Assembly: GCF_963921235.1 (NCBI RefSeq)
Contig: NC_086108.1
Span: forward strand, 40,798,001-40,862,000
Reading direction: 5' to 3'
Origin: Mobula hypostoma
Taxonomy: Eukaryota
Length of the DNA stretch: 64,000 bases
Below are positions 1 to 64,000 of the stretch, piece by piece. The notes beneath the pieces are model-generated. The model was not told the DNA's origin. It did no database searches and worked only from the letters and a program-made list of their open reading frames with translations. Every line of letters starts with the position of its first letter. The first letter of the stretch is position 1. The position numbers and the translations under genes were made by a program.

Positions 1-289
1 TGCCAATGTGATGGTTGTACGTAGCTTCCTCCCTAAAGATGCTTCTGCTTGTGTTCTGGAGGCCGGTTCAATACCATACATATACAGCTGGAAACTTGTT
101 CAATGGAATACTGGTTGAATTACGTGCCAGTTTTACCGAGACTGCCAGAATACTGCACCTCTACCCCTGTCGCCTGTATGTGAAGATAGGCATTCAGTGC
201 AGAACCAGGACTACCAGTCCTTCAGGCCTCCTCAACCACGGCTGATCTGATTGTTACCCCAACTCCAAATTTCACCCGACAGGAATCTA

Positions 290-680
290 TGTACCTCTGC
301 CTTAAAACATTCAAAGGTTTGCCTTCTGCAGCTCTTTGACGAAAAGCATACCAAAGACTCATAGCCCTAGAGAGAAACAGTTCACCATTTTCTCTGCTTT
401 AAATAAACAGTCCTTTTATTTCGAAGGTTCTAGATTCTCCCACAAGAGTGCCATTCCCTCCACATTCACCCTGTCATGAATTTTCAAGAAGTTTGATGAA
501 GTTTCCTCTCACTCTTTCATATACCTATCTATACAAGCTTAGCCTATCCATCTTTTCTTCACCATACATCCTGTCTATTCCAGCTAAGGCCTTATAAACC
601 TTCTCTGAACTGTTTCCAAAGTATTTATGTCCTTCCTTAACTAAGGCAAACAATGCTGTTTGTGCTGCTCTGGACTGGGT
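290..680 (-). mobile_element. Degenerate CR1-clade LINE 3' fragment
   Basis: Resembles by eye the better-preserved minus-strand CR1 3' ends at 25950-26350 and 27564-28150. Confidence 0.55.
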
Positions 681-724
681 GTCAGTCCATCAGAGACAAA
701 GAGACCTGTTGAATACATTTACAT

Positions 725-1290
725 GGAGCACTGCCACAGGAATGCAGCAACCAACATCAAAGACCCCTACCATCCAGACCATGCTCCCTTCTAGGGCAGG
801 AGATACCACAGAAGAGATCCCAAACCACCGGGTTCAGTAATAGTTATTACCGTCCAATCATCAGGCTCCTGAACCATCATGGATAATTTCATTCACCACT
901 ACTTGGAACTGATTCGATGACTTACAGACTCACTTTCAAAGACTCTTTGCAATTCCTGTTCTCAGTATTATTATTTTTTTAATTGCTCAATTTGTTTTAT
1001 TTTGCACATTGGTTGTTTGTCAGTATTTTCTGCTTACGTATAGTTTTTTGTAAATTCTGTTGTATTTAAAGCAACGTGCACAAATTACTGGAGGAATTCA
1101 ACACATCAGGCAGCATCTTTTGAACTAAATAAACAGTCGACGTTTTGGGCCAAGACCCTTATTCAGGACCAATAAAATAAACAGAAGAAATTTCTTTTTT
1201 TTTGCTTCTGTCAATGCCTGCAAGGAAATGAATCCCAGGAAATACACGGTAACATATTTACACTTTGATAATAAAATTACTGAACTTTGA
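725..1290 (+). mobile_element. Rex1/Babar-like LINE 3' end, interrupted by a Penelope fragment
   Basis: Decayed ORF2 C-terminus (IKDPYHPDHA..GRRY..TTGFSNSYYRPIIRLLN) followed by a 3' UTR ending in aataaa and a tgaactt repeat tail. Confidence 0.6.
1071..1190 (-). mobile_element. Penelope-like element pLTR fragment with a degenerate hammerhead
   Basis: Matches the pLTR text at 48370-48470; ribozyme core mutated (CTGAATAA, AAAA). Confidence 0.65.
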
Positions 1291-1734
1291 ACAATGTGCT
1301 GTAGTTTTCTATTCAGTTTACCTCACAATAAACAATATAATTCTTTGTATTTTTTTGTTCTGATAACATGCTTCACCTTCATGGTAAGCCTTTGCAAATC
1401 ACACATAGGTTCAGTACTGTACGTCTACATATAGAGGATGGTATAGAGCAGCGTTTCTATACCTGGATATTAACTCTACGCTGTGCCCCTGCACCTGTAG
1501 GTGAGTTCTATACTGTACTTCTACATATGGAGTTTGCTGTAATACTCTTCTGTAACACTGGTCCGACACTGTGACTTTGCAACTTCAGATAAAATCAGTA
1601 CTGTTACTGCCTAGACTGAGATTGGTTCACCACTGTGTCACAACACCTAGAGCTTAGTTCACACCTGGGGATTGTTTCAGTACTGTGCGCTACGCCAGAA
1701 TTGAGCTTCAATTCTGTGCATCTGGAGGTTGTTT

Positions 1735-2285
1735 TAGCTGGGGTTGGTAATGGCGATAACCTCCCACTACCTATTAAGTGCTCCCAGTGGTGTGCACCTC
1801 AAATAGCCTCTGAAACCAAGTCCAGCTCCAGCCTTTCATGTGTGCTGTACTTTCTACTGATGGGAGAAGGGGCTAAGGTAGGTTACTGGGGCTTTTTAAC
1901 CAGTCGTTTTGGGCAGATGGAGTTTGCCAGCTGTGGCTGGCAGCTCACCTAGGAGAAGGAGAACTCTGATCTCAAATCTCTGCTGCCTTGCGGCTATACT
2001 TACTAATGGGGAAGGTCTTGGGAGTAAACACCAAGGGAAAAATTCAGAGCTGGAGTCCCTAAGGTTGACTTACGTTGAGTTCAATGTTGACTGGCAACTC
2101 ATTTGACGCTGCTGGTGCCAAACTGTGTCAGTCTCTGCCATTCCTTTGAGTTTATCAGATGCATGGACGGGGTGGGGGTGTGGGTCAGGGGTGTTTGCTA
2201 CATGGGGAACAGCTTATTCTCCGTATTGTACTGCCCAGGCCTGCAGCACAACATCCATGGTCTGCCCTGACTGATGGAGGCCTCT
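1735..2285 (+). mobile_element. Non-autonomous RTE-like retroposon (5'UTR-like part joined to a 3' tail)
   Basis: ggcagctcacctaggagaaggagaactctgat resembles RTE 5'UTRs; the 3' part shares motifs with the SINE tails at 4986 and 53230; no ORF. Confidence 0.45.
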
Positions 2286-2289
2286 GAGA

Positions 2290-2720
2290 ACAAAAAACAG
2301 GAGTAGGATACGTGTAATGATGGAGAAACTCATCAGACTAGGCATCCATTGAATCCATAGACGCTGCTTGAACTGATGAGCTCCCTTTGCACTTTGCGTG
2401 AGTTGTGAATGATTTCTAGCATTTGCAGAGTCTCCAAAATAGGAGCAAGAAGGAATAGGTCACCTGGAACTTAAATCCTGACATTCTTGGTTGACCTCTG
2501 CTGGTCTCAACTTTTTTGCTGTATCAGATACCTATAAACCTCAATTCCTTGATTTTTCAAATATTCATCTAACTTCTCCTTAAATATATCTACCAATCTG
2601 GCCTGCACAACCCGCTGGGGCAGAGAAATTCAGAAGTTCATTATCACCTGAGAGAATAAGCTCCCATTTTTAATGATCAGCCCTTTACTGTACCTTGTAA
2701 CTATGTCCCACTAGTGCAAG
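2290..2720 (-). mobile_element. CR1 3' fragment interrupted by an inverted Penelope pLTR remnant (about 2311-2436)
   Basis: aacaggagtagg...ggtcacc tail and gggcagagaaattcagaagttca CR1 text; the inner piece is a head-to-head pair of pLTR ends. Confidence 0.5.
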
Positions 2721-3201
2721 TATGCGAACACATCTGCACTTGGAGTTTAGTTGCTCCATATTCTTATCAGGTTGTTTCCAAAACTTTGTACTATTGTCTT
2801 GTGTTTATAAATCCATTTATATTAAGTATGGAGATCATTTCTGATTTTTTATATACATGCTGAAATTCTTCCACAATTAGTTAATTAAGCGAATTCAGAG
2901 TTGGTGATTACTTTTTAAATTAATGACATTGCCTTCATGAATTCTAAGCACACCCTACAGAGATGTTAATGAAGAAAGCAAAGTGTCCTGCTGGAGAGAA
3001 AAGATGAGATAAGTATTTGTGGTACCAGCTCAGATTATTAACCTCTTACAACCAGCATTGTTCCATTACCTGCCATTAAAGCACTTGTGTCAGATTTCCT
3101 TGACTACTTTTGGAGCTGCTTGCATCCAGACAAAAGGAGAGTACTCCATCATATTCCTGACTCATATCCCAGCCTGTGGATGGTATAATGGCTTTGAGCT
3201 A

Positions 3202-3800
3202 TCAAGTTCAATGTTAACCATCATTCAGCCATACCTGAATACCCACGAACACAGCCAAACACAGTATTATTCTGTCGCCAAGGTGTAACACCCAGTACCA
3301 ACAGTCACACACAGCACAAGGCACATAGAGCACACATAAGATAGCAAGCATATACACAAGATAGCAGTAAAATGCATTCACACACAAAAACATAGTCCAA
3401 ATCCATGACTCCATGAATGTTGCAGTAGTCTGCAGTTGAACACAATACAGCTTGATTCCTACCGAGCGAGCACTGGGAGGCAGCACCGACTCCAGCTTGC
3501 ACACTGCACCACACTGCGCCCAGCACTCCAGTGGAGCGCCCGGCTCTAATGCTTCCCCCTGGGCAGCTGCAAACAGGCGAGACCACAGCTTGAGACCTAG
3601 TCCTTGCTGCAGCCAAGGCCACATAGCTCCCCCGCTATCTCCCCGCCATTTGATAATAAACTGATGAATTAGACTTGCAGCATTCCACACTACCAATGTC
3701 CAACAGGGTCTTACGATCATAAGAAGTATGCTTAAAAAAGACAATAACACCTTTGGTTGACCCTGTAGAAGCTGTTGCATCCAAGTACACCATCATCTTA
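3202..3800 (-). mobile_element. Non-autonomous retroposon (~600 bp) with a Rex1-like ttgaac tail
   Basis: Starts gtaagatg.. on the minus strand, GC-rich middle, TG-rich 3' part, tail ...ttgaacttga; no coding remnant. Confidence 0.45.
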
Positions 3801-4435
3801 CACTGGACAACAAAGATTTTGTTTCTTGAATACTTTTTGGTATGCTTGATGGATTTTGGGCTGTTGATCATGAAAATAACTATGAAATTTCCCTATCATG
3901 CACCACTTTTTTTGAAATTGCCTCTATTTGCTATTTCAATTCATAATTCAAGTTAGAGTAACTGATACCAAGTTTATGGAAGGCATTTTTATTGGTCCAC
4001 AAATCAAACGGGATATCAAATGACAAACATTTCAAAGAATTTCTAGTGGGACCAGAGAAAATTGCATGGCAGGCATTCAAGGATGCTGTTGAAAATTCTC
4101 TTGGCAGTTACAGAGCTCAAATTATGTGCAGCTGGTTGACAACATGCTTCAAGCATGCAAAACCATGACGGACAACATGTCACTAAAGATTCATTTTCTG
4201 CATTCCCATTTAGACTTTGTCCCTGCAAATCTTTGCACTGTCAGTGATGAGCAGGGTGAAACATTTCACCAGGACATAGCAGTAATGGAGAAATGATATC
4301 AGGCAACTGGAATCCATCAATGCTGGCTGATTATTGTTAGACACTTAAGCGAGAAGCCTCAGACACTGAGTACAAATGAAAATCATCAACAAAACATTTT
4401 TAGCAAAGCAGCAGCACTGTTATGCAATTAAACAC
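3801..4435 (+). mobile_element. Chapaev3-like (CMC superfamily) DNA transposon, internally deleted, with a transposase C-terminal remnant
   Basis: CAC terminus at 3801 (cactggacaacaaagattttgtttcttg); 3960-4403 translates through frameshifts to EGIFIGPQI..AWQAFKDAVEN..NMSLKIHFLHSHLDFVPANLCTVSDEQGETFHQDIAVMEK*YQ..MLADYC. Confidence 0.75.
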
Positions 4436-4439
4436 TGTG

Positions 4440-4930
4440 GGATACCTAGCCTTTGACCTATTCACGCAGCCCTGGTACTTAGGTACCTGATCTGGTTGAA
4501 TTTCTGATCAATGGTGACTCTCAGGATGTTGATGACAGGAACCTCAGGCAATGATAATATGAAATACTAGACTAGTACCTTTATGTAATATGCCAATTAC
4601 CTGCCATACCATGAAGGTCACTGATGAAGCAGCTGAATATGGCTGGATCTTAGCCGTAGCCCTGAAGACTTCCTGCAGTGATGTCTTGGAAGGGGGATGT
4701 GACTAGCCTAAAAGAACAACAAGTAATTTTTTTTTGACTCATGCCATTGGAGTGCTTTCCTCTTGATGCCTATTGACTTCAGTTTTCCCAGAGCTCTTTG
4801 ATATCACCCTTGGTCAGATGTTGCCTCAGTGTCACCCTCAGCTCACCTCACCTCTGGAATTCAGCTCTTTGGTCCATGTTTGGAGCAAGGCTATGATGAG
4901 GCCTGGAGCTGAGTGGTCCTGACAAAATTT
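4440..4930 (-). mobile_element. Old CR1-group LINE RT fragment (second family)
   Basis: Minus-strand remnant LIIALLQTWTKELNSRGEVS.. and a NILRVTID motif; related text at 14830-15400. Confidence 0.6.
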
Positions 4931-4985
4931 GTATATTATATGTAAATAACTCTGTCAGTGCAATAATATTAGGGTACTATAAATA

Positions 4986-5291
4986 ATGGCATCCGTTAGT
5001 CTTGCAAGACCATGGATCTGCGCCTGGAAAGTCTTCGCTCTCCAGGGCGCAGGCCTGGGCAAGGTTGTATGGAAGACCAGCAGTTGCCCATGCTGCAAGT
5101 CTCCCCTCTCCACAACACCAATGTTGTCCAAGGGAAGGGCATTAGGACCCATACAGCTTGACACCAGTGTCGTCACAGAGCAATGTGTGATTAAGTGCCT
5201 TGCTCAAGGACACAACACGTTGCCTCAGCTGGAGCTCGAACTCACGACCTTCAGGTCACTAGTCCAATGCCTTAACCACTTGGCTACATGC
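4986..5291 (-). mobile_element. tRNA-derived SINE (~310 bp), copy 1
   Basis: Minus-strand box A TAGCCAAGTGG and box B GTTCGAGCTCC, conserved central motif tgtgtccttgagcaaggcacttaa; close second copy at 53230-53528. Confidence 0.85.
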
Positions 5292-7116
5292 TCACTAGGC
5301 TAGTGGTTGACCAGTTTATGTAACAGGTGTCCCAATGTAGGCATCACTCCACAGATCTTCATGTAAAGATCTCTAGAAAAGTTTCTAGGTAGGGGACAAC
5401 TTGTCTGCATCCATATTTAGGTCAATGGTCAATGCCAGGTAGTCCAATCCATTCTTTCTCAGTTTCAAAATTGCAGCTATGATGCAACTGAGTTGTTTGT
5501 TGCAGCATTAGTAGTCACATACAGTACATTGGCCAGACTGGGTACAACATAGAACTTAGAACAGCAGAACACAGGGACAGGGTACCCTGTAGCAGGGTAC
5601 AGATGGCAGATTTACTCCTTTGAAACAATAAAGTGAACCAGTTGGACTTTTAGAATTATCATTATTAACGTCCAGTGTATTCCATTCAGATCATTTACCA
5701 TATTTAAACTCCTCCGCTGTCATAGTTTGATTTGAACACAAATCTCCATAATGTCTGTGCAAACTTGTGGTCTATAGTCCAGTGACTTTACTCTGCTATA
5801 CCTATCATTTATGATATTGTTAATTTGGGGCCTTTCAGAGTATTTATGAACCACTGTATTCATATTCCTGCATTGAATTTGTGATTGCAAAAGTACTTAT
5901 TTGGAATAAATCTTAAATACATTTGTATAAATGTATAATTTTTATAAGATCTTAAAATGTCCATGTGTTCTATGACATTGTGGAAATGTATTATTGCTGC
6001 CATTTCCAGAAGTTTACAGAACGCTGCCTTTGTGCTAGGAAAGGAAAAGCAGAAGTTTGGATGTATTCATTTCCATGTTTTAAAAAAACACAATCACAAT
6101 TCCATCCACAACAGAAAATTGAGTTCAGTTTTCTTTGATCCTTTTGACTGTATATATTTAGAAGGGAAAGAAGTATGTACAATTGTAGATCCCTAAAGGC
6201 ATGACTGATCTGCTAGAAATTTTGCAATGTGCTCCCTCTGTTCAGTGTTTTAGGGGTGGAGCAAGAATTCTAGCAATTAGATGGCGAAAGAACCACTTCA
6301 AAGAAGCCTGGGAAAAACACCCTCATTTAAGATGTCTTGATGTCTGTAGGAGTCGCTGTGATGGTGCTCTGGTGGGGAGGGGTGGTGTGGAAGGACTTAG
6401 GCGAAGCCCAGCCTGTCTGATTCAACATCCTTCTTCCACAGAAGTATGGCAGCTTATTTTTAACCTGAATTTCAAAACCATCTTTGATGTGTGTCAGCCA
6501 AAGACCATCTTTCTTGCATTTTCTCCATGATGATTTCTATGTCCGTTGCTTTCAGAGCTGGGAAAATTTTAAAAGCAAGAGATCCTTCCTCAGCCTCAGA
6601 TGGTATGTTGTGCAACCTGCTCCTTAAGTTCGACTGACTTCAAGCCATGAAATTTTGAGTGCTGAGGCCAAGGAAACATTTCCAGGCACTAACTTCAGAG
6701 GCCTCTGAAATTCCTCTGATCGACTGGGCAGTTGTGGGCCTAAAACTTTACTGCATGGGCCAGGAAATCTAGACAGCAGAGACATTTTCAAAATCTCGTC
6801 AGGCCAAGATTCCAAAGGTATACATATCTTTTGTACATTTCCAAATGTGGGTTGTCATTTTTAAAGATAGGTAACAAGCATGCTTGAATGGTGGCAACCC
6901 ATCTGTAAGAATAGACCAGTCTTTTTACAAGGCAGCTGGTTCATGCAACATGGTTCCTTCAGCTCACTCAATGACTGAAGACACTGTTTAGCATCACTCC
7001 GACTCTAATTTCTGATTCAGAGATGCTGACAGATGGTTTCATTACTGCATCTGCGCAGAACTGAGCCTGGAACAAGGTAAGTGACAACTAAATAACTGTT
7101 CACTTAATGGACTTAC

Positions 7117-7287
7117 CTTCCTGTGAGAGTAGGATTCCCATTCTCCCAAGTCTGGACTAAGGAAAAATTCCTTCATCGTTCAGATGAAATTTGTACCCTG
7201 CTCTATAGAGCAGCGCAGACATTCAACAAAATAAATTTTCCCGGCTACCCTGCTTCAGACTTAGGACTGGCCATGTGCTATTTTATA
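7117..7287 (-). other. Candidate TATA promoter and first exon of an unidentified transcript
   Basis: TATAAAA at 7287-7281; perfect donor AAG|GTAAGT at 7117/7116; open frames MKEFFLSPDLGEWESYSHRK (ATG 7176) or MGILLSQE (ATG 7141); lies in a TE-free block. Confidence 0.3.
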
Positions 7288-7865
7288 TCTCCTGAACAGT
7301 TTGTAATGATATTGCATGACAGCTGCTTATTGTGGCGATGCTGACATTCCCAGTGTAGCTGTACGTTCTCGTGGCTGTGAAATTGTTTCTGAATGGACCT
7401 TTTGTGCTCTAATTGCTAATGACCGTTTTTACAACCTGCTCAAATCCCCACAAGATTGCATCTGTTTTATGCGAGTCCCATTCATAAAAATAGCACATCG
7501 GTGTAGAATTTTAATAATTGAATCCTAAACAATGCAAATAAGGCCAGTTAAGTACATACAGTCATCAACAGAACAATTTTGCCGGCGCCAGTCCGGAGTT
7601 ACTCCCATTTCTTCCTACTTTCCACATTCAAAATTACTTATACATCTCTATGTCTCACACTAGCAACTTTCCATCATCATGGAATACTGAATTGAAGATT
7701 TTAAGAAAAGTATGTCTTAGAAGCTCTGTCAGAATTAAGTGAGAAGGTCCTTTGTCTTTAACAGTCTGGAGAGTGTAAGGGTGTAATGATAAGGATAATC
7801 AGTTTTATTTATAAACCACTAAATATATATGTTAAGAAAGCAAGCCAAACAGAAATAGCTGAAGA

Positions 7866-9345
7866 GAATATAATAATAATGATAATAATAATAATAATAA
7901 TAGCAACTTATTTATAGAGCGCTTTTCATACAAACAATGTAGTTAAAAGTGCTTTACAATGGGATAAAGTACAAACATGAAAATAAAAGACGAAAAGATG
8001 TGAGGTAAAAGCAAGGTTAAAATAAGTAGATTTTGAACTGGCACTTACAGTATCAACTGAGCCTGCATCCCTCATAGTCTTAGATACTGAATTCCACAAT
8101 TTAGGAGTGAGTGCAAAAAAGTTGACCTGCTAATTTTACTTCGAGGGAGGTTGTTTAAATTTAACAGACTGGTGGAAGAAGACCTGAGAGATCGAGCAGG
8201 ATCATAAAACAAAGAAGATTATGTGATGTACTCTGGTCCAAACCATTGAGAGCTTTAAAAGAAGCAAGAGAACTTCAAATTCACTTCTTAAAAATACAAG
8301 AAGCCAATGCGGAAGAGTTAGGTCAGAAGTTATATGCTCCATTATCCTGGTTTTAGTTAAAAGTGGCATTCTGAGTGAGCTGAAGTTTATCAATGTATAA
8401 CTTTGGAAGGTCAGTAAAAAGTGCATTGCGGTAATCTAGTAAATTCGATAGACAGATGCAAATTAGTTTTTCAGCATCAATACGTGACAGAAATCGATGT
8501 AACTTTGCAACATTTCATAAGTGCTGACATTCTGCTCACTTTCTTAATGTGGGATTGAAAATTGGAATCTAAATCAAGGAAAGCACCCTAGTGTATTACT
8601 TCTCATTTTACAAGGGAAGCCAAGTTCCCAAGTTTATCAAAAAGTTTATCTCTTTTGGCTTTGGAACTAACCAAAAGTATTTCAGTTTTATCTTCATTTA
8701 GTTTTAAGAAATTATTGCTTATCTATTTGTTTATTGCAGCCATACCAGAAGTCAGAGAAGATAGGGTGTTATCATCATCAGTCTCAACTGGGGTATACAA
8801 TTGTGTGTAATCTGTATAACTGTGCAAATCAAGTTTCTGCTCTCTTATGATGTCTCCTAAAGGAACATGTATAAGAAAAAGAGTAAGGAAACAAGACAGC
8901 TTCCCAGAGCAACATCAAAAGGTGCATTATATCTCCTGGAAAACTGGCCTCCGAGATAGACAAAAAAATTCTCTCCAAGATATAGGAGCAAAACTAATTA
9001 AGGGTGCTACCAGAGAGGGTAGCCCAGTTCTCAAGGCAATCTAGGAGAATGTTGTGATCAATTGCGTTGAGGGCAGCACTTAGACGTAGAAGAATTGGAA
9101 TTGTGACCCTTTTAGCATCACTGGCCTAAGATCAAATGACAATTTTGGTAAAGGCCGTCTTCTTGCTGTGGTTTGCTCTCAAACCAGACTGAAACTTTTC
9201 TAGAATATTGTTCTCCTTCGGAAATTTGTAGAGTTAGTTCTCAAGAACCTTGCAAAGGAAGGGAAGATTTGATACAGGCCTGTAGTTAGCTAGTACCTCA
9301 CTATTAAGGTTTGGCTTTTTAAGGAGGGATTTGATTGCTGCAAAT
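7866..9345 (-). mobile_element. L2-clade LINE, 5'-truncated and decayed
   Basis: (AAT)n tail at 7866-7901; L2-type 3' end aaagcgctctataaataa; RT remnants LANYRPVSNLPFLCKVLE, LEKFQSGLRANHS, YTDYTQLY, NNFLKLNEDKTEILLV. Confidence 0.85.
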
Positions 9346-11399
9346 GTGATTCAAGCGATGGGATTGTTAATCAAAGATTCCTTTTGCTATTGGAAATTAA
9401 ACCCACCAGTAAAGTTGTTCACGAGCAAAACAAAGCAAACTCTGGAAGATGACGTCCCTGCTCTTAATCTGTAACACATGTTTAAGTAACACTTAAGATG
9501 CAGGCCCAGGCAGCGAAGTATGCTGCAATCTATTTTACTTACATTGATCTAAAGGATGCAGTTGGGCTGAAATGTAGAACACACCGGAAAGAATTGTACA
9601 GTATCTCAGCACTGCGGATGTCTGGGCAACACGATCAGCTGAGTGCGCCGAGATTGGTTACTTATGGATCCTTAGCATTTTTGTATTGCATCCTGATGGA
9701 TTTACTTGGACAGTAAGGTATTGTTTAATTGATTTTTTTTCCTTCCCCCTCTCAGCAGAGCGTCAAGGGGTCTGTGCATGTCTTATTTCTGGTGACTGGA
9801 AGAAAATCCACGAAGGCCTGACATAACATTGTGTTTTACATCACAACGGGACCTGAACTTTTATATAAGTAATGGCCGTCTGGCTGATTTATAACCAGGA
9901 TTTAATGCACAATATCCTGTGGCAGGAAATGGAAGACTGACTTCATCAGGGCATAGGCTGAACACTGATTCTGGTTAAGAACAGTTCCATGAAAAAAAGG
10001 GTTTCCAGAAAAGAGTTCTGCATGTTTGGAGAATGAACCTTCTGTATATACAAAACCACCAGACAGTCTGAGCACTTGGGAGGTGGCTCAGCTTTACATG
10101 AATGTCCAAATTTACTGAGTTTAAACATGGGTTTTAAGTGGGCTAAGTCTCTGATTAGGTAGGAAACCACACTGAAAATCAAAAGGCAGAAATCCTCAAT
10201 TAACTGTGTTTCTCTTGCAAAAGTGTAGCATGTGAACAAAGTACAGATCAAATAGTTTCAGAAAGGAATATCAAAGAGGAATTGTTAGTGTATGGATATG
10301 TGCAATGACCTGTTGCAAGTCTGAAAGGTGCATAATAATTTGTAAAGATAATTGTCAGTTGCTCTTGCACGGATTGGCCCATTTCCCACAAGCAGTGAGC
10401 ATTCGTCAAGGTGATCTGGTTGGATTCACAAATCAAGTGGTACCCTTCTCCCAGATATCGTGGATTGCGGATCGTACTGCTCAGCCTTCTTTTTCACATG
10501 AATTAGTTAAGGTAATTAAAATGGCTGGTTAGTGACATAGATATGGACTATTTTAGAACATCACCAATCTGTAAATGTTTAGTGCAACAGATACGAGATG
10601 AATGGGTCTCAGACATGAAGGAAATCATTTAAGCACAGACCTCATGTAAACGAATTATGTTCTGGTCATCTACTTAAATCCATCCCTGCTACAAAATCAT
10701 TATGATTTTATTGCTTTTGTATTATAATTGCATGAGTTACTTGGAGGAGTCTATGCTAGTGATCACAGAGTATTGCTAATGATGGTAGATGTGATACTTT
10801 TCACTCAAAGATTACATTTTTGCATGGTAATAGATAATTCCTGTCAGAGAATTTGGAAAGAGCTAGCACAAGATTTCTTGGAACCCATGGATTAGTTAGT
10901 TCGTGGTAAATAAATTAATAGTATTTTTCTTTCTCATTCTTGGAAGTCAAAGAAATAATTAGATGCCACAGTATCTCATTACATCTCTCTGTATGGGAGA
11001 CAGCTCTGTATTGTCTCTCTCTGTTTAAATGCCACATTCTGTAACAAATGCCATAACAAATATGGAACGATTGGGGGCTGAAGTGAACACCAATGGAAAA
11101 CAGCTGCTGGCATTGCAATGTGCAACTGATCTATCCACATCTGACTCAGTGTGCAAGGCGTTCAATATTTATGCGGCACTCTAAAAGTGGGTACCAACTA
11201 TGGTGTTTATTACTGTGCACACCCACGCAGCTCCGATGCGGTGGATGGCTGCCAACTGTTGAAACTAGCTGCACTGATTGAAGGCAGGACTGACCTTTGG
11301 AAGGTGGGTGTGGCTGCAACGGCTGATGGAAATCATTCCGCCCGTCGTCGAGTCACGTCGCAAGGAAGCAGGCCCCTTGGGCTTACTCAGTCCACGCTG

Positions 11400-11690
11400 A
11401 TCATTTGTATTAAACGTACAGTGATCCCATTTCATTCTCCCCTTCACTCCCACCAGCTCTCTTAAATTCTACCATTTGCCTCCACACTGGGGTCAGCTCA
11501 CAGTGTCTACCCACCTTACAAATCTGCACATCTTTAGGATGTAGGAGGGAACTGGGGGCCTTGGGCCGAGGAGCTGGGGTGGGTATTCCATGTGGTCATA
11601 AGGAGAACGTGTAGGCTCAGCAAAGAGGATGTGGCAAATCAGGATTGTTCCCAGGCCCCTGGAGCCATGAGGCACTGACTGTGCCACCTT
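11400..11690 (-). mobile_element. HE1-like (V-SINE type) tRNA SINE, degenerate
   Basis: ctgcacatctttaggatgtaggagggaactgg..ggagaacgtgta body and a decayed tRNA-like head. Confidence 0.55.
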
Positions 11691-11824
11691 GCGGCCCATC
11701 AATGCCGAAGCACTCTCTAGCCTTTGACGAAGACGCAATCTGAGGGTGGGCAGCACAATTTTACAGTGTGCCTCTGTAAGACCAGTCTACTGAGGTACAA
11801 AGAAGGGTGGCATTTTTCCACACC

Positions 11825-12140
11825 CAAGAGCTGGTTAAAATCATGAGAGGCATAGATACACACAGTCTTTTTTCCCCTGGGATAGGGAATAAGAAAAATC
11901 TAAAGAGCATAGAGAGGGGGTAAGATTTAGAAGGGACTTGACAGCAGCTGCTTTGTGCTGAGGGTGATTCATATATAGAACGATCTACCAGAGGAAATGG
12001 TTGAGGAAGGTACAATTTAAATGTATAAAAGCACTTGGACCAGTACTTGGATACAAAAGGGTTGGAGGGTGTCCTGGTTGGTACAGATGTGTTGGGCTGA
12101 AGGGCCTTTGTCTGTGCTTATTACTCAATGACTATGACTC
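11825..12140 (+). mobile_element. CR1 3' fragment
   Basis: aaaatcatgagaggcatagata start; ends gggctgaagggcc stem-loop plus gactatgactc tail. Confidence 0.7.
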
Positions 12141-12329
12141 TAAGATCTCAAGACATCTGGCCAGCTGGCTGAGGGTGTAACTTCAAAGGAACATAGAGGG
12201 TGAGACCACAAGACAACACAGACAGAAATTTATTAATCAAGGCCAGTAGAACCATCATTGGATCCCATCAGTGTACACTGTCCTGCAACATATTGTAGAC
12301 CTCTCTATCACCAAGCTGACAGCAATTAC

Positions 12330-12670
12330 TATATAATATGATGAGAGGCATTGATTGTGTGGATAGTCAGAGGCTTTTTCCCAGGGCTGAAATGGCTAGC
12401 ACGAGAGGGCACAGTTTTATGGTGCTTGGAAGGAGGTACAGAGGAGATGCCAGGGGTAAGTTTTTTTATGCAGAGAGTGGTGAGTGCATGGAATGAGCTG
12501 CCAGCAACAGTGGTGGAGGCAGATACGATAGGGTCTTTTAAGAGACTCATGGAGATCAGAAAAATAGAGGGCTATGGTAACCCTAGGTAATTTCTAAGGT
12601 AAGGACATGTTCAGCACAGCTTTGTGGGCCGAAGGGCCTGTATTATGCTGTAGGTTTTCTATGTTTCTAA
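12330..12670 (+). mobile_element. CR1 3' fragment
   Basis: FFMQRVVSAWNELP motif; gggccgaagggcc stem-loop; (TTTCTATG) tail. Confidence 0.85.
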
Positions 12671-13089
12671 TTACTATCTGTATCAAATTGCAACACAGGC
12701 TTTATGTGTTCTCACATACAAAACAGTCCCTAAAGCATTTCCTCAAAGACTCACATCCCCATCCCACAGGCTGCTCAACCAGAACAGGCACGTGACATGG
12801 CCATTTTTCAAGACATTTTCCTTTCTTGTGTGGAGGCTGGCGTTTAGCACCCACCACCAACATCAGATGGCTAGGTGTGAAAGTGCAGCTACATCAATTC
12901 ACCACAATGAAAGACCTGAAGAGGCTAATATTGGAGCAGCTGCCCCAGGGTCCATAACCTGTTATAGCGCATGGACTAATAGGCTTCCTTCTCTCATCTG
13001 GTTTCCACTCCATCCACAACCTCTCCTAGGTTGCAAACTTTTTATTCCTTCTTCCTTACTGATTTAACTCCAGCTCATTTAACTGACTT

Positions 13090-13450
13090 TATAAAGCTTT
13101 ATAAAATCATGAGGCGCACAGATAAAAATGAATGGGCATAGTCTTTCTCTCAGGGTAGGAATGCAAATCTAGAGGGTAGGATTAATGTGTCAAAAGAAGT
13201 GTTTAAAAGGGATCTGAGGGACAATTCTTCACACAGAGTCTGATGAGTGTATGGAATGAGCTTCCAGGAGAACTGGAGAGGCAGGTTATGATTGCAACAT
13301 TTCAGAGATATTTAGACAGGTACATAGGAAAGATTTAGAGGGTTATGGGCCAAGTGTGAAGGAATGGGACTAGCTCAGGTAGAGAACTTGGTTGGCATTG
13401 GCTTGTTGGGCCGAAGGGCCTGTTTTCATGCTTTATGACTCTGACTCTAT
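13090..13450 (+). mobile_element. CR1 3' fragment
   Basis: Same 3' end pattern; gggccgaagggcc followed by a gactctgactctat tail. Confidence 0.75.
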
Positions 13451-13669
13451 GGTGGCAATGGAATAACAAAAGTGATGAAAGAGGCAGCCCACCCACCACT
13501 AGCTCTGATGTTAGCATGTTGTTTACTGCACTAAACTTGAGAGTCTGCAGTTACAAATTTTAGCCTCGCCCTTTGGGTGCCAGTTTTCCAAAAGATCAAG
13601 GTACAATGAGTTTGGTTGCAGAGGACTTGGATGAGGACTTCAGTAGGCAAAGTCAAAAAGGCTTCATGA

Positions 13670-14450
13670 TCAGATGAAATAAAACTGCTAAAAATACTCA
13701 GCAGGTCAGACAGAATCTGTGGATAAGAAAGCAGCGTTAATTTTTCAGGTTGATGACCTTTCATCAGAAGTTGCAGCGAAGGAGAAGAGGTGGTTTTTTT
13801 TTTGCTGACACTTGTTAATACCAAATTATTCATTTTCAGGACAAGTAAAGTGAAGGAGATGACTGAAAAGAGGGAGAGAAACAAAAAATAATGTTGGGTG
13901 TGCTGGCAATCTGAAATACCCAAATAATGCTGGAAATGCCCAACAGGACAGACAATACCTTTAGAGAGAGAAAAACAGAATCAATGTGATGAATGGATGG
14001 CCTTACATCAGTTCTGATACATACTGGAAATTCTGGCTGTCCAAGTTGTTCACTGAGTGCCACAGGATGTAATGTACATGGTCAGAAGGTGCAATACTTT
14101 CCCTTCAGCTGATGTTCAAAGTTCAAATTTTTTTTAAAGTTAAGGTCCATATACAGGCGCATCCCTGAGATTCATTTCCTTGTGGGCACAGTCAACATAT
14201 CTATAGAATAGTAACTGTACCAGGATCAATGAAAAGCTGCCCATCCAGGGCGTTCAGCCAGAGGGAATCATTTAAACAGTGCAAGTGGCTAAAGATAGAG
14301 AGGTTAGGGTGGGAATGGGATGGAGGATTAAAGTGACAGACAGCTAGAAACTCCATATCAACTTGCACTGTGAATTGAGATGTATAGCATTTGGTTTATT
14401 CAATATACAGGAGACCACATCAGGAACACTGAAAGTATTGCAGTAAGTTA
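13670..14450 (-). mobile_element. Old Penelope-like element (second family) with tandem pLTR remnants and a decayed GIY-YIG region
   Basis: Two pLTR-like units (13670-13770, 13890-14020); hammerhead core at 13737-13770; 14270-14450 resembles the GIY-YIG coding text at 31540-31700. Confidence 0.55.
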
Positions 14451-14829
14451 GGACATGCTGGTATCCATTTCCAGCCTTGCCATCTGATCCAGCATGCAAA
14501 TGAAGGCAGGATCCATTTCAACTTAACAATACAGAGTCTGATGGCCAAGGCAGCATAGGCAGATCCAGCCAATATCTAAATACTGTAAACATTGTCAAAA
14601 CTGTTTGGTCTAAAGGCCTTTGAGATGTCACAATTTGTCCTCCAATGGAATAATCTGGTTGCTGACACAATGCCCCAAGGTAATAGTCACATCTCAGTGG
14701 AGGACGTAGCCGTTGCCTTTGCTGCTGTCACTCATGTGAAGGTCATGCAGTTCAGAGCTGGGCCTTCCTGAGGTGAAGCAGACTGCGGTGGTTCTTCATG
14801 TCACCTTCCAGAGCAAATCAACACCCTCT

Positions 14830-15400
14830 CATTAGCCTACCATTTGTTCCTTTATTTGCCCTGACCAGATGTTTTGGCTCCTTGGTCTTGCGTTCAGCTC
14901 TTCTGCCAAGTGAATATTGAGATGATGTGTGTAACGTAGAGTAACTTGACTGGGTTGTCGTATTTATTTGGTAAGACCAGAATCAATTATCACCCCTGGT
15001 TGCACTTATTTTTCAGTCGCTGCAGTCCTTGTGACAAAGGTCAGCAGTTGCTGCATCCTGGCTGGTGTTGTCCTTCATGTCTGTCTTGGATCTATATTCG
15101 TCCCAGCAACTGTATTCAATTATATTCCTGCTTTGTGCACTGTGGTGGTGACTTGGGAAATTGTGATCTAAGTCACTCATCATAGAATATGCAATGTCTG
15201 TTTGTTCTTGTGGTCACAGTATTCATGTGTCTGATCCAATTAATTTTCCAGTCAATGTTGACCCCAGGATATTGGTGGTAGACAAATCAATGATAATTAA
15301 TCCATTGTATGACAAAATGTAGTGATTCAACTCTAGAACGCTTATTGCCTGGAAATTGTGTGGAATAAATGTTATTTGCCCAGCTTATCAGCCCATTATT
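14830..15400 (-). mobile_element. Old CR1-group LINE fragment
   Basis: gtcaatgttgaccccaggatatt is shared with 4440-4930; aattgtgtggaataaatgttatttgcc. Confidence 0.5.
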
Positions 15401-15669
15401 TAACTATTCTTCATTAAGCAAGGAGTTTAAAATTGAATACTGAGAACCATATGAGTTTTTAATGAGTGCTGGTGTGTTATTGATATGAAATTACTTAATT
15501 CTAAATTTATTAAATAACCAAATTTAAACTTGCCAATCCTCACTGGATGGTTCATACAGGTCTCTTTATTACTGGACCTTAAACAAAGTTATTCTGTTGC
15601 TTAATTCTTATCAATAACCGGCTATATGGCCAATAGCTAAACTTAAATAATTGAGAAGAAGCCTGTGAG

Positions 15670-16190
15670 TTGAAGTCAGAGTCAGAGAGTTATAGAGCAG
15701 TACAGCACTGAAACCGGCCCTTCAGCCCATCTAGTTCATGCCAAACTGTTATTCTTTTTTTTATCTTATTTAGTGATATAGTGTGGAGTAGGCCCTTTAA
15801 GTCCAATTTATGATCACCAATCTGCTACTTGAGCCACACTGCCCCAGCAACCCCCGACAGACCCGATAATCCCTAACCTAATTCTTAGGAAAGTTAAAGG
15901 TCGGAAGGTACGGTAGATAAGTCACCCGGCCCGGAGTTCTGAAAGAAATAACTGAAGAGATTGAGGAAATATTAGTAGTGATCTTCCAAGAATTACAAGA
16001 CAATAGGAGGGATAGATGTTCTTTCCTCAGATTTTCAGGAGGCTTTTGACAAGGTGCTGCACATGAAGCTTCCCATGGTATCACAAAAACATACTAGGAT
16101 ATACAATAGATTAACTGACTGGCAGGAGGTTGGCTACCAGTGACTAGTGGTATTTTGCAGGGGTTGGTTTTGGTACTGTTACTTTTCATG
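15670..16190. mobile_element. Cluster of SINE and CR1 fragments (SINE tail on minus, CR1 RT pieces on plus)
   Basis: agcactgaaaccggcccttcagccc tails; DKSPGP..VLKEITEEI..LVVIFQE and DFQEAFDKV remnants. Confidence 0.55.
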
Positions 16191-16984
16191 CTATTAGTTT
16201 CCTAAACACTGTTTTCTATTGCTTTGGGTGGCAACTCTATTTAATGACCTTCTGATCTTTTCACCAATACCGAAATTTTCTTCCCTCCTTTTCTTCATCC
16301 ACCCATCACACAGTCGAGGAGACTTACATTCCAGAGGTTAGGCAGCCATCTTGCAGATAACATCCCAGGATTATGTTTAGTTCACTAACCTTAAATGATT
16401 GTGACAAGATTTCAATGATAAAATAGGTTGATAGTGATCATGAGGAGTATTACCATGTTTTTTTCACCTAGTTCTATTCTGAGGTTGCTTGTGATGTTCT
16501 CCCAAAACAGTTTCTTTTTAAATCCCTAAACATGTCTGGACCACAATGGGAAATTCTTCAGTGCTTTCACTTCAAACTGCAACTGTTGGCAGTGACAATT
16601 TAACAAAGAATGCAAAATCGCGACACAACCAACAAGCTTGCAGGGTGCTTAACCATGTAGTCATGCTCAGACTGCTTGGTGGGATGGCCAGTTGCCAATG
16701 TACTTCTCGGTCACCAATAACACTAACTTCTATTTTAGGTACGGAGCAGCACCTATGCAGAGCAAGCCAACTGAGTAAATCCGCCTTCTACATCTGTCAG
16801 TCATCATGTGCATGTTATTCTGAATGTGGAAGATTATCCAGCAAGGGACACTAATGAAGTTAAAATTCTTCCTGAAGCTTGGCAGAGCATCATCCTAAAC
16901 ATTGTTCTTTCTTTTTACTTGGATGGTTCACACATTGCTATATGAAAGAAGATAGCTTACGATGTAGATTGTCTTTCTGTGACT

Positions 16985-17425
16985 GTACAGGACCCTGACC
17001 TACACTACTGAAATTAATTATGGTTTCCTTAATTGAGGAGGAATATACTTGCATTAGTCCAGAAGCTTCGGTGTGTTAATTCCTGTGATAGATACAAAAT
17101 TATGAGCGGTATGATAGGGTAAATGACAATGGGCTATTTTCCATTGATGTTAGGAGAGATTAGAACTGGAGATCGTAGGTTAAGGGTGAAAGGTGAAATG
17201 GGGAGCTTCTTCAATCAGAGTGTGGTGTAAGGGTGGAACAAGCTGCCTGCAGAGTGGAGGATGCGGGTTTGATTGCAATATACATGGTAAGAGAAGTTTA
17301 GATACGCACATGGATGGGAGGAGTTACGGAGGGCGATGACCCAGAGTGTATCAATGGGACTAGGCAGAGTATCAGCTCTCCATGGAAGGGCCGATTTTTG
17401 TGCTGCAGAGCTCTGTGGCTCACTG
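16985..17425 (+). mobile_element. CR1 3' fragment
   Basis: FFNQSVV..WNKLPA remnant and a gggccg..tgtgctg tail. Confidence 0.6.
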
Positions 17426-17468
17426 AAAGCAATATCCTGTAAGAAATAATTGTACAGATTGCACAATC

Positions 17469-17805
17469 ACTCTCCTTTTTCTCCCTCTGTCCCTCTGACT
17501 ATACCCCTTGCCCATCCTCTGGGTTGCCCCCCCCACCCCTTTTCCTTCTCCCTGGGCCTCCTGTCCCATGATCCTCTCGTATCCCCTTTGCCAATCACCT
17601 GTCCAGCTCTTGGCTCCATCCCTCCCCCTCCTGTCTTCTCCTATCATTTTGGATCTCCCCCTCCCCCTCCCACTTTCAAATCTCTTACTAACTCTTCCTT
17701 CAGTTAGTCCTGATGAAGGGTCTCGGCCTGAAACGTCGACTGTACCTCTTCCTAGAGATGCTGCCTGGCCTGCTGCGTTCACCAGCAACTTTGTTGTGTG
17801 TTGGA
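17469..17805 (+). mobile_element. Young Penelope-like element pLTR (solo)
   Basis: Near-identical to the reverse complement of 31066-31350; 11-bp TSD TGTACAGATTG at 17451-17461 and 17806-17816. Confidence 0.9.
17706..17741 (+). ncRNA. Minimal type I hammerhead ribozyme (intact core)
   Basis: AGTC-CTGATGA-AGGGTCTCGGCCT-GAAA-CG-TC/GACT: stem I AGTC:GACT, stem II AGG:CCT, predicted GUC cleavage after 17737. Confidence 0.85.
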
Positions 17806-18016
17806 TGTACAGATTGTGATTCTGTTTTATGGAGTTTAATTCAATGAAAAGGGTTCTACTGAAGTACAAACATTTTTTAGATGGTCTGATAAAAAAGATT
17901 CTTCATGGAGGAATCTAGAATATGGGATTTAGCTTCCAGAAAAAGGATCAATCATTCAATACTGAGATGAGGAGAAAATTCTTCTCTAAAAAGGTTGTGG
18001 GTGGAGAGTAATGAGG

Positions 18017-18248
18017 TGTGGTAAATCATATATATATGTTGTAACTGGGTTACCTGTCTGGACGAGCCCCTCTGCTGACTGCTCCTGTGGCTCCTCCCAC
18101 AGACCCCTGAATAAAGGCGATTGTGCCACTGCTCCTCCCTCAGTCCGGGACAGATACTCAGCATGGTCGCGGACTCATCTTACTGTTAATAAAAGCCTTT
18201 CAGTATTTACTCTACTTCCAGTCTTTTGGAGTAATTGATAGTGCATCA
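18017..18248 (+). repeat. 5' LTR (232 bp)
   Basis: TGTGG...CATCA; about 17 differences from the 3' LTR by manual alignment; AATAAA at 18188-18193. Confidence 0.95.
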
Positions 18249-18273
18249 ATTTTACTAACAGTAATTTTATAAC

Positions 18274-19834
18274 ATGGAACACGTCCTGAGACCCGACAAG
18301 CTAGACCTCGACCCGCAAACGCCTGAAACCAGAAACGCTTTTGAACTCTGGCTGTCCTGCTTCGAATCATACCGAGAGGAGATTGAAGTGACCAGATCCA
18401 CCGCGAAGTGCAGAGTTCTCCTCTCCAGGGTCAGTCAATGATTAGAGACCAGTCGAGTATGGTGGCGCGATGAGCACCCTAATAAGGCAATACCTGTGGT
18501 CGATAAACACCGTCTATGCGCGACATTGCTTAGCAACGCAGCAGCAGCGGCCTGGAGCGTCGAGTGCTGAGTTTGTCTGGGCCCTACAGACACTCATGCG
18601 GGCTTGCGATTGCTGGGGGCTGAGGGCTGAACAGCATGCGGAGCTCCCAGTAAGAGATGCCTTCGTCATGGGGACTAGGTCAGTGTATGTGCGCCAGCAG
18701 CTGCTGGAACACGCCAATCTTACCTTACGTTCGGTGATTGAGCTGACCGACATGCTGGAGGCCGCTCTGCACAACTCTGATGCTCCCCAGGCACGCGATC
18801 TCCCAGTGGCCTCGTGGACGCCGCAGACCCCGCAACCCACCGGTGAATCGAGAAGCACACCTGGAAACGCTGCCCAGCCCGAGAAGCTACCCGCTCCAGC
18901 TGCGGAAAGAAAGGCCACTTCACCAAGGCCTGTAAGTCCAAACCGCAAACAGGGTCGAGCAGCGCCGCCTGCGAGGCATGGGGGTCGCTATCTTGGCCGT
19001 CGCCATCTTGCCTGCACACCGCCACCATGTGCGAGACATGGGGGCGGCCACCTTGGTCAGCGCCACATCGCACCGCCTATGACCCATGGGTGCTCACGAG
19101 GCACCCCACCGCACCAGACCAAGACAGTGGCTCAACTCTGGCCTCCGTGACCCTCGACCAAAGCGCTCCCCACCAGCTCGCAAGGTCAATGATGGACATC
19201 CTGGTGGAGGGGCGCAGGGCAAGCTGTCTGTTTGACACAGGCAGCATGGAGAGTTATATCCACCCGGACATGGTGCAGCATTGCGGACTCGTGATACGGC
19301 CGGTAAGTCAGAGGGTCGCCATGGCTTCCGGGTCGCATGCAACAGACATCCGGGGGGGGGGGGGTGGATTGTGTAGCGACGCTAGTGGTGCAGGCCACAG
19401 AATATCGGGATTTTACATTTACTGGTCTTGTCTCAACTGTGTGCCCCTGTGCTATTGGGGCTTGACTTCCAGAGCCACCTGAAAAGTGTGACAATGAAGT
19501 ATGATGGGCCCCTCCCACCAATCACTGTCGTAAGTCCTCAGTTTTGTAGGAATACGTCACATACCCCGCTACTGACCACACACACACACCGACCCGCGCA
19601 TCCCACCCAACATCATGCCAACAGCCGCACTACGGACACCACTTGCGGCCTCTCCACCCTCAGGATCCCTCCCCCACCGCTGTTCGCCAACCTGACCCCC
19701 GACTGTAAACCTGTGACAACTAAAAGCAGGAGGTACAGCGTGGGGGACAGAGCTTTCATTAAGTCGGAGGTGCAGCGGCTGCTCAGGGAGGGGGTCATTG
19801 ACGCAAGCACAAGTCCTTAGAGGGCGCAGGTGAG
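18274..19834 (+). pseudogene. gag: Frameshifted gag, aspartic protease and RT N-terminus
   Basis: ATG 18274 MEHVLRPDKLDLDP..FELWLSCF; knuckle CPAREATRSSCGKKGHFTKAC (first Cys lost); protease CLFDTGS; poly-G frameshift near 19352; TAG at 19818-19820 where Trp is expected. Confidence 0.9.
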
Positions 19835-22333
19835 GTGGTGGTTGTTCGGAACGGGGAGAAGAATAGGATGGTTGTGGACTATAGCCAGACCATCAATAGG
19901 TTCACGCAGCTTGACGCGTACCCTCTACCCCGCATCGCGGACATGGTCAATCAGATAGCACAGTACAAGGTGTACTCGACCATAGACCTAAAATCCGCTT
20001 ACCATCAGCTCCCCATCTGCCGGGAGGACCACCCTTACACTGCCTTCGAGGCGGATGGCAGGCTTTATCAATTTCTGCACGTCCCCTTTGGTGTCACGAA
20101 TGGTGTGTCTGTCTTCCAGAGGGCGATGGACCGGATGGTGAACCAGTGCCAACTGAAGGCCACGTTCCCATACCTGGATAACATCACCATCTGCGGTCAC
20201 GACCAGCAGGATCACGACAACAACCTCCAAAAATTTCTCCAAGCAGCCAAAGCTTTCAATTTCACATATAACAAGGACAAGTGTGTATTTGGGACCACCC
20301 GACTTGCTATCCTTGGGTGTGTCGTGGAGAATGGAGTCATTGGCCCTGACCCCGACCGTATGCGCCCCCTGTTGGAACTCCCTCTTCCCAACACCCTCAG
20401 AGCTCTCAAAAGGTGCCTGGGCTTCTTTTCATATTACGCCCAATGGGTCTCTAACTATGCAGACAAGGCCCGCCCCCTGGTCAAGTCCACCACATTCCCC
20501 CTCTCTGCCGAGGCCCGCGCGACCTTCAACCACATAAAAGGGGACATTGCCAAAGCAGCAATGCATGCGGTGGATGAGGCCATTCCCTTCCAAGTAGAGA
20601 GTGACGCCTCCGACTTTGCGCTGGCTGCCACCCTCAACCAGGCGGGAAGACCGGTGGCGTTCTTCTCCCGTACCCTTCAAGGCCCTGAAATTCGGCACTC
20701 TGCGGTAGAGAAAGAGGCCCAGGCTATAGTGGAAGCTATTAGGCACTGGAGGCACTATCTCGCCAGCAAAAAGTTCACCCTGCTGACTGACCGGTGCTCA
20801 GTCGCATTCATGTTTAGTAACCAACAACGGGGCAAAATCAAAAATGATAAAATTCTGAAGTGGAGAATCGAACTCTCCACCTACAACTATGACATCATGT
20901 ACAGGCCTGGGAAGCTCAACGAGCCCTCCGATGCCCTATCCCGGGGAACATGCGCCAGCGCGCAGATCGACCAGCTATTTGCCCTACATGTAGACCTTTG
21001 CCACCCGGGAGTCACCCGGCTTTTCCACTTGATGAAAGCCCGGAACCTGCCTTACTCCCTTGAGGAAATCAGGATGATGACCAGGGACTGCCAAGTCTGC
21101 GCAGAGTGCAAACCGCACTTCTACCGACCCGAAAAGGCACCACTCATCAAGGCCACCCGCCCCTTTGAGCGACTGAGTGTCGACTTTAAGGACCCCCTTC
21201 CCTCCACCGGCTGCAATGTGTACTTTCTTAACATTATCGACAAGTACTCGCAGTTCCCCTTCGCCATCCCCTGCCCTGATACCACTACCACGTCAGTTAT
21301 AAAAGCCCTGCGCAAGCTCTTCACTCTGTTCGGATACCCATGCTATATCCACAGTGACAGAGGGTCCTCGTTTATGCCTGATGAGCTGCGCCAATACCTG
21401 CCGGCTAGGGGTATCGCAACTAGTAGGACCACGAGCTATAATCCCCAGGGGAATGGACAGGTAGAGAAGGAGAATGGCACGGTGTGGAAAGCCACACTCT
21501 TAGCCCTCAGGTCAAAGGGACTGCCAGTCTCTCGCTGGCAGGAAGTCCTTCCCGAGGCACTCCACTCCATCCGCTCCCTGTTATGCACAGCCACCAATGC
21601 CACCCCTCATGAGCGGCTCTTTTCTTTTCCCAGAAAGTTGACCACTGGGACGACCCTACCAACTTGGCTGACGTCCTCGGGGCCAGTGCTGCTCCGGAAA
21701 CATGTCAGGAGCAATAAATACTCCCTGATAGTCGAGAGGGTTCACTTACTGCATGCGAACCCCCAGTATGCCTATGTGGTCTTATCTGATGGGCGGGAGG
21801 ACATGGTCTCCATCCGCGAGCTGGCTCCCGCAGGAGCACCGGGCCCCTACCCTGAACACTCCATGGTGACTATTAACCCTGTACCCACTGGTATATATAC
21901 CCACGAGACACTGCGCACTCCAAGCCCTACACAGACACCACACGACACTCCCATACCGGGCGCGACGCACACGCATGAGGGATTACCGACGCCAGGCTGG
22001 AGCCAGCATAACCACTATCGCCGGTGCAATTACCACCGGTGCTACGTAGATCACAGCGACGGACTTGACCGCCTGATAGACTTGACCTGTAAATATACTT
22101 CTTGTAAATATTGTCAGTCACTTCACCCCATGGGTCTCTTTTTAAAAAGGAGGGGTGAATGTGGTAAACCATATATATATTTTGCAACTGGGTTACCTGT
22201 CTGGACGAGCCCCTCTGTTGACTGCCCCTGTGGCTCCTCCCAAGGACCCCTGAATAAAGACGATTGTGCCATTGCTCCTCCTCTCAGTCCGGGGCAGATA
22301 CTCAGCATGGTGGAGGTCACATTTTACTGTTAA
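19835..22333 (+). CDS. pol: Open pol segment: reverse transcriptase, RNase H, integrase (3' end reads through into the LTR, probably by frameshift)
   Basis: RMVVDYS, PFGVTNG, YLDN; RNase H ESDAS..EKEAQA..LLTD; HHCC HVDLCHPG..CQVC; integrase SVDF/HSDRG/GQVEKEN. Confidence 0.92.
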   Translation: MVVVRNGEKNRMVVDYSQTINRFTQLDAYPLPRIADMVNQIAQYKVYSTIDLKSAYHQLPICREDHPYTAFEADGRLYQFLHVPFGVTNGVSVFQRAMDRMVNQCQLKATFPYLDNITICGHDQQDHDNNLQKFLQAAKAFNFTYNKDKCVFGTTRLAILGCVVENGVIGPDPDRMRPLLELPLPNTLRALKRCLGFFSYYAQWVSNYADKARPLVKSTTFPLSAEARATFNHIKGDIAKAAMHAVDEAIPFQVESDASDFALAATLNQAGRPVAFFSRTLQGPEIRHSAVEKEAQAIVEAIRHWRHYLASKKFTLLTDRCSVAFMFSNQQRGKIKNDKILKWRIELSTYNYDIMYRPGKLNEPSDALSRGTCASAQIDQLFALHVDLCHPGVTRLFHLMKARNLPYSLEEIRMMTRDCQVCAECKPHFYRPEKAPLIKATRPFERLSVDFKDPLPSTGCNVYFLNIIDKYSQFPFAIPCPDTTTTSVIKALRKLFTLFGYPCYIHSDRGSSFMPDELRQYLPARGIATSRTTSYNPQGNGQVEKENGTVWKATLLALRSKGLPVSRWQEVLPEALHSIRSLLCTATNATPHERLFSFPRKLTTGTTLPTWLTSSGPVLLRKHVRSNKYSLIVERVHLLHANPQYAYVVLSDGREDMVSIRELAPAGAPGPYPEHSMVTINPVPTGIYTHETLRTPSPTQTPHDTPIPGATHTHEGLPTPGWSQHNHYRRCNYHRCYVDHSDGLDRLIDLTCKYTSCKYCQSLHPMGLFLKRRGECGKPYIYFATGLPVWTSPSVDCPCGSSQGPLNKDDCAIAPPLSPGQILSMVEVTFYC
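22144..22159 (+). other. Polypurine tract
   Basis: AAAAAGGAGGGGTGAA immediately before the 3' LTR. Confidence 0.9.
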
Positions 22334-22392
22334 TAAAAGCCTTTCCGTATTTACTCTACTTCCAGTCTTTTGGAGTAATTGATAGTGCATCA
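22160..22392 (+). repeat. 3' LTR (233 bp)
   Basis: Direct repeat of 18017-18248. Confidence 0.95.
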
Positions 22393-22576
22393 TGAGGTAC
22401 ACTCAAGTTCGAGACAGATGGACATTTGGGAATTGAAGGGCATGGGAACAGGTAGGAAAGTGGAGCTGTGACAAAGATCAGATCAGGAGCAATATGGTCT
22501 ACTTCTGTTCCTGTTCCTTATATTGTTGAAAACTGCAATATATGTGCACAGAAGGAAAAGCAGAGTTTTTTGCATA

Positions 22577-22975
22577 TAATACAGTGCAGAAGTCTTAAGC
22601 ACATGTAAAAAAATTCTGTAAAGCGAAGATGCTTTCAAAACTAATGAAATGAAAAGTTTCTAAATATCAAAAAAGCTACTATAAAGAGAAGTAAACAGTA
22701 AAAAACTAAATCAAATCAATATTTGCCTTTAAAACTGCATCAATTCTTTTAGGTACACAATCGTGCAGTTTCATAAGAAAATCGGCTGGTAGGTTGTTCC
22801 AGGCATCCTGGAGAACTTGCCACAGTTCTTCTGCAGACTTCGGCTGTCTCATTTGCTTTTGCCTCTCCAGGTAATCCCAGACAGCCGCAATGATGTTGAG
22901 ATCAGAGCTCTGTCGAAGCCATACCATCTGAAACCATAAAAAAATCTAGGGTGCCTAGACTTTTGCACAGTACTG
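22577..22975 (-). mobile_element. Non-autonomous Tc1 deletion derivative
   Basis: TA flanks; TIRs related to cagtactgtgcaaaagtct(t)aggcac; transposase C-terminal remnant WLRQSSDLNIIAAVWDYL (22706-22927). Confidence 0.85.
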
Positions 22976-22979
22976 TAGT

Positions 22980-23590
22980 GAGAAATTGGATAATGTTGAT
23001 GTTAAAATGGATCCAGCTGTCCTTGCACACAAGTCCCTGAAACTAGGATGGCAAAAGGTATGTTAGGTTTTATTACAACAGGAAATAAATCTAGTACTGA
23101 AGATATCTTATTGCAATTATACAGGAACATGGAAAAATTTAAGTTGGAGTACTTTGTATATTTTTAATCTTTTTATCTAAAACTCCCATACTCATAGAGG
23201 GATGCAGTGGAAATTCACAAATGGCTGTTTTTTTTGGATCTGTGGAAGTATTATGTGGATGAGGGTGGTATTCTCTACAGGTCAGAGGAAACAAACTTCT
23301 TACAGGATTTGACACGATGGATGTAGGGAGAATGTTTCCTAAGGCTGTGGAGTCAAGAAACAGGGATCATAGTCTCAGAAATAAGGATTGGCCATTTACA
23401 ACTTAAGTAAGGAGAAAGTTCTTCTTGTCATGAACCTTTGGGACTTCCTTCCCTGAAAAGTTTTGTTTAATGAATTCATTCAAATAGAAACTGATACATT
23501 TCTGGATTTTATTGGATGTGGGGATAGTGCAGGAAAATGGCATTAAGGTGGAAGATTAGCCAAAATCTTGATAAACAGCAAAACAGGCTT
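22980..23590 (+). mobile_element. Degenerate CR1 3' half
   Basis: Decayed ILLQLY..LEY motif and atgtagggagaatgtttcct; tail resumes at 24558-24600. Confidence 0.65.
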
Positions 23591-24557
23591 CTGCAACAAG
23601 CAGAATTTCCTGGTGGAAAACCATTTTTAAAATTTGTTTTATTTTTACTGAAGGAATGACACATTACAGAGTATGTAATGCATTACATTTTCCTTCATTT
23701 TGCTTTTATATCTTACCCCTAAACAGAACTCGCCTCACCCGCCCCTCCCGAACATACCATAGTAGCTAATATATTTACAATACAACACTTCACAAATACA
23801 AGTACTGACATTTCACAGCCATACCCCTATATTCCTTCAAGACGAAGGCTCACACACATCCATAACACGTCAGATGATCCAGAATACACTCATATTACAA
23901 TGCATCAACCACCCTATGAGGTAAACCATATGTGCGTTAAAAGGGGCAAATCCCCAATTTTTAATTCCAATCCCCATTCCCATTCCGACATGTTGTGCTA
24001 CGGCCTCCTCTATTGCCACGATGAGGCAACTCTCAGTTTAGAGGAGCAACACCTCATATTCTGTTTGGGTAGCCTCCATCCTTGATGGCATGAACATCAA
24101 CTTCTCTAACTTTTCCACCCTCCAGTAACTTTTCCCTCTTCTTCCATTTTCTTTCATTTACTTCTCTGGTTCCACCGTTACTTCTTTTCTTCTTCTGCCT
24201 ATTACCTCTCACTTGTGCCCCTCTTCCATCCCTACCTCCCATTGTCCCTCCTATCAGATTCATTCCTTTACTTTTCCACCAAACACCTAACTTCTCACTT
24301 CATTCTCCCCTCCTCTACCCATCTACTGTTGCCCTCACTTGGTTTCAACTTTCACCTTCTACCTTGTGCTCCTTCCATTCCCCCACCTTCTTATTCTGGC
24401 TTCTTACCCTTTCCTTTCCAGTCCTGATGAAGGGTCTCAGCCCAAAACGTCAATTTTTTAATTCCCGTCCATAGATGTTGCCTGACCTGCTGAGTTCCTC
24501 CAGTATTTTGTACATGTTGCTCTTGATTTCCAGTGTCTGCAGAATCTCTTTTGTTTA
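23591..24557 (+). mobile_element. Penelope-like element (GIY-YIG C-terminus plus pLTR), interrupted at about 23631-23956
   Basis: HSHSDMLCYGLLYCHDEATLSLEEQHLIFCLGSLHP; hammerhead at 24420-24455 with GAAA changed to AAAA. Confidence 0.85.
23631..23956 (-). mobile_element. Unclassified retroposon 3' fragment inserted in the Penelope ORF
   Basis: T-rich left end (A-rich tail on minus); apparent TSD ATTTTTAA on both sides. Confidence 0.4.
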
Positions 24558-24984
24558 TGCTTGTAGGGTGATGGTCCACTTCTTCTCCTGTTCTTTCTTT
24601 ATTTTCTTAAGTTTGATTTGTGATCTTTTTGTTCTAATGCTCTAATGTCTTTGATTTATCAATCTATTTTTCACCATAACAAATAATCTTTGCACCCACC
24701 CTATCATACTGTTCTAAAACACTCATAGTTCATTTTATCCAGCTTTCTCGATTTACGAAATTTCCCTTAACAAAATACTTGTAAATTGAGAAATACTTAT
24801 TCAAACAAGATTGGTTCCAATGTTTGTTTACTTAAATACTAAGTCACCTGGCTAAATTCTCTCTGGGATGTAACTACAATATGATCTATTGAAGGTTTCA
24901 GATATGTACTGTGAAGGGTTCCTGGAGATTGTGGGGAGTGATGTTTGTTAGGAGAGATGATGAGCAGCAACATCAGTAAATATA

Positions 24985-25295
24985 ACCATATAACAGGTAC
25001 AGCAAGGAAACAGGCCATCTCGGCCCTTCTAGTCGTGCCGAACTCTTACTCTCACCTAGTCCCATCGACCTGCACTCAGCCTATAACCCTCCATTCCTTT
25101 CTTGTCCATATATCTATCCAATTTAACTTTAAATGACAACATCGAACCTGCCTCAACCACTTCTGCTGGAAGCTCGTTCCACACAGCTACCACTCTCTGA
25201 GTAAAGAAGTTCCCCCTCATGTTAGCCCTAAACTTTTGCCCTTTAACTCTCAACTCATGTCCACTTGTTTGAATCTCCCCCACTCTCAATGGAAA
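24985..25295 (-). mobile_element. CR1 3' fragment (young)
   Basis: GHELRVKGQKFRANMRGNFFTQRVVAVWNELP; (AACCATAT) tail. Confidence 0.9.
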
Positions 25296-25949
25296 ATATC
25301 ATGCTCTGACATTATCTGTTGTAACATTCGATAAACCTCTGGATTATGTGCTGTGTAGTAAATTTGTGAATGGACTACTGGATCCACATATCCAGCCCAA
25401 TGACCTGTGAAGATCTACAGGAATCTGGCCACCACAAAACCATTATGTAAGTGCAGACCGACGGCAGAGGCAATGGTGGAATCTGTAACCTCAAGTCCAG
25501 GTCACATAATGGTGCACGATTACAAAATGGGTCTGGCTGGAGGCTCTGACTCATTGCAATGAAAAGGGGGAGCAATTACAATAGAACACAGAAAAGAGGT
25601 TTATGTAACATTGAGGAGCACATTTTAATTAGTACAGGTGTGACAAGAAGTTTTAAGAAGAAAAACGATTTAAAAACTGGAATAAAAATTACTAATCAAT
25701 GCATAAGTTTAAATATTGCTACAGCTGCTAATTTTTCCATCACATGAAGGAACACATATAATGTAGTGTCATTAGCTGGAAGCACATTGAAATTGAGGAC
25801 ATGCTCCGTCGAGTCTTTGAGGATATTGGGAGCAACTGAATAAGCCTCTTATAATTGTGAAAATGCAAGGCTTCCCATTATAATGGTTGATTACACAAAA
25901 AAAACCTAACTCTTCTTGGAAGAGACTGCTTGGAGGAGGTGAAAAAAAG

Positions 25950-26350
25950 ATACAGATATAGGAGCAGAATTAGGCCATTTCATCATGGCTGATCCATTTT
26001 CCCTCTCAGCCCCAATCCCCTGCCTTCTCTCCATATCCTTTCATGCTCTGACTAATGAAGAATCTATCGACCTCTGCCTCAAATATATCCAATGACTTGG
26101 CCTCCACAGCCACCTGTAGCAACAAATTCCACAGATTCACTACTCTCTGGCTAAAGAAATTCCTCCTCATCTCCATTTTAAAAAGACACTCCTTGACTCT
26201 GAGGCTGTCTCCCCTGGTCTTAGGTTCTCCCACCATAGGAAACATCCTCTCCACATCCACTCTATCGAGGTCTTTCAACATTTGATAGGTTTCAATGACG
26301 TCAACTCTCATTATTCTGAATTCCAGTCGACAGAGGTCGAGAGCCATCAA
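25950..26350 (-). mobile_element. CR1 3' fragment
   Basis: KTRGDSLRVK..EMRRNFFSQRVVNLWN. Confidence 0.9.
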
Positions 26351-27563
26351 AACGCTATCAAAAATAATTGGGAAAATGCATTCGGTGTAAATATGTAATC
26401 ATCATGTTGAAGCAAGCTGATACAATTGGAAACAATTTCCAAGGAATCATGCATAGGTATCATGGGGTTTTATATATAATAGTTTACTGTGAAACCAAGC
26501 GGCACTCTAAACAGCCTTAAATGGTGTGGAATATTAGTGAAAGTGACACAGAGGGATTGGATGACCCCCTTTTAATGGGGATACCCAAGTTTGCTGAGAC
26601 AATCCAGCTTTATGGAAACTATAAAGGACGACTGGAGCAGCATCCACTGGCTGTGTCAAGGAGTTTACCTGCTTTGTTAGTAGTATCAAAAAGCTTCGCT
26701 TAGCTGGAGCTGCCCATGCTTTCCTTGAGCTCATGAGGCAACCTATGGGTTAATGTCATTATCTGAAATCAAGGCAACAACAGATATGCTGTTGTAAACA
26801 GCTAACATTCTATCTGTGATGTGAATGATTTTGAAATTACAGCCACCAGGGAGGAAGTTTTTGGGACAGTTCAGGTAGTGTTTAGAAGATTGCATTGATG
26901 CAATGTGAGTTTCAAAACAATGTAACTTTGTGCATAAGGAAGAATTTATTTCGGTGTGAGTGGAAATGAAAATAATCTGCAACCAGTTAAAGAGAAAACG
27001 GAGTCTGGTATCAGAGCCAGGGAAGCCAAAAACATTACTGAGGATTGGTAACCTTTTGGTAGGATTTCCACCCTACCATTTAACACCATTTCACCAGGTT
27101 TTAATGGGGAACTAGGCAATCTTATAGATCAAAAACTAGCAATAAGTACAAGAAAAGCCTGAGTTGTGAGCTGCTTTTGGAGCATTTTGACAGTAATGGG
27201 AGAACTTCATGCAGAACACTGACATATAGTAAAGATGTAGGCAATGGCTCGAGGAATTCTCTATTTGACAGATGTTCATACAAGTAGGGAAGAGCCATCA
27301 ACTTAATTTATTGCTTGATAGGACTACAGAATGTAGCCTCTTACAGCAATATACAAGCCAGGGAAATGACTTACAAAACTAGTGTGTTCATTTAGATAGC
27401 AAGGAAAAAAAGTTGAACAACTTTTAACATTAATTGATAGCCATTCAAAGCAGTATGGGTGTTCCTCAACTATTGGCTTCATAAGACTTTATGAAGAAGA
27501 TGTATCACAGAATGTGGACAGATCAGTGTGCTCTACAGGGGAGGCAATGAAAGAACAAGCTAT

Positions 27564-30206
27564 GAAACATAGAAACATAGAAACATAGAAAATAGGTGCA
27601 TGAGTAGGCCATTCGGCCCTTCGAGCCTGCACCTCCATTCAGTATGATCATGGCTGATCATCCAACTCAGAACCCTGTACCAGCCATCCCTCCATACCCA
27701 CTGAACCCTTTAGCCACAAGGGCCATATCTAACTCCCTCTTAAATATAGCCAATGAACTGGCCTCAACTGTTTCCTGTGGCAGAGAATTCCACAGATTCA
27801 CCACTCTCTGTGTGAAGAAGTTTTTCCTCATCTTGGTAATAAAGGCTTCCCCTTTATCCTCAAACTGTGACCTCTCGTTCTGGACTTCCCCAACATCGGG
27901 AACAATCTTCCTGCATCTAGCCTGTCCAATCCCTTTAGGGTTTTATACGTTTCAATAAGATCCCCTCTCAATCTTCTAAATTCCAAGGACTATAAGCCTA
28001 GTTGATCCAGTCTTTCATCATATGAAAGTCCTGCCATCCCAGGAATCACTCTGGTGAACCTTCTTTGTACTCCCTCTATGGCAAAGATGTCTTTTCTCAG
28101 TTTAGGGGACCAAAACTGCACACAATACTCCAGGTGTGGTCTCACTAAGGCCTTGTACAACTGCAGTAGTACCTCCCTGCTCCTGTGCTCGAATCCTCTC
28201 GCTGTAAATGCCAGCATACCATTCGCCTTTTTCACCGCCTGCTGTACCTGCATGCCCACTTTCAATGACTGGTGTATAATGACACCCAGGTCTCGTTGCA
28301 CCTCCCCTTTTCCTAATCGGCCACCATTCAGATAATAATCTGTTTTTTCCTGTTTTTGCCACCAAAGTGGATAATCTCACATTTATCCACATTAAATTGC
28401 ATCTGCCATGAATTTCCCACTCACTTAACCTATCCAAGTCACCCTGCATCCTCTTAGCATCCTCCTCACAGCTAACACTACTGCCCAGCTTCATGTCATC
28501 CGCAAACTTGGAGATGCTGCATTTACTTCCCTCATCTAAGTCATTAATGTATATTGCAAACAACTGGGGTCCCAGCACTGAGCCTTGCGGTACCCCACTA
28601 GTCACTGCCTGCCATTCTGAAAAGGTCCCGTTTATCCCCGCTCTTTGCTTCCTGTCTGCCAACCAATTCTTTATCCACATCAATACCTTACCCCCAATAC
28701 CGTGTGCTTTAAGTTTACACACTAATCTCCTGTGTAGGACCTTGTCAAAAGCCTCTTGAAAATTCAAATATACCACATCCACTGGTTCTCCCCTATCCAC
28801 TCTACTAGTTACATCCTCAAAAAATTCTATGGGATTCGTCAGACATGATTTTCCTTTCACAAATCCATGCTGACTTTATCCGATGATTTCACCGCTTTCC
28901 AAATGTGCTGTTGTCACATCTTTGATAATTCACTCTAGCATTTTCCCCACCACTGAGTCAGGCTTACCGGTCTATAATTCCTCGGTTTCTCTCTCTCTCC
29001 TTTTTTAAAAAGCAGGGTTACATTAGCCACCCTCCAATCCTCAGGAACTAGTCCAGAATCTAAAAATTTTTCAGAAGTTATCACTAATGCATCCACTATT
29101 TCTTGGGCTACTTCCTTAAGCACTCTAGGATGCAGACCATCTGGCCCTGGGGATTTATCTGCCTTTAATCCCTTCAACTTACCTAACACCACTTCCCTAC
29201 TAACATGTATTTCCCTCAGTTCCTCCATCTCACTGGACCCTCTGTCCCCTACTATTTCTGGAAGATTATTTATGTCCTCCTTAGTGAAGACAGAACCAAA
29301 GTAGTTATTCAATTGGTCTGCCATGTGCTTGCTCCCCATAATCAATTCGCCTGTTTCTGTCTGTAGGGGACCTACATTTGTCTTAACCAATCTTTTTCTT
29401 TTCACATATCTATAAAAGCTTTTACAGTCAGTTTTTATGTTCCCTGCCAGTTTTCTCTCATAATCTTTTTTCCCCTTCCTAATTAAGCCCTTTGTCCTCC
29501 TCTGCTGGACTCTGAATTTCTCCTAGTCCTCAGGTGAGCCACTTTTTCTGGCTAATTTGTATGCTTCTTCTTTGGAATTGATACTATCCCTAATTTCCCT
29601 TGTCAGCCACGGGTGCACTACCTTCCTTGATTTATTCTTTTGCCAAACTGGGATGAACAATTGTTGTAGTTCATCCATGCGATCTTTAAATGCTTGCCAT
29701 TGCATATCCACTGTCAACCCTTTAAGTGTCATTTGCCAGTCTATCTTAGCTAATTCACGTCTCATACCTTCAAAGTTACCCTTCTTTAAGTTCAGAACCT
29801 TTGTTTCTGAATTAACTACGTCACTCTCCATTTTAATGAAGAATTCCACCATATTATGGTCACTCTTACCCAAGGGGCCTCTCACGACAAGATTGCTAAT
29901 TAACCCTTCCTCATTGCTCAATACCCAGTCGAGAATAGCCTGCTCTCTAGTTGGTTCCTCGACATGTTGGTTCAAAAAAACCATCCCGCATACATTCCAA
30001 GAAATCCTCTTCCTCAGCACCCTTACCAATTTGGTTCACTCAATCTACATGTAGATTGAAGTCACCCATTATAACTGCTGTTCCTTTATTGCACACATTT
30101 CTAATTTCCTGTTTAATACCATCCCCAACCTCACTACTACTGTTAGGTGGCCTGTACACAACTCCCACCAGCGTTTTCTGCCCCTTAGTGTTATGCAGCT
30201 CTACCC
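27564..30206 (-). mobile_element. CR1/HER1-type LINE, 2.6 kb, 5'-truncated, ORF2 with few frameshifts
   Basis: (GAAACATA)n tail; APE remnant IMGDFNL..LDWVL..SDHN; KSPGPDG, NYRPVSL, GVPQGSVLGP, FADD, LVRPHLEYC. Confidence 0.97.
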
Positions 30207-30459
30207 GTCAGTGGAATGCCATCATGAAACAGCAGCTTGGTCCTAAATTTTTGGGGAATGTTTCACTCTACAGCAGAAATTCATCCTGCTGAAATGTTAA
30301 TGACTCAGAATACGGGTGAATCTTGTCCAACTCAATTTTAAAGGGAAAGTACAAGAGAGGAAATTAATACAAGTAAAATGTCATTGAATCAGTAGAAGAG
30401 GTCCAGTCTGAGTAACAGAGTTCCTGCATTGAAACGGCTATCAGGAGATGAGCAAATCT

Positions 30460-30690
30460 GATCATGGGAAGATGACAAATCTGTGGAATTTGTTGCCACA
30501 TGCAGCTGTGGAGGCCAAGTCTGTGTGTATACTTAAGGCAGAGGTTGACAGATGCATGATTAGTCAGGGCATGAAGGGATACAGGGAGAAGGGAGGAGAT
30601 TGGAGCCAAGAGGAAAAATGAGATCAGCCATGATAAAATGGTGGAGCAGACTTGATGGGTCAAATGGCCAAATTCTGCTCCTAAGTCTTA
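30460..30690 (+). mobile_element. CR1 3' tail followed by (TA)n
   Basis: aatctgtggaatttgttgcc..gggtcaaatggcc..tctgctccta; (TA)n at about 30689-30704. Confidence 0.8.
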
Positions 30691-31065
30691 TATATATATA
30701 TATACTGAGGAATTCCTTGTCAATGAAAGTTGGGGAGAAATTCTATAAAGCTGCACTTTGATAACTTTAGCTTGTTGAGTAATATTGGGGAGTATAAGTT
30801 TGAAGATGTTGTCTAACTAATTCCTACTATTGTTCAAAGTGATGCCTCTGACAAGGTAAAATGACGTTGTTAATCTCAGAGATGATGCAACTCCAAAAAT
30901 TCCCACTGAATGAATGATTTCAAAACTAGCATCATGAGCACTGTTATGAAGATCACGGATTGTGCCCATTGAGTTATAAAATTTCTGAATATGTTAAAGT
31001 TGTTTATGTTCCTTTATAAAGAGAACAATAATGTAGTCAATATGATCATAATCCTGTACAATTAT

Positions 31066-31865
31066 CTCTAGGAAGAGGTACAGTCGATGTTTCAGGCCGA
31101 GACCCTTCATCAGGACTAACTGAAGGAAGAGTTAGTAAGAGATTTGAAAGTGGGAGGGGGAGGGGGAGATCCAAAATGATAGGAGAAAACAGGAGGGGGA
31201 GGGATGGAGCCAAGAGCTGGACAGGTGATTGGCAAAGGGGATATGAGAGGATCATGGGACAGGAGGCCCGGGGAGAAAGATGGGGGGGGGAACCCAGAGG
31301 ATGGGCAAGGGGTATAGTCAGAGGGACAGAGGGAGAAAAAGGAGAGTGAGAGAAAGAATGTGTGTATAAAAATAAATAACAGATGGGGTACGAGGGGGAG
31401 GTGGGGCATTAGCGGAAGTCAGAGAAGTCGCTGTTCATGCCATCAGGTTGGAGGATACACAGACGGAATATAAGATGCTGTTCCTCCAACCTGAGTGTGG
31501 CTTCATCTTTACAGTAGAGGAAGCCGTGGATAGACATGTCAGACTGGGAATGGGATGTGGAATTAAAATGTGTGGCCACTGGGAGATCCTGCTTTCTCTG
31601 GCGGACAGAGCGTAGGTGTACAGCAAAGCAGTCTCCCAGTCTGCGTCGGGTCTCGCCAATATATAGAAGGCCATATCGGGAGCACCGGACACAGTATATC
31701 ACCCCAGCCGACTCACAGGTGAAGTGTTGCCTCACCTGGAAGGACAGTCTCGGCCTGAAACGTCGACTGTACCTCTTCCTAGAGATGCTGCCTGGCCTGT
31801 TGCGTTCACCAGCAACTTTGATGTGTGTTGCTTGAATTTCCAGCATTTGCAGAATTCCTGTTGTT
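31066..31865 (-). mobile_element. Young Penelope-like element: GIY-YIG C-terminus, pLTR, and an inverted pLTR tail at 31747-31865
   Basis: HFTCESAGVIYCVRCSRYGLLYIGETRRRL..HFN..EEQHLIFRL..PDGMN (31409-31745); 14-bp TSD TCCTGTACAATTAT at 31052-31065 and 31866-31879. Confidence 0.93.
31082..31117 (-). ncRNA. Minimal type I hammerhead ribozyme (intact core, AUC site)
   Basis: Minus strand reads AGTC-CTGATGA-AGGGTCTCGGCCT-GAAA-CA-TC/GACT. Confidence 0.8.
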
Positions 31866-33500
31866 TCCTGTACAATTATTGTTCCTTTAAAGCTATCACC
31901 CCTTTAAGGAGTAGATCAAGTGCCTAATTCTTTCTAGATTGCAGTGGTATTATGTTGAAGGTTCTGAACACAGAGTCTGTGAAGGGCCCTTGAATAATCC
32001 ACATGAATGCTTTGACTGAGCTCGTAGATCATAGTACAAAGATCATACACAGTATGGGGCCTTTGGCCCACAATGATGTGCCAATCTGTACAAACCTATT
32101 CCACAATCAATCTAACCCTTCTCTGTTACATACCCATAACCCTCCTCTGTTACATACCCATAACCGTCCATTTTTCTTACAATCATGTGCCTATCTAAGA
32201 GTTTTTTTTTTAAATGTCCCTATTATATCAGCCTCTACCATCACACTTGACAAGTAGATCCAGGCACTTCCACTCTGTGTCAAAAAACAACCCATGATAT
32301 CTCCTCAGAACTTCCCTCCACTCTCCTTAATTGAATGTCCTCCATTTATCCTCTATCTTTGCCTCTCATAATCTAATACATCTCTATCAAATTGCCTCTC
32401 ATCCTGCGCATCTCCAAAGAGAATAGCCCTAGGCTGCACATCCTTTCCTCATAAGACATGTTCTCTAAACCTGGCAGCATCCTGGTTAATCTCCCTTGTA
32501 CCTTCCCTAAAGCTTCCCCTTCCTTCTTATAGTGAGGTGACTGGAACTGAACACAATACTCCAAATGGTGGTCTAAACAGAGTTTTTCAGAGCTGCAACA
32601 TTACCTCATACTCTTGAACCTGTGCCTATATTTAATGTGCTTATGAATTCAATCCTTTGACTAATAAAGGCTAGTACACCATACACCTTCTTATCCACCC
32701 TATCACTGCAACTTTGAGGGGGTCTATGGTCTTAGACCTCTAGATCCCCCTCTCTCTATATATACTGCTAAGAATCCTGTAATTAACTTTGTACTCCTCC
32801 TTCACGATCGTCCTTCCAAAGTGAACCACTTCACACGTTTCCAGATTGAACTCCAGCTGCCACTTCTCTCCCCAACTCTGCATCCTGCCTATATACCATT
32901 GTAAACTTTAACAACCTTCTACACCACCCACAACTCCAACCTTCATGTCATGCTGCAGACTTGCTAACCCACCCCTCCACTTTCTCATTCAAGTCATTTG
33001 TAACAATTACAAAGAGCAGAGGTCTCAGAACAGATCCCTGATCACTGAGCAGGCAGAATACACACCATCTACTACAACCCTCTGCCTTTGTGAGCAAACT
33101 AAACCAAGTGTACACTGCCACGTTTCCACGGATTCCATGCTTCATGACTTTCTGGATGATCCCACCAAAGAGAACCTTGTCAAATGCCTTATTAAACTCC
33201 ATGTGCACCCATCCACTGCTGTTTTGTCACCTCCCTGAAAAACTCAGTTAGGCTTGTGATGCATAAACATACCTGTCACAAAAACATGCTGACTATACCT
33301 AATAAGATTACACTTCAACAAATGCAAATATATCCTGTTCCTGAGAATTCTGTCCAAAAGATTATTCCTATCACCTTTTTGAACAATAGAACAATATTTT
33401 CCATCCTTCCTTCAATCCTGAGGTATCACTCCTACTTGTCAACACTCCAACAATCCTTTCCCTCACTTCCAAAAGTAATCTGTCTGGCCCTGGGTACTTA

Positions 33501-34012
33501 CACTCAGTGGCCATTTTATTAGGGACACCTGCACACCTGCTCATTAATGCAAATATCTAATCAGCCAATTATATGGCAGCAATTCAATGCATAAACCATG
33601 GACAAGAGGTTCAGTTGTTTTTCAGACGAAACATTGGAATGGAGAAGAAATGTGATCTAAGTGACTTTGATCGTGGAATGATTGTTGGTGCCAGATGGGG
33701 TGGCTTGACAATCTCCTGGGATATTTATGCGCAACAGTCTCTCTATTTTACAAAGAAAGGTGCAAGAAACAGAAAATATCCACTGAGTGGCAGTTCTGTG
33801 GGTGAAAACACCTTGTTAGTGAGAGAGGTTAGAGGAGAATGGCCAGACTGATTCAAGCTGACAGGAAGGCGACAGTAACTCAGATAACCATGTGTTACAA
33901 TAGTGGTGTGCGGAAGAGCATCACTGAACACACAGCATGTTGAACCTTGAAGGAGGTGGGCTACAGCAGCAGAAGACCATTAGGTATAGGATATGAAAGT
34001 GGCCATTGCGTG
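33501..34012 (+). mobile_element. Non-autonomous Tc1-like element with a transposase N-terminus
   Basis: TA flanks; TIRs cactcagtggcca / tggccattgcgtg; ATG 33639 MEKKCDLSDFDRGMIVGARWGG. Confidence 0.85.
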
Positions 34013-34524
34013 TATCTATACTAATGTTTTTCAGAAGAACCAATACTACCTCTTTCTTAACCTTGACATCCTCCAATCCATTTGTCTGTTCTACCCAGAC
34101 CTCACATCATCACCAATCCTCTTCTTGGTACCACTGAAGCAAAATATTAAGGACCTCCCCCATCTCCTCCACTTCCAGGGTCACTTCCTCCTTTACCCCT
34201 GAGTGGTCTTACCCTCACTCCAGTCAACCTCCTGTTCTTCACATATGTGTTGAATGCCTTGGAGTTCACCTACTTGCCGTGATCTTCGCATTTCCCCCTC
34301 TAGTTCTCCTTTATCCTTTCTTTAGTTCCTTTCTGGATATCTTATAACTCTCAGTAGTCTTGTTTGCTTCCTAAACCTTAAGTATGCTTCCTTCTTCTTC
34401 TTGACTAAATGTTCCACCTCTCTTGTGCCATTGTTCCTTTACCCTACTATCCTTTCCCTGTGCAATGCCCACAAAATGCTGGAGGAACTCAGCAGGTCAG
34501 GCAGCAACTATAGAAATGAATAAA

Positions 34525-34562
34525 CAGTTGATGTTTCTGGCTGAGACCATTCATCAGATCTG
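34525..34562 (-). ncRNA. Hammerhead ribozyme variant (core intact, stem I imperfect)
   Basis: CTGATGA-A-TGG-TCTCAG-CCA-GAAA-CATC. Confidence 0.55.
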
Positions 34563-34684
34563 GACAGGAAAGGGGAAGATGCCAGAATAAAAAGATGAAG
34601 CCAGGGAAAGGAGAACAAACTAGAAAGTGATAGATGAAGCCAGGTGGGTGGAGGAGGGGAGACTTAAGTAAGAAGCTGGGAGGT

Positions 34685-35365
34685 TTATATTAGATTATGA
34701 GGACATGCAGTCCTCTTTTATTGTCATTTAGTAATGCATGCATTAAGAAATGATACAATGTTCCTCCAAAATGATATCACAGAAACACAAGACAAACCAA
34801 CACTACAAAAACTGACAAAAACCACATAATTATAACATATAGTTACAACAGTGCAAAGCAATACCGTAATTTGATAAAGAACAGACCATGGGCATGGTAA
34901 AAAAAAGTCTCAAAGTCTCTCGAAGGTCCCATCATCTCACGCAGACGGTAGAAGGAAGAGAAACTCTCTTTCTGCCATGAACCTCCAGCGCCGCAAACTT
35001 GCCGATGCAGCACCCTGGAAGCACCTGACCACAGCTGACTCTTGAGTCCATCCGAAAACCTCAAGCCTCCGACCAGCCCTCCGACACCAAGCACTAAGCA
35101 CCATCTCTGCCGAGCGCTTTGACCCCGGCCCTGGCAGCAGGCAATAGGCAAACCCAAGGATTCGGGCCTTCCCCTCCGGAGATTCTCACTCGCACAGTAG
35201 CAATGGCAGCGAAGCAGGCATTTCAGAAGTTTCTCCAGATGTTCCTCTGTGCTTCTTACGTCTGTCTCCATCAAATCAGGATTGTGCACAGCTCCTACTT
35301 AACAAGTACAATATCATTTTGGAGCAGCTGCATGCGCTGCGTCGCGTCGCCATCTTCTCCTCCCC
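34685..35365 (-). mobile_element. Non-autonomous ~690-bp retroposon, copy 1
   Basis: Reverse-complement homolog of 39511-40211; 3' stem-loop GAGGAC-5nt-GTCCTC and TAATC tail. Confidence 0.85.
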
Positions 35366-36844
35366 AGGCGATAAGTGGAAAAGGCAAAGGGTTGGATAAG
35401 AAGGAATCTGATAGGAGAGGAAAGTGGATCATGGGAGAAAGGGAAAAGGAGAGGTTTTAAAGGGAGGTAACAGGCAGGTGAGGAGAAGAGGTGAGAGGGC
35501 AGAGTGGGAAAATAAAGAATAAGGAAAGGGGAAGGGAAAAAATACCGAAAGTTGGAGAAATTGATGTTCATATTATCAGGTTGGAGGCTATTCAGATGGA
35601 ATATGAGGTGTTGCTCCTTCAACCTGAGACTGACCTCATCATGGCAGAAGAGGAGGCCGTGGACTGACAGGCCAGAACAGGAAGGGGAATCAAATTAAAA
35701 TGTTTGGCCAATGGCTGATGGAGTGGAGGTGCTGGATGAATTTTGCAGATGGAGATTAGGTATTCAACAAAGCAACAGGGATAGGGAATCTCATCAATTC
35801 CCATTGCTGGCTTGACTGACTAAACCCACTGCTTTTCACAGCTATCTACCCATCCTGTCTCCTGTAAAAATGCCATTCCCTTTTCTCATCTCCCTTTTCT
35901 CATCTCCCTTTTGTCTTTTCTCTGTTTTAGTGGAATAGACCTATCTGGAATCCTGTGCAAATGGTCCCTAAGCAACCTCCACATTTCTTCTGAGCATTTT
36001 CCTGAGAACATCTATTACTAATTTACACTCCCAAGTTCTTGCCTAATGCCATCATGAGTAGCCCTCCCCCAGTTAAACATTTTCCCACAAGATCCACTCC
36101 TATCCTTGTCCATGTCAACGCTAAAGATCAGGTAGTTGTGATCGTTATCTCTAAAATCCTCGTCATCAATATGTCTGTCACCTGACCAGGTTCATTGTCT
36201 TTTAATAGATCTAGTATGACCTCTCCTCTGGTCAACTTGTCCGCAGGCTGTATCAGGAATCCTTCTTGATCACACCTATCACATTCTACCCCATCTAATC
36301 CTTTTACAGAAAAGGAGGTTTCAATCAATGTAAGGGAAGCTGAAATCACTCATGAGAATAACCCAGTTATTTTTATCTACTTATCTGCTTCCCAGTGTCC
36401 TGGTGGCTACTAGGGAACCAATAGAATGCTCCCAACAGAGTGATTGCTGGCTTCCTGTTTCTGACTTCCACCCATACTGACGCAGTACATGCTGCTTGTG
36501 TCTCTGCCATAAGTTTATACCTTGTGAACTGGGCTTCATTAGAAGTTTAGGAATCTACCAAGCACACAACCTTAAAAGCTACCTGGATATAACCCTAAAT
36601 CTGCTTGTCACATTTTCACTTGGCTTCATCAGGTGATCAAGAGAAAAGAGAATTTCAATCTATAATCTGTACTTTCACGTTGATAATTGTAACAAATCCA
36701 AATGGGGAGAATCGAATATCTGAAGAGAGAAGTTACTGGAAATTTGCACACATTGCAAATTTTAAATTAATCTATTGTTAATTTTCAATTCAGATTCTTG
36801 CTAGGAAATCTGTCAGGATTATTAAACATACCGGACTTATTAAA

Positions 36845-37070
36845 TTCAAAGACACACAGTGGGATTTAAGTAGATAACCTCTGGGTTGCTGGTTGAGCTC
36901 TTCTCAAGTTCACATTCAAGTTCAGACCTCGGTGGTGGCAGGGTATACATTCGTCTCCCAGCCTGAGGGAAGAAGCTGCCACCCAGTCTGGCAGTCTGAG
37001 ATCCTGATGCTCTTGTACCTCCTTTCTGACAGTAATGGGTCAAAAAGATTGTGGGGTTGTGCGATTGCGG
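36845..37070 (-). mobile_element. Rex1-like LINE 3' fragment
   Basis: Remnant TARLGGSFFPQAGR and an acttgaa-type tail. Confidence 0.5.
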
Positions 37071-38899
37071 GAAGAGATTTTGAGAGAAACCGTGGCAGGT
37101 GAGCTTTTTGTCACCTAACAATATGTTTATAGTGGATGCAAGAATCAGCATCGCAACACATACTGTGTGCATGTTAGGCAGTGGTATGTTCTCCCACTAT
37201 TTAATGATGGGAGCAGATGCCAATTATCTTTGTGTTGCTGCCCTGGCTGAGGCTCCAAATCAAACCTGGAACCTTCCCGATGTGTGAGCAGCAAATGCAG
37301 TTTAATGGGCTGATCTTTCCTCTCGGGGCTTCACCAGGTGTCAGGGAGTTACAGAAGCTGCACTGAGTTGCCCGAGGAAGAATCTGCCTGAGTTTCCTGG
37401 CTCGAGGCAGTGACAAGGTCCAGGTGCAGAGCTGGCATAGCCTTGGCCCTGGCAGACCCTTCCATTCAGGAAGGTGCTAGGACTGGGTAGAGGGGCAGGA
37501 TGGGGATGTGTCTGTGAGGGAGCAGTAGATCAATGGAGCGTGAAGAAGGGCTTGAAACAGGTGTACATCTACAGTCACAGAAACAGACAGCTGTGTTCTG
37601 ACCTCAAGTGTGGGGGCTTTTTGGCTGTTGCTGGAGCAATGGGAATCCTAACAATTAGCATCCATAAATTGCTCGTCTGAATGACGTTGTGTTAATGTTA
37701 GGGCAACAAGCTAAAAGAAACATGCAGTTATTTATAATTTTAAGCTTTTTGCATATTTTTACACAACTCAAAACTCATCCTCATGTGTCTCTCCTTTCCA
37801 CAGCACACTTCCTTTATTTCCTGATTAAGGTTCAATTACACAGGATTTGTTCCCACGTGATCAGCTTAATATTGATGTCTTCATGATTCCAATGAGGTTA
37901 TGCACTGATAAAGAGAAATAAGATCTTAATCAAAACACTCCATTTCTTTTTTGTGGTAAGACAGTTTTTTTCACTACTCACTACATATGCTCCCTTGCCT
38001 GAAGGAATAAATTGTGTTGTGCAAATAACAAAGGAAAAACTGTATTGCAAGGTGGTTTGCAAGATCAAAGGAGTCGTCAACTGAAGCAATTTTGAAAATC
38101 TCCTTCGGAAATCTGAGAATTATGCAGAGCATGCAGTTAGTGTAAAAGCTCAATGTAGACGGTGAGAGCTAAATCCTGGCAGACATTAGGTAGCGTCAGG
38201 AACAAAAAGATTTAGAAGGAAGGAAAGGAATACCCTATATTAAAGCAATCATCTGCCCCCAACCTTCACTTTGATCCCTGTACACCTTAACTTGGTTTGT
38301 CATTTTCCAACTCCTGTCAAGCACTCTGTTAACTATTTTTTAAATATAAACTGTATTTCACAATCCTCTCATTTTACTAAATAGAATGAGCTCAGAAAAT
38401 GCATTTTTCATGTATTTATCTACATATCACAGAAGCACCCATAGCTGCTTCAAATTTTCAGGTTAAACGGATAACGAAAAGCAGGGAAAGCCACACAGAC
38501 TTGGAATGCGTCAATGTTTGATACTTTATACTGCATAAAGGAAAGGAAAATATCTGGCAAGCAGGTTTATTCTTAAATGAATATTGCATGTCTGAAGTGC
38601 ATATCTCAGGATTTATTCAAGCAAAATGTTTAGATTTTGAGACAGTACTATTTGACATTCTGTAAAATAATGGGCAATCAGTGTGCACTATAAGGTGCCT
38701 GTTGTTGATATGAAAATTAATGAAACATTGCCTTAAGGTTTCGGGGGTGGGAGGCAGGAGGGAGGAGGAGGAGGGGGGGAATGAGTGAGCACCATACTAA
38801 TGTGCTATAATGCCTTAAAGCAAAGGCTGAGTGCATCATTGCACAATGAGGTCAGTCTACTGACCCTTTCAGCACTGAATGTCATTTGCAGCTTTTGGA

Positions 38900-39045
38900 A
38901 TAGAAGCACATGCGCACCACACATTCGCACACATACATGCATACATGCACATTGTGTTTTACACACACACACACACACACACAGATACACACGCAAATGC
39001 ACATGCAACTACAGTGATATGCACACACTCATACTTGCACACGTC
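38900..39045. repeat. (AC)n microsatellite within a degenerate CA-rich tract
   Basis: Pure (AC)n at 38961-38983 with a cacat/tgcac-rich halo. Confidence 0.9.
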
Positions 39046-39510
39046 TATTGACGAAGAAAGACAGAGCACCAATACAACTTTCTGTGCTGAATATTTTAGT
39101 AAATAGATTATAGGGAATCACAAAGCTTTAGTAAAATAATGGGGAAATCAAACAATTCTCGTGATACTTCCTTTGGCTTTGGTGCAGATCCTGCTGTGTC
39201 ACTGTCAAGTGAAGAGTGGAGTTAGATTTTGACAGTGAAAGTGATAGTAAAGATTTCATCAGAAATAAAAGGTGGAATATGCATTAAAATCAGCGATCTT
39301 TAGAAAATTACAATAAAATCCTAATCATCTCTTAGAGATTTTGATCTAGATTGGATAAGCTGATGTCTGTTATTAAACTTTATGTAGTTGAGAAAGTTAG
39401 TGCAGATTTTTAACAAGTTCAAGTTGCATTTCTTACTCAATATTTCTTCAGAAATATTTCTCTATTCACTTCTGATTTGCTTTAATACATTAATATATAT
39501 TTTAATATAA

Positions 39511-40211
39511 GGGAGGAGAAGATGGCGGCGCGACGCAGCTCGCAGCGGCCACTCCGGTGGTGATGTCTGTTACTTGTCAAGTAGGGTGCCGTGCACAATC
39601 CTGATTTGATGGAGACGGATGTGAAAGTACGGAGGAACATCTGGTGAAACTTCTGAAATGCCTGCTTTGTTGCTGCTGCTACTGTGTGGTCCAGAATCTC
39701 CGGAGGAGAAGGCCCCGAGTCCTCGACTTTGCTTGTTGCTCGGCGGCCAGAGTGGGGTCGAAGCTCTCGGCAGAGGATGGTGCTCGGAGAGGCTGTGTCA
39801 GAGGGGCTGGTCGGAGGCTCGAAGTTTTCGGACGGACTCAGAGTCGGCTGCGGTCGGGTGCTTTCAATGGTGCTGCATTGGCAAGTTTGCAGCACTTGGA
39901 GGTTCATGGCAGGGAGAGTTTCTCCCTTCTGCCGCCTGCGTGAGATGATGAGGCTATTGGGACTGAGACTTTATTTTACCGTGCCCATGGTCTGCTCTTT
40001 ATCAAATTATGGTATTACTTTGCACTGTTGTAACTATATGTTATAATTATGTGGTTTTGTCCGTTTTAGTCTTGGTTTGTCCTGTGTTTTCTTGTGATAT
40101 CATTCTGGGGGAAAGTTGTATCATTTTTTAATGCATGCATTTCTAAATGACAGTAAACGAGGCCTGAGTGTCCTCACAATCTAATCTAATCTAGTCTAAT
40201 CTAATCTAATA
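39511..40211 (+). mobile_element. Non-autonomous ~700-bp retroposon, copy 2
   Basis: Starts GGGAGGAGAAGATGGCGGCG, CpG-rich body, ends in a stem-loop plus (TAATC)n at 40177-40211. Confidence 0.85.
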
Positions 40212-40269
40212 TTTACATATCCCTCAGATGACAAGCAGAAATAATCATTATTGCTCTCTTTTCTTCTCT

Positions 40270-41370
40270 TCGGTCTAAATGCACCACTGTGCAATGGGTG
40301 TTGGACTTGCTCACCAAAAGACCTCAGATAATGATGATGCACAACTGCTCCTCTCCCTCACCCCCATCATTCTCAATATGGGTGCCCCCAGGGCCGTGTG
40401 CTGTACACTCTGCTCACATGCGACTGCATGGCCAAACGCCTGAAACATTATCAAGTTCACCACTTACACGAAAGTGGTAGGGCTCATCACCAGCAAAGAT
40501 GAGGCGGCTGACAGAGAGGATGTGGAAGAGCTCAAGGCCTAATGCCGGGTAAATAACCTCTTTTCAATGTCAAGAGGACTATGGAGATGAGTATTGACCT
40601 CAGGAGAATTCGCACCCCTCACACCCCTCTTTTACATCAGCAGCACAACAGCGCAAACAAGCAGTTTCAAACTCCTGGGAGTGCACATCACGCACAGCCT
40701 CTTGTGGTACCAGAACACATCCTACACAATCAGGAATCCTCTCCTTTCTGAGAAGGCTGAAGAGAGCTGGACTATGCACATCTATACTCATGTCACTCTA
40801 CAAATTTGAGGTAGAGAACATCCTAGCAAGCTACATCACTGCATGGCACAGAAACTACGCTGTGGCTCTCAGGAGGGCACTACAATGGGTAGTTAACACT
40901 GCCCAAAGCATCACCGTCACCAACCTACCTGCCATCAAGGACATATATACGGAAAGATGTCAGTAAAGGGCCAGTAACACCATGAAGGATCCCAGCCACC
41001 CTGCCCATGGACTGTTTGACCCATTTCCATCAGGGAGGAGGCTATGTAGCATCCACACTAGGACAACTTAAAAACAGTTACTTTCTCTAAGCAGTAAGAT
41101 TGATTAACACCTCCATCTATTAGCCCGTCTCTCTGTACCCCTGACCACTACTACTTTATCATTTCTTGCCACCTTATGTATAGACACTCCTGTGCCCAAG
41201 CATCACTTTATGGACATACAGTCAAGCTTTATATATAAGCTATCCTATGTATTTATATTTATTCTGTTTTTATTATTGGGTTCATTACCTTAAAGCTCTT
41301 TTTTGCGATGCATTGGATCTGGACGAGTGTACTGGAAATAACATTAAACAATCTTCAATCTTGAATCTTT
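40270..41370 (+). mobile_element. Rex1/Babar-like LINE, 5'-truncated
   Basis: LCNGCWTC/WVLDLLTKRPQ, SSFKLLGVHI, FLRRLKR, PFPSGRRL, KNSYF; (AATCTTG) tail. Confidence 0.8.
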
Positions 41371-41899
41371 GGCTCTTCTCCCTGCGCTTGTTCTTTTCTT
41401 CAGGTTGACCTCTTTATGGGATCCTTCGGAGGCCACTGCCACAGGAGGTAGTACTCTATGGACTCCGTGTTGTGATGATGCTCTTGATTGATGAAGTGTA
41501 ATGAAGGGGGAGGGAGGGAAGGAGGGAGATGTTGAGGAGAAAGGGAAGGAAGGGAAAGGGAAGGGATAAAGAGAAAGAAAGACCACTGCAGGAACCAAGA
41601 GACAAGAGATCCTCCCAAGACATAACAAAATGGCAGTCAGAGATAGGGCAAAATAGTTGAGTGTTAGGAATGCAGCCTAGACATGTGGATACTGATGTGA
41701 ACAATCTAACAGGTCTAGACATAATCAAAGGCAAAATCCTGCTGATTGAGCCTCTTGTCATAGAGACTGCTTAATGCAGCAGACCCCCATCGTTCCACAG
41801 TCTCACTACACATACATTCTCTCCTTGTTGCGAAGGGGAGAAAGTGCAGCCATATATGCTCCCTGTTAGTTAGCTGCTAGCTCTCCAAAACCTGGATCA

Positions 41900-42215
41900 G
41901 ATTAGGTTAGGTTAGCTTAATTTGTCACATGCACATTGAAACAGACAGTGAAATGCCTCATTTGCATCAATGGCCAACACACTCTGAGGACGTGTTGGGG
42001 GCAGCCCACAAGTGTCACCACGCCTCTGGTGCCAACACGGTATGCCCACAACTTACGAACCCTAACCCGTACATCTTTGGGACATGAGAAGAATCCAGAG
42101 CCCCAGAGGAAACCCACGTGGCCACGGGGAGAACATCCAAACTCCTTATAGACAGTGGTGCAACTGAGCGTGGATTTCTGATCCCTGTTGTGCTAACTGT
42201 TACAATGCCGCTCCT
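41900..42215 (-). mobile_element. tRNA SINE with a V/HE1-like central domain
   Basis: gaggaaacccacgtggccacggggagaacatccaaactcc; (GGTTA)n tail at about 41900-41915. Confidence 0.75.
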
Positions 42216-43367
42216 ATCCTGCAGGAGAAAGCAAATGTGCCACACAATAGGTTGGGGTGATGTGTCCAAAATGGTTGAACAGCTGACAGTGTAGTACAGG
42301 CATATACACCCATAATTGCATACACGCACAAGCATACAGACAGCCATTAACATACATGCTCTAACACATGCTCCAGAACTGGTGGTGTGAAGGAAACTAT
42401 TGCTCCTTGAGGTTTCAATTTAAAAGGAAACTGTTCTTTGTAGAAGCTATTGCACGACGATGTCCTTTTGTGAGGACATATGCATAAGTTGTTCATATAA
42501 TTAAATTGTAGAAGGAAACTGATATTGATTTCGAATTCTGGGACATTTTGGCCAAGTACAGACAATGTGGGGGTGGGAAAGAAGGAATGTTTGAGGTTTG
42601 GATGCAAGTTTGTTGAATTTTGATTGGCTCAGCATAAAACAAACTGAAGTTTGAACTTCATCAATCATCAGTTTTCGTCTTACTGTTGCTTTCAATGTAA
42701 CTATTACAGATAGACATGAAAAAATTTTAGCCTTTCTTTTGCCTACATAATCAACATGAAACAATATAAAACAGTTACAGAGGTACTGTTAGGAATATTG
42801 AATTATAATGTATAGGATTATATAAATCTGAAATAAACACCATATTTCTCAATGCTAGAAAAAGAAACAACTCAGAGGAAAGTTTACACATCACTTGAGG
42901 TTATGTTCCATTTTTGTGGGCCCAGCAGTCTACATCTGCTCTGAGACTTCAAATCTCTCCTGTGAGTGATAAATTACTCTCTGACAATTGGTAGTTTCAA
43001 GGCTTGAGGCTGGGAAATTGGAAAGTAATCCATCAACAGAGAGGAGCCTGAGATGGAGCAACATCTAAGAACAATTCTGTCTTGCAATGAGGCACATCTC
43101 AACTTGTCGCAGAATGTTTCTTGATGATCTTTGAGGAGGTTCAGAGATATTCCCTCAACTTCTGTCAATGGTGGAAACTCAGCATTAGTGGCAGAAACAT
43201 CTGGGATGACTGAAATTGTGAAGTCAGGTGATGATGGAAGGATAATATTTCTCCTCATAAAAGCTAACAATTCCCTCCCTTCAGTCCACTCTAAAAATAA
43301 ATACCATCCTTTACCTTTGAGAACTTGGGCCACCATTTTACTCTGAACCAGTGGAATGGTCCTATTT

Positions 43368-43870
43368 CATAAGATCATAGATATAGCACCAGAATTAGGC
43401 CATTTGGCCCATCAAGTCTGCTCTGCTATTTCATCATGGCTGATCCATTTCCCTTTCAGCCCCAGTCTCCTGCCTTCTCCTCATGCCCTGACTAATCCTG
43501 ACTAATCAAGAACCTATAAAACCTCTGCCTTAAATTCCATAGATTTACCATTGTCTGGTGAAAGAAATTCCTCCCTATCTGTATTCTAGATGGGCATTCC
43601 TCTATTATAGGCCGTGACTTCTAATCTTAGACTCCCTCACCATAGAAAACATCCTCTCCACATCTAGGCTTTGGAGGCCTTTCAACATTCAATAGGATTC
43701 AATGGGATATCCCATCATTCTTCTAAATTCCAGTGAGCACAGGCTCAGAGCCTTCAGATGCTCCTCATATGATAAGCCTTTCAATCACAGAATCATTTTT
43801 GTGTACCTCCTTTGAACCCTCTCCAATGTCAGCACATCCTTTCTTCGATACGAGGCCCAACATTACTATT
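43368..43870 (-). mobile_element. CR1 3' fragment
   Basis: cataagatcatagatatag tail; homologous to 25950-26350. Confidence 0.85.
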
Positions 43871-43971
43871 CCCGTGATGCTGTTGTTGAGGTGCTCTTTT
43901 TGGACTGTCATCTTCATACGTAATTTTCCACAGAGGATGCTGGATGTTCCTGACTAGGGAACACTATTATG

Positions 43972-44262
43972 TGCGTCATAATAGCGTAGCAGTTTACGCA
44001 ATGTTATTACACCTTAGGGTGTTCCAGAGTTCAGGGTGCAATTTCAGTGCCATTCTGTAAGGAGTCTCTGTATGTTCTCCCCGTGGACTATGAAGGTTTT
44101 CTCCAGGTCCTCTCACAGTCCAAAGACATACTGGGTAGGTTACTTGGTCAGTATAAATTTTCCCATGATTAGGTCACAGTTAATCGGAGGTGTGGGGTTG
44201 CTGGGGCAGTATGACTTGAATGGCCGGAAAGGCCTACTCCACACTGTATCGTTAAATAAAAT
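43972..44262 (+). mobile_element. HE1-like SINE
   Basis: tRNA-like head, tgttctccccgtgg..acagtccaaagac core, ggccggaaaggcc tail with aaataaa. Confidence 0.75.
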
Positions 44263-44799
44263 TACAAAACCTTGAGTATTGCTCAGGAGTCTCCACTCTA
44301 AACGAGGCAGTCAAGAAGAAATTGGAGCATTGTTACAAAAGTTACATATATTTTTCTCTGTGTCATCCTTGAGCCCATTCTATTCATTAAGTTTATCAGT
44401 ATTATAGATGTGTGTAAAAGGCTGTTTGCTTGCCAAATATTTGGAGGTCAGAGCCTATGTAGCTAATCTCCACATAATAGATGTGATACCTCCAACAGGG
44501 AGATACAGTTAGATCTCCCTGCCTTGTGTTGCACCACATGATCAACGTGACTTCATTTCAATATCAATGGCCATATATTGTGGCCGGGGCTTGATCCCTA
44601 CAGAGCCCTGCATGTCCTTATACCCAGAGTTAGGACCCTACCATGCCTAGCTGCTGACAGTCCCAGTGTAAACCCTTTGCATTTTAACACACTGCAGAAG
44701 TTGAATATTTTCAAAAGTTAATTTGCCTTACAAGCAACAATCAACTTAGTTTGTGTTTGACCTCAGCCAGAGGGAAACAACACCCTCTGCCAAAAACTG

Positions 44800-46830
44800 G
44801 AATTTTTAACTCCAAAAATAAACTTTATTCATAATAAAAATATGTAGATCCAAAAGAAGAAACAGTGCAAAAGCCTTTTACATTTATGGTCATTACATTC
44901 AGTGGTGTATTTTTTAAAGAAACAAGAAAAATAAAACAAACAAACATAATAGCAGGTCACTCAAGTGATCCCCTGGGGTGATACGCCCTTTTTAACTTTT
45001 CAAGTGGCATCCCCACCCAACTCTGCCTCTCCATGTGCAGAGGTCGAGGAGTGTGTGGTGTGGTCCTCCCCCTCACTTAAGCTGCACTGACTTCAGTTTG
45101 TCCCTCAGCATGCCCTCCTGCAGCCTGGAATGTACCAGTTGGTCGAATTCCCTCACAGACATCTTGCTGTGCTGGAAGACGAATACATTTCAGGCAGACC
45201 AAAGGGCAATTTTTCACAGTATTGATGACCTTAAGAACATAAGAACATAAGAAATAGGAGCAGGAGTAGGTCATCTGGCCCATCGAGCTTACTCTACCAT
45301 TCAATAAGATCATGGCTGATCTGGCCATGGACTCATCGCCACCTACCTGCCTTTTCCCCATAACCCTTAATTCCCCTACTATGCAAAAATCTATCCGAAC
45401 TTATCTTAAATATATTTACTGAGGTAGTCTCCACTGCATCACTGGGCAGAGAAGTCCACAGATTCACCACCCTCTGGGAAAAGCAGTTCCTCCTCATCTC
45501 CATCGCAAATCCACTCTCCAAATCTTAAGGCCATGTCCCCTAAGTTCTAGACCTTCCAACAGCATTTTATGTCTGTCTTGGTAAGTGTCTCCAGGAAAAG
45601 CCCATGGAACACAATATCCTCTGCTATGTAGCTGCAGGGAACTACCAGAACATGGATACTTGCATCCGTCTCCTCATTCTCTTGGCACATCCACAGTCTG
45701 CAAAGCAGTGGATAACCATCCTGAGGGCAGCGTCCTTGGGGGGGGGGTGGGTGATATAATGACTAACCACGAGTGATCTGATTGTAAACTGCCCTCTCAC
45801 TGCCAGCCAAGCAAAATCTTGGTGCTTGTTGGTGAGATATGGCGATTAGGTGTTCTGCCAGCAGCTCAGGAAAATTGTGCTCATAGAGCTCCTGTCCCCC
45901 AGCATCTACAGGAATTTCAACTCAGACCACTGTCTGAGGGACTTGTGGTCAATGTGTTTACTTGGAAATATTCTTCCACAGAGAACAAGTGGTGTAGCAA
46001 GATGGACAGGTGGACTAGGACATTGCACGGTAATGGGGTCGGGTCTACTTTCTGCAACACCAAGGACAGATAGAACCTTAGCATGTAAGTGACACTTGGT
46101 GTCCACATACTTTGGATCCACGCACAGTATGATACGGCCATGCACAAAGGTGGTCATCAGGATGAGGGCAACTTTGGGTATACCTTTGCCCCCTTTGTTC
46201 ATTTTGACCTATCGGGTACATCCCAACATGGACCCCCAGATCAATTGGAAGATGTCTTGTGTGATTACTGAGGCACAGGAGCAAGTATCACGCCATACCT
46301 GTGCCAAGTACTGCAGCACTGAGAGCACATCACACTTGATAACCAAGTTCTTCCCAGTTGTCGACAGAGAGCACTCCATGTCTGTCTTACCTCCCAATCG
46401 CCTCCAGCCAACTCTTGTTACATGTCTCGGCCCCTTCAAACCAAACCCCCAGCACCTTTAGGTAGTCAGACCCAACTGCGAAGGGGACATTGGACCGAAT
46501 GGGCCAGTTACCGAAGAACATGGCCTTGACTTTCCTGCAGTTGACTCTGTCCCCCATGTCAACGTAAACTGGTCACAAATGATGATCAATCTCTAAGCTG
46601 ACTCTGGATCAAAGCAGAAGTCAGAAACATCATCCATGTTCAGGTTTTGACTTGTGAACCTTCACTGTCTGCCAGCTTCTCCTTGCTTATGCTCCTGTCC
46701 TTTCTTAGACATTCAGCAAAGGTTTCCGTGAAGCACACAAACGAGGCTGGGGAGAGAGGCCAAGCATGCCTGACAGCAGACTTGATGGAGAAGCTGTCTG
46801 TTAGGTTTTCCTGTAGAGAACAACTGCAGT
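44800..46830 (-). mobile_element. Tx1-like (L1 group) LINE, decayed, interrupted by a CR1 tail
   Basis: IKSAVRHAWPLSP (decayed GVRQGCPLSP), MDDV, SLSTTGKNLVIKCDVLSVLQYLAQVW, LWSA..VFQ..MS; aataaa A-rich tail. Confidence 0.8.
45233..45552 (-). mobile_element. CR1 3' fragment nested in the Tx1-like LINE
   Basis: (AAGAACAT)n tail; EMRRNCFSQRVVNLW. Confidence 0.9.
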
Positions 46831-47729
46831 TTTGCAAACGTGCAGACTATTTCATGCTGGTGGGTGATGTATGTGGTGTCACACTAAAGTGTGTGTGGGC
46901 TTATCCACCCTAATCATCTCTGTCACATTACTAGTTTGAACATCAGTAAAGTGCTCTGGGACAAATTGCAACAGCCTTTGAAAGTAAAGTTAGGGGAGTA
47001 AACCTCTTTAATTACAATTTCCACAATGATGAAGACCTTGTGGGTTATATTACCGATGGCTCATTTGCCCCCAAATCATCATGGGAACTGTAGTTTATAG
47101 TCATTAAGTGGAATAAACTAATATGCAGATATGTAGGAGGTGGAATGTGTAAGTGGGGGTGGATCAAATGGAACGTAGGTGTTACACTATTATTTTACGA
47201 ATCTAACTGTCTGTTTCTATTGTTAACTACAGGTTATTGATGACAATTGCCCACAGATAGAACGTAACATTCTCCTACATAGACCAAGTTCTCCTAAATT
47301 TGAATCTGATTTGTAGCCAGTCTGACTAATCAACAGTAAGTAAGTCACACTGATTGTACAAACCTTTTTAATCAGTAGAAATAAATGCCACAACTTAACC
47401 ATTTCTTCATGAATGCACTGGTGTATAATTCAAAAAGACATAAAATGAAGTTTTTCATCACTGCATTGTATTAACATCCACTTTGCATGAGTAACAACAA
47501 ATCTATTTTAGAAAATCTGCGAACCTTGGAAATGTGTAAAAAGGGCAAGCACACAGCCTTTGTGCATACTGATCAGTCAATTTGAAATTGAGTATTATTG
47601 CTGTTTTTTCCACCTCCAGTATTTTCTTTATCTGTTGTATTCTAATCAATAGCATTACAAATTGAGGTTAGAGGCCCTGTTGATCATTAGACATCATAGT
47701 TTTCTTGGATGTGCCATTGAAAGGACTGG

Positions 47730-47992
47730 GAGCACGGAGCAGACCATTCTGGGCCCCAACGAGCTGCATCGCCTAACAACCCATTTATTTAACACTAGCC
47801 TAATCACAGGACAATTTACAATGACCAATTAACCTACTAACTTGTATGTCTTTGGACTGTGGGAGGAAACTGGATCATCATGAGGAAACCCACATGGTTC
47901 AGGAGAGAATATACAAATTCCAAACAGACGGTGCCAGAATGGAACTCTGAACTTCCACACCCCGAGTGCCGATTGCTATGCTACCATGGCAC
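47730..47992 (-). mobile_element. HE1-like SINE
   Basis: gtctttggactgtgggaggaaactgg..gaggaaacccac..gagaatatacaaa; homologous to 43972-44262. Confidence 0.8.
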
Positions 47993-48369
47993 TGTGCTCC
48001 ACAATTAGGATTTTTTACACAGAAAATAGACACTCCTGAAAGTGCCTTAGCGTTGCTTATCAGTAAATAAAGTATTTCAACATATTAAAGTGGATTATAA
48101 ATGCAACCTGAGGTTGTTTCTAGATCTCTATAAACATTGCGTTTAAATGGAACACCAGCTATTCTAATGTGTAACTGGAAATCACACAAACCAGACTTAT
48201 TTTCCCAGTGTTAAGTAGGAGGTAAGAAAAAACAAGGTCATTCAAGACTGCAGCTGTTTTAATGGTTAAAGGTAGAAAGTTCAGAGCCTGTAAACTGTTT
48301 TCTATTCAAGTCAAGTTTATTGTCATGTAGAGTACTGTGCAAAAATTATATATATATATCTATAACTAG

Positions 48370-49082
48370 CAACACACTCAAAATGCTGGAGGAACTCAGC
48401 AAGCCAGGAAGAATCTATGGAAAAGAGTAAACAGTCAACCTTTTGAGCCGAGACCCTTCATCAGGACTGGAGAAAAAAGATGAGGTGTTAGAAAGAAGTT
48501 GGGGGAGGGGAGGAAGAAATACAAGGTAGTAAGTGATAGGTGAAACTGGGAGAGGGCAAGGGAAGTCAGCTGGTGAAAGAGATAAAGGGCTGGGGAAGGG
48601 GGAATCTGATTGGAGAGAACAGAAGGCCATGGAATAAAGGGAAGGGGGAGGAGGATCAGAGGGAGGTGATGGGCAGGTTAAGAGATAAGATGAGAGAGGA
48701 AAATGGGAATGGGAAACGGTGAAGGAGGGGGACATTACCAGAAGTTCAAGAAGTCGATGTTCATGCCATCAGGTTGGAAGCTACCCAGACGGAATATAAG
48801 GAGTTGATCCTTCCACCTGAGTGTGGTCTCATTGTGGTAGTAGAGGAGGTGTGACTGACACGATGTTTCACCTATCACCTACTACCTTGTATTTCTTCTC
48901 CCCTCTCCCCACCTTCTTACTCTGATTTCTCATCTTTTTTCTCCAGTACTGGTGAAAGGACTCGGCCCGAAACATCGACTGTTTACTCTTTTCTGTAGAT
49001 GCTGTCTAGCCTGATGAGTTCCTCCACATTTTGTGTGTGTTGCTTGGATTTCCAACATCTGCAGATTTTCTCTTGTTTGTGA
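48370..49082 (-). mobile_element. Penelope-like element with inverted pLTRs
   Basis: 48370-48546 is the inverted repeat of 48865-49042; GIY-YIG tail remnant at 48735-48855; TSD TATAACTAG. Confidence 0.9.
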
Positions 49083-49538
49083 TATGTATAACTAGGGTGC
49101 CTAAGACTTTTGCACAGTACTATAATTGTCAATTCGGAGTGGAGAGCAAATTTGTAAGTCTGGCAGGAGCAAAGAATGTTGGGAATGGCGAAGGTAGAGC
49201 CCCGTTGGAGGGGTGTGGGATAGGGGGCAGAAATGAAGTGCCTGGATGGGGGTTGCTGCAGTGCAGACACATCCAACACTGAGACACCAGGCAAGGTCAT
49301 TTGAATCCAAATAATCGGTTTATTGATCATTACAGAATGACTCTGTGGTTCTTCCCCACTCCCCCTTCCCTGCCCCCTTCCCACTGTTGGTCCACAATAG
49401 GAACCCATATCAGAATCAGGTTTATCATCAATCACATATGTCATGAAATTTGATTTTTTTTGCAGCAGTACAGTGCAATACATAAGATTACTACAGTACT
49501 ATGCAAGTACTATGCAAATGGATTAGGCTCCCTAACTA

Positions 49539-51097
49539 TAGTTGCAAGAAAAAGTTTGTGAATCCTTTGTAGTTATCAAGTTTTCTGAGTTAATTACTCA
49601 TAAAATGCCATCTGACCTTCACCTATCACAATAATACACAAAGCAATCTGCCTAAACTAATAACACACAAACAATTGTACTTTCCATGTCTTTATTGAAA
49701 CATTGTTTCATCATTCACAGTCCAGGCTGGAACAAGTATGTGAACCCTTGTATTTAATAACTGATAAAACCTCCTTTGGTAGCAATAACCTCCACCAAAC
49801 ATTTCCTATAGTCACTGGTCAGATTTGCACAATGCCGAGGAGAAATTTTAGACCATTCCTCCATACAAAACTTTTTCAATTCTTCAGTATTTCTGGGATA
49901 TCTTGCATGAACAGGTTCTTCAGGTCTTGCCACATCATCTCAATTGGGTTAAGGTTTAGACCATGACTTGGCCATTCCAAAACATGAATTTTCTTCTTTT
50001 TAAACCATTCTGTTGTTGATTTACTCTTGTGTTTCAGATCATTGTCTTGTTGTATCATCCAATTTCTAGAAAGCTTCAGGTGGTGGACCACTATCCTGAC
50101 ATCCTCCTGTAAAATGTCTTGATACAATTTTGAATTCATTGCTCCCTCAACGATTGCAAGCTGTCCAGGCCTTGAGGTAGCAAAGCAGCCCCAAACCATG
50201 ATGCCCCTTCCCCCATGCTTCACAATTGGGATGAGGTTTTGGTGTTGGTGTGCAGTGCTCTTTTCCTCCAAACATAGCATTGTGCATTTCTGCCAAAAAG
50301 TTCAACTTCTGTCTCATCTGTCCACAGGACATTGTCCCAGAAGCTTTGTGGAACATCCACGTGGTCTTTGGCAAACTTCAGATGTGCAGCTTTTTTTTTG
50401 AGAGCAGTGATTTCTTCTGTGGTGTTCTTCCATGAACACCATTCTCGATCAATATTTTTCTTATAGGAAACACATGATCAGAGACCTTAGCAAACTCTAG
50501 ATATCTCTGCAGGTCTTTTGCTGTTACCTTTGGGTTCTTTTTCAGGATTGCATGGTGTGACCTTTGCAGGATGTCCACTCATAGGGAGAGTAGCTACAGT
50601 ACTGAATTTCCTTGATTTGTATACAATTTCTCTCACTGTGGACTGATGAACACTTAGGTTTTAGAAATGCCTTTGTTGCCTTTTCCAGCATTATGCATTT
50701 CTATAATTCTTCTTCTGAGGTCGTTTGGAAATTGTTTTGATTGAGGCATGATACACATAATCAGATCTTCCTTGAGTAGAGCAGGCTCTGACTTTGCGTG
50801 GCCTTATTATACGGCAGGGCACCTCTGCAACCCACACCTCCAAACTCATCTCATTGACTGGAACACCTGACTCCAAATAGCTTTTGTAGAAGGCATTACC
50901 CCAGAAGTTCACATACTTTTTTGAACCTAGATTGTAATTGTTTAAATGCTGTACTCAGTATTGATGAGAAGAAGTACAATTGTGTGTTTTTTTTAAGGCA
51001 GATAGTGTTTGTCTATTATTGTGGCTTAAATGAAGATCAGGCCACATTTTATGAGTAATTAACGCAGAAAACCAGATAATTGAAAAGGGTTCACAAA
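49539..51097 (-). mobile_element. Tc1-family IR/DR transposon, near full length, decayed
   Basis: ~200-bp TIRs with inner and outer gtgaaccctt direct repeats; TA at 49537-49538; the outermost right TIR bases are missing. Confidence 0.93.
49754..50749 (-). pseudogene. DD34E Tc1 transposase (frameshifted)
   Basis: MPQSKQFPNDLRRRII.., LWTDET, VKHGGRGIMVWGCF, QQDND..34 aa..NPIE. Confidence 0.93.
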
Positions 51098-51494
51098 ATA
51101 TGTGAATATGGTACTTGCACAGTACTATACACAAGTACATACATGTATGCACAGGTACAATGAGAAACTGACTTGTGGCAGCATCACAGGCACTTGGCAT
51201 TAGAGACTCAACATTCACAAGAAAAAAAAACATAAATTGATCATAAATGATACACAATTATATCAGAAAAAGCAACAATTAAAACAAAACAAGTAGTCCA
51301 TTATAGTAGAAAGCAGCCATAGTGTCACTGAACTGAGGTTGTGATAAAGGTTCTACAAGAACCAAACGGTTAAAAGGTTAGGGAATGTTTGGGGGCTGGG
51401 AAGAAGGAGAAAGCAATGAAAGAATTTGTGAAGTACAGGCATCATTTCCACAGCTCCGATGAAGGCAATAGCAACAGGAAATAAATTAAGAATC

Positions 51495-51606
51495 AGATGC
51501 TGGAAATGTGAAATAAAAACAGAAAGTGCTGGAAGCACTCAACAGGTCAAACAGCAGCTATAGAAGAAGCGATTGATGTTTTGAGTTCGAGACCCTTCAT
51601 CAGAAA
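51495..51606 (-). mobile_element. Penelope pLTR remnant with a degenerate hammerhead
   Basis: cagatgctggaaat..gctggaagcactcaacaggtc..gacccttcatcag. Confidence 0.65.
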
Positions 51607-53229
51607 TAAAAGGCAAAGACTTTGTTTAAAGTTTCTCATTTGTTGAATGGGGATCAAACTTACAATTTTTTAATGTTAAAGTCAGTGTTCCTTGGCTACC
51701 ACTTGAATAATGACGTTTTTGACCATTGGAGAGTTGCAATTTTATGGTCTCAATGTCTCAGTTCACTCCAAGTGTCAACATGGAACGTGGAGAATTCAAA
51801 CACATGAAAAGACTGCAGGTCTTACGATTTCTACTGATGTAGCTGGGAACATATTGTATGTAAAATATGACAGTAAAATCTATATGAATGTAGAAGAAAA
51901 ATAAGGGATTAACAAAAATTATTGTTGGCCTTTTACAGTCCAACACTGGGATATTAGGAAACAAGGCATTGCTATAGAGACCTGACATGATCTCACTGCA
52001 TGGCAATGGGAGATAGAGAGGCTGAATGCCTGTTCCTGTGTCATTTTTGGTTCAAACCCCTCCTCATATCCACTGCTCTGAGAGACTTTTTTCGGAACCA
52101 AAAGAACAATTCATGATCAAAGCAAAGATCTGTTGATTTATTTTGACATTTCTGTTTGAGAATTGGCATGTGTTATCAAAAAAATAAGCATTTTCTTAAT
52201 TTTGAAAGCTTGATGAAATTCTATACCTACACTTGTTTACCTCCTCTTCCCCACCATACTTCCCTTTTACTCCCACAGAAAACTTCTTTACAAATATCAA
52301 CCAGTCTTCCTTTTTCTGTGACTGCATTAAGTGTTTCATGATGAACTTTGCATGGTCCACTCAAGGGATATTTCTCTTTGGGCTATCTGTCTATTTTATG
52401 ATATCTATAGACATTGAACAAAAGGCCTCCTTGACTCTTGGAGACAACTCCTTCCACATTCCAGCATTTGGTTATCTTATCACAAACTTTGTAGTGACAT
52501 AGGCACCCGGTTGCCCTGACTCGCATAGCCACAACACATGAGTTAGCATCTCTGTGACAACGAGGAAGAATCCACAAGAATTTGAAAGCAGGTGATATGT
52601 TATCAAAATGACTTCACTTCTCTCAGTCTGTACTCATTAAGGTGATGTTGGCAGTGACTGTGATAACAATCATTTAAATCTTCAGAATGGTCTTAATAAA
52701 ACTGGGAAACAAAGAATAAAAATTGGTGTCGAAGGCACAGGAATCTAGTACTGAGGACTATTTATAAACAGACCATGCTCAATATAACGCTAGATTTGAT
52801 GTAAACTCAGATTCCTATTTAGTCCTAAATAGTCTTAAGTGTGCACTTAACTCCCGTGGTAGAAATATACAAACCCTTGTTTCGCCATTGCAAAGAGAGC
52901 AATTTCATGCTCTAAATGTCTTTTTTTACTGATCAATTTCATACTTGACCCCTGCCTACCTCCATGCATCCCTCCTGCCCCTGAAACCCCAGCCCATGTA
53001 CCTCAAATGCAACATCATGATTTTTGTATTTAGATGCTTCTATGGCTTCACCTATCATCAGTCTGTCCCAAGCAGTTTTTTTTTTTTGCCTGGTCCCATC
53101 TACCTACAACAGAAGCAGAATCAGGTTTAATATCACCGGTATATGTCATGATATTTGTTAACTTAGTGGCAGCTGTACAATGCAATACATGACAATGTAG
53201 AAAAAAGTAAGTAAATCAATTATATCTAA

Positions 53230-53528
53230 GCATCTGTTAGTCTCATGAGACCATGGATTTGCGCCTTGGAAGGTTTCCAGGGCGCAGGCCTGGGCAAGGT
53301 TGTATGGAAGACCAGCAGTTGCCCATGCTGCAAGTCTCCCCTCTCCACGCCACCGATGTTGTCCAAGGGAAGGGCATTAGGACCCATACAGCTTGGGATT
53401 GGTGTCATCGCAGAGCAATGTGTGGTTAAGTGCCTTGCTCAAGGACACAACACGTTGCCTCAGCCAAGGCTCGAACTAGTGACCTTCAGATCACTAGATG
53501 AACGCCTTAATCACTTGGCCACATGCCA
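53230..53528 (-). mobile_element. tRNA-derived SINE, copy 2
   Basis: Close homolog of 4986-5291; box A TGGCCAAGTG, box B GTTCGAGCC. Confidence 0.85.
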
Positions 53529-54051
53529 ACACAAGTAAATCAATTTTAGTAAATAAATATATATTAAATAGTTACATTAAAAATAGTGCAAAAACAGAAA
53601 TAATAAAAGTGAAGTTGTGTTCATGGCTTCAATGTCCATATCAGAATCAGGTGGCAGAGGGGAAGAAATGATTCCTGAATCGCAGAGAAACCTCTAGCTT
53701 CTGTACCTCCTTCCTGATGGTAACAATGAGAAGAGGGCACGTCCTGGGTGATGGGGTTCTTTAATGATGGATGCCCCCTTTCTGAGGCTCCTCTCCTTGA
53801 AGATATCTTGAATACTATGGAGGCTAGTACTCAAGATAGGGTTGACTTATTTTACAACTTTCTGTAGCTTCTTTCGATTCTGTGCAGTAGCACCCCCACC
53901 CCACTGCACCAGAGCGTGATACAGGAGGTATATCTGTAGAAGTTTTTGAGCATCTTATGTGACAAACCAAAAACCTCCTTAAACTCCTAATGAAGTATAG
54001 CCGCTGTCTTGCCTTCTTTGTGGCTGCATCGATGTGTTGGGACCAGGTTAG

Positions 54052-55035
54052 TGTCACAAGTGCAGAGCACGGGTGGACCCAAATGCAGGACACAAACACG
54101 CTTTGCAGCATTAACAAAAATAGAGTTTATTAATAGTTACTAGGAAAGCAGGGAAGCAAGGATTGTACAGAGAGACATCAAGAATGAATGAAACAGAAGA
54201 GTGAATATGCGTGGCTGGAGTTGGGCTCAGACCCTGGATTTAGACTGAGACTCAGGGGCTGAGCTTGGCATGGGACTCGGGACCTGGACTTGGACTTGGA
54301 TTGGAACTTGGGACTTGGAACATTGGAGCCTGGACTTGGAACTCGGAATATTGGAACGCAGAGCCGGGACTCTTCCTTGTATACAGGACACAGAGTCGGG
54401 ACTCTTCCTTGGATACAGGACACAGAGTCGGGACTCTTCCTTGGACACAGGACACAGAAAACAGAACACGAAGAGACAGTTCCCCACCCAGGGTAGTGGC
54501 AAACAGCTGGACCTACCGAGCGGAGGAGAGGACACGGAGAGACAAAACCATACAATGATAGACAGTTCTTTATCTTGACACGAAATGGCTCCAAGTAGTG
54601 GCAAGCCCTCAAGGTGGCCCAGGAACTACAGACAGCGGCTCTAGCCTCACTCTGGCAGGTTAACTTGATGGACCCACTCTGGCGAGGTAGCTTAGTGGCT
54701 CGCTCAGGCGCGGTAACTTCACAGGCTGGCTCTGGTGAGGAGAGGCGACTTACTGGCACTGGCTTCGGGGAGAAGATTTGACTTGCTCCGGCAATGTGAC
54801 TTGCTCACACTTACTTCGGTAACATGAGGCGACGTTGGCTGATGGTCTAGCACCGAGTAGCTGAAAGCCAACACTATATACTGCCCTTTCAGCTGAGAAT
54901 CAAGTGCCTTTAATTACAGAGCCCAAGAAACACGGGGAAACAATGAATTAAAGGAAAACAAGGAGTCAATGGTCCTGATCGTGACACAAAGGGAATTTAA
55001 AGAGAACCAGGGAATAAATGATTGGGACCGTGATA
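54052..55035 (-). repeat. 3' LTR with three copies of a 32-bp unit (54359-54454) and GGACTT hexamer arrays
   Basis: Direct repeat of 55340-56395; unit cagagtcgggactcttccttggatacaggaca. Confidence 0.9.
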
Positions 55036-55326
55036 GTACCTCCCATCACCCCAATGGGAGCCTCCCGGCGATCTAATAGATTTGCCCGCATTATCGACAA
55101 CCTGACTGGGTGGAGGGGGTTTTGGCTGGCAGGCAATACGGGCTAAAAACACACTGAACTTCTGTAACTGTCGTCGTAATTGCACAATTTTTTTCTAAAC
55201 TGTTACCTGGGAACTTCGAGTCACTTTCTTGAATTCTATAAGTTACACTCTGGGTGGGATTCCAGTAAGGGATTCTGGCTTACAAGAGTTTGGAAAACGG
55301 TGTTTGCATCTGCTGGGTCCATATTT

Positions 55327-55337
55327 GGCTAGACCGT
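55327..55337 (-). other. Self-priming primer-binding site
   Basis: Minus-strand ACGGTCTAGCC, 2 nt from the LTR edge, is exactly complementary to LTR sequence at 56211-56201. Confidence 0.85.
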
Positions 55338-55339
55338 TC

Positions 55340-56395
55340 TGTCACAAGTGCGGAGCATGGGTGAACCCAGATGCAGGACACAAACACGTTTTGTAGCGTT
55401 AACAGAAATAATGTTTATTATTAGTTACTAGGAAAGTAGGGAAGCAAGGATTGTACAGAGAGACATCAAGGAGTGAATGAAGCGGAAGCAGGAATATGCG
55501 CGGCTGGAGTTGGGCTCGGACCCTGGACTTAGGCTGGGACTCAGGGCCTAGGCTTGGCCTGGGAACTCGGGAACTGGACTTGGACTTGGTCTTGGCCTGG
55601 GAACTTGGAACTTGAGACCTGAACTTGGATTTAGGCTTGGCCTGGGAATGCGGGACCCGGACTTGGACTTGGGCTTGGCCTGGGAACTGGGGACCCGGAC
55701 TTGGACTTGGATTAGAACTTGGAACTCGAAACATTGGAGCCTGGACTTGGAACTTGGAACATTGGAACACAGAGCCGGAACTCTTCTTGGACACAGGACA
55801 CAGAGCACAGAACACGAAGATACAGTTCCACACTGAGGGTAGTGGCAAACAGCCAGACCTACCGAGCGGAGGAGAGGACACGGAGAGACAAAACTACACA
55901 ATGATAGACAGTTCTTTATCTTGACACAAAATGGCTCCAAGTAGTGACAAGCCCTCGACGAGGCCCGGAAACTACAGACAGCGGCTCTAACCTCACTCCG
56001 GTGGGTTAACTTGACGGACCCGCTCCGGCGAGGTAGCTTAGCGGCTCGCTCAGGCGAGGTAACTTCACAGGCTGGCTCTGTTGAGGGGAGGCGACTTACT
56101 GGCACTCACTTCGGGGAGAAGACTTGACTTGCTCCGGCGATGTGACTTGGCTCGCTCCGGCAAGATGACTTGCTCGTACTTGCTTCGGTGATGTGAGGTG
56201 ACGGTCTAGCCCCAGGCAGCTGTAAGCCCGACACTATATACTGACCGTTCAGCTGAGAATCAAGTGCCTTTAATTACAGAGCCCAAGAAACACAGGGAAA
56301 CAATGAATTAAAGGAAAACAAGGAGTCAATGGTCCCGATAGTGACACAAAGGAAATTTGAAGGAAACCAGGCAATAACCAATCGGAACCGTGACA
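55340..56395 (-). repeat. 5' LTR with an expanded GGACTT/GGCCTG array and a TATA box at 56240-56235
   Basis: Direct repeat of 54052-55035. Confidence 0.9.
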
Positions 56396-56559
56396 GTTAG
56401 ATCCTCAGAGACCTTGGTAGCCAGGAACTTGAAACTGCTCTCTTTCCACTTCTGATCCCTCTATGGGGATTGGTTCATGTTCCCTTGTCATCGGTCTCTG
56501 AAGTCCACAGTCAGCTCTTTGGTCTCATTGACATTGAGTGCCAGACCATAGCCCTCCAT

Positions 56560-58830
56560 GCATCTCTTGTCTAAATACCTATCCAAACTTCTCTTAAATG
56601 TTGCAATTGAACTTGAATCTACCATTTTTACTGACAACCTTTTCCACACTCACACTACCCTCTGAGTGAATAAGTCCCACCTCAGATGCCCTTTAAATAA
56701 TTCACCTTTCACCTTAATCCTAAGTCCTTGAGTTGTAGTGTCATACAACCTGAGGGGAAAAGCCTGCAAGCATTCACCATATCTTTAACCCTCATAATTT
56801 TGTGTATCTCTATAAGATCTCCCCTCATTCTCCTACACTCCAGGGAGTAAAGTCCTAACCTATTCAACCTTTTGCTATAACTAGGTCCTCAAGTCCATAA
56901 GACCATAAGACCATAAGACAAAGGAGCAGAAATAGATCATTCGGCCCATCGAGTCTGCTCCGCCATTTTATCATGAGCTGATCCATTTTATCCTATTTAG
57001 TCCCACTGCCCCGCCTCCTCACCATAACCTTTGATGCCCTGGCTACTCAGATACCTATCAATCTCTGCCTTAAATACACCCAATGACTTAGCCTCCACTG
57101 CTGCCCGTGGCAACAAATTCTATAGATTCACCACCCTCTGACTAAAAAAATTTCTTCGCATTTCTGTTCTGAAAGGACGCCCTTCAATCCTGAAGTCATG
57201 CCCTTTCGTACTAGACTCCCCCATCATGGGGAACAACTTTGCCACATCCACTCTGTCAATGCCTTTTAACATTTAACAAGTCCTGGCAACATCTATGTAA
57301 AGATTCTCTAAGCTCTATCATACTCATTGATAACTTTCCTGTAGGTAAGTGACCAGAACTACACATAATACTCCAAATTTGGCCTCACCAAAGTCTTACA
57401 CATCTTCACATAATTTCCCATTTATGAAGGTCATTGTGTGAACAACTCTCATTATGACTTGAGTTGCCATTTTCAAGGAAGTGTTTGTCTATACCCAGAT
57501 CCCTTTGTTCTACCACACACCTCAGTGCCCCACCATTCACTATATGTCTAACCCTGTTTTATCCTGCCAAAGTGTAACACCTCACAGATCTTTGTCATTT
57601 TTTCAGCCCATTTTTCCAGTTGGTCCATATTACACTGCAAGCTTTATTAGCCCTCCTTGGTGTCAACTACATCCCCAGTCATGATATCATCCACAAATTA
57701 GCTGATGCAGTTCACCACATTATCATCCACTGGTTGGCTGCCATTAACTAGAGGTGTTTGCAAGGGTCGGTGTTGGAACCACATCTTTTCACATTATATG
57801 ACAATGATCTGGATGACAGAATTGATAGATTTGTGGGCAAATTTGTGGATGATATAAAGATAGATGGAGATGCAGGTGGGTTGAGGAAGCAGGGATTCTG
57901 CAAAAGGATTTGGACAGATTAGGAGAATAGGCAGAGTTGCAGATGGGATACATTGTAGGGAAATGTATGGTCGTGCACTTTGATAGAAGTAATAAAAGAT
58001 TAAACTGTTTTCCAAACTGGGGGGGTGGGGTAGGCGGAAATTTGGAAATCAGGGGTGCAAAGGTACTTTGCTGGATTCCTTGAGCAGGGTTCCCTAAAGG
58101 TTAACTTGCTGTTTGAGGAAGGCAAATTCATTGTTAATGTTCCTTTCGAGAGGACTGGAATATAAAAGCAAGGATGTAAAGCTGAGGCATTATAGGACAT
58201 TAGTCAGACTGCCTTTGGAGTATAGTGAGCAGTTTTGGGCTCCTTAGCTAAGAGAGCATGTGCTAGAATTGGTAAGGGTCTAGAGGAGTTTTATGAGAAT
58301 GATTCCGGGAATGAAAGAGTTAATGTATGAGAGAATTTGATAGCTTTGGGCCTGTACTCACTGGGGTTTAGAAGAATGAGGGGGGATATCATTGCAACTT
58401 ATTGAATGTTGGAAGGCCAAACAGAGTGAATGTAGACCAAATATTTCCCATAGTAGGGGAACGTAGGACCAGAGGGCACAGCCTCAGAATAAAAGGACAT
58501 TCATTTGGAACAGAGTTGAGGAAGAATTTCTTTAGCCAGAGAGTGATGAATCTGTGGAATTCAATGCACAGATGGCTGTGGAGGCCAAGTAATTTGGTAT
58601 ATTTAAAGCAGAGGTTGATAGATTCCTATTTAGAAGCCAACAGGGAGAAGGCAGGAGAATGAGTTTGAGAGGGATAGTAAATCAGCTCTGATGGAATGGT
58701 GGAGCAGACTCAATGGGCCAAGTGGACTAATTTTACTCCTTTGTCTTATGGTCTTAAGTCCTTCTCCCACTAAGCCAATGCTGAATCCAATTAACTACTT
58801 CATCCTGAATACCAAACAACTTAACCTTCG
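56560..58830 (-). mobile_element. Old CR1 (minus) containing two nested CR1 insertions
   Basis: Host pieces at 56560-56895, 57277-57729 and 58757-58830; nested young minus copy at 56896-57276 with an (AAGACCAT)n tail. Confidence 0.75.
57730..58755 (+). mobile_element. CR1 RT-to-tail fragment nested in the opposite orientation
   Basis: QGSVL, KFVDDIKI, LVRLPLEY, RTRGHSLRIKG..FFSQRVMNLWN; gtcttatggtctt tail. Confidence 0.9.
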
Positions 58831-59464
58831 GGGCAGCTATGATTTTGGTGTAGAGTTTAAGGTAGTTAAGCAGAAATTCTCTTGTTCAATAATTGTTCTT
58901 AAATGGATGTTTATTACACATTGTTCAAGCACAATCTGTTTGAACTATTTATAAATATTAAATTTTTGAGGTGATACTGGGCACCCTCAGCTGCTGGCAA
59001 ATTTATTCAATAGCATATGGAGCTGGTGCTCAAAACCCAATCCATTCCTTGAAACAAAATCCCACTGATACAGTTTTAAAATTATTCAACAAATAGCATG
59101 ACAAAAGCAACCAATGCATTACCTATATTACTAAAGCCATTGTCCCTCCTTCTATTTCTAAGCAAATTTCACCAGCTTATCAGATATTATTGCGTTAATA
59201 CCCAGGTCAACCTGGAATAATTAAATAGCAAGACATGTCCATTCACTTTCATTAGTCTCATCACTGATTATTGTCAATGAGACAACAAAACCCAACACAG
59301 TAAATTAATGGTAGTAAATCTAGAAGACTGAATTGTTGAAGTATGAAATGTGCACATACTTGTTCATAACCAAAAGACAGCGGATATGGTCTTGTAAGTT
59401 AGACCCAGCCAAGATAAATTAATAATAAGTTGAGATTCTTTTTCAGAACAATCAATAATGGTGT

Positions 59465-59585
59465 CAGCCAACAGCTCAGTGGTAGGACTTGCTTCTAAGT
59501 CAGTTATGTTGGATAAAGCCCTGTTCTGGGCATATAGCCTCAGGTAAGGTTAGAGGGCAAGAATGAAGGGCACTCTACAAAATTA
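59465..59585 (+). mobile_element. Possible ancient tRNA-derived SINE head
   Basis: cagctcagtggtaggacttgcttctaagtcag resembles a box A head; otherwise very decayed. Confidence 0.3.
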
Positions 59586-59739
59586 AGGAATAATTTCCTA
59601 CAACAAAAGGAATCTTTGAGCACTTTGTGCATTCATCAGCAGCTGATGCATGAAGCACGCTGTTTGGACTTCCGTACTATCACCCAGCACATATTCTAGG
59701 AGTGATGTTGAATTACTCAAATGGGGAGAATTGGGCTTA

Positions 59740-62070
59740 GATGGGAAGGAATTTGTAAAATGTGGAGTGTTCTACTAAGGTTGGTTGAGGTGGGGAAGAT
59801 TGGATTCGAACTAATACGAGGACAGCTAAATGACTGAACTTTTAGCGGAGAGATCCTTTGGAAGCTGTGACAGTAGCGCAATAAGACTCATTGGTCATAG
59901 AGAAAGATAAAGGTTGTCCTTGAACTTGGGCTCTAAACTGGCAGAAGGCAGATGAAGGCATAAGAACGGACAGTGGAGAGGTAGTTTGGGAGCAGTTGCC
60001 ATGGTGGAAGTAGGATTTGCTAAGTGGGAGGCATTTAAAAGTGAGATAGCAAGAGTTCAGATTCAACATGTCCCTGTAAGGGTAAGAGGAAAAGACGGTA
60101 AGCTTAGCTTCCTGATTAAGGGAAAATGCTGCCTGTTTATTCTTTTCCATAGATGCTGCCTGGTCTGCAGAGTTCCTCCAGCATTTTGTGTGTAAAGCTT
60201 AGCAAACACTGGTTAATGAATGATATTGAAGGTTTGATCAGTGAAAACAGGAAGCATTTTCAGGTATAACAAATCATTATCAAACAAGTTACTTAAATTT
60301 TATCGAGGATATGGGAGAAAAATTAAGAAACAAATTGGAAGGGCAAAAAGTGGGTATGAAAAGGGGCAAGTAGGATTAAGGAGAACCCTAAAATCTTTTA
60401 TTAGCTCATCAGAAGTATGAGAGTATCTAAAGATGGAATAAATCCTCCAGGGACAAGAGAGCTAATTTTGCATGAAGTAGGGAAAATGAACAAGATGCTA
60501 AATGAATGTTTCTCATTGGGTTTTGCCAGGAACAAAAATGTGGAGGCTGGAGTATTAAGGGAAGGGTATACTTGTGTTCTGGGGTGTGTTCTTATCAGAG
60601 AGATGGAAGTGCTAGAAACATTGGAGCACAGTAGGTTGGATAAATCTCCAAGGGCAGACGGGATCTATCCCAGGATGCTAATGAAAGAAAGGGAAGAGAT
60701 TGCTAGGGCTCTGATGGAGATTTTTGTGTCATTTTATGCCACAGACCAGAAAATTGGAGGATAGTTAACGTTGCTCCTTTATTCAAATAAACCTGGAATT
60801 GAAGGCTGATGAGCATTATGTCCATGGCAAAGTTGTTAGAGAAGATTCTGAAGGGCAAGATTTATGTTCATTTGGGGAGGTGGGGTTGATTAGAAGAAGT
60901 CAGCAGAGTTTTGTGCAGAGAATCATGTCCACGAATCTAATCAGATATTTAGAGGAGGCAACCAAGGAAATTAATGAAAGCGCGGCGGTATATGGACTTT
61001 GATAAGACTTTTGATAAGGACCTGCTTGGTAGGCTAGTCCAGATGATTAAGGCACATGGGATCTAAGGGGTGTTGGTGAACTGAATTCAAAATTGGGTGG
61101 GTGATAGGAGGCAGAGGATAGAGATGGAAGGATGTTTTTCTGACTGGAAATCTTTAACAAGTAGTATACCACAGGATAAGTGCCAGATATTGATTATTTT
61201 AAAGATATATAAATAACAATGTGAATATAAGACATTTACTAGTGTGTTTGTGTACCACATGAAAACTGGTAGATAAGGAAGAAGATTAAAGATACAGCAG
61301 ACATAAATCAGCTTGAAAGTGGTGGAGGGATGACAGATAGGATTTACTCCAGACAAATTTAAGACAATGCACATTCGGAGGTTGAATTCTGTTACAATAA
61401 AGAGTAAATGGCCAGAATCTTTGGGGCATTGTTGTACAGAGGGGCTTTGCGTACAGGTCCATAGCTCACTGAAAGTGGTGATATTGGTGGTAGTGTAATA
61501 GAAGCAACATTCAGTACATTTGCCTTCTCTTTATAGGACAATGAACTGAGTGCAAAAGTTGGGATGTCATGTTGATGTTGTACAAAATCTTGGTTAGACC
61601 ACAGTTAGAGCATTATGTACAGTTCTGGTTGTCACAGAACATTGCACATGACTGTGATATATAAAAAAAAACCTGATTCTAATTCAGATTCTATAACAAA
61701 AGTGCAGAACAAATTCACCAGGATGTTGCCAGGAATGGAAGGCTATAGCTTGAAGGAGAGATTAGATAGTGTAAGTTTATTCTCACTGAAATGTAGGAGT
61801 TGAGAAGTGATCTTATGCACATTTACAATATTATAAAGGACGTAAAATATATGGGAATATCTGGACTGAGGAGGTAGTGGAGGTAAATATTACATCAATG
61901 TTTAAAAGGCATTTGGACAGATAACTTGGTAGGGAAGAAGTAGAGGGATATGGATCTAATGCAGAAAAGCAGAAAAGCAGGAGAGCATAGTTAGGCTTCA
62001 CAGTCGACATGGTTGAGGTGGGTCACAAAGTCACATTTCTGTGTTGTATGTTTCCATGATTCTGTGATTC
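59740..62070 (+). mobile_element. Old CR1 LINE (~2.3 kb), decayed, with an 86-bp Penelope fragment at 60109-60194
   Basis: LDKSPRADGIYPRML, SQQSFV..STNL, LVRPQLE, VQNKFTRMLPG; the insert is bounded by TSD AAGCTTAGC. Confidence 0.85.
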
Positions 62071-64000
62071 TACGTACAATATAAGAAACAACATGCCAAT
62101 TGCCAAAAACACCCAAAGATCAGCCAAGTAAAATAAGAGTGGGTTAAAAATATGACTTGAACTGCTGAATTTCTGTGGGATATGTAGAGGGTAACAGGTT
62201 GGGATGGGGGGTGACATGACATTTGAATGATGAGTGAGGCTAACCACATCATACACAAGCAAAGAAGCTGTGAGACTAAGATTTTTGCTTTTGGGAGGAT
62301 TACTTCGGTATGGTAATCTATTTATACAATAGCATTTCAGATTGCCTGCTTGAATAGTGCAAATGCAGCTTGTGTGGTTTAGGAGGAGGAGGGACTTGAC
62401 CTGTAATGGTATTTGAATTAAGTCGCCTAGGTCACCATGCATGTGGGAGGGAGATAAATAAAATAGTACAGAATAGCAACAAGGTCATGGCTGAACTCAA
62501 AGTGCAAGCTTCTGTACTCTCAGTCGAGAGTCATGGATAGACAGCAGCCTCATTCTCCAGACTATGCAATCATTGATCAAGGGAGTGTCAGTATGCAGGC
62601 ATATCACATTGTGTACTAATGATTATGTTAATTGAATTTTCAATGCTGATCCCACGTAATGCCTTGAATAATTGCTTTTTGAAGTATATGAATATGGCCA
62701 TCATTATTTACAAGCGATCCTCAGGAATGAGATAACAAATGAAGTGGAGACCAAGGGTATAATGTTAATCGAAATGCTCAGAGAACTCTCTACTCAACTT
62801 CAGTTCCAGCCACAAACTATTTAACTTCTTGGGAACCAAGGGATTAGGCAGATGGCACACTGAGTCAATTGCTTATCCGCAAGATGACCCACGTGACAAT
62901 ACAGAAGTCCATTTATGACTGGTTGCAGTGTCAGTCCAGGATTGCACTATCCAATAGATTCATCTGCAAAGGTGTGCAGCTGTACATCCTGGAGCGAAGA
63001 GAACATGTACATAAAATCAGGCATGATCCTTTTAATTTGTATGCACTTCAAGCTGTCAACGAGACTGGATTTTGTTCTAATTTAAGACTAATCTGCCAAG
63101 AGACAGCAGCACTAAAAAAGAACACTTTTTAAATCCCCAGGTCCACAAATCTCTGAATGGCAAGCACGGCAAACAAATGTGGGCAGAATTAGGATTGACG
63201 TTATTGAGCTTAGCTCACTGGATTGTCAGGTTTAAGGGCAGAATGTAGAACAGGTATGCACACCTGACCCAGTAAACCCTCTGTCCTCTGAGCTAGAAGA
63301 GGCAGTGTAGAAATAAACTAACAGAGGGTGAAAGCAAACGAGACAAATAAGGAGGGACCACAAAAAGGAATGTGAAAAAGCAGAGAAAGGCGTTTGTGAG
63401 AAAGAAAGAACATGGATGAGTGGAGCAGAGGCTCCTTAGGGAGCAAGGATGGACAAAAATAAAACATTGCATGTTGCCATCTGTTAAGTATGATTCTCTC
63501 TGGCTTGTTAATAATTGTCCGTAATTCCGCCTGATGCAAAGGAGCCCATATGGAATTGCAGTGTATTATAAGCACACTAAAATGAACCTTGGATACTGTG
63601 GAAGAGTTAATAATATCTACTTACTCTAAGAACTGCATATCAGAGGAACTTTGAACAAGGGTATTTGTTCTAACACTAAGAATGAAGGGTGTGACGATGC
63701 CACTGTGTCTTCCAAACTTTTGAATTATTTGTATAATTATATGCAAATAAACACACTGCTTGTTCCCTTTTAAAAAAGTATGTGAATATACCTTTCAGAG
63801 TTATCCACTGTTTTACAGCACAGTTTTACAGATTCAGTCTGGTTACTAACACTTAGTCCATTCGACCAGCTCAAATGTGTACTTGTCTGATGTGCAACTC
63901 ACAACTTTTCAAGCTAATTCATTACCACTCAGCGACTCTTGAATAATAGTTGACTCTGCCTCTGTCAGGAGTAGATCCATCATCACACATTAATTCACTG

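Follow-up and report, generated by a model that had tools for sequence, protein, structure and literature searches.

The window, by which we mean the whole 64,000-nt stretch of Mobula hypostoma DNA analyzed here, contains a decayed Ty3/gypsy element at positions 18017-22392. Its 5′ long terminal repeat (LTR; 18017-18248, + strand), which begins with TG and ends with CA, and its 3′ LTR (22160-22392, +) agree at 216 of 232 aligned letters, and the target-site duplication TGAGG (5 nt) is readable in the flanking sequence at 18012-18016 and 22393-22397. The gag and protease region (18274-19861, +; gag ATG at 18274) is interrupted by stops and frameshifts and is followed by reverse transcriptase (RT), RNase H (RH), and the integrase core (19862-21445, +), with no chromodomain match, and by a polypurine tract (22144-22159, +). 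The TG...CA LTRs, the target duplication, the polypurine tract, and the order of the protease, RT, RNase H, and integrase matches identify the element as Ty3/gypsy. Elsewhere in the window, broken frames, putatively LINE-type RT and GIY-YIG-like, lie at 28102-30035 (−) and 31409-31903 (−). The interval 54052-56397 holds a tandem duplication, GC-rich and about 1.3 kb in size, that contains 38-nt repeats, and interspersed repeats form inverted pairs (34685-35254 with 39625-40189, and 17467-17803 with 31064-31349).

Pairing of the 5′ LTR with the sequence that follows it

The CA at the end of the 5′ LTR is followed by a one-base spacer (A, 18249, +) and then by the 15-mer at 18250-18264 (+), with no primer-binding site (PBS) starting with TGG. 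As the first-pass annotation had claimed, this 15-mer is complementary at 14 of 15 positions to an arm in the element's own LTR (18180-18194, +) that includes AATAAA at 18188-18193. A second copy of the arm lies in the 3′ LTR (22324-22338), and its partner is indeed missing downstream of that LTR in the window copy. None of 20000 shuffled LTRs reached 14/15 pairing, and the stem region of the window folds with a z score of −2.7. The TGG within the gag start codon was rejected as a primer site because it is 25 nt from the LTR end.

A DNA search returned 1833 candidate copies in the genome. In the copies listed, which represent 17 of 30 loci, no TGG adjoins the LTR, and position 18255 is T in all 16 copies other than that of the window. 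Thus, the mismatch at 18255 is private to the window copy and is attributed to its decay; sister copies pair fully along the stem. Deletion of a tRNA site in the window copy only was also rejected, since the family is without such a site and the genome holds 716 exact U5-spacer-TTTTATT junctions. Chance pairing of AT-rich sequences was rejected by nulls based on shuffled LTRs, on other families, and on distant loci.

The pairing also covaries. At one stem pair, the arm/site alleles of copies that are otherwise stem-perfect are T-A in 51, C-G in 43, C-A in 5, and T-G in 9, an association with a Fisher p of 1e-15, or of 2e-9 in the worst case, which takes as mismatched all 14 of the 114 rows that were unlisted. 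Copies selected by their gag revealed further subfamilies in which arm and site changed together at up to four positions. When 78 parsed copies out of 90 chosen by gag similarity, not by the stem, were permuted (three misparsed or rearranged rows being kept among the 78), columns −15, −11, −9, and −8 matched 66, 72, 62, and 60 times, compared with 49.0, 53.6, 55.0, and 51.9 after permutation. Part of this within-family covariation is shared descent. Mosaic copies between subfamilies, examined for the position of strand transfer, were mostly graded intermediates.

The stem in distant relatives and the placement of the clade

The nearest named homologues are found in rays and sharks (76-93%), and the next in invertebrates, for example, sea anemone, nematodes, and damselfly; no relatives were found among viral contigs. 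Contigs L031-L039 are animal retrotransposon sequences within bacterial metagenome-assembled genomes (contamination). We collected 89 distant loci from genome and metagenome contigs, and the 53 with a gag start and at least 80 nt upstream were used, 36 being dropped. A stem (score at least 9) placed one base after a CA was present in 48 of these 53 loci and in 2 of 265 shuffles, and a stem search without positional constraint recovered the same one-base register in most distant loci. Among the five misses, L092 retains the stem and has a decayed CA, L121 has a decayed stem, L080 is rearranged, and L084 and L127 are short contig ends with no recognizable LTR.

We then compared 31 sequence families, namely, 29 distant ones (49-69% RT-RH identity) and 2 of this genome; these were admitted by stem score, so that the fair test of the stem remains 48/53 against the 2/265 null. 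Positions 1-13 are paired in 28-31 of the 31 families, position 14 in 23, and positions 15-16 in 16-17; farther along, the number drops to 6-9. The base opposite the spacer is never paired. Positions 5-13 are each formed by three or four pair types, and the perfect run of a primer site with its own LTR averages 13.3 nt, compared with 4.8 nt against the LTRs of other families. No TGG occurs within 12 nt of the LTR end in any of the 31 families; TGG sites are present in Mag-like and Gmr1-like families of this genome. Thus, on the two points by which the first-pass annotation had left its proposal to be judged, no tRNA site was found in the family, and the pairing is conserved and covaries both within it and across the 31 families. 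Several loci showed individual features. L119 carries the primer site and the U5 end in tandem, twice, upstream of gag, and L097 and L132 repeat an 18-nt sequence adjoining the primer site in the LTR upstream of the arm. L192, L193, L195, L202, and L203 have tRNA-type TGG sites 6-7 nt past the LTR end, a spacer above the usual length, and L196 and L197 belong to a Gypsy family that encodes a SCAN domain and has its integrase ahead of RT, the Gmr1-like order.

In quick RT-RH trees (47 rows, L038 and L210 being excluded because of insufficient length), the relatives form one clade with support of 100 and a stem length of about 1 change per site, apart from the sushi-type, Mag-like, and Gmr1-like elements of this genome. 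The branch separating the clade from sushi has support of 92 and 87, and by the AU test (p = 0.068) a sister relationship to sushi is not rejected, both in quick trees with long branches and local outgroups only; the clade joins the local Mag-like family via long branches only. In full-length homologues, gag and pol form a compact protein in a single frame; a double zinc knuckle is present in 58 of 68, and the protease flap reads VxMA(S/T). No chromodomain (PF00385) was present among the precomputed domains of the 120 homologues listed, in any of the six full-length homologues scanned, or in the window; the local sushi-type controls contain a chromodomain in 2/4 and an SH3 domain in 4/4. The gag had been called Mag-like in the first-pass annotation, and its double zinc knuckle bears this out, but the protease flap differs from those of the named Mag lineages. 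The double knuckle, the VxMA(S/T) flap, and the lack of a chromodomain fit neither the V-clade nor the Mag rows in the available part of a marker table (PMC2774666). Identity with the Mag C-clade was rejected, as the C-clade is SURL. The clade may be one of the MolGy clades, and motif searches of the literature found no name for it.

Self-complementary primer sites are familiar from Tf1/Tf2 of Schizosaccharomyces pombe, Tj1, and the Tf1/sushi chromoviruses, in which the site is likewise complementary to the element's own LTR and a tRNA is not used. In the text available from the sources consulted, gypsy self-priming is tied to Tf1/sushi, with the TAR copia elements added by prediction (PMC3601003, PMC6317226, PMC6934838, PMC10085805, PMC3587641, PMC8220671; likewise PMC4600332, PMC2864245, PMC6238403, PMC2774666, PMC3286476). 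The clade also resembles Tf1/sushi in having extra helices beside the primer duplex, as far as the latter are described in the available sections of PMC10085805 and PMC4600332. It differs from Tf1/sushi in that a chromodomain and a Tf2-type SH3 domain are absent, the stem is longer (mostly 13-16 bp), the arm usually ends in a poly(A) hexamer, the loop is 24-69 nt instead of about 175 nt as in the local sushi-type family, and the second helix is inside the loop and not formed with sequence 3′ of the primer site. Moreover, the V-clade has one CCHC array and a GVNG-type flap, whereas the clade has two zinc knuckles and VxMA(S/T) (PMC2774666, in the part available). By its domain markers, the clade, which would work like Tf1, falls outside the Tf1/sushi group.

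The Mag cluster (A-clade: Mag, DRM, SPM, CFG1, Hydra2-1) and Cigr-1 share with the clade two CCHC arrays, the ILG motif, integrase after RNase H, and the lack of a chromodomain (PMC2774666, as far as available), as well as short LTRs and a 5-nt target duplication. However, the flaps listed there for the Mag cluster are TITG/GFDG/TANG/GDDS, and Culex Mag elements have tRNA-Leu, -Ser, or -Arg sites according to the accessible text of PMC3286476, whereas 0 of the 31 families have TGG. The local Mag-like family also has a TGG site, unlike the clade, and shares with it about 29% RT-RH identity across a long separate branch. Self-priming outside the chromoviruses has likewise been predicted from sequence for TAR/Houba/Osr-1 (PMC6317226, in the portion available), but these are Ty1/copia elements of plants with a pol unrelated to that of the clade.

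Candidate priming mechanism and primer length

The best reading, and in our judgment a probable one, is that the 15-mer downstream of the 5′ LTR is a primer-binding site and that the element primes itself in a Tf1-like manner with a longer piece of its own RNA. The post-LTR site would pair with the arm inside the LTR of the same RNA, and the RNA would be cut at the 3′ end of the arm (18194/18195, +), releasing the primer. By analogy with Tf1, the cutting enzyme may be the element's RNase H, and a primer freed by an RNase H-dependent cut has indirect support from the junction positions described below. Taking the parts separately, it is very probable that this Gypsy lineage self-primes its reverse transcription. 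If it does, a cut in the 5′ copy is nearly as probable, and if both hold, a long primer in the ray family is fairly probable.

The first-pass annotation had proposed two functions for the stem, tRNA-independent priming and masking of the poly(A) signal. AATAAA or ATTAAA stands at the arm end in 20 of the 31 families, and the partner exists solely after the 5′ LTR. Both observations would also be expected if the stem merely masked the 5′ poly(A) signal or tuned gag translation and some host RNA or tRNA fragment served as the primer. Concealment of AAUAAA by base pairing near the 5′ end is known from the HIV-1 polyA hairpin, but that hairpin is inside R and hence at both ends, whereas the partner in the present element is the primer site, found at the 5′ end only. 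However, 11 of the 31 families hold the stem with no hexamer in it, and in 3 of these the hexamer is free in the loop, so that masking alone cannot explain the stem. In addition, the register to the LTR end is constant to one base, which a primer must fix and masking does not need. A matching host RNA would be required for each of 31 different AT-rich sites. When the primer site was compared with tRNA-Lys(TTT) genes (9 distinct genes, the sole tRNA type compared), the longest match was 3-4 nt; arm variants share 9 nt with what we take to be the Ser/Asn anticodon loop, which is shorter than the self-match. Masking with a host primer is thus highly improbable, and tRNA-independent priming is the better supported of the two functions. 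Under self-priming, concealment of the 5′ AAUAAA may be a side effect in the ray family, one that would bring a side benefit.

The loop (18195-18244, +) begins with GCC, from which a second helix is predicted to start at the cut. The corresponding R-C-C directly 3′ of the arm is conserved in 30, 28, and 28 of the 31 families at its three positions and is predicted to be paired within the loop in 25 of 31, compared with 6.7 (maximum 12) in 50 loop shuffles. In L032, the second helix is flipped on both sides and fully compensatory. This helix, which may mark the cut position, recalls the multi-duplex leader required by Tf1 as described in the available text of PMC10085805.

The length of the primer depends on the transcription start. 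A TATA-like box, GAATAAAG in the window (18109-18116, +) and TATAAAG in other copies, and an initiator-like TCAGTC (18140-18145, +) are present where the first-pass annotation had placed them. The predicted start, A 18142, follows from motif spacing and lies 38 nt upstream of the paired segment, in agreement with the approximate distance given there. Of 109 parsed copies, 79 yielded both a box of the TATAAAG or GAATAAAG type and a TCAGT-type initiator; in all 79, the spacing from the box to the initiator A is 31-34 nt, and in 77 this A lies 49-54 nt before the arm end and predicted cut. Across the ray family, the predicted start is 36-39 nt upstream of the paired segment. In the window, the motifs at 18109 and 18142 thus predict a capped primer fragment of 53 nt (18142-18194, +), with an unpaired leader of 38 nt and only the last 15 nt paired. 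The Tf1 primer is the 5′ end of its RNA in the available text of PMC10085805 and PMC4600332. It is 11 nt long in this yeast element, and the sushi-type family of this genome (L210-L216) has an 11-nt self-complement with a TATA-like box that precedes the arm by 31 nt (6 LTR copies, 5/7 loci), which predicts a start at the arm. Because the box positions of the ray family differ from those of this control, with the start predicted upstream of the arm, the ray family is predicted to be unlike Tf1 in this respect. In contigs from four runs, no transcript start or end was visible.

Primer length might instead follow plain Tf1-type priming, with a start that coincides with the arm's first base or lies close to it, a primer of 11-19 nt, and the upstream TATA and initiator belonging to another transcript or to none. 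The pairing profile would follow if the primer's length determined that of the site, since pairing drops from 28/31 at position 13 to a background of 6-9/31 past position 16. A and G at −11/−10 in 21 and 26 of the 31 families resemble an initiator, and the YYAGT-like pattern that many families show at −13 to −9 might itself mark a start. L097 is arranged as in Tf1, its TATA-like motif preceding the arm by about 30 nt, and most distant families have no TATA or initiator at a fixed distance; the long primer is therefore perhaps not clade-wide. The need to stop plus-strand copying after about 15 nt, which the long primer leaves unexplained, also weighs against it. However, the ray family has no TATA 30 nt ahead of the arm, a canonically spaced box and initiator occur in all subfamilies 36-39 nt further upstream, and a start at −11 fails to account for the conserved pairs 12-14. 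For these reasons, a short primer of the Tf1 type appears unlikely. On the main reading, first-strand transfer would use the stretch of roughly 20-30 nt that separates the cut from the poly(A) site.

Junctions at the predicted cut in aberrant copies

The predicted cut, between the arm and the U5-side sequence (18194/18195, +), is a junction hot spot in aberrant copies. The possible fossil INTERMEDIATES comprises integrated aberrant products that carry arm-T-inverted U5 junctions, U5 stopping at the cut, or both; L312, L315, L319, L327, L331, and L332 are such units with intact 5-nt target duplications. L312 (G000:C63:17926000-17935500, 5-nt duplication on its flanks) starts with the LTR up to the arm end, a T, and inverted U5 reaching the cut, from which it jumps into pol; the rest is a shortened element, each of whose repeats is a fusion of pol to U5 at the cut. 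In L315, a terminal inverted gag-site-U5 segment folds back at the cut, and the target duplication is present. A search pattern for U5 without a preceding arm gave 14 matches, of which 9 are true junctions at the cut: 7 fold-back joints representing three or more subfamilies and 2 joints to foreign DNA, with 5 local changes making up the remainder. The U3 control pattern gave 37 matches with no joint in the 30 examined (p 3e-6), and an earlier, stricter pattern gave 2 matches, both local changes. Four of the seven fold-back units have intact duplications, and three are truncated or unresolved. A survey covered 196 LTR ends and turned up 7 joints to internal sequence, of which 4 fell in the interval from −6 to +4 around the cut; the predicted cap had none. 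With the lead case and one picked case removed, 2 of the 5 junctions in this unselected survey are at the cut (p 0.02). In L326, host DNA contains a lone U5 piece that starts at the predicted cut and stops 3 nt short of the LTR end. A captured strong-stop cDNA should span this interval, although L326 is a single case and the pattern selects its 5′ end.

Clustering of junctions at the stem end is as expected if the first cDNA ends there, and the junctions fit, short of proof, a minus strand ending at the cut and a covalent arm-T-U5 joint. The six units with intact duplications are possible fossils of reverse-transcription intermediates. Seven of the nine junction matches use one AAAAG/CTTTT microhomology, and template switching during host DNA replication at an inverted repeat could have made some junctions. 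The same units bear on which arm copy provides the primer. As the arm occurs at both RNA ends, the copy near the 3′ end might serve, with a circularized genome, a cut after AAUAAA, and cDNA growing from the 3′ end; L312 and L327, in which U3-leader-arm is fused directly to inverted U5, could be read in this way. However, identical products arise via switching onto the 5′ primer, and the minus DNA of L312, L315, and L222 stops at the cut of the 5′ copy, which is not what an intact 5′ end would produce. With its loop of 24-69 nt, the local hairpin should also form first. A 3′-end primer is therefore very unlikely, and we retain the cut in the 5′ copy.

We conclude that the stem is real and clade-wide and that self-priming is its most likely function. 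The fullest version combines independent evolution of self-priming in a widespread non-chromovirus animal Gypsy clade with a set of features in rays, namely, a capped primer of about 53 nt, a two-helix cut, a hairpin that hides AAUAAA, and fossils that keep the primer-cDNA joint and the strong-stop end. That all of these hold together is a tentative proposal, with the balance somewhat against it. We found no publication on self-priming in such a clade; prior mention in primary Tf1 papers, Butler 2001, Repbase, or GyDB is possible. The long capped primer and the cut position, both predicted, are testable additions made here. Gypsy self-priming has so far been taken as a hallmark of the Tf1/sushi chromoviruses, and if another large animal lineage lacks a tRNA site, views on how often tRNA priming was lost or gained would change. 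If true, the long unpaired capped tail of the primer is a priming geometry not described for Tf1, and the junctions of aberrant copies offer a purely genomic route to mapping the first cDNA end. A self-priming clade would also explain why PBS-based annotation misses such elements, and it predicts that they evade silencing by tRNA 3′ fragments.

Follow-up and report, generated by a model that had tools for sequence, protein, structure and literature searches.

An old, internally deleted LTR element with sushi-group anatomy and a predicted self-primer in Mobula hypostoma

Self-priming is described as common to the Tf1/sushi retrotransposons of fungi and vertebrates alike in the portions of the literature available to us (PMC10085805, PMC6317226, PMC4600332). 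According to these excerpts, Tf1 self-priming needs three duplexes, the 'pretzel', which is common to other Tf1/sushi elements (PMC10085805); the three-duplex pretzel and self-priming are given as group features (PMC10085805, PMC6317226), and self-priming itself is presented as demonstrated in Tf1, whereas in the vertebrate sushi elements it is implicated or predicted (PMC10085805, PMC4600332). The Sushi LTR model, as far as the accessible text of its description goes, has TGTYANR/CNTNACA ends, an AATAAA near the 3' end and a mean LTR of 572 nt in its training set (PMC3601003). TRIMs, a non-autonomous class, are defined in the corresponding excerpt by a length of less than 1,000 bp, repeats of 100-250 bp and a tRNA-type primer-binding site (PBS) (PMC6934838).

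The element studied here lies on the minus strand of a 64-kb stretch of Mobula hypostoma contig NC_086108.1 (the window; all coordinates refer to it), in which inspection of the sequence reveals a complete LTR element of 2,344 bp between target-site duplications (TSDs), 56395-54052. Both 5-bp TSD copies, GTTAG on the plus strand and CTAAC on the minus strand, are identical (56396-56400 upstream, 54047-54051 downstream), and the duplication is thus intact, as an earlier sequence-only reading of the locus had it; the LTR edges, the 304-bp interior, the TATATAG and the two 11-mers located by that reading were likewise all correct on re-inspection. The 5' LTR (55340-56395, minus strand, 1,056 nt) has TG...CA ends, the 3' LTR (54052-55035, minus strand, 984 nt) begins with TA and not TG, and the two enclose an interior of 304 nt (55036-55339, minus strand). 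The termini, TGTCACG...TGTGACA, depart from the Sushi model at one position of the 3' motif, and an AATAAA (55414-55419, minus strand) stands 80 nt ahead of the 5' LTR end. TATATA occurs once per LTR: in the 5' LTR it forms the TATATAG at 56234-56240 (minus strand), and in the 3' LTR the landmarks on the same strand are a TATA at 54880, a copy of the primer site at 54852-54842 (9 of 11 letters matching) and an AATAAA at 54131. The PBS (55327-55337, minus strand) begins 2 nt past the 5' LTR end and its first letters are not TGG; no TGG, the mark of a tRNA-type PBS, follows the LTR.

Much the same layout is found in the vertebrate Tf1/sushi chromoviruses (sushi-ichi, Amn-ichi; the GyDB V-clade), which in the partial descriptions to hand have TG...CA LTRs, TGTCAC/GTGACA ends and a late AATAAA, and which also share with this element a PBS complementary to the own LTR and not to a tRNA end, a 5-bp TSD, a gag start reading MDPA and a pol tail of the kind seen in the chromoviruses L021 and L047 (metagenome loci, see below). 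The element here has its LTRs, PBS, purine tract (PPT) and TSD; unlike them, it lacks RT/IN coding capacity: no RT, RNase H or integrase coding and no chromodomain remains. Its LTRs are about 1 kb long, versus the mean of 572 nt in the sushi training set as excerpted (PMC3601003). To go by the same partial sources, it resembles Tf1/Tf2 of Schizosaccharomyces pombe and Tj1 of S. japonicus in having a PBS, immediately downstream of the 5' LTR, to which the RNA 5' end is complementary, and in the flanking duplexes of the pretzel (PMC10085805, PMC4600332); Tf1, however, is autonomous and experimentally proven, whereas the element here is defective, probably has a 10-nt primer and is known from sequence alone. 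Like TRIMs, it is non-autonomous, and its short interior is bounded by PBS and purine tract. The term 'miniature', which the sequence-only reading had applied to it, nevertheless does not, in the TRIM sense, suit an element of 2,344 bp with LTRs of 1,056 and 984 nt, and in contrast to TRIMs, as the excerpted definition has them, it carries 1-kb LTRs, a self-complementary PBS and recognisable gag and pol remnants. We regard the element as most likely a sushi derivative, with the 53-nt pol tail as its only part that aligns with chromodomain-bearing relatives.

The interior opens with a gag start of 28 codons (MDPADANTVFQTLVSQNPLLESH..., 55236-55322, minus strand), then a stop. Scored against a profile of the gag starts of 11 relatives, these codons reach 12.0 bits over 30 positions, a value that is partly circular as MDPA formed part of the search pattern. 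The decayed middle of the interior (55089-55235, minus strand) is probably further gag 5' sequence, and a second interior frame gives a weak 1.1-bit hint of it. The last 53 nt (55036-55088, minus strand), which hold the purine tract at 55052-55039 and correspond to pol downstream of the chromodomain, match the pol end of L021, purine tract included, at a score that 0 of 300 shuffles reach, and likewise that of L039 at a score that 1 of 300 reaches, in a comparison of 10 segments of which 4 were non-pol chance motifs. We read the interior as what is probably a gag 5' remnant joined to a pol 3' tail, with everything from protease to chromodomain missing and the deletion junction probably near 55090. 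The MDPA gag start, stops and purine tract had already been picked out in the letters; to call the element a parasite made of cis-signals only, as was done on the same occasion, was an overstatement given these two decayed coding pieces. For a proline-rich resemblance to an integrase linker the shuffle counts were 6 and 15 of 300; it is weak and not claimed. Pfam returned 0 families on two interior pieces, the gag-start frame had 0 matches at E 0.001 among 1.84 billion proteins, and word-based (weak) protein searches for a helper with each interior frame gave no match; an autonomous partner was not found in these protein searches with the interior frames.

The 11 letters GGCTAGACCGT at 56211-56201 complement 55337-55327 exactly, and the 64-kb window contains no second instance of this pair. 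Complementarity could in principle arise by chance, a 1-kb LTR offering many sites. Among 20,000 first-order resamples of the LTR, however, with offsets 0-4 allowed, an exact 11-nt complement appeared in 9, and an exact 10-nt complement in 44 (same resampling, five offsets); the TATA spacing is correct, and the same register recurs in nine relatives. Given the resampling and the shared register, chance complementarity is very unlikely, and we leave it next to no weight. The sequence-only reading had put forward an exact 11-nt self-priming duplex. Exact it is in the 5' LTR; its working length, on the comparison of sequences, is likely 10 nt from 56210 (predicted primer 56201-56210, minus strand, with a putative RNA start at its first base), because the 11th pair, formed by 56211 at PBS +13, occurs in this 5' LTR only and is missing in the element's own 3' LTR and in all 9 perfect-match relatives, where pairing ends at PBS +12. 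This 11th pair is probably incidental. The Tf1 primer is 11 nt long, and the agreement with that length is probably incidental as well.

Relatives were sought in metagenome contigs with a pattern that combined the U5 motif, the LTR end and the gag start, the PBS being left as N. Nine of the 30 loci obtained were dropped by eye as not sushi-like (L019, L020, L026, L029, L032, L037, L038, L040, L042), and three of the 21 sushi-like loci had too little upstream DNA (L021, L025, L045), leaving 18 that could be assessed. A 10/10 complement of the own PBS +3 to +12 is present in 9 of the 18 (L023, L028, L030, L031, L034, L035, L039, L043, L047), with 8 distinct PBS sequences among these nine; L041 pairs in full if two G-U pairs are counted, pairing in L022 and L044 is 9/10, and a convincing self-complement site is absent in 6 of the 18, one of which, L018, is incomplete. 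Covariation of the two sites across subfamilies had been suggested as a check by the sequence-only reading, and it was followed across the families of these relatives: 7 of the 10 primer/PBS columns vary with the pair kept (8 families and the window element), a count over rows picked for having a match, in which the informative part is the 9/18 rate and the differing sequences. Sites and PBSs taken from different families pair at just 4-9/10. Conservation of MDPA and of the U5 motif in the relatives is not independent, both having been forced by the search pattern. A TATA-like sequence starts 29-31 nt ahead of the primer site in 6 of the 9 relatives, and the TATATAG of the window element starts 30 nt ahead of 56210. 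Within this element's own family, no variant inside primer or PBS is found among the 40 listed out of 368. The Tf1/sushi-type geometry first suspected from the letters alone is backed by relatives with an identical register and compensated letters, together with a second pretzel stem (see below). Self-priming is in any case the expected default for the sushi group and no surprise.

One of these loci, L047, encodes gag together with a pol that includes protease, RT, RNase H, integrase and Chromo, that is, a full chromovirus sharing this layout, and its domain content ties the self-priming layout to chromoviruses. The metagenome loci are probably vertebrate DNA inside the assemblies. Seven of them (L023, L025, L027, L033, L035, L041, L043) have a sushi LTR end and MDPA followed by frames unlike the gag of L018, L034 and L047; several of the seven share an LFEYF or FEGTRLA motif, and some are repeat-rich. 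Judging by their sequences, the three in this unlike-gag set that have perfect self-complements, L023, L035 and L043, may be further non-autonomous self-priming families. A pattern scan on viral contigs gave 17 loci, none with a self-complement longer than 7 nt, and these were set aside as chance matches.

The sole unusual trait of the window element is the distance from primer to LTR end: 871 nt, versus 150-339 nt in the nine relatives (2.6-5.8 times). Tandem arrays with periods of 6-7, 35, 38 and 83 nt (55549-55776, minus strand), within the predicted R region, account for part of this long loop and for part of the LTR length difference. In the second pretzel stem, U5 (55392-55362, minus strand) pairs with the stretch that follows the PBS and takes in the first gag codons (z -3.13, 1/200 shuffles); its -31.9 kcal/mol stands against -20.9 for the strongest of 955 other LTR windows, and with the 3' LTR arm the stem reaches -35.9 kcal/mol. 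Its downstream arm (55294-55321, minus strand) overlaps these first codons, and such a pretzel role may explain the strong conservation of MDPA in the sushi group. The third duplex, at the LTR end, is weak at -14.1 kcal/mol, a value without a control (relatives -3.2 to -14.7), and a short helix corresponding to it is seen in the 942-nt fold.

Nested folding of a 941-nt RNA gives the primer duplex a pair probability of 0.78-0.95 (0.82-0.99 with the start at 56211), which falls to 0.09 at 1,011 nt and to 0.0 at 1,175 nt; in these longer folds the U5/gag stem forms with the primer mostly unpaired, and forcing the primer duplex costs 1.1 kcal/mol (1,011 nt) and 10.6 kcal/mol (1,175 nt). The primer duplex and the U5/gag helix cross, an arrangement of which ViennaRNA nested folding cannot hold both parts, so the fold numbers neither prove nor refute the primer duplex. 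In stability the 942-nt RNA does not stand out from its shuffles (13 of 20 are as good), and Rfam returned 0 matches at E 1. The long span and the loss of the primer duplex in longer nested folds would also fit a real family in which the 870-nt pairing is vestigial, priming being taken over by a nearer transcription start, by a tRNA fragment or, in trans, by the freed primer of a helper RNA; half-tRNA priming exists in other LTR groups, according to the part of PMC6317226 on which we draw. Such a family would, however, have kept a single TATATA per LTR at 30 nt from the complementary site, as in the relatives, with a PBS that does not begin with TGG, and both its LTRs would have preserved 9-11 of the 11 matches despite about 12% divergence. 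Vestigial pairing appears to us quite improbable, and we retain self-priming across the long loop as the working model.

The copy is old and decayed. Its LTRs are 87.4% identical (K2P 0.139, or 0.118 outside the tandem arrays, where 21 of 85 mismatches are CpG transitions), and a 10-nt indel adjoins the primer-site copy of the 3' LTR, which matches at 9/11. One frame is stop-free in both LTRs (55548-56105 and 54178-54804, minus strand; 185 and 208 codons) and has no start codon. It was rejected as a gene: 20 non-synonymous versus 4 synonymous codon changes over 106 codons compared look neutral. Pfam gave 0 families for three stop-free LTR frames.

Part of the element is present in 18 of 24 listed sequencing runs, among which no RNA run appears; the best-matching run may derive from the same source as the window. 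When contigs of 4 runs, from four organisms, were aligned on 55000-56600 at 80% likeness, all 30 bins of this interval were covered in 4/4 runs, and a listed variant at 55066 was shown by 7, 10, 20 and 7 contigs, respectively. In particular, two pieces of X5 that are about 85-87% alike to the window element (piece 17, 55000-55241, with 35 other letters; piece 18, 55107-55396, with 37) overlap, and together they run from the start of the 3' LTR to the end of the 5' LTR. Because X5 holds a near-identical piece too (99%, 3 of 284 letters differing, inside the LTR), these divergent pieces are probably paralogues, i.e. other copies. Three pieces of X8 (25-27) cover 55010-55277 with 22-29 other letters each; the probable junction is bridged with at least 31 letters on each side by X5 piece 17 and X8 pieces 25 and 26, and in X1 a single contig connects 56344 with 55132, the arrangement expected where a 3' LTR adjoins this interior.

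These contigs bear on the possibility that a full-length sushi element suffered a one-off deletion, either in the course of reverse transcription or post-insertion, and that the product inherited the self-priming signals without ever being mobile as a short unit. Such an origin would fit with the observation that no second whole copy with its own flanks is seen among the contig pieces listed, and that none of the contigs listed (32 of 21,621 pieces, 15 of 104 joints) extends by itself over the entire interior between PBS and purine tract. Summed depth, which is no copy number, is 369-929 at the gag start (55270-55323) versus 64-430 at 55054-55107; the higher depth hints at longer relatives, as a one-off deletion would lead one to expect if they share the 5' part only. 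A unique deletion would, however, give no contigs of about 85% likeness across the junction, and both the divergent pieces that bridge it and the X1 contig that links the LTR start to 55132 speak against one; we think it unlikely. A mobile non-autonomous short family is likely on these alignments, if not proven. As to whether many copies share the short interior, a check that the sequence-only reading had proposed, contigs of about 85% likeness do tile the interior in other species, with no second whole copy among the pieces listed. The loose contig ends listed (24 of 1,740) all fall in the flanking repeat and say nothing on the junction. At 56400-56570 the element lies in or beside a very abundant host repeat, with a summed depth above 100,000 at 56404-56511 in all four runs.

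The window holds other mobile-element sequences. A second, unrelated Gypsy element (18017-22392, plus strand) has LTRs of about 232 nt that are 93-94% alike, with TGAGG on both sides, and encodes protease, RT, RNase H and integrase, with no Chromo match in Pfam. No TGG follows its 5' LTR, and 18250-18264 pairs at 14/15 with 18180-18194 across an AATAAA. It is unlikely as a helper, and Troyka as a label for it was rejected on its termini. Broken LINE reverse-transcriptase-like frames at 27990-30035 (minus strand) are, we assume from their motifs, of CR1 type, and a transposase-like fragment at 49876-50301 (minus strand) is presumably Tc1/mariner, again by motifs.

Our preferred reading, in which we have good confidence, is that of an old, internally deleted copy with sushi anatomy, likely from a non-autonomous family copied by a helper and predicted to self-prime with about 10 bases of its own RNA. 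Transcription would start at about 56210. Two helices would form, one joining the RNA 5' end to the PBS over a distance of about 860 nt and the other joining U5 to the first codons of gag, and their crossing would give the pretzel. The RT/RNase H of a helper would then cut the primer free, as RT/RNase H does in Tf1, and synthesis from the freed primer would run over the 2-nt spacer into U5 and on into R; plus-strand synthesis would be primed by the purine tract, the integrase of the helper would insert the cDNA with a 5-bp duplication, and the present copy would have decayed after insertion. For a more specific proposal, namely that a non-autonomous sushi family of several related cartilaginous-fish species spread in trans with the pretzel closing across about 860 nt of R, the case for and the case against seem to us evenly balanced.

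A search of titles and abstract openings in the openly available full-text literature gave no paper on cartilaginous fish with a non-autonomous sushi family that primes itself, and a prior Repbase or Dfam entry is quite possible. Most likely no new mechanism is involved, self-priming and internally deleted LTR derivatives both being known already; with a known mechanism and an old, decayed copy, the gain is therefore incremental. The compensated PBS and primer letters over eight families provide clean comparative support for self-priming in vertebrates. If the proposal for this family is true, Tf1-type self-priming would tolerate very long loops in a vertebrate and would be processable by the enzymes of another element: the spread of a gene-less family carrying this primer site would mean that the RNA structure works in trans, and its long loop would set an upper range.
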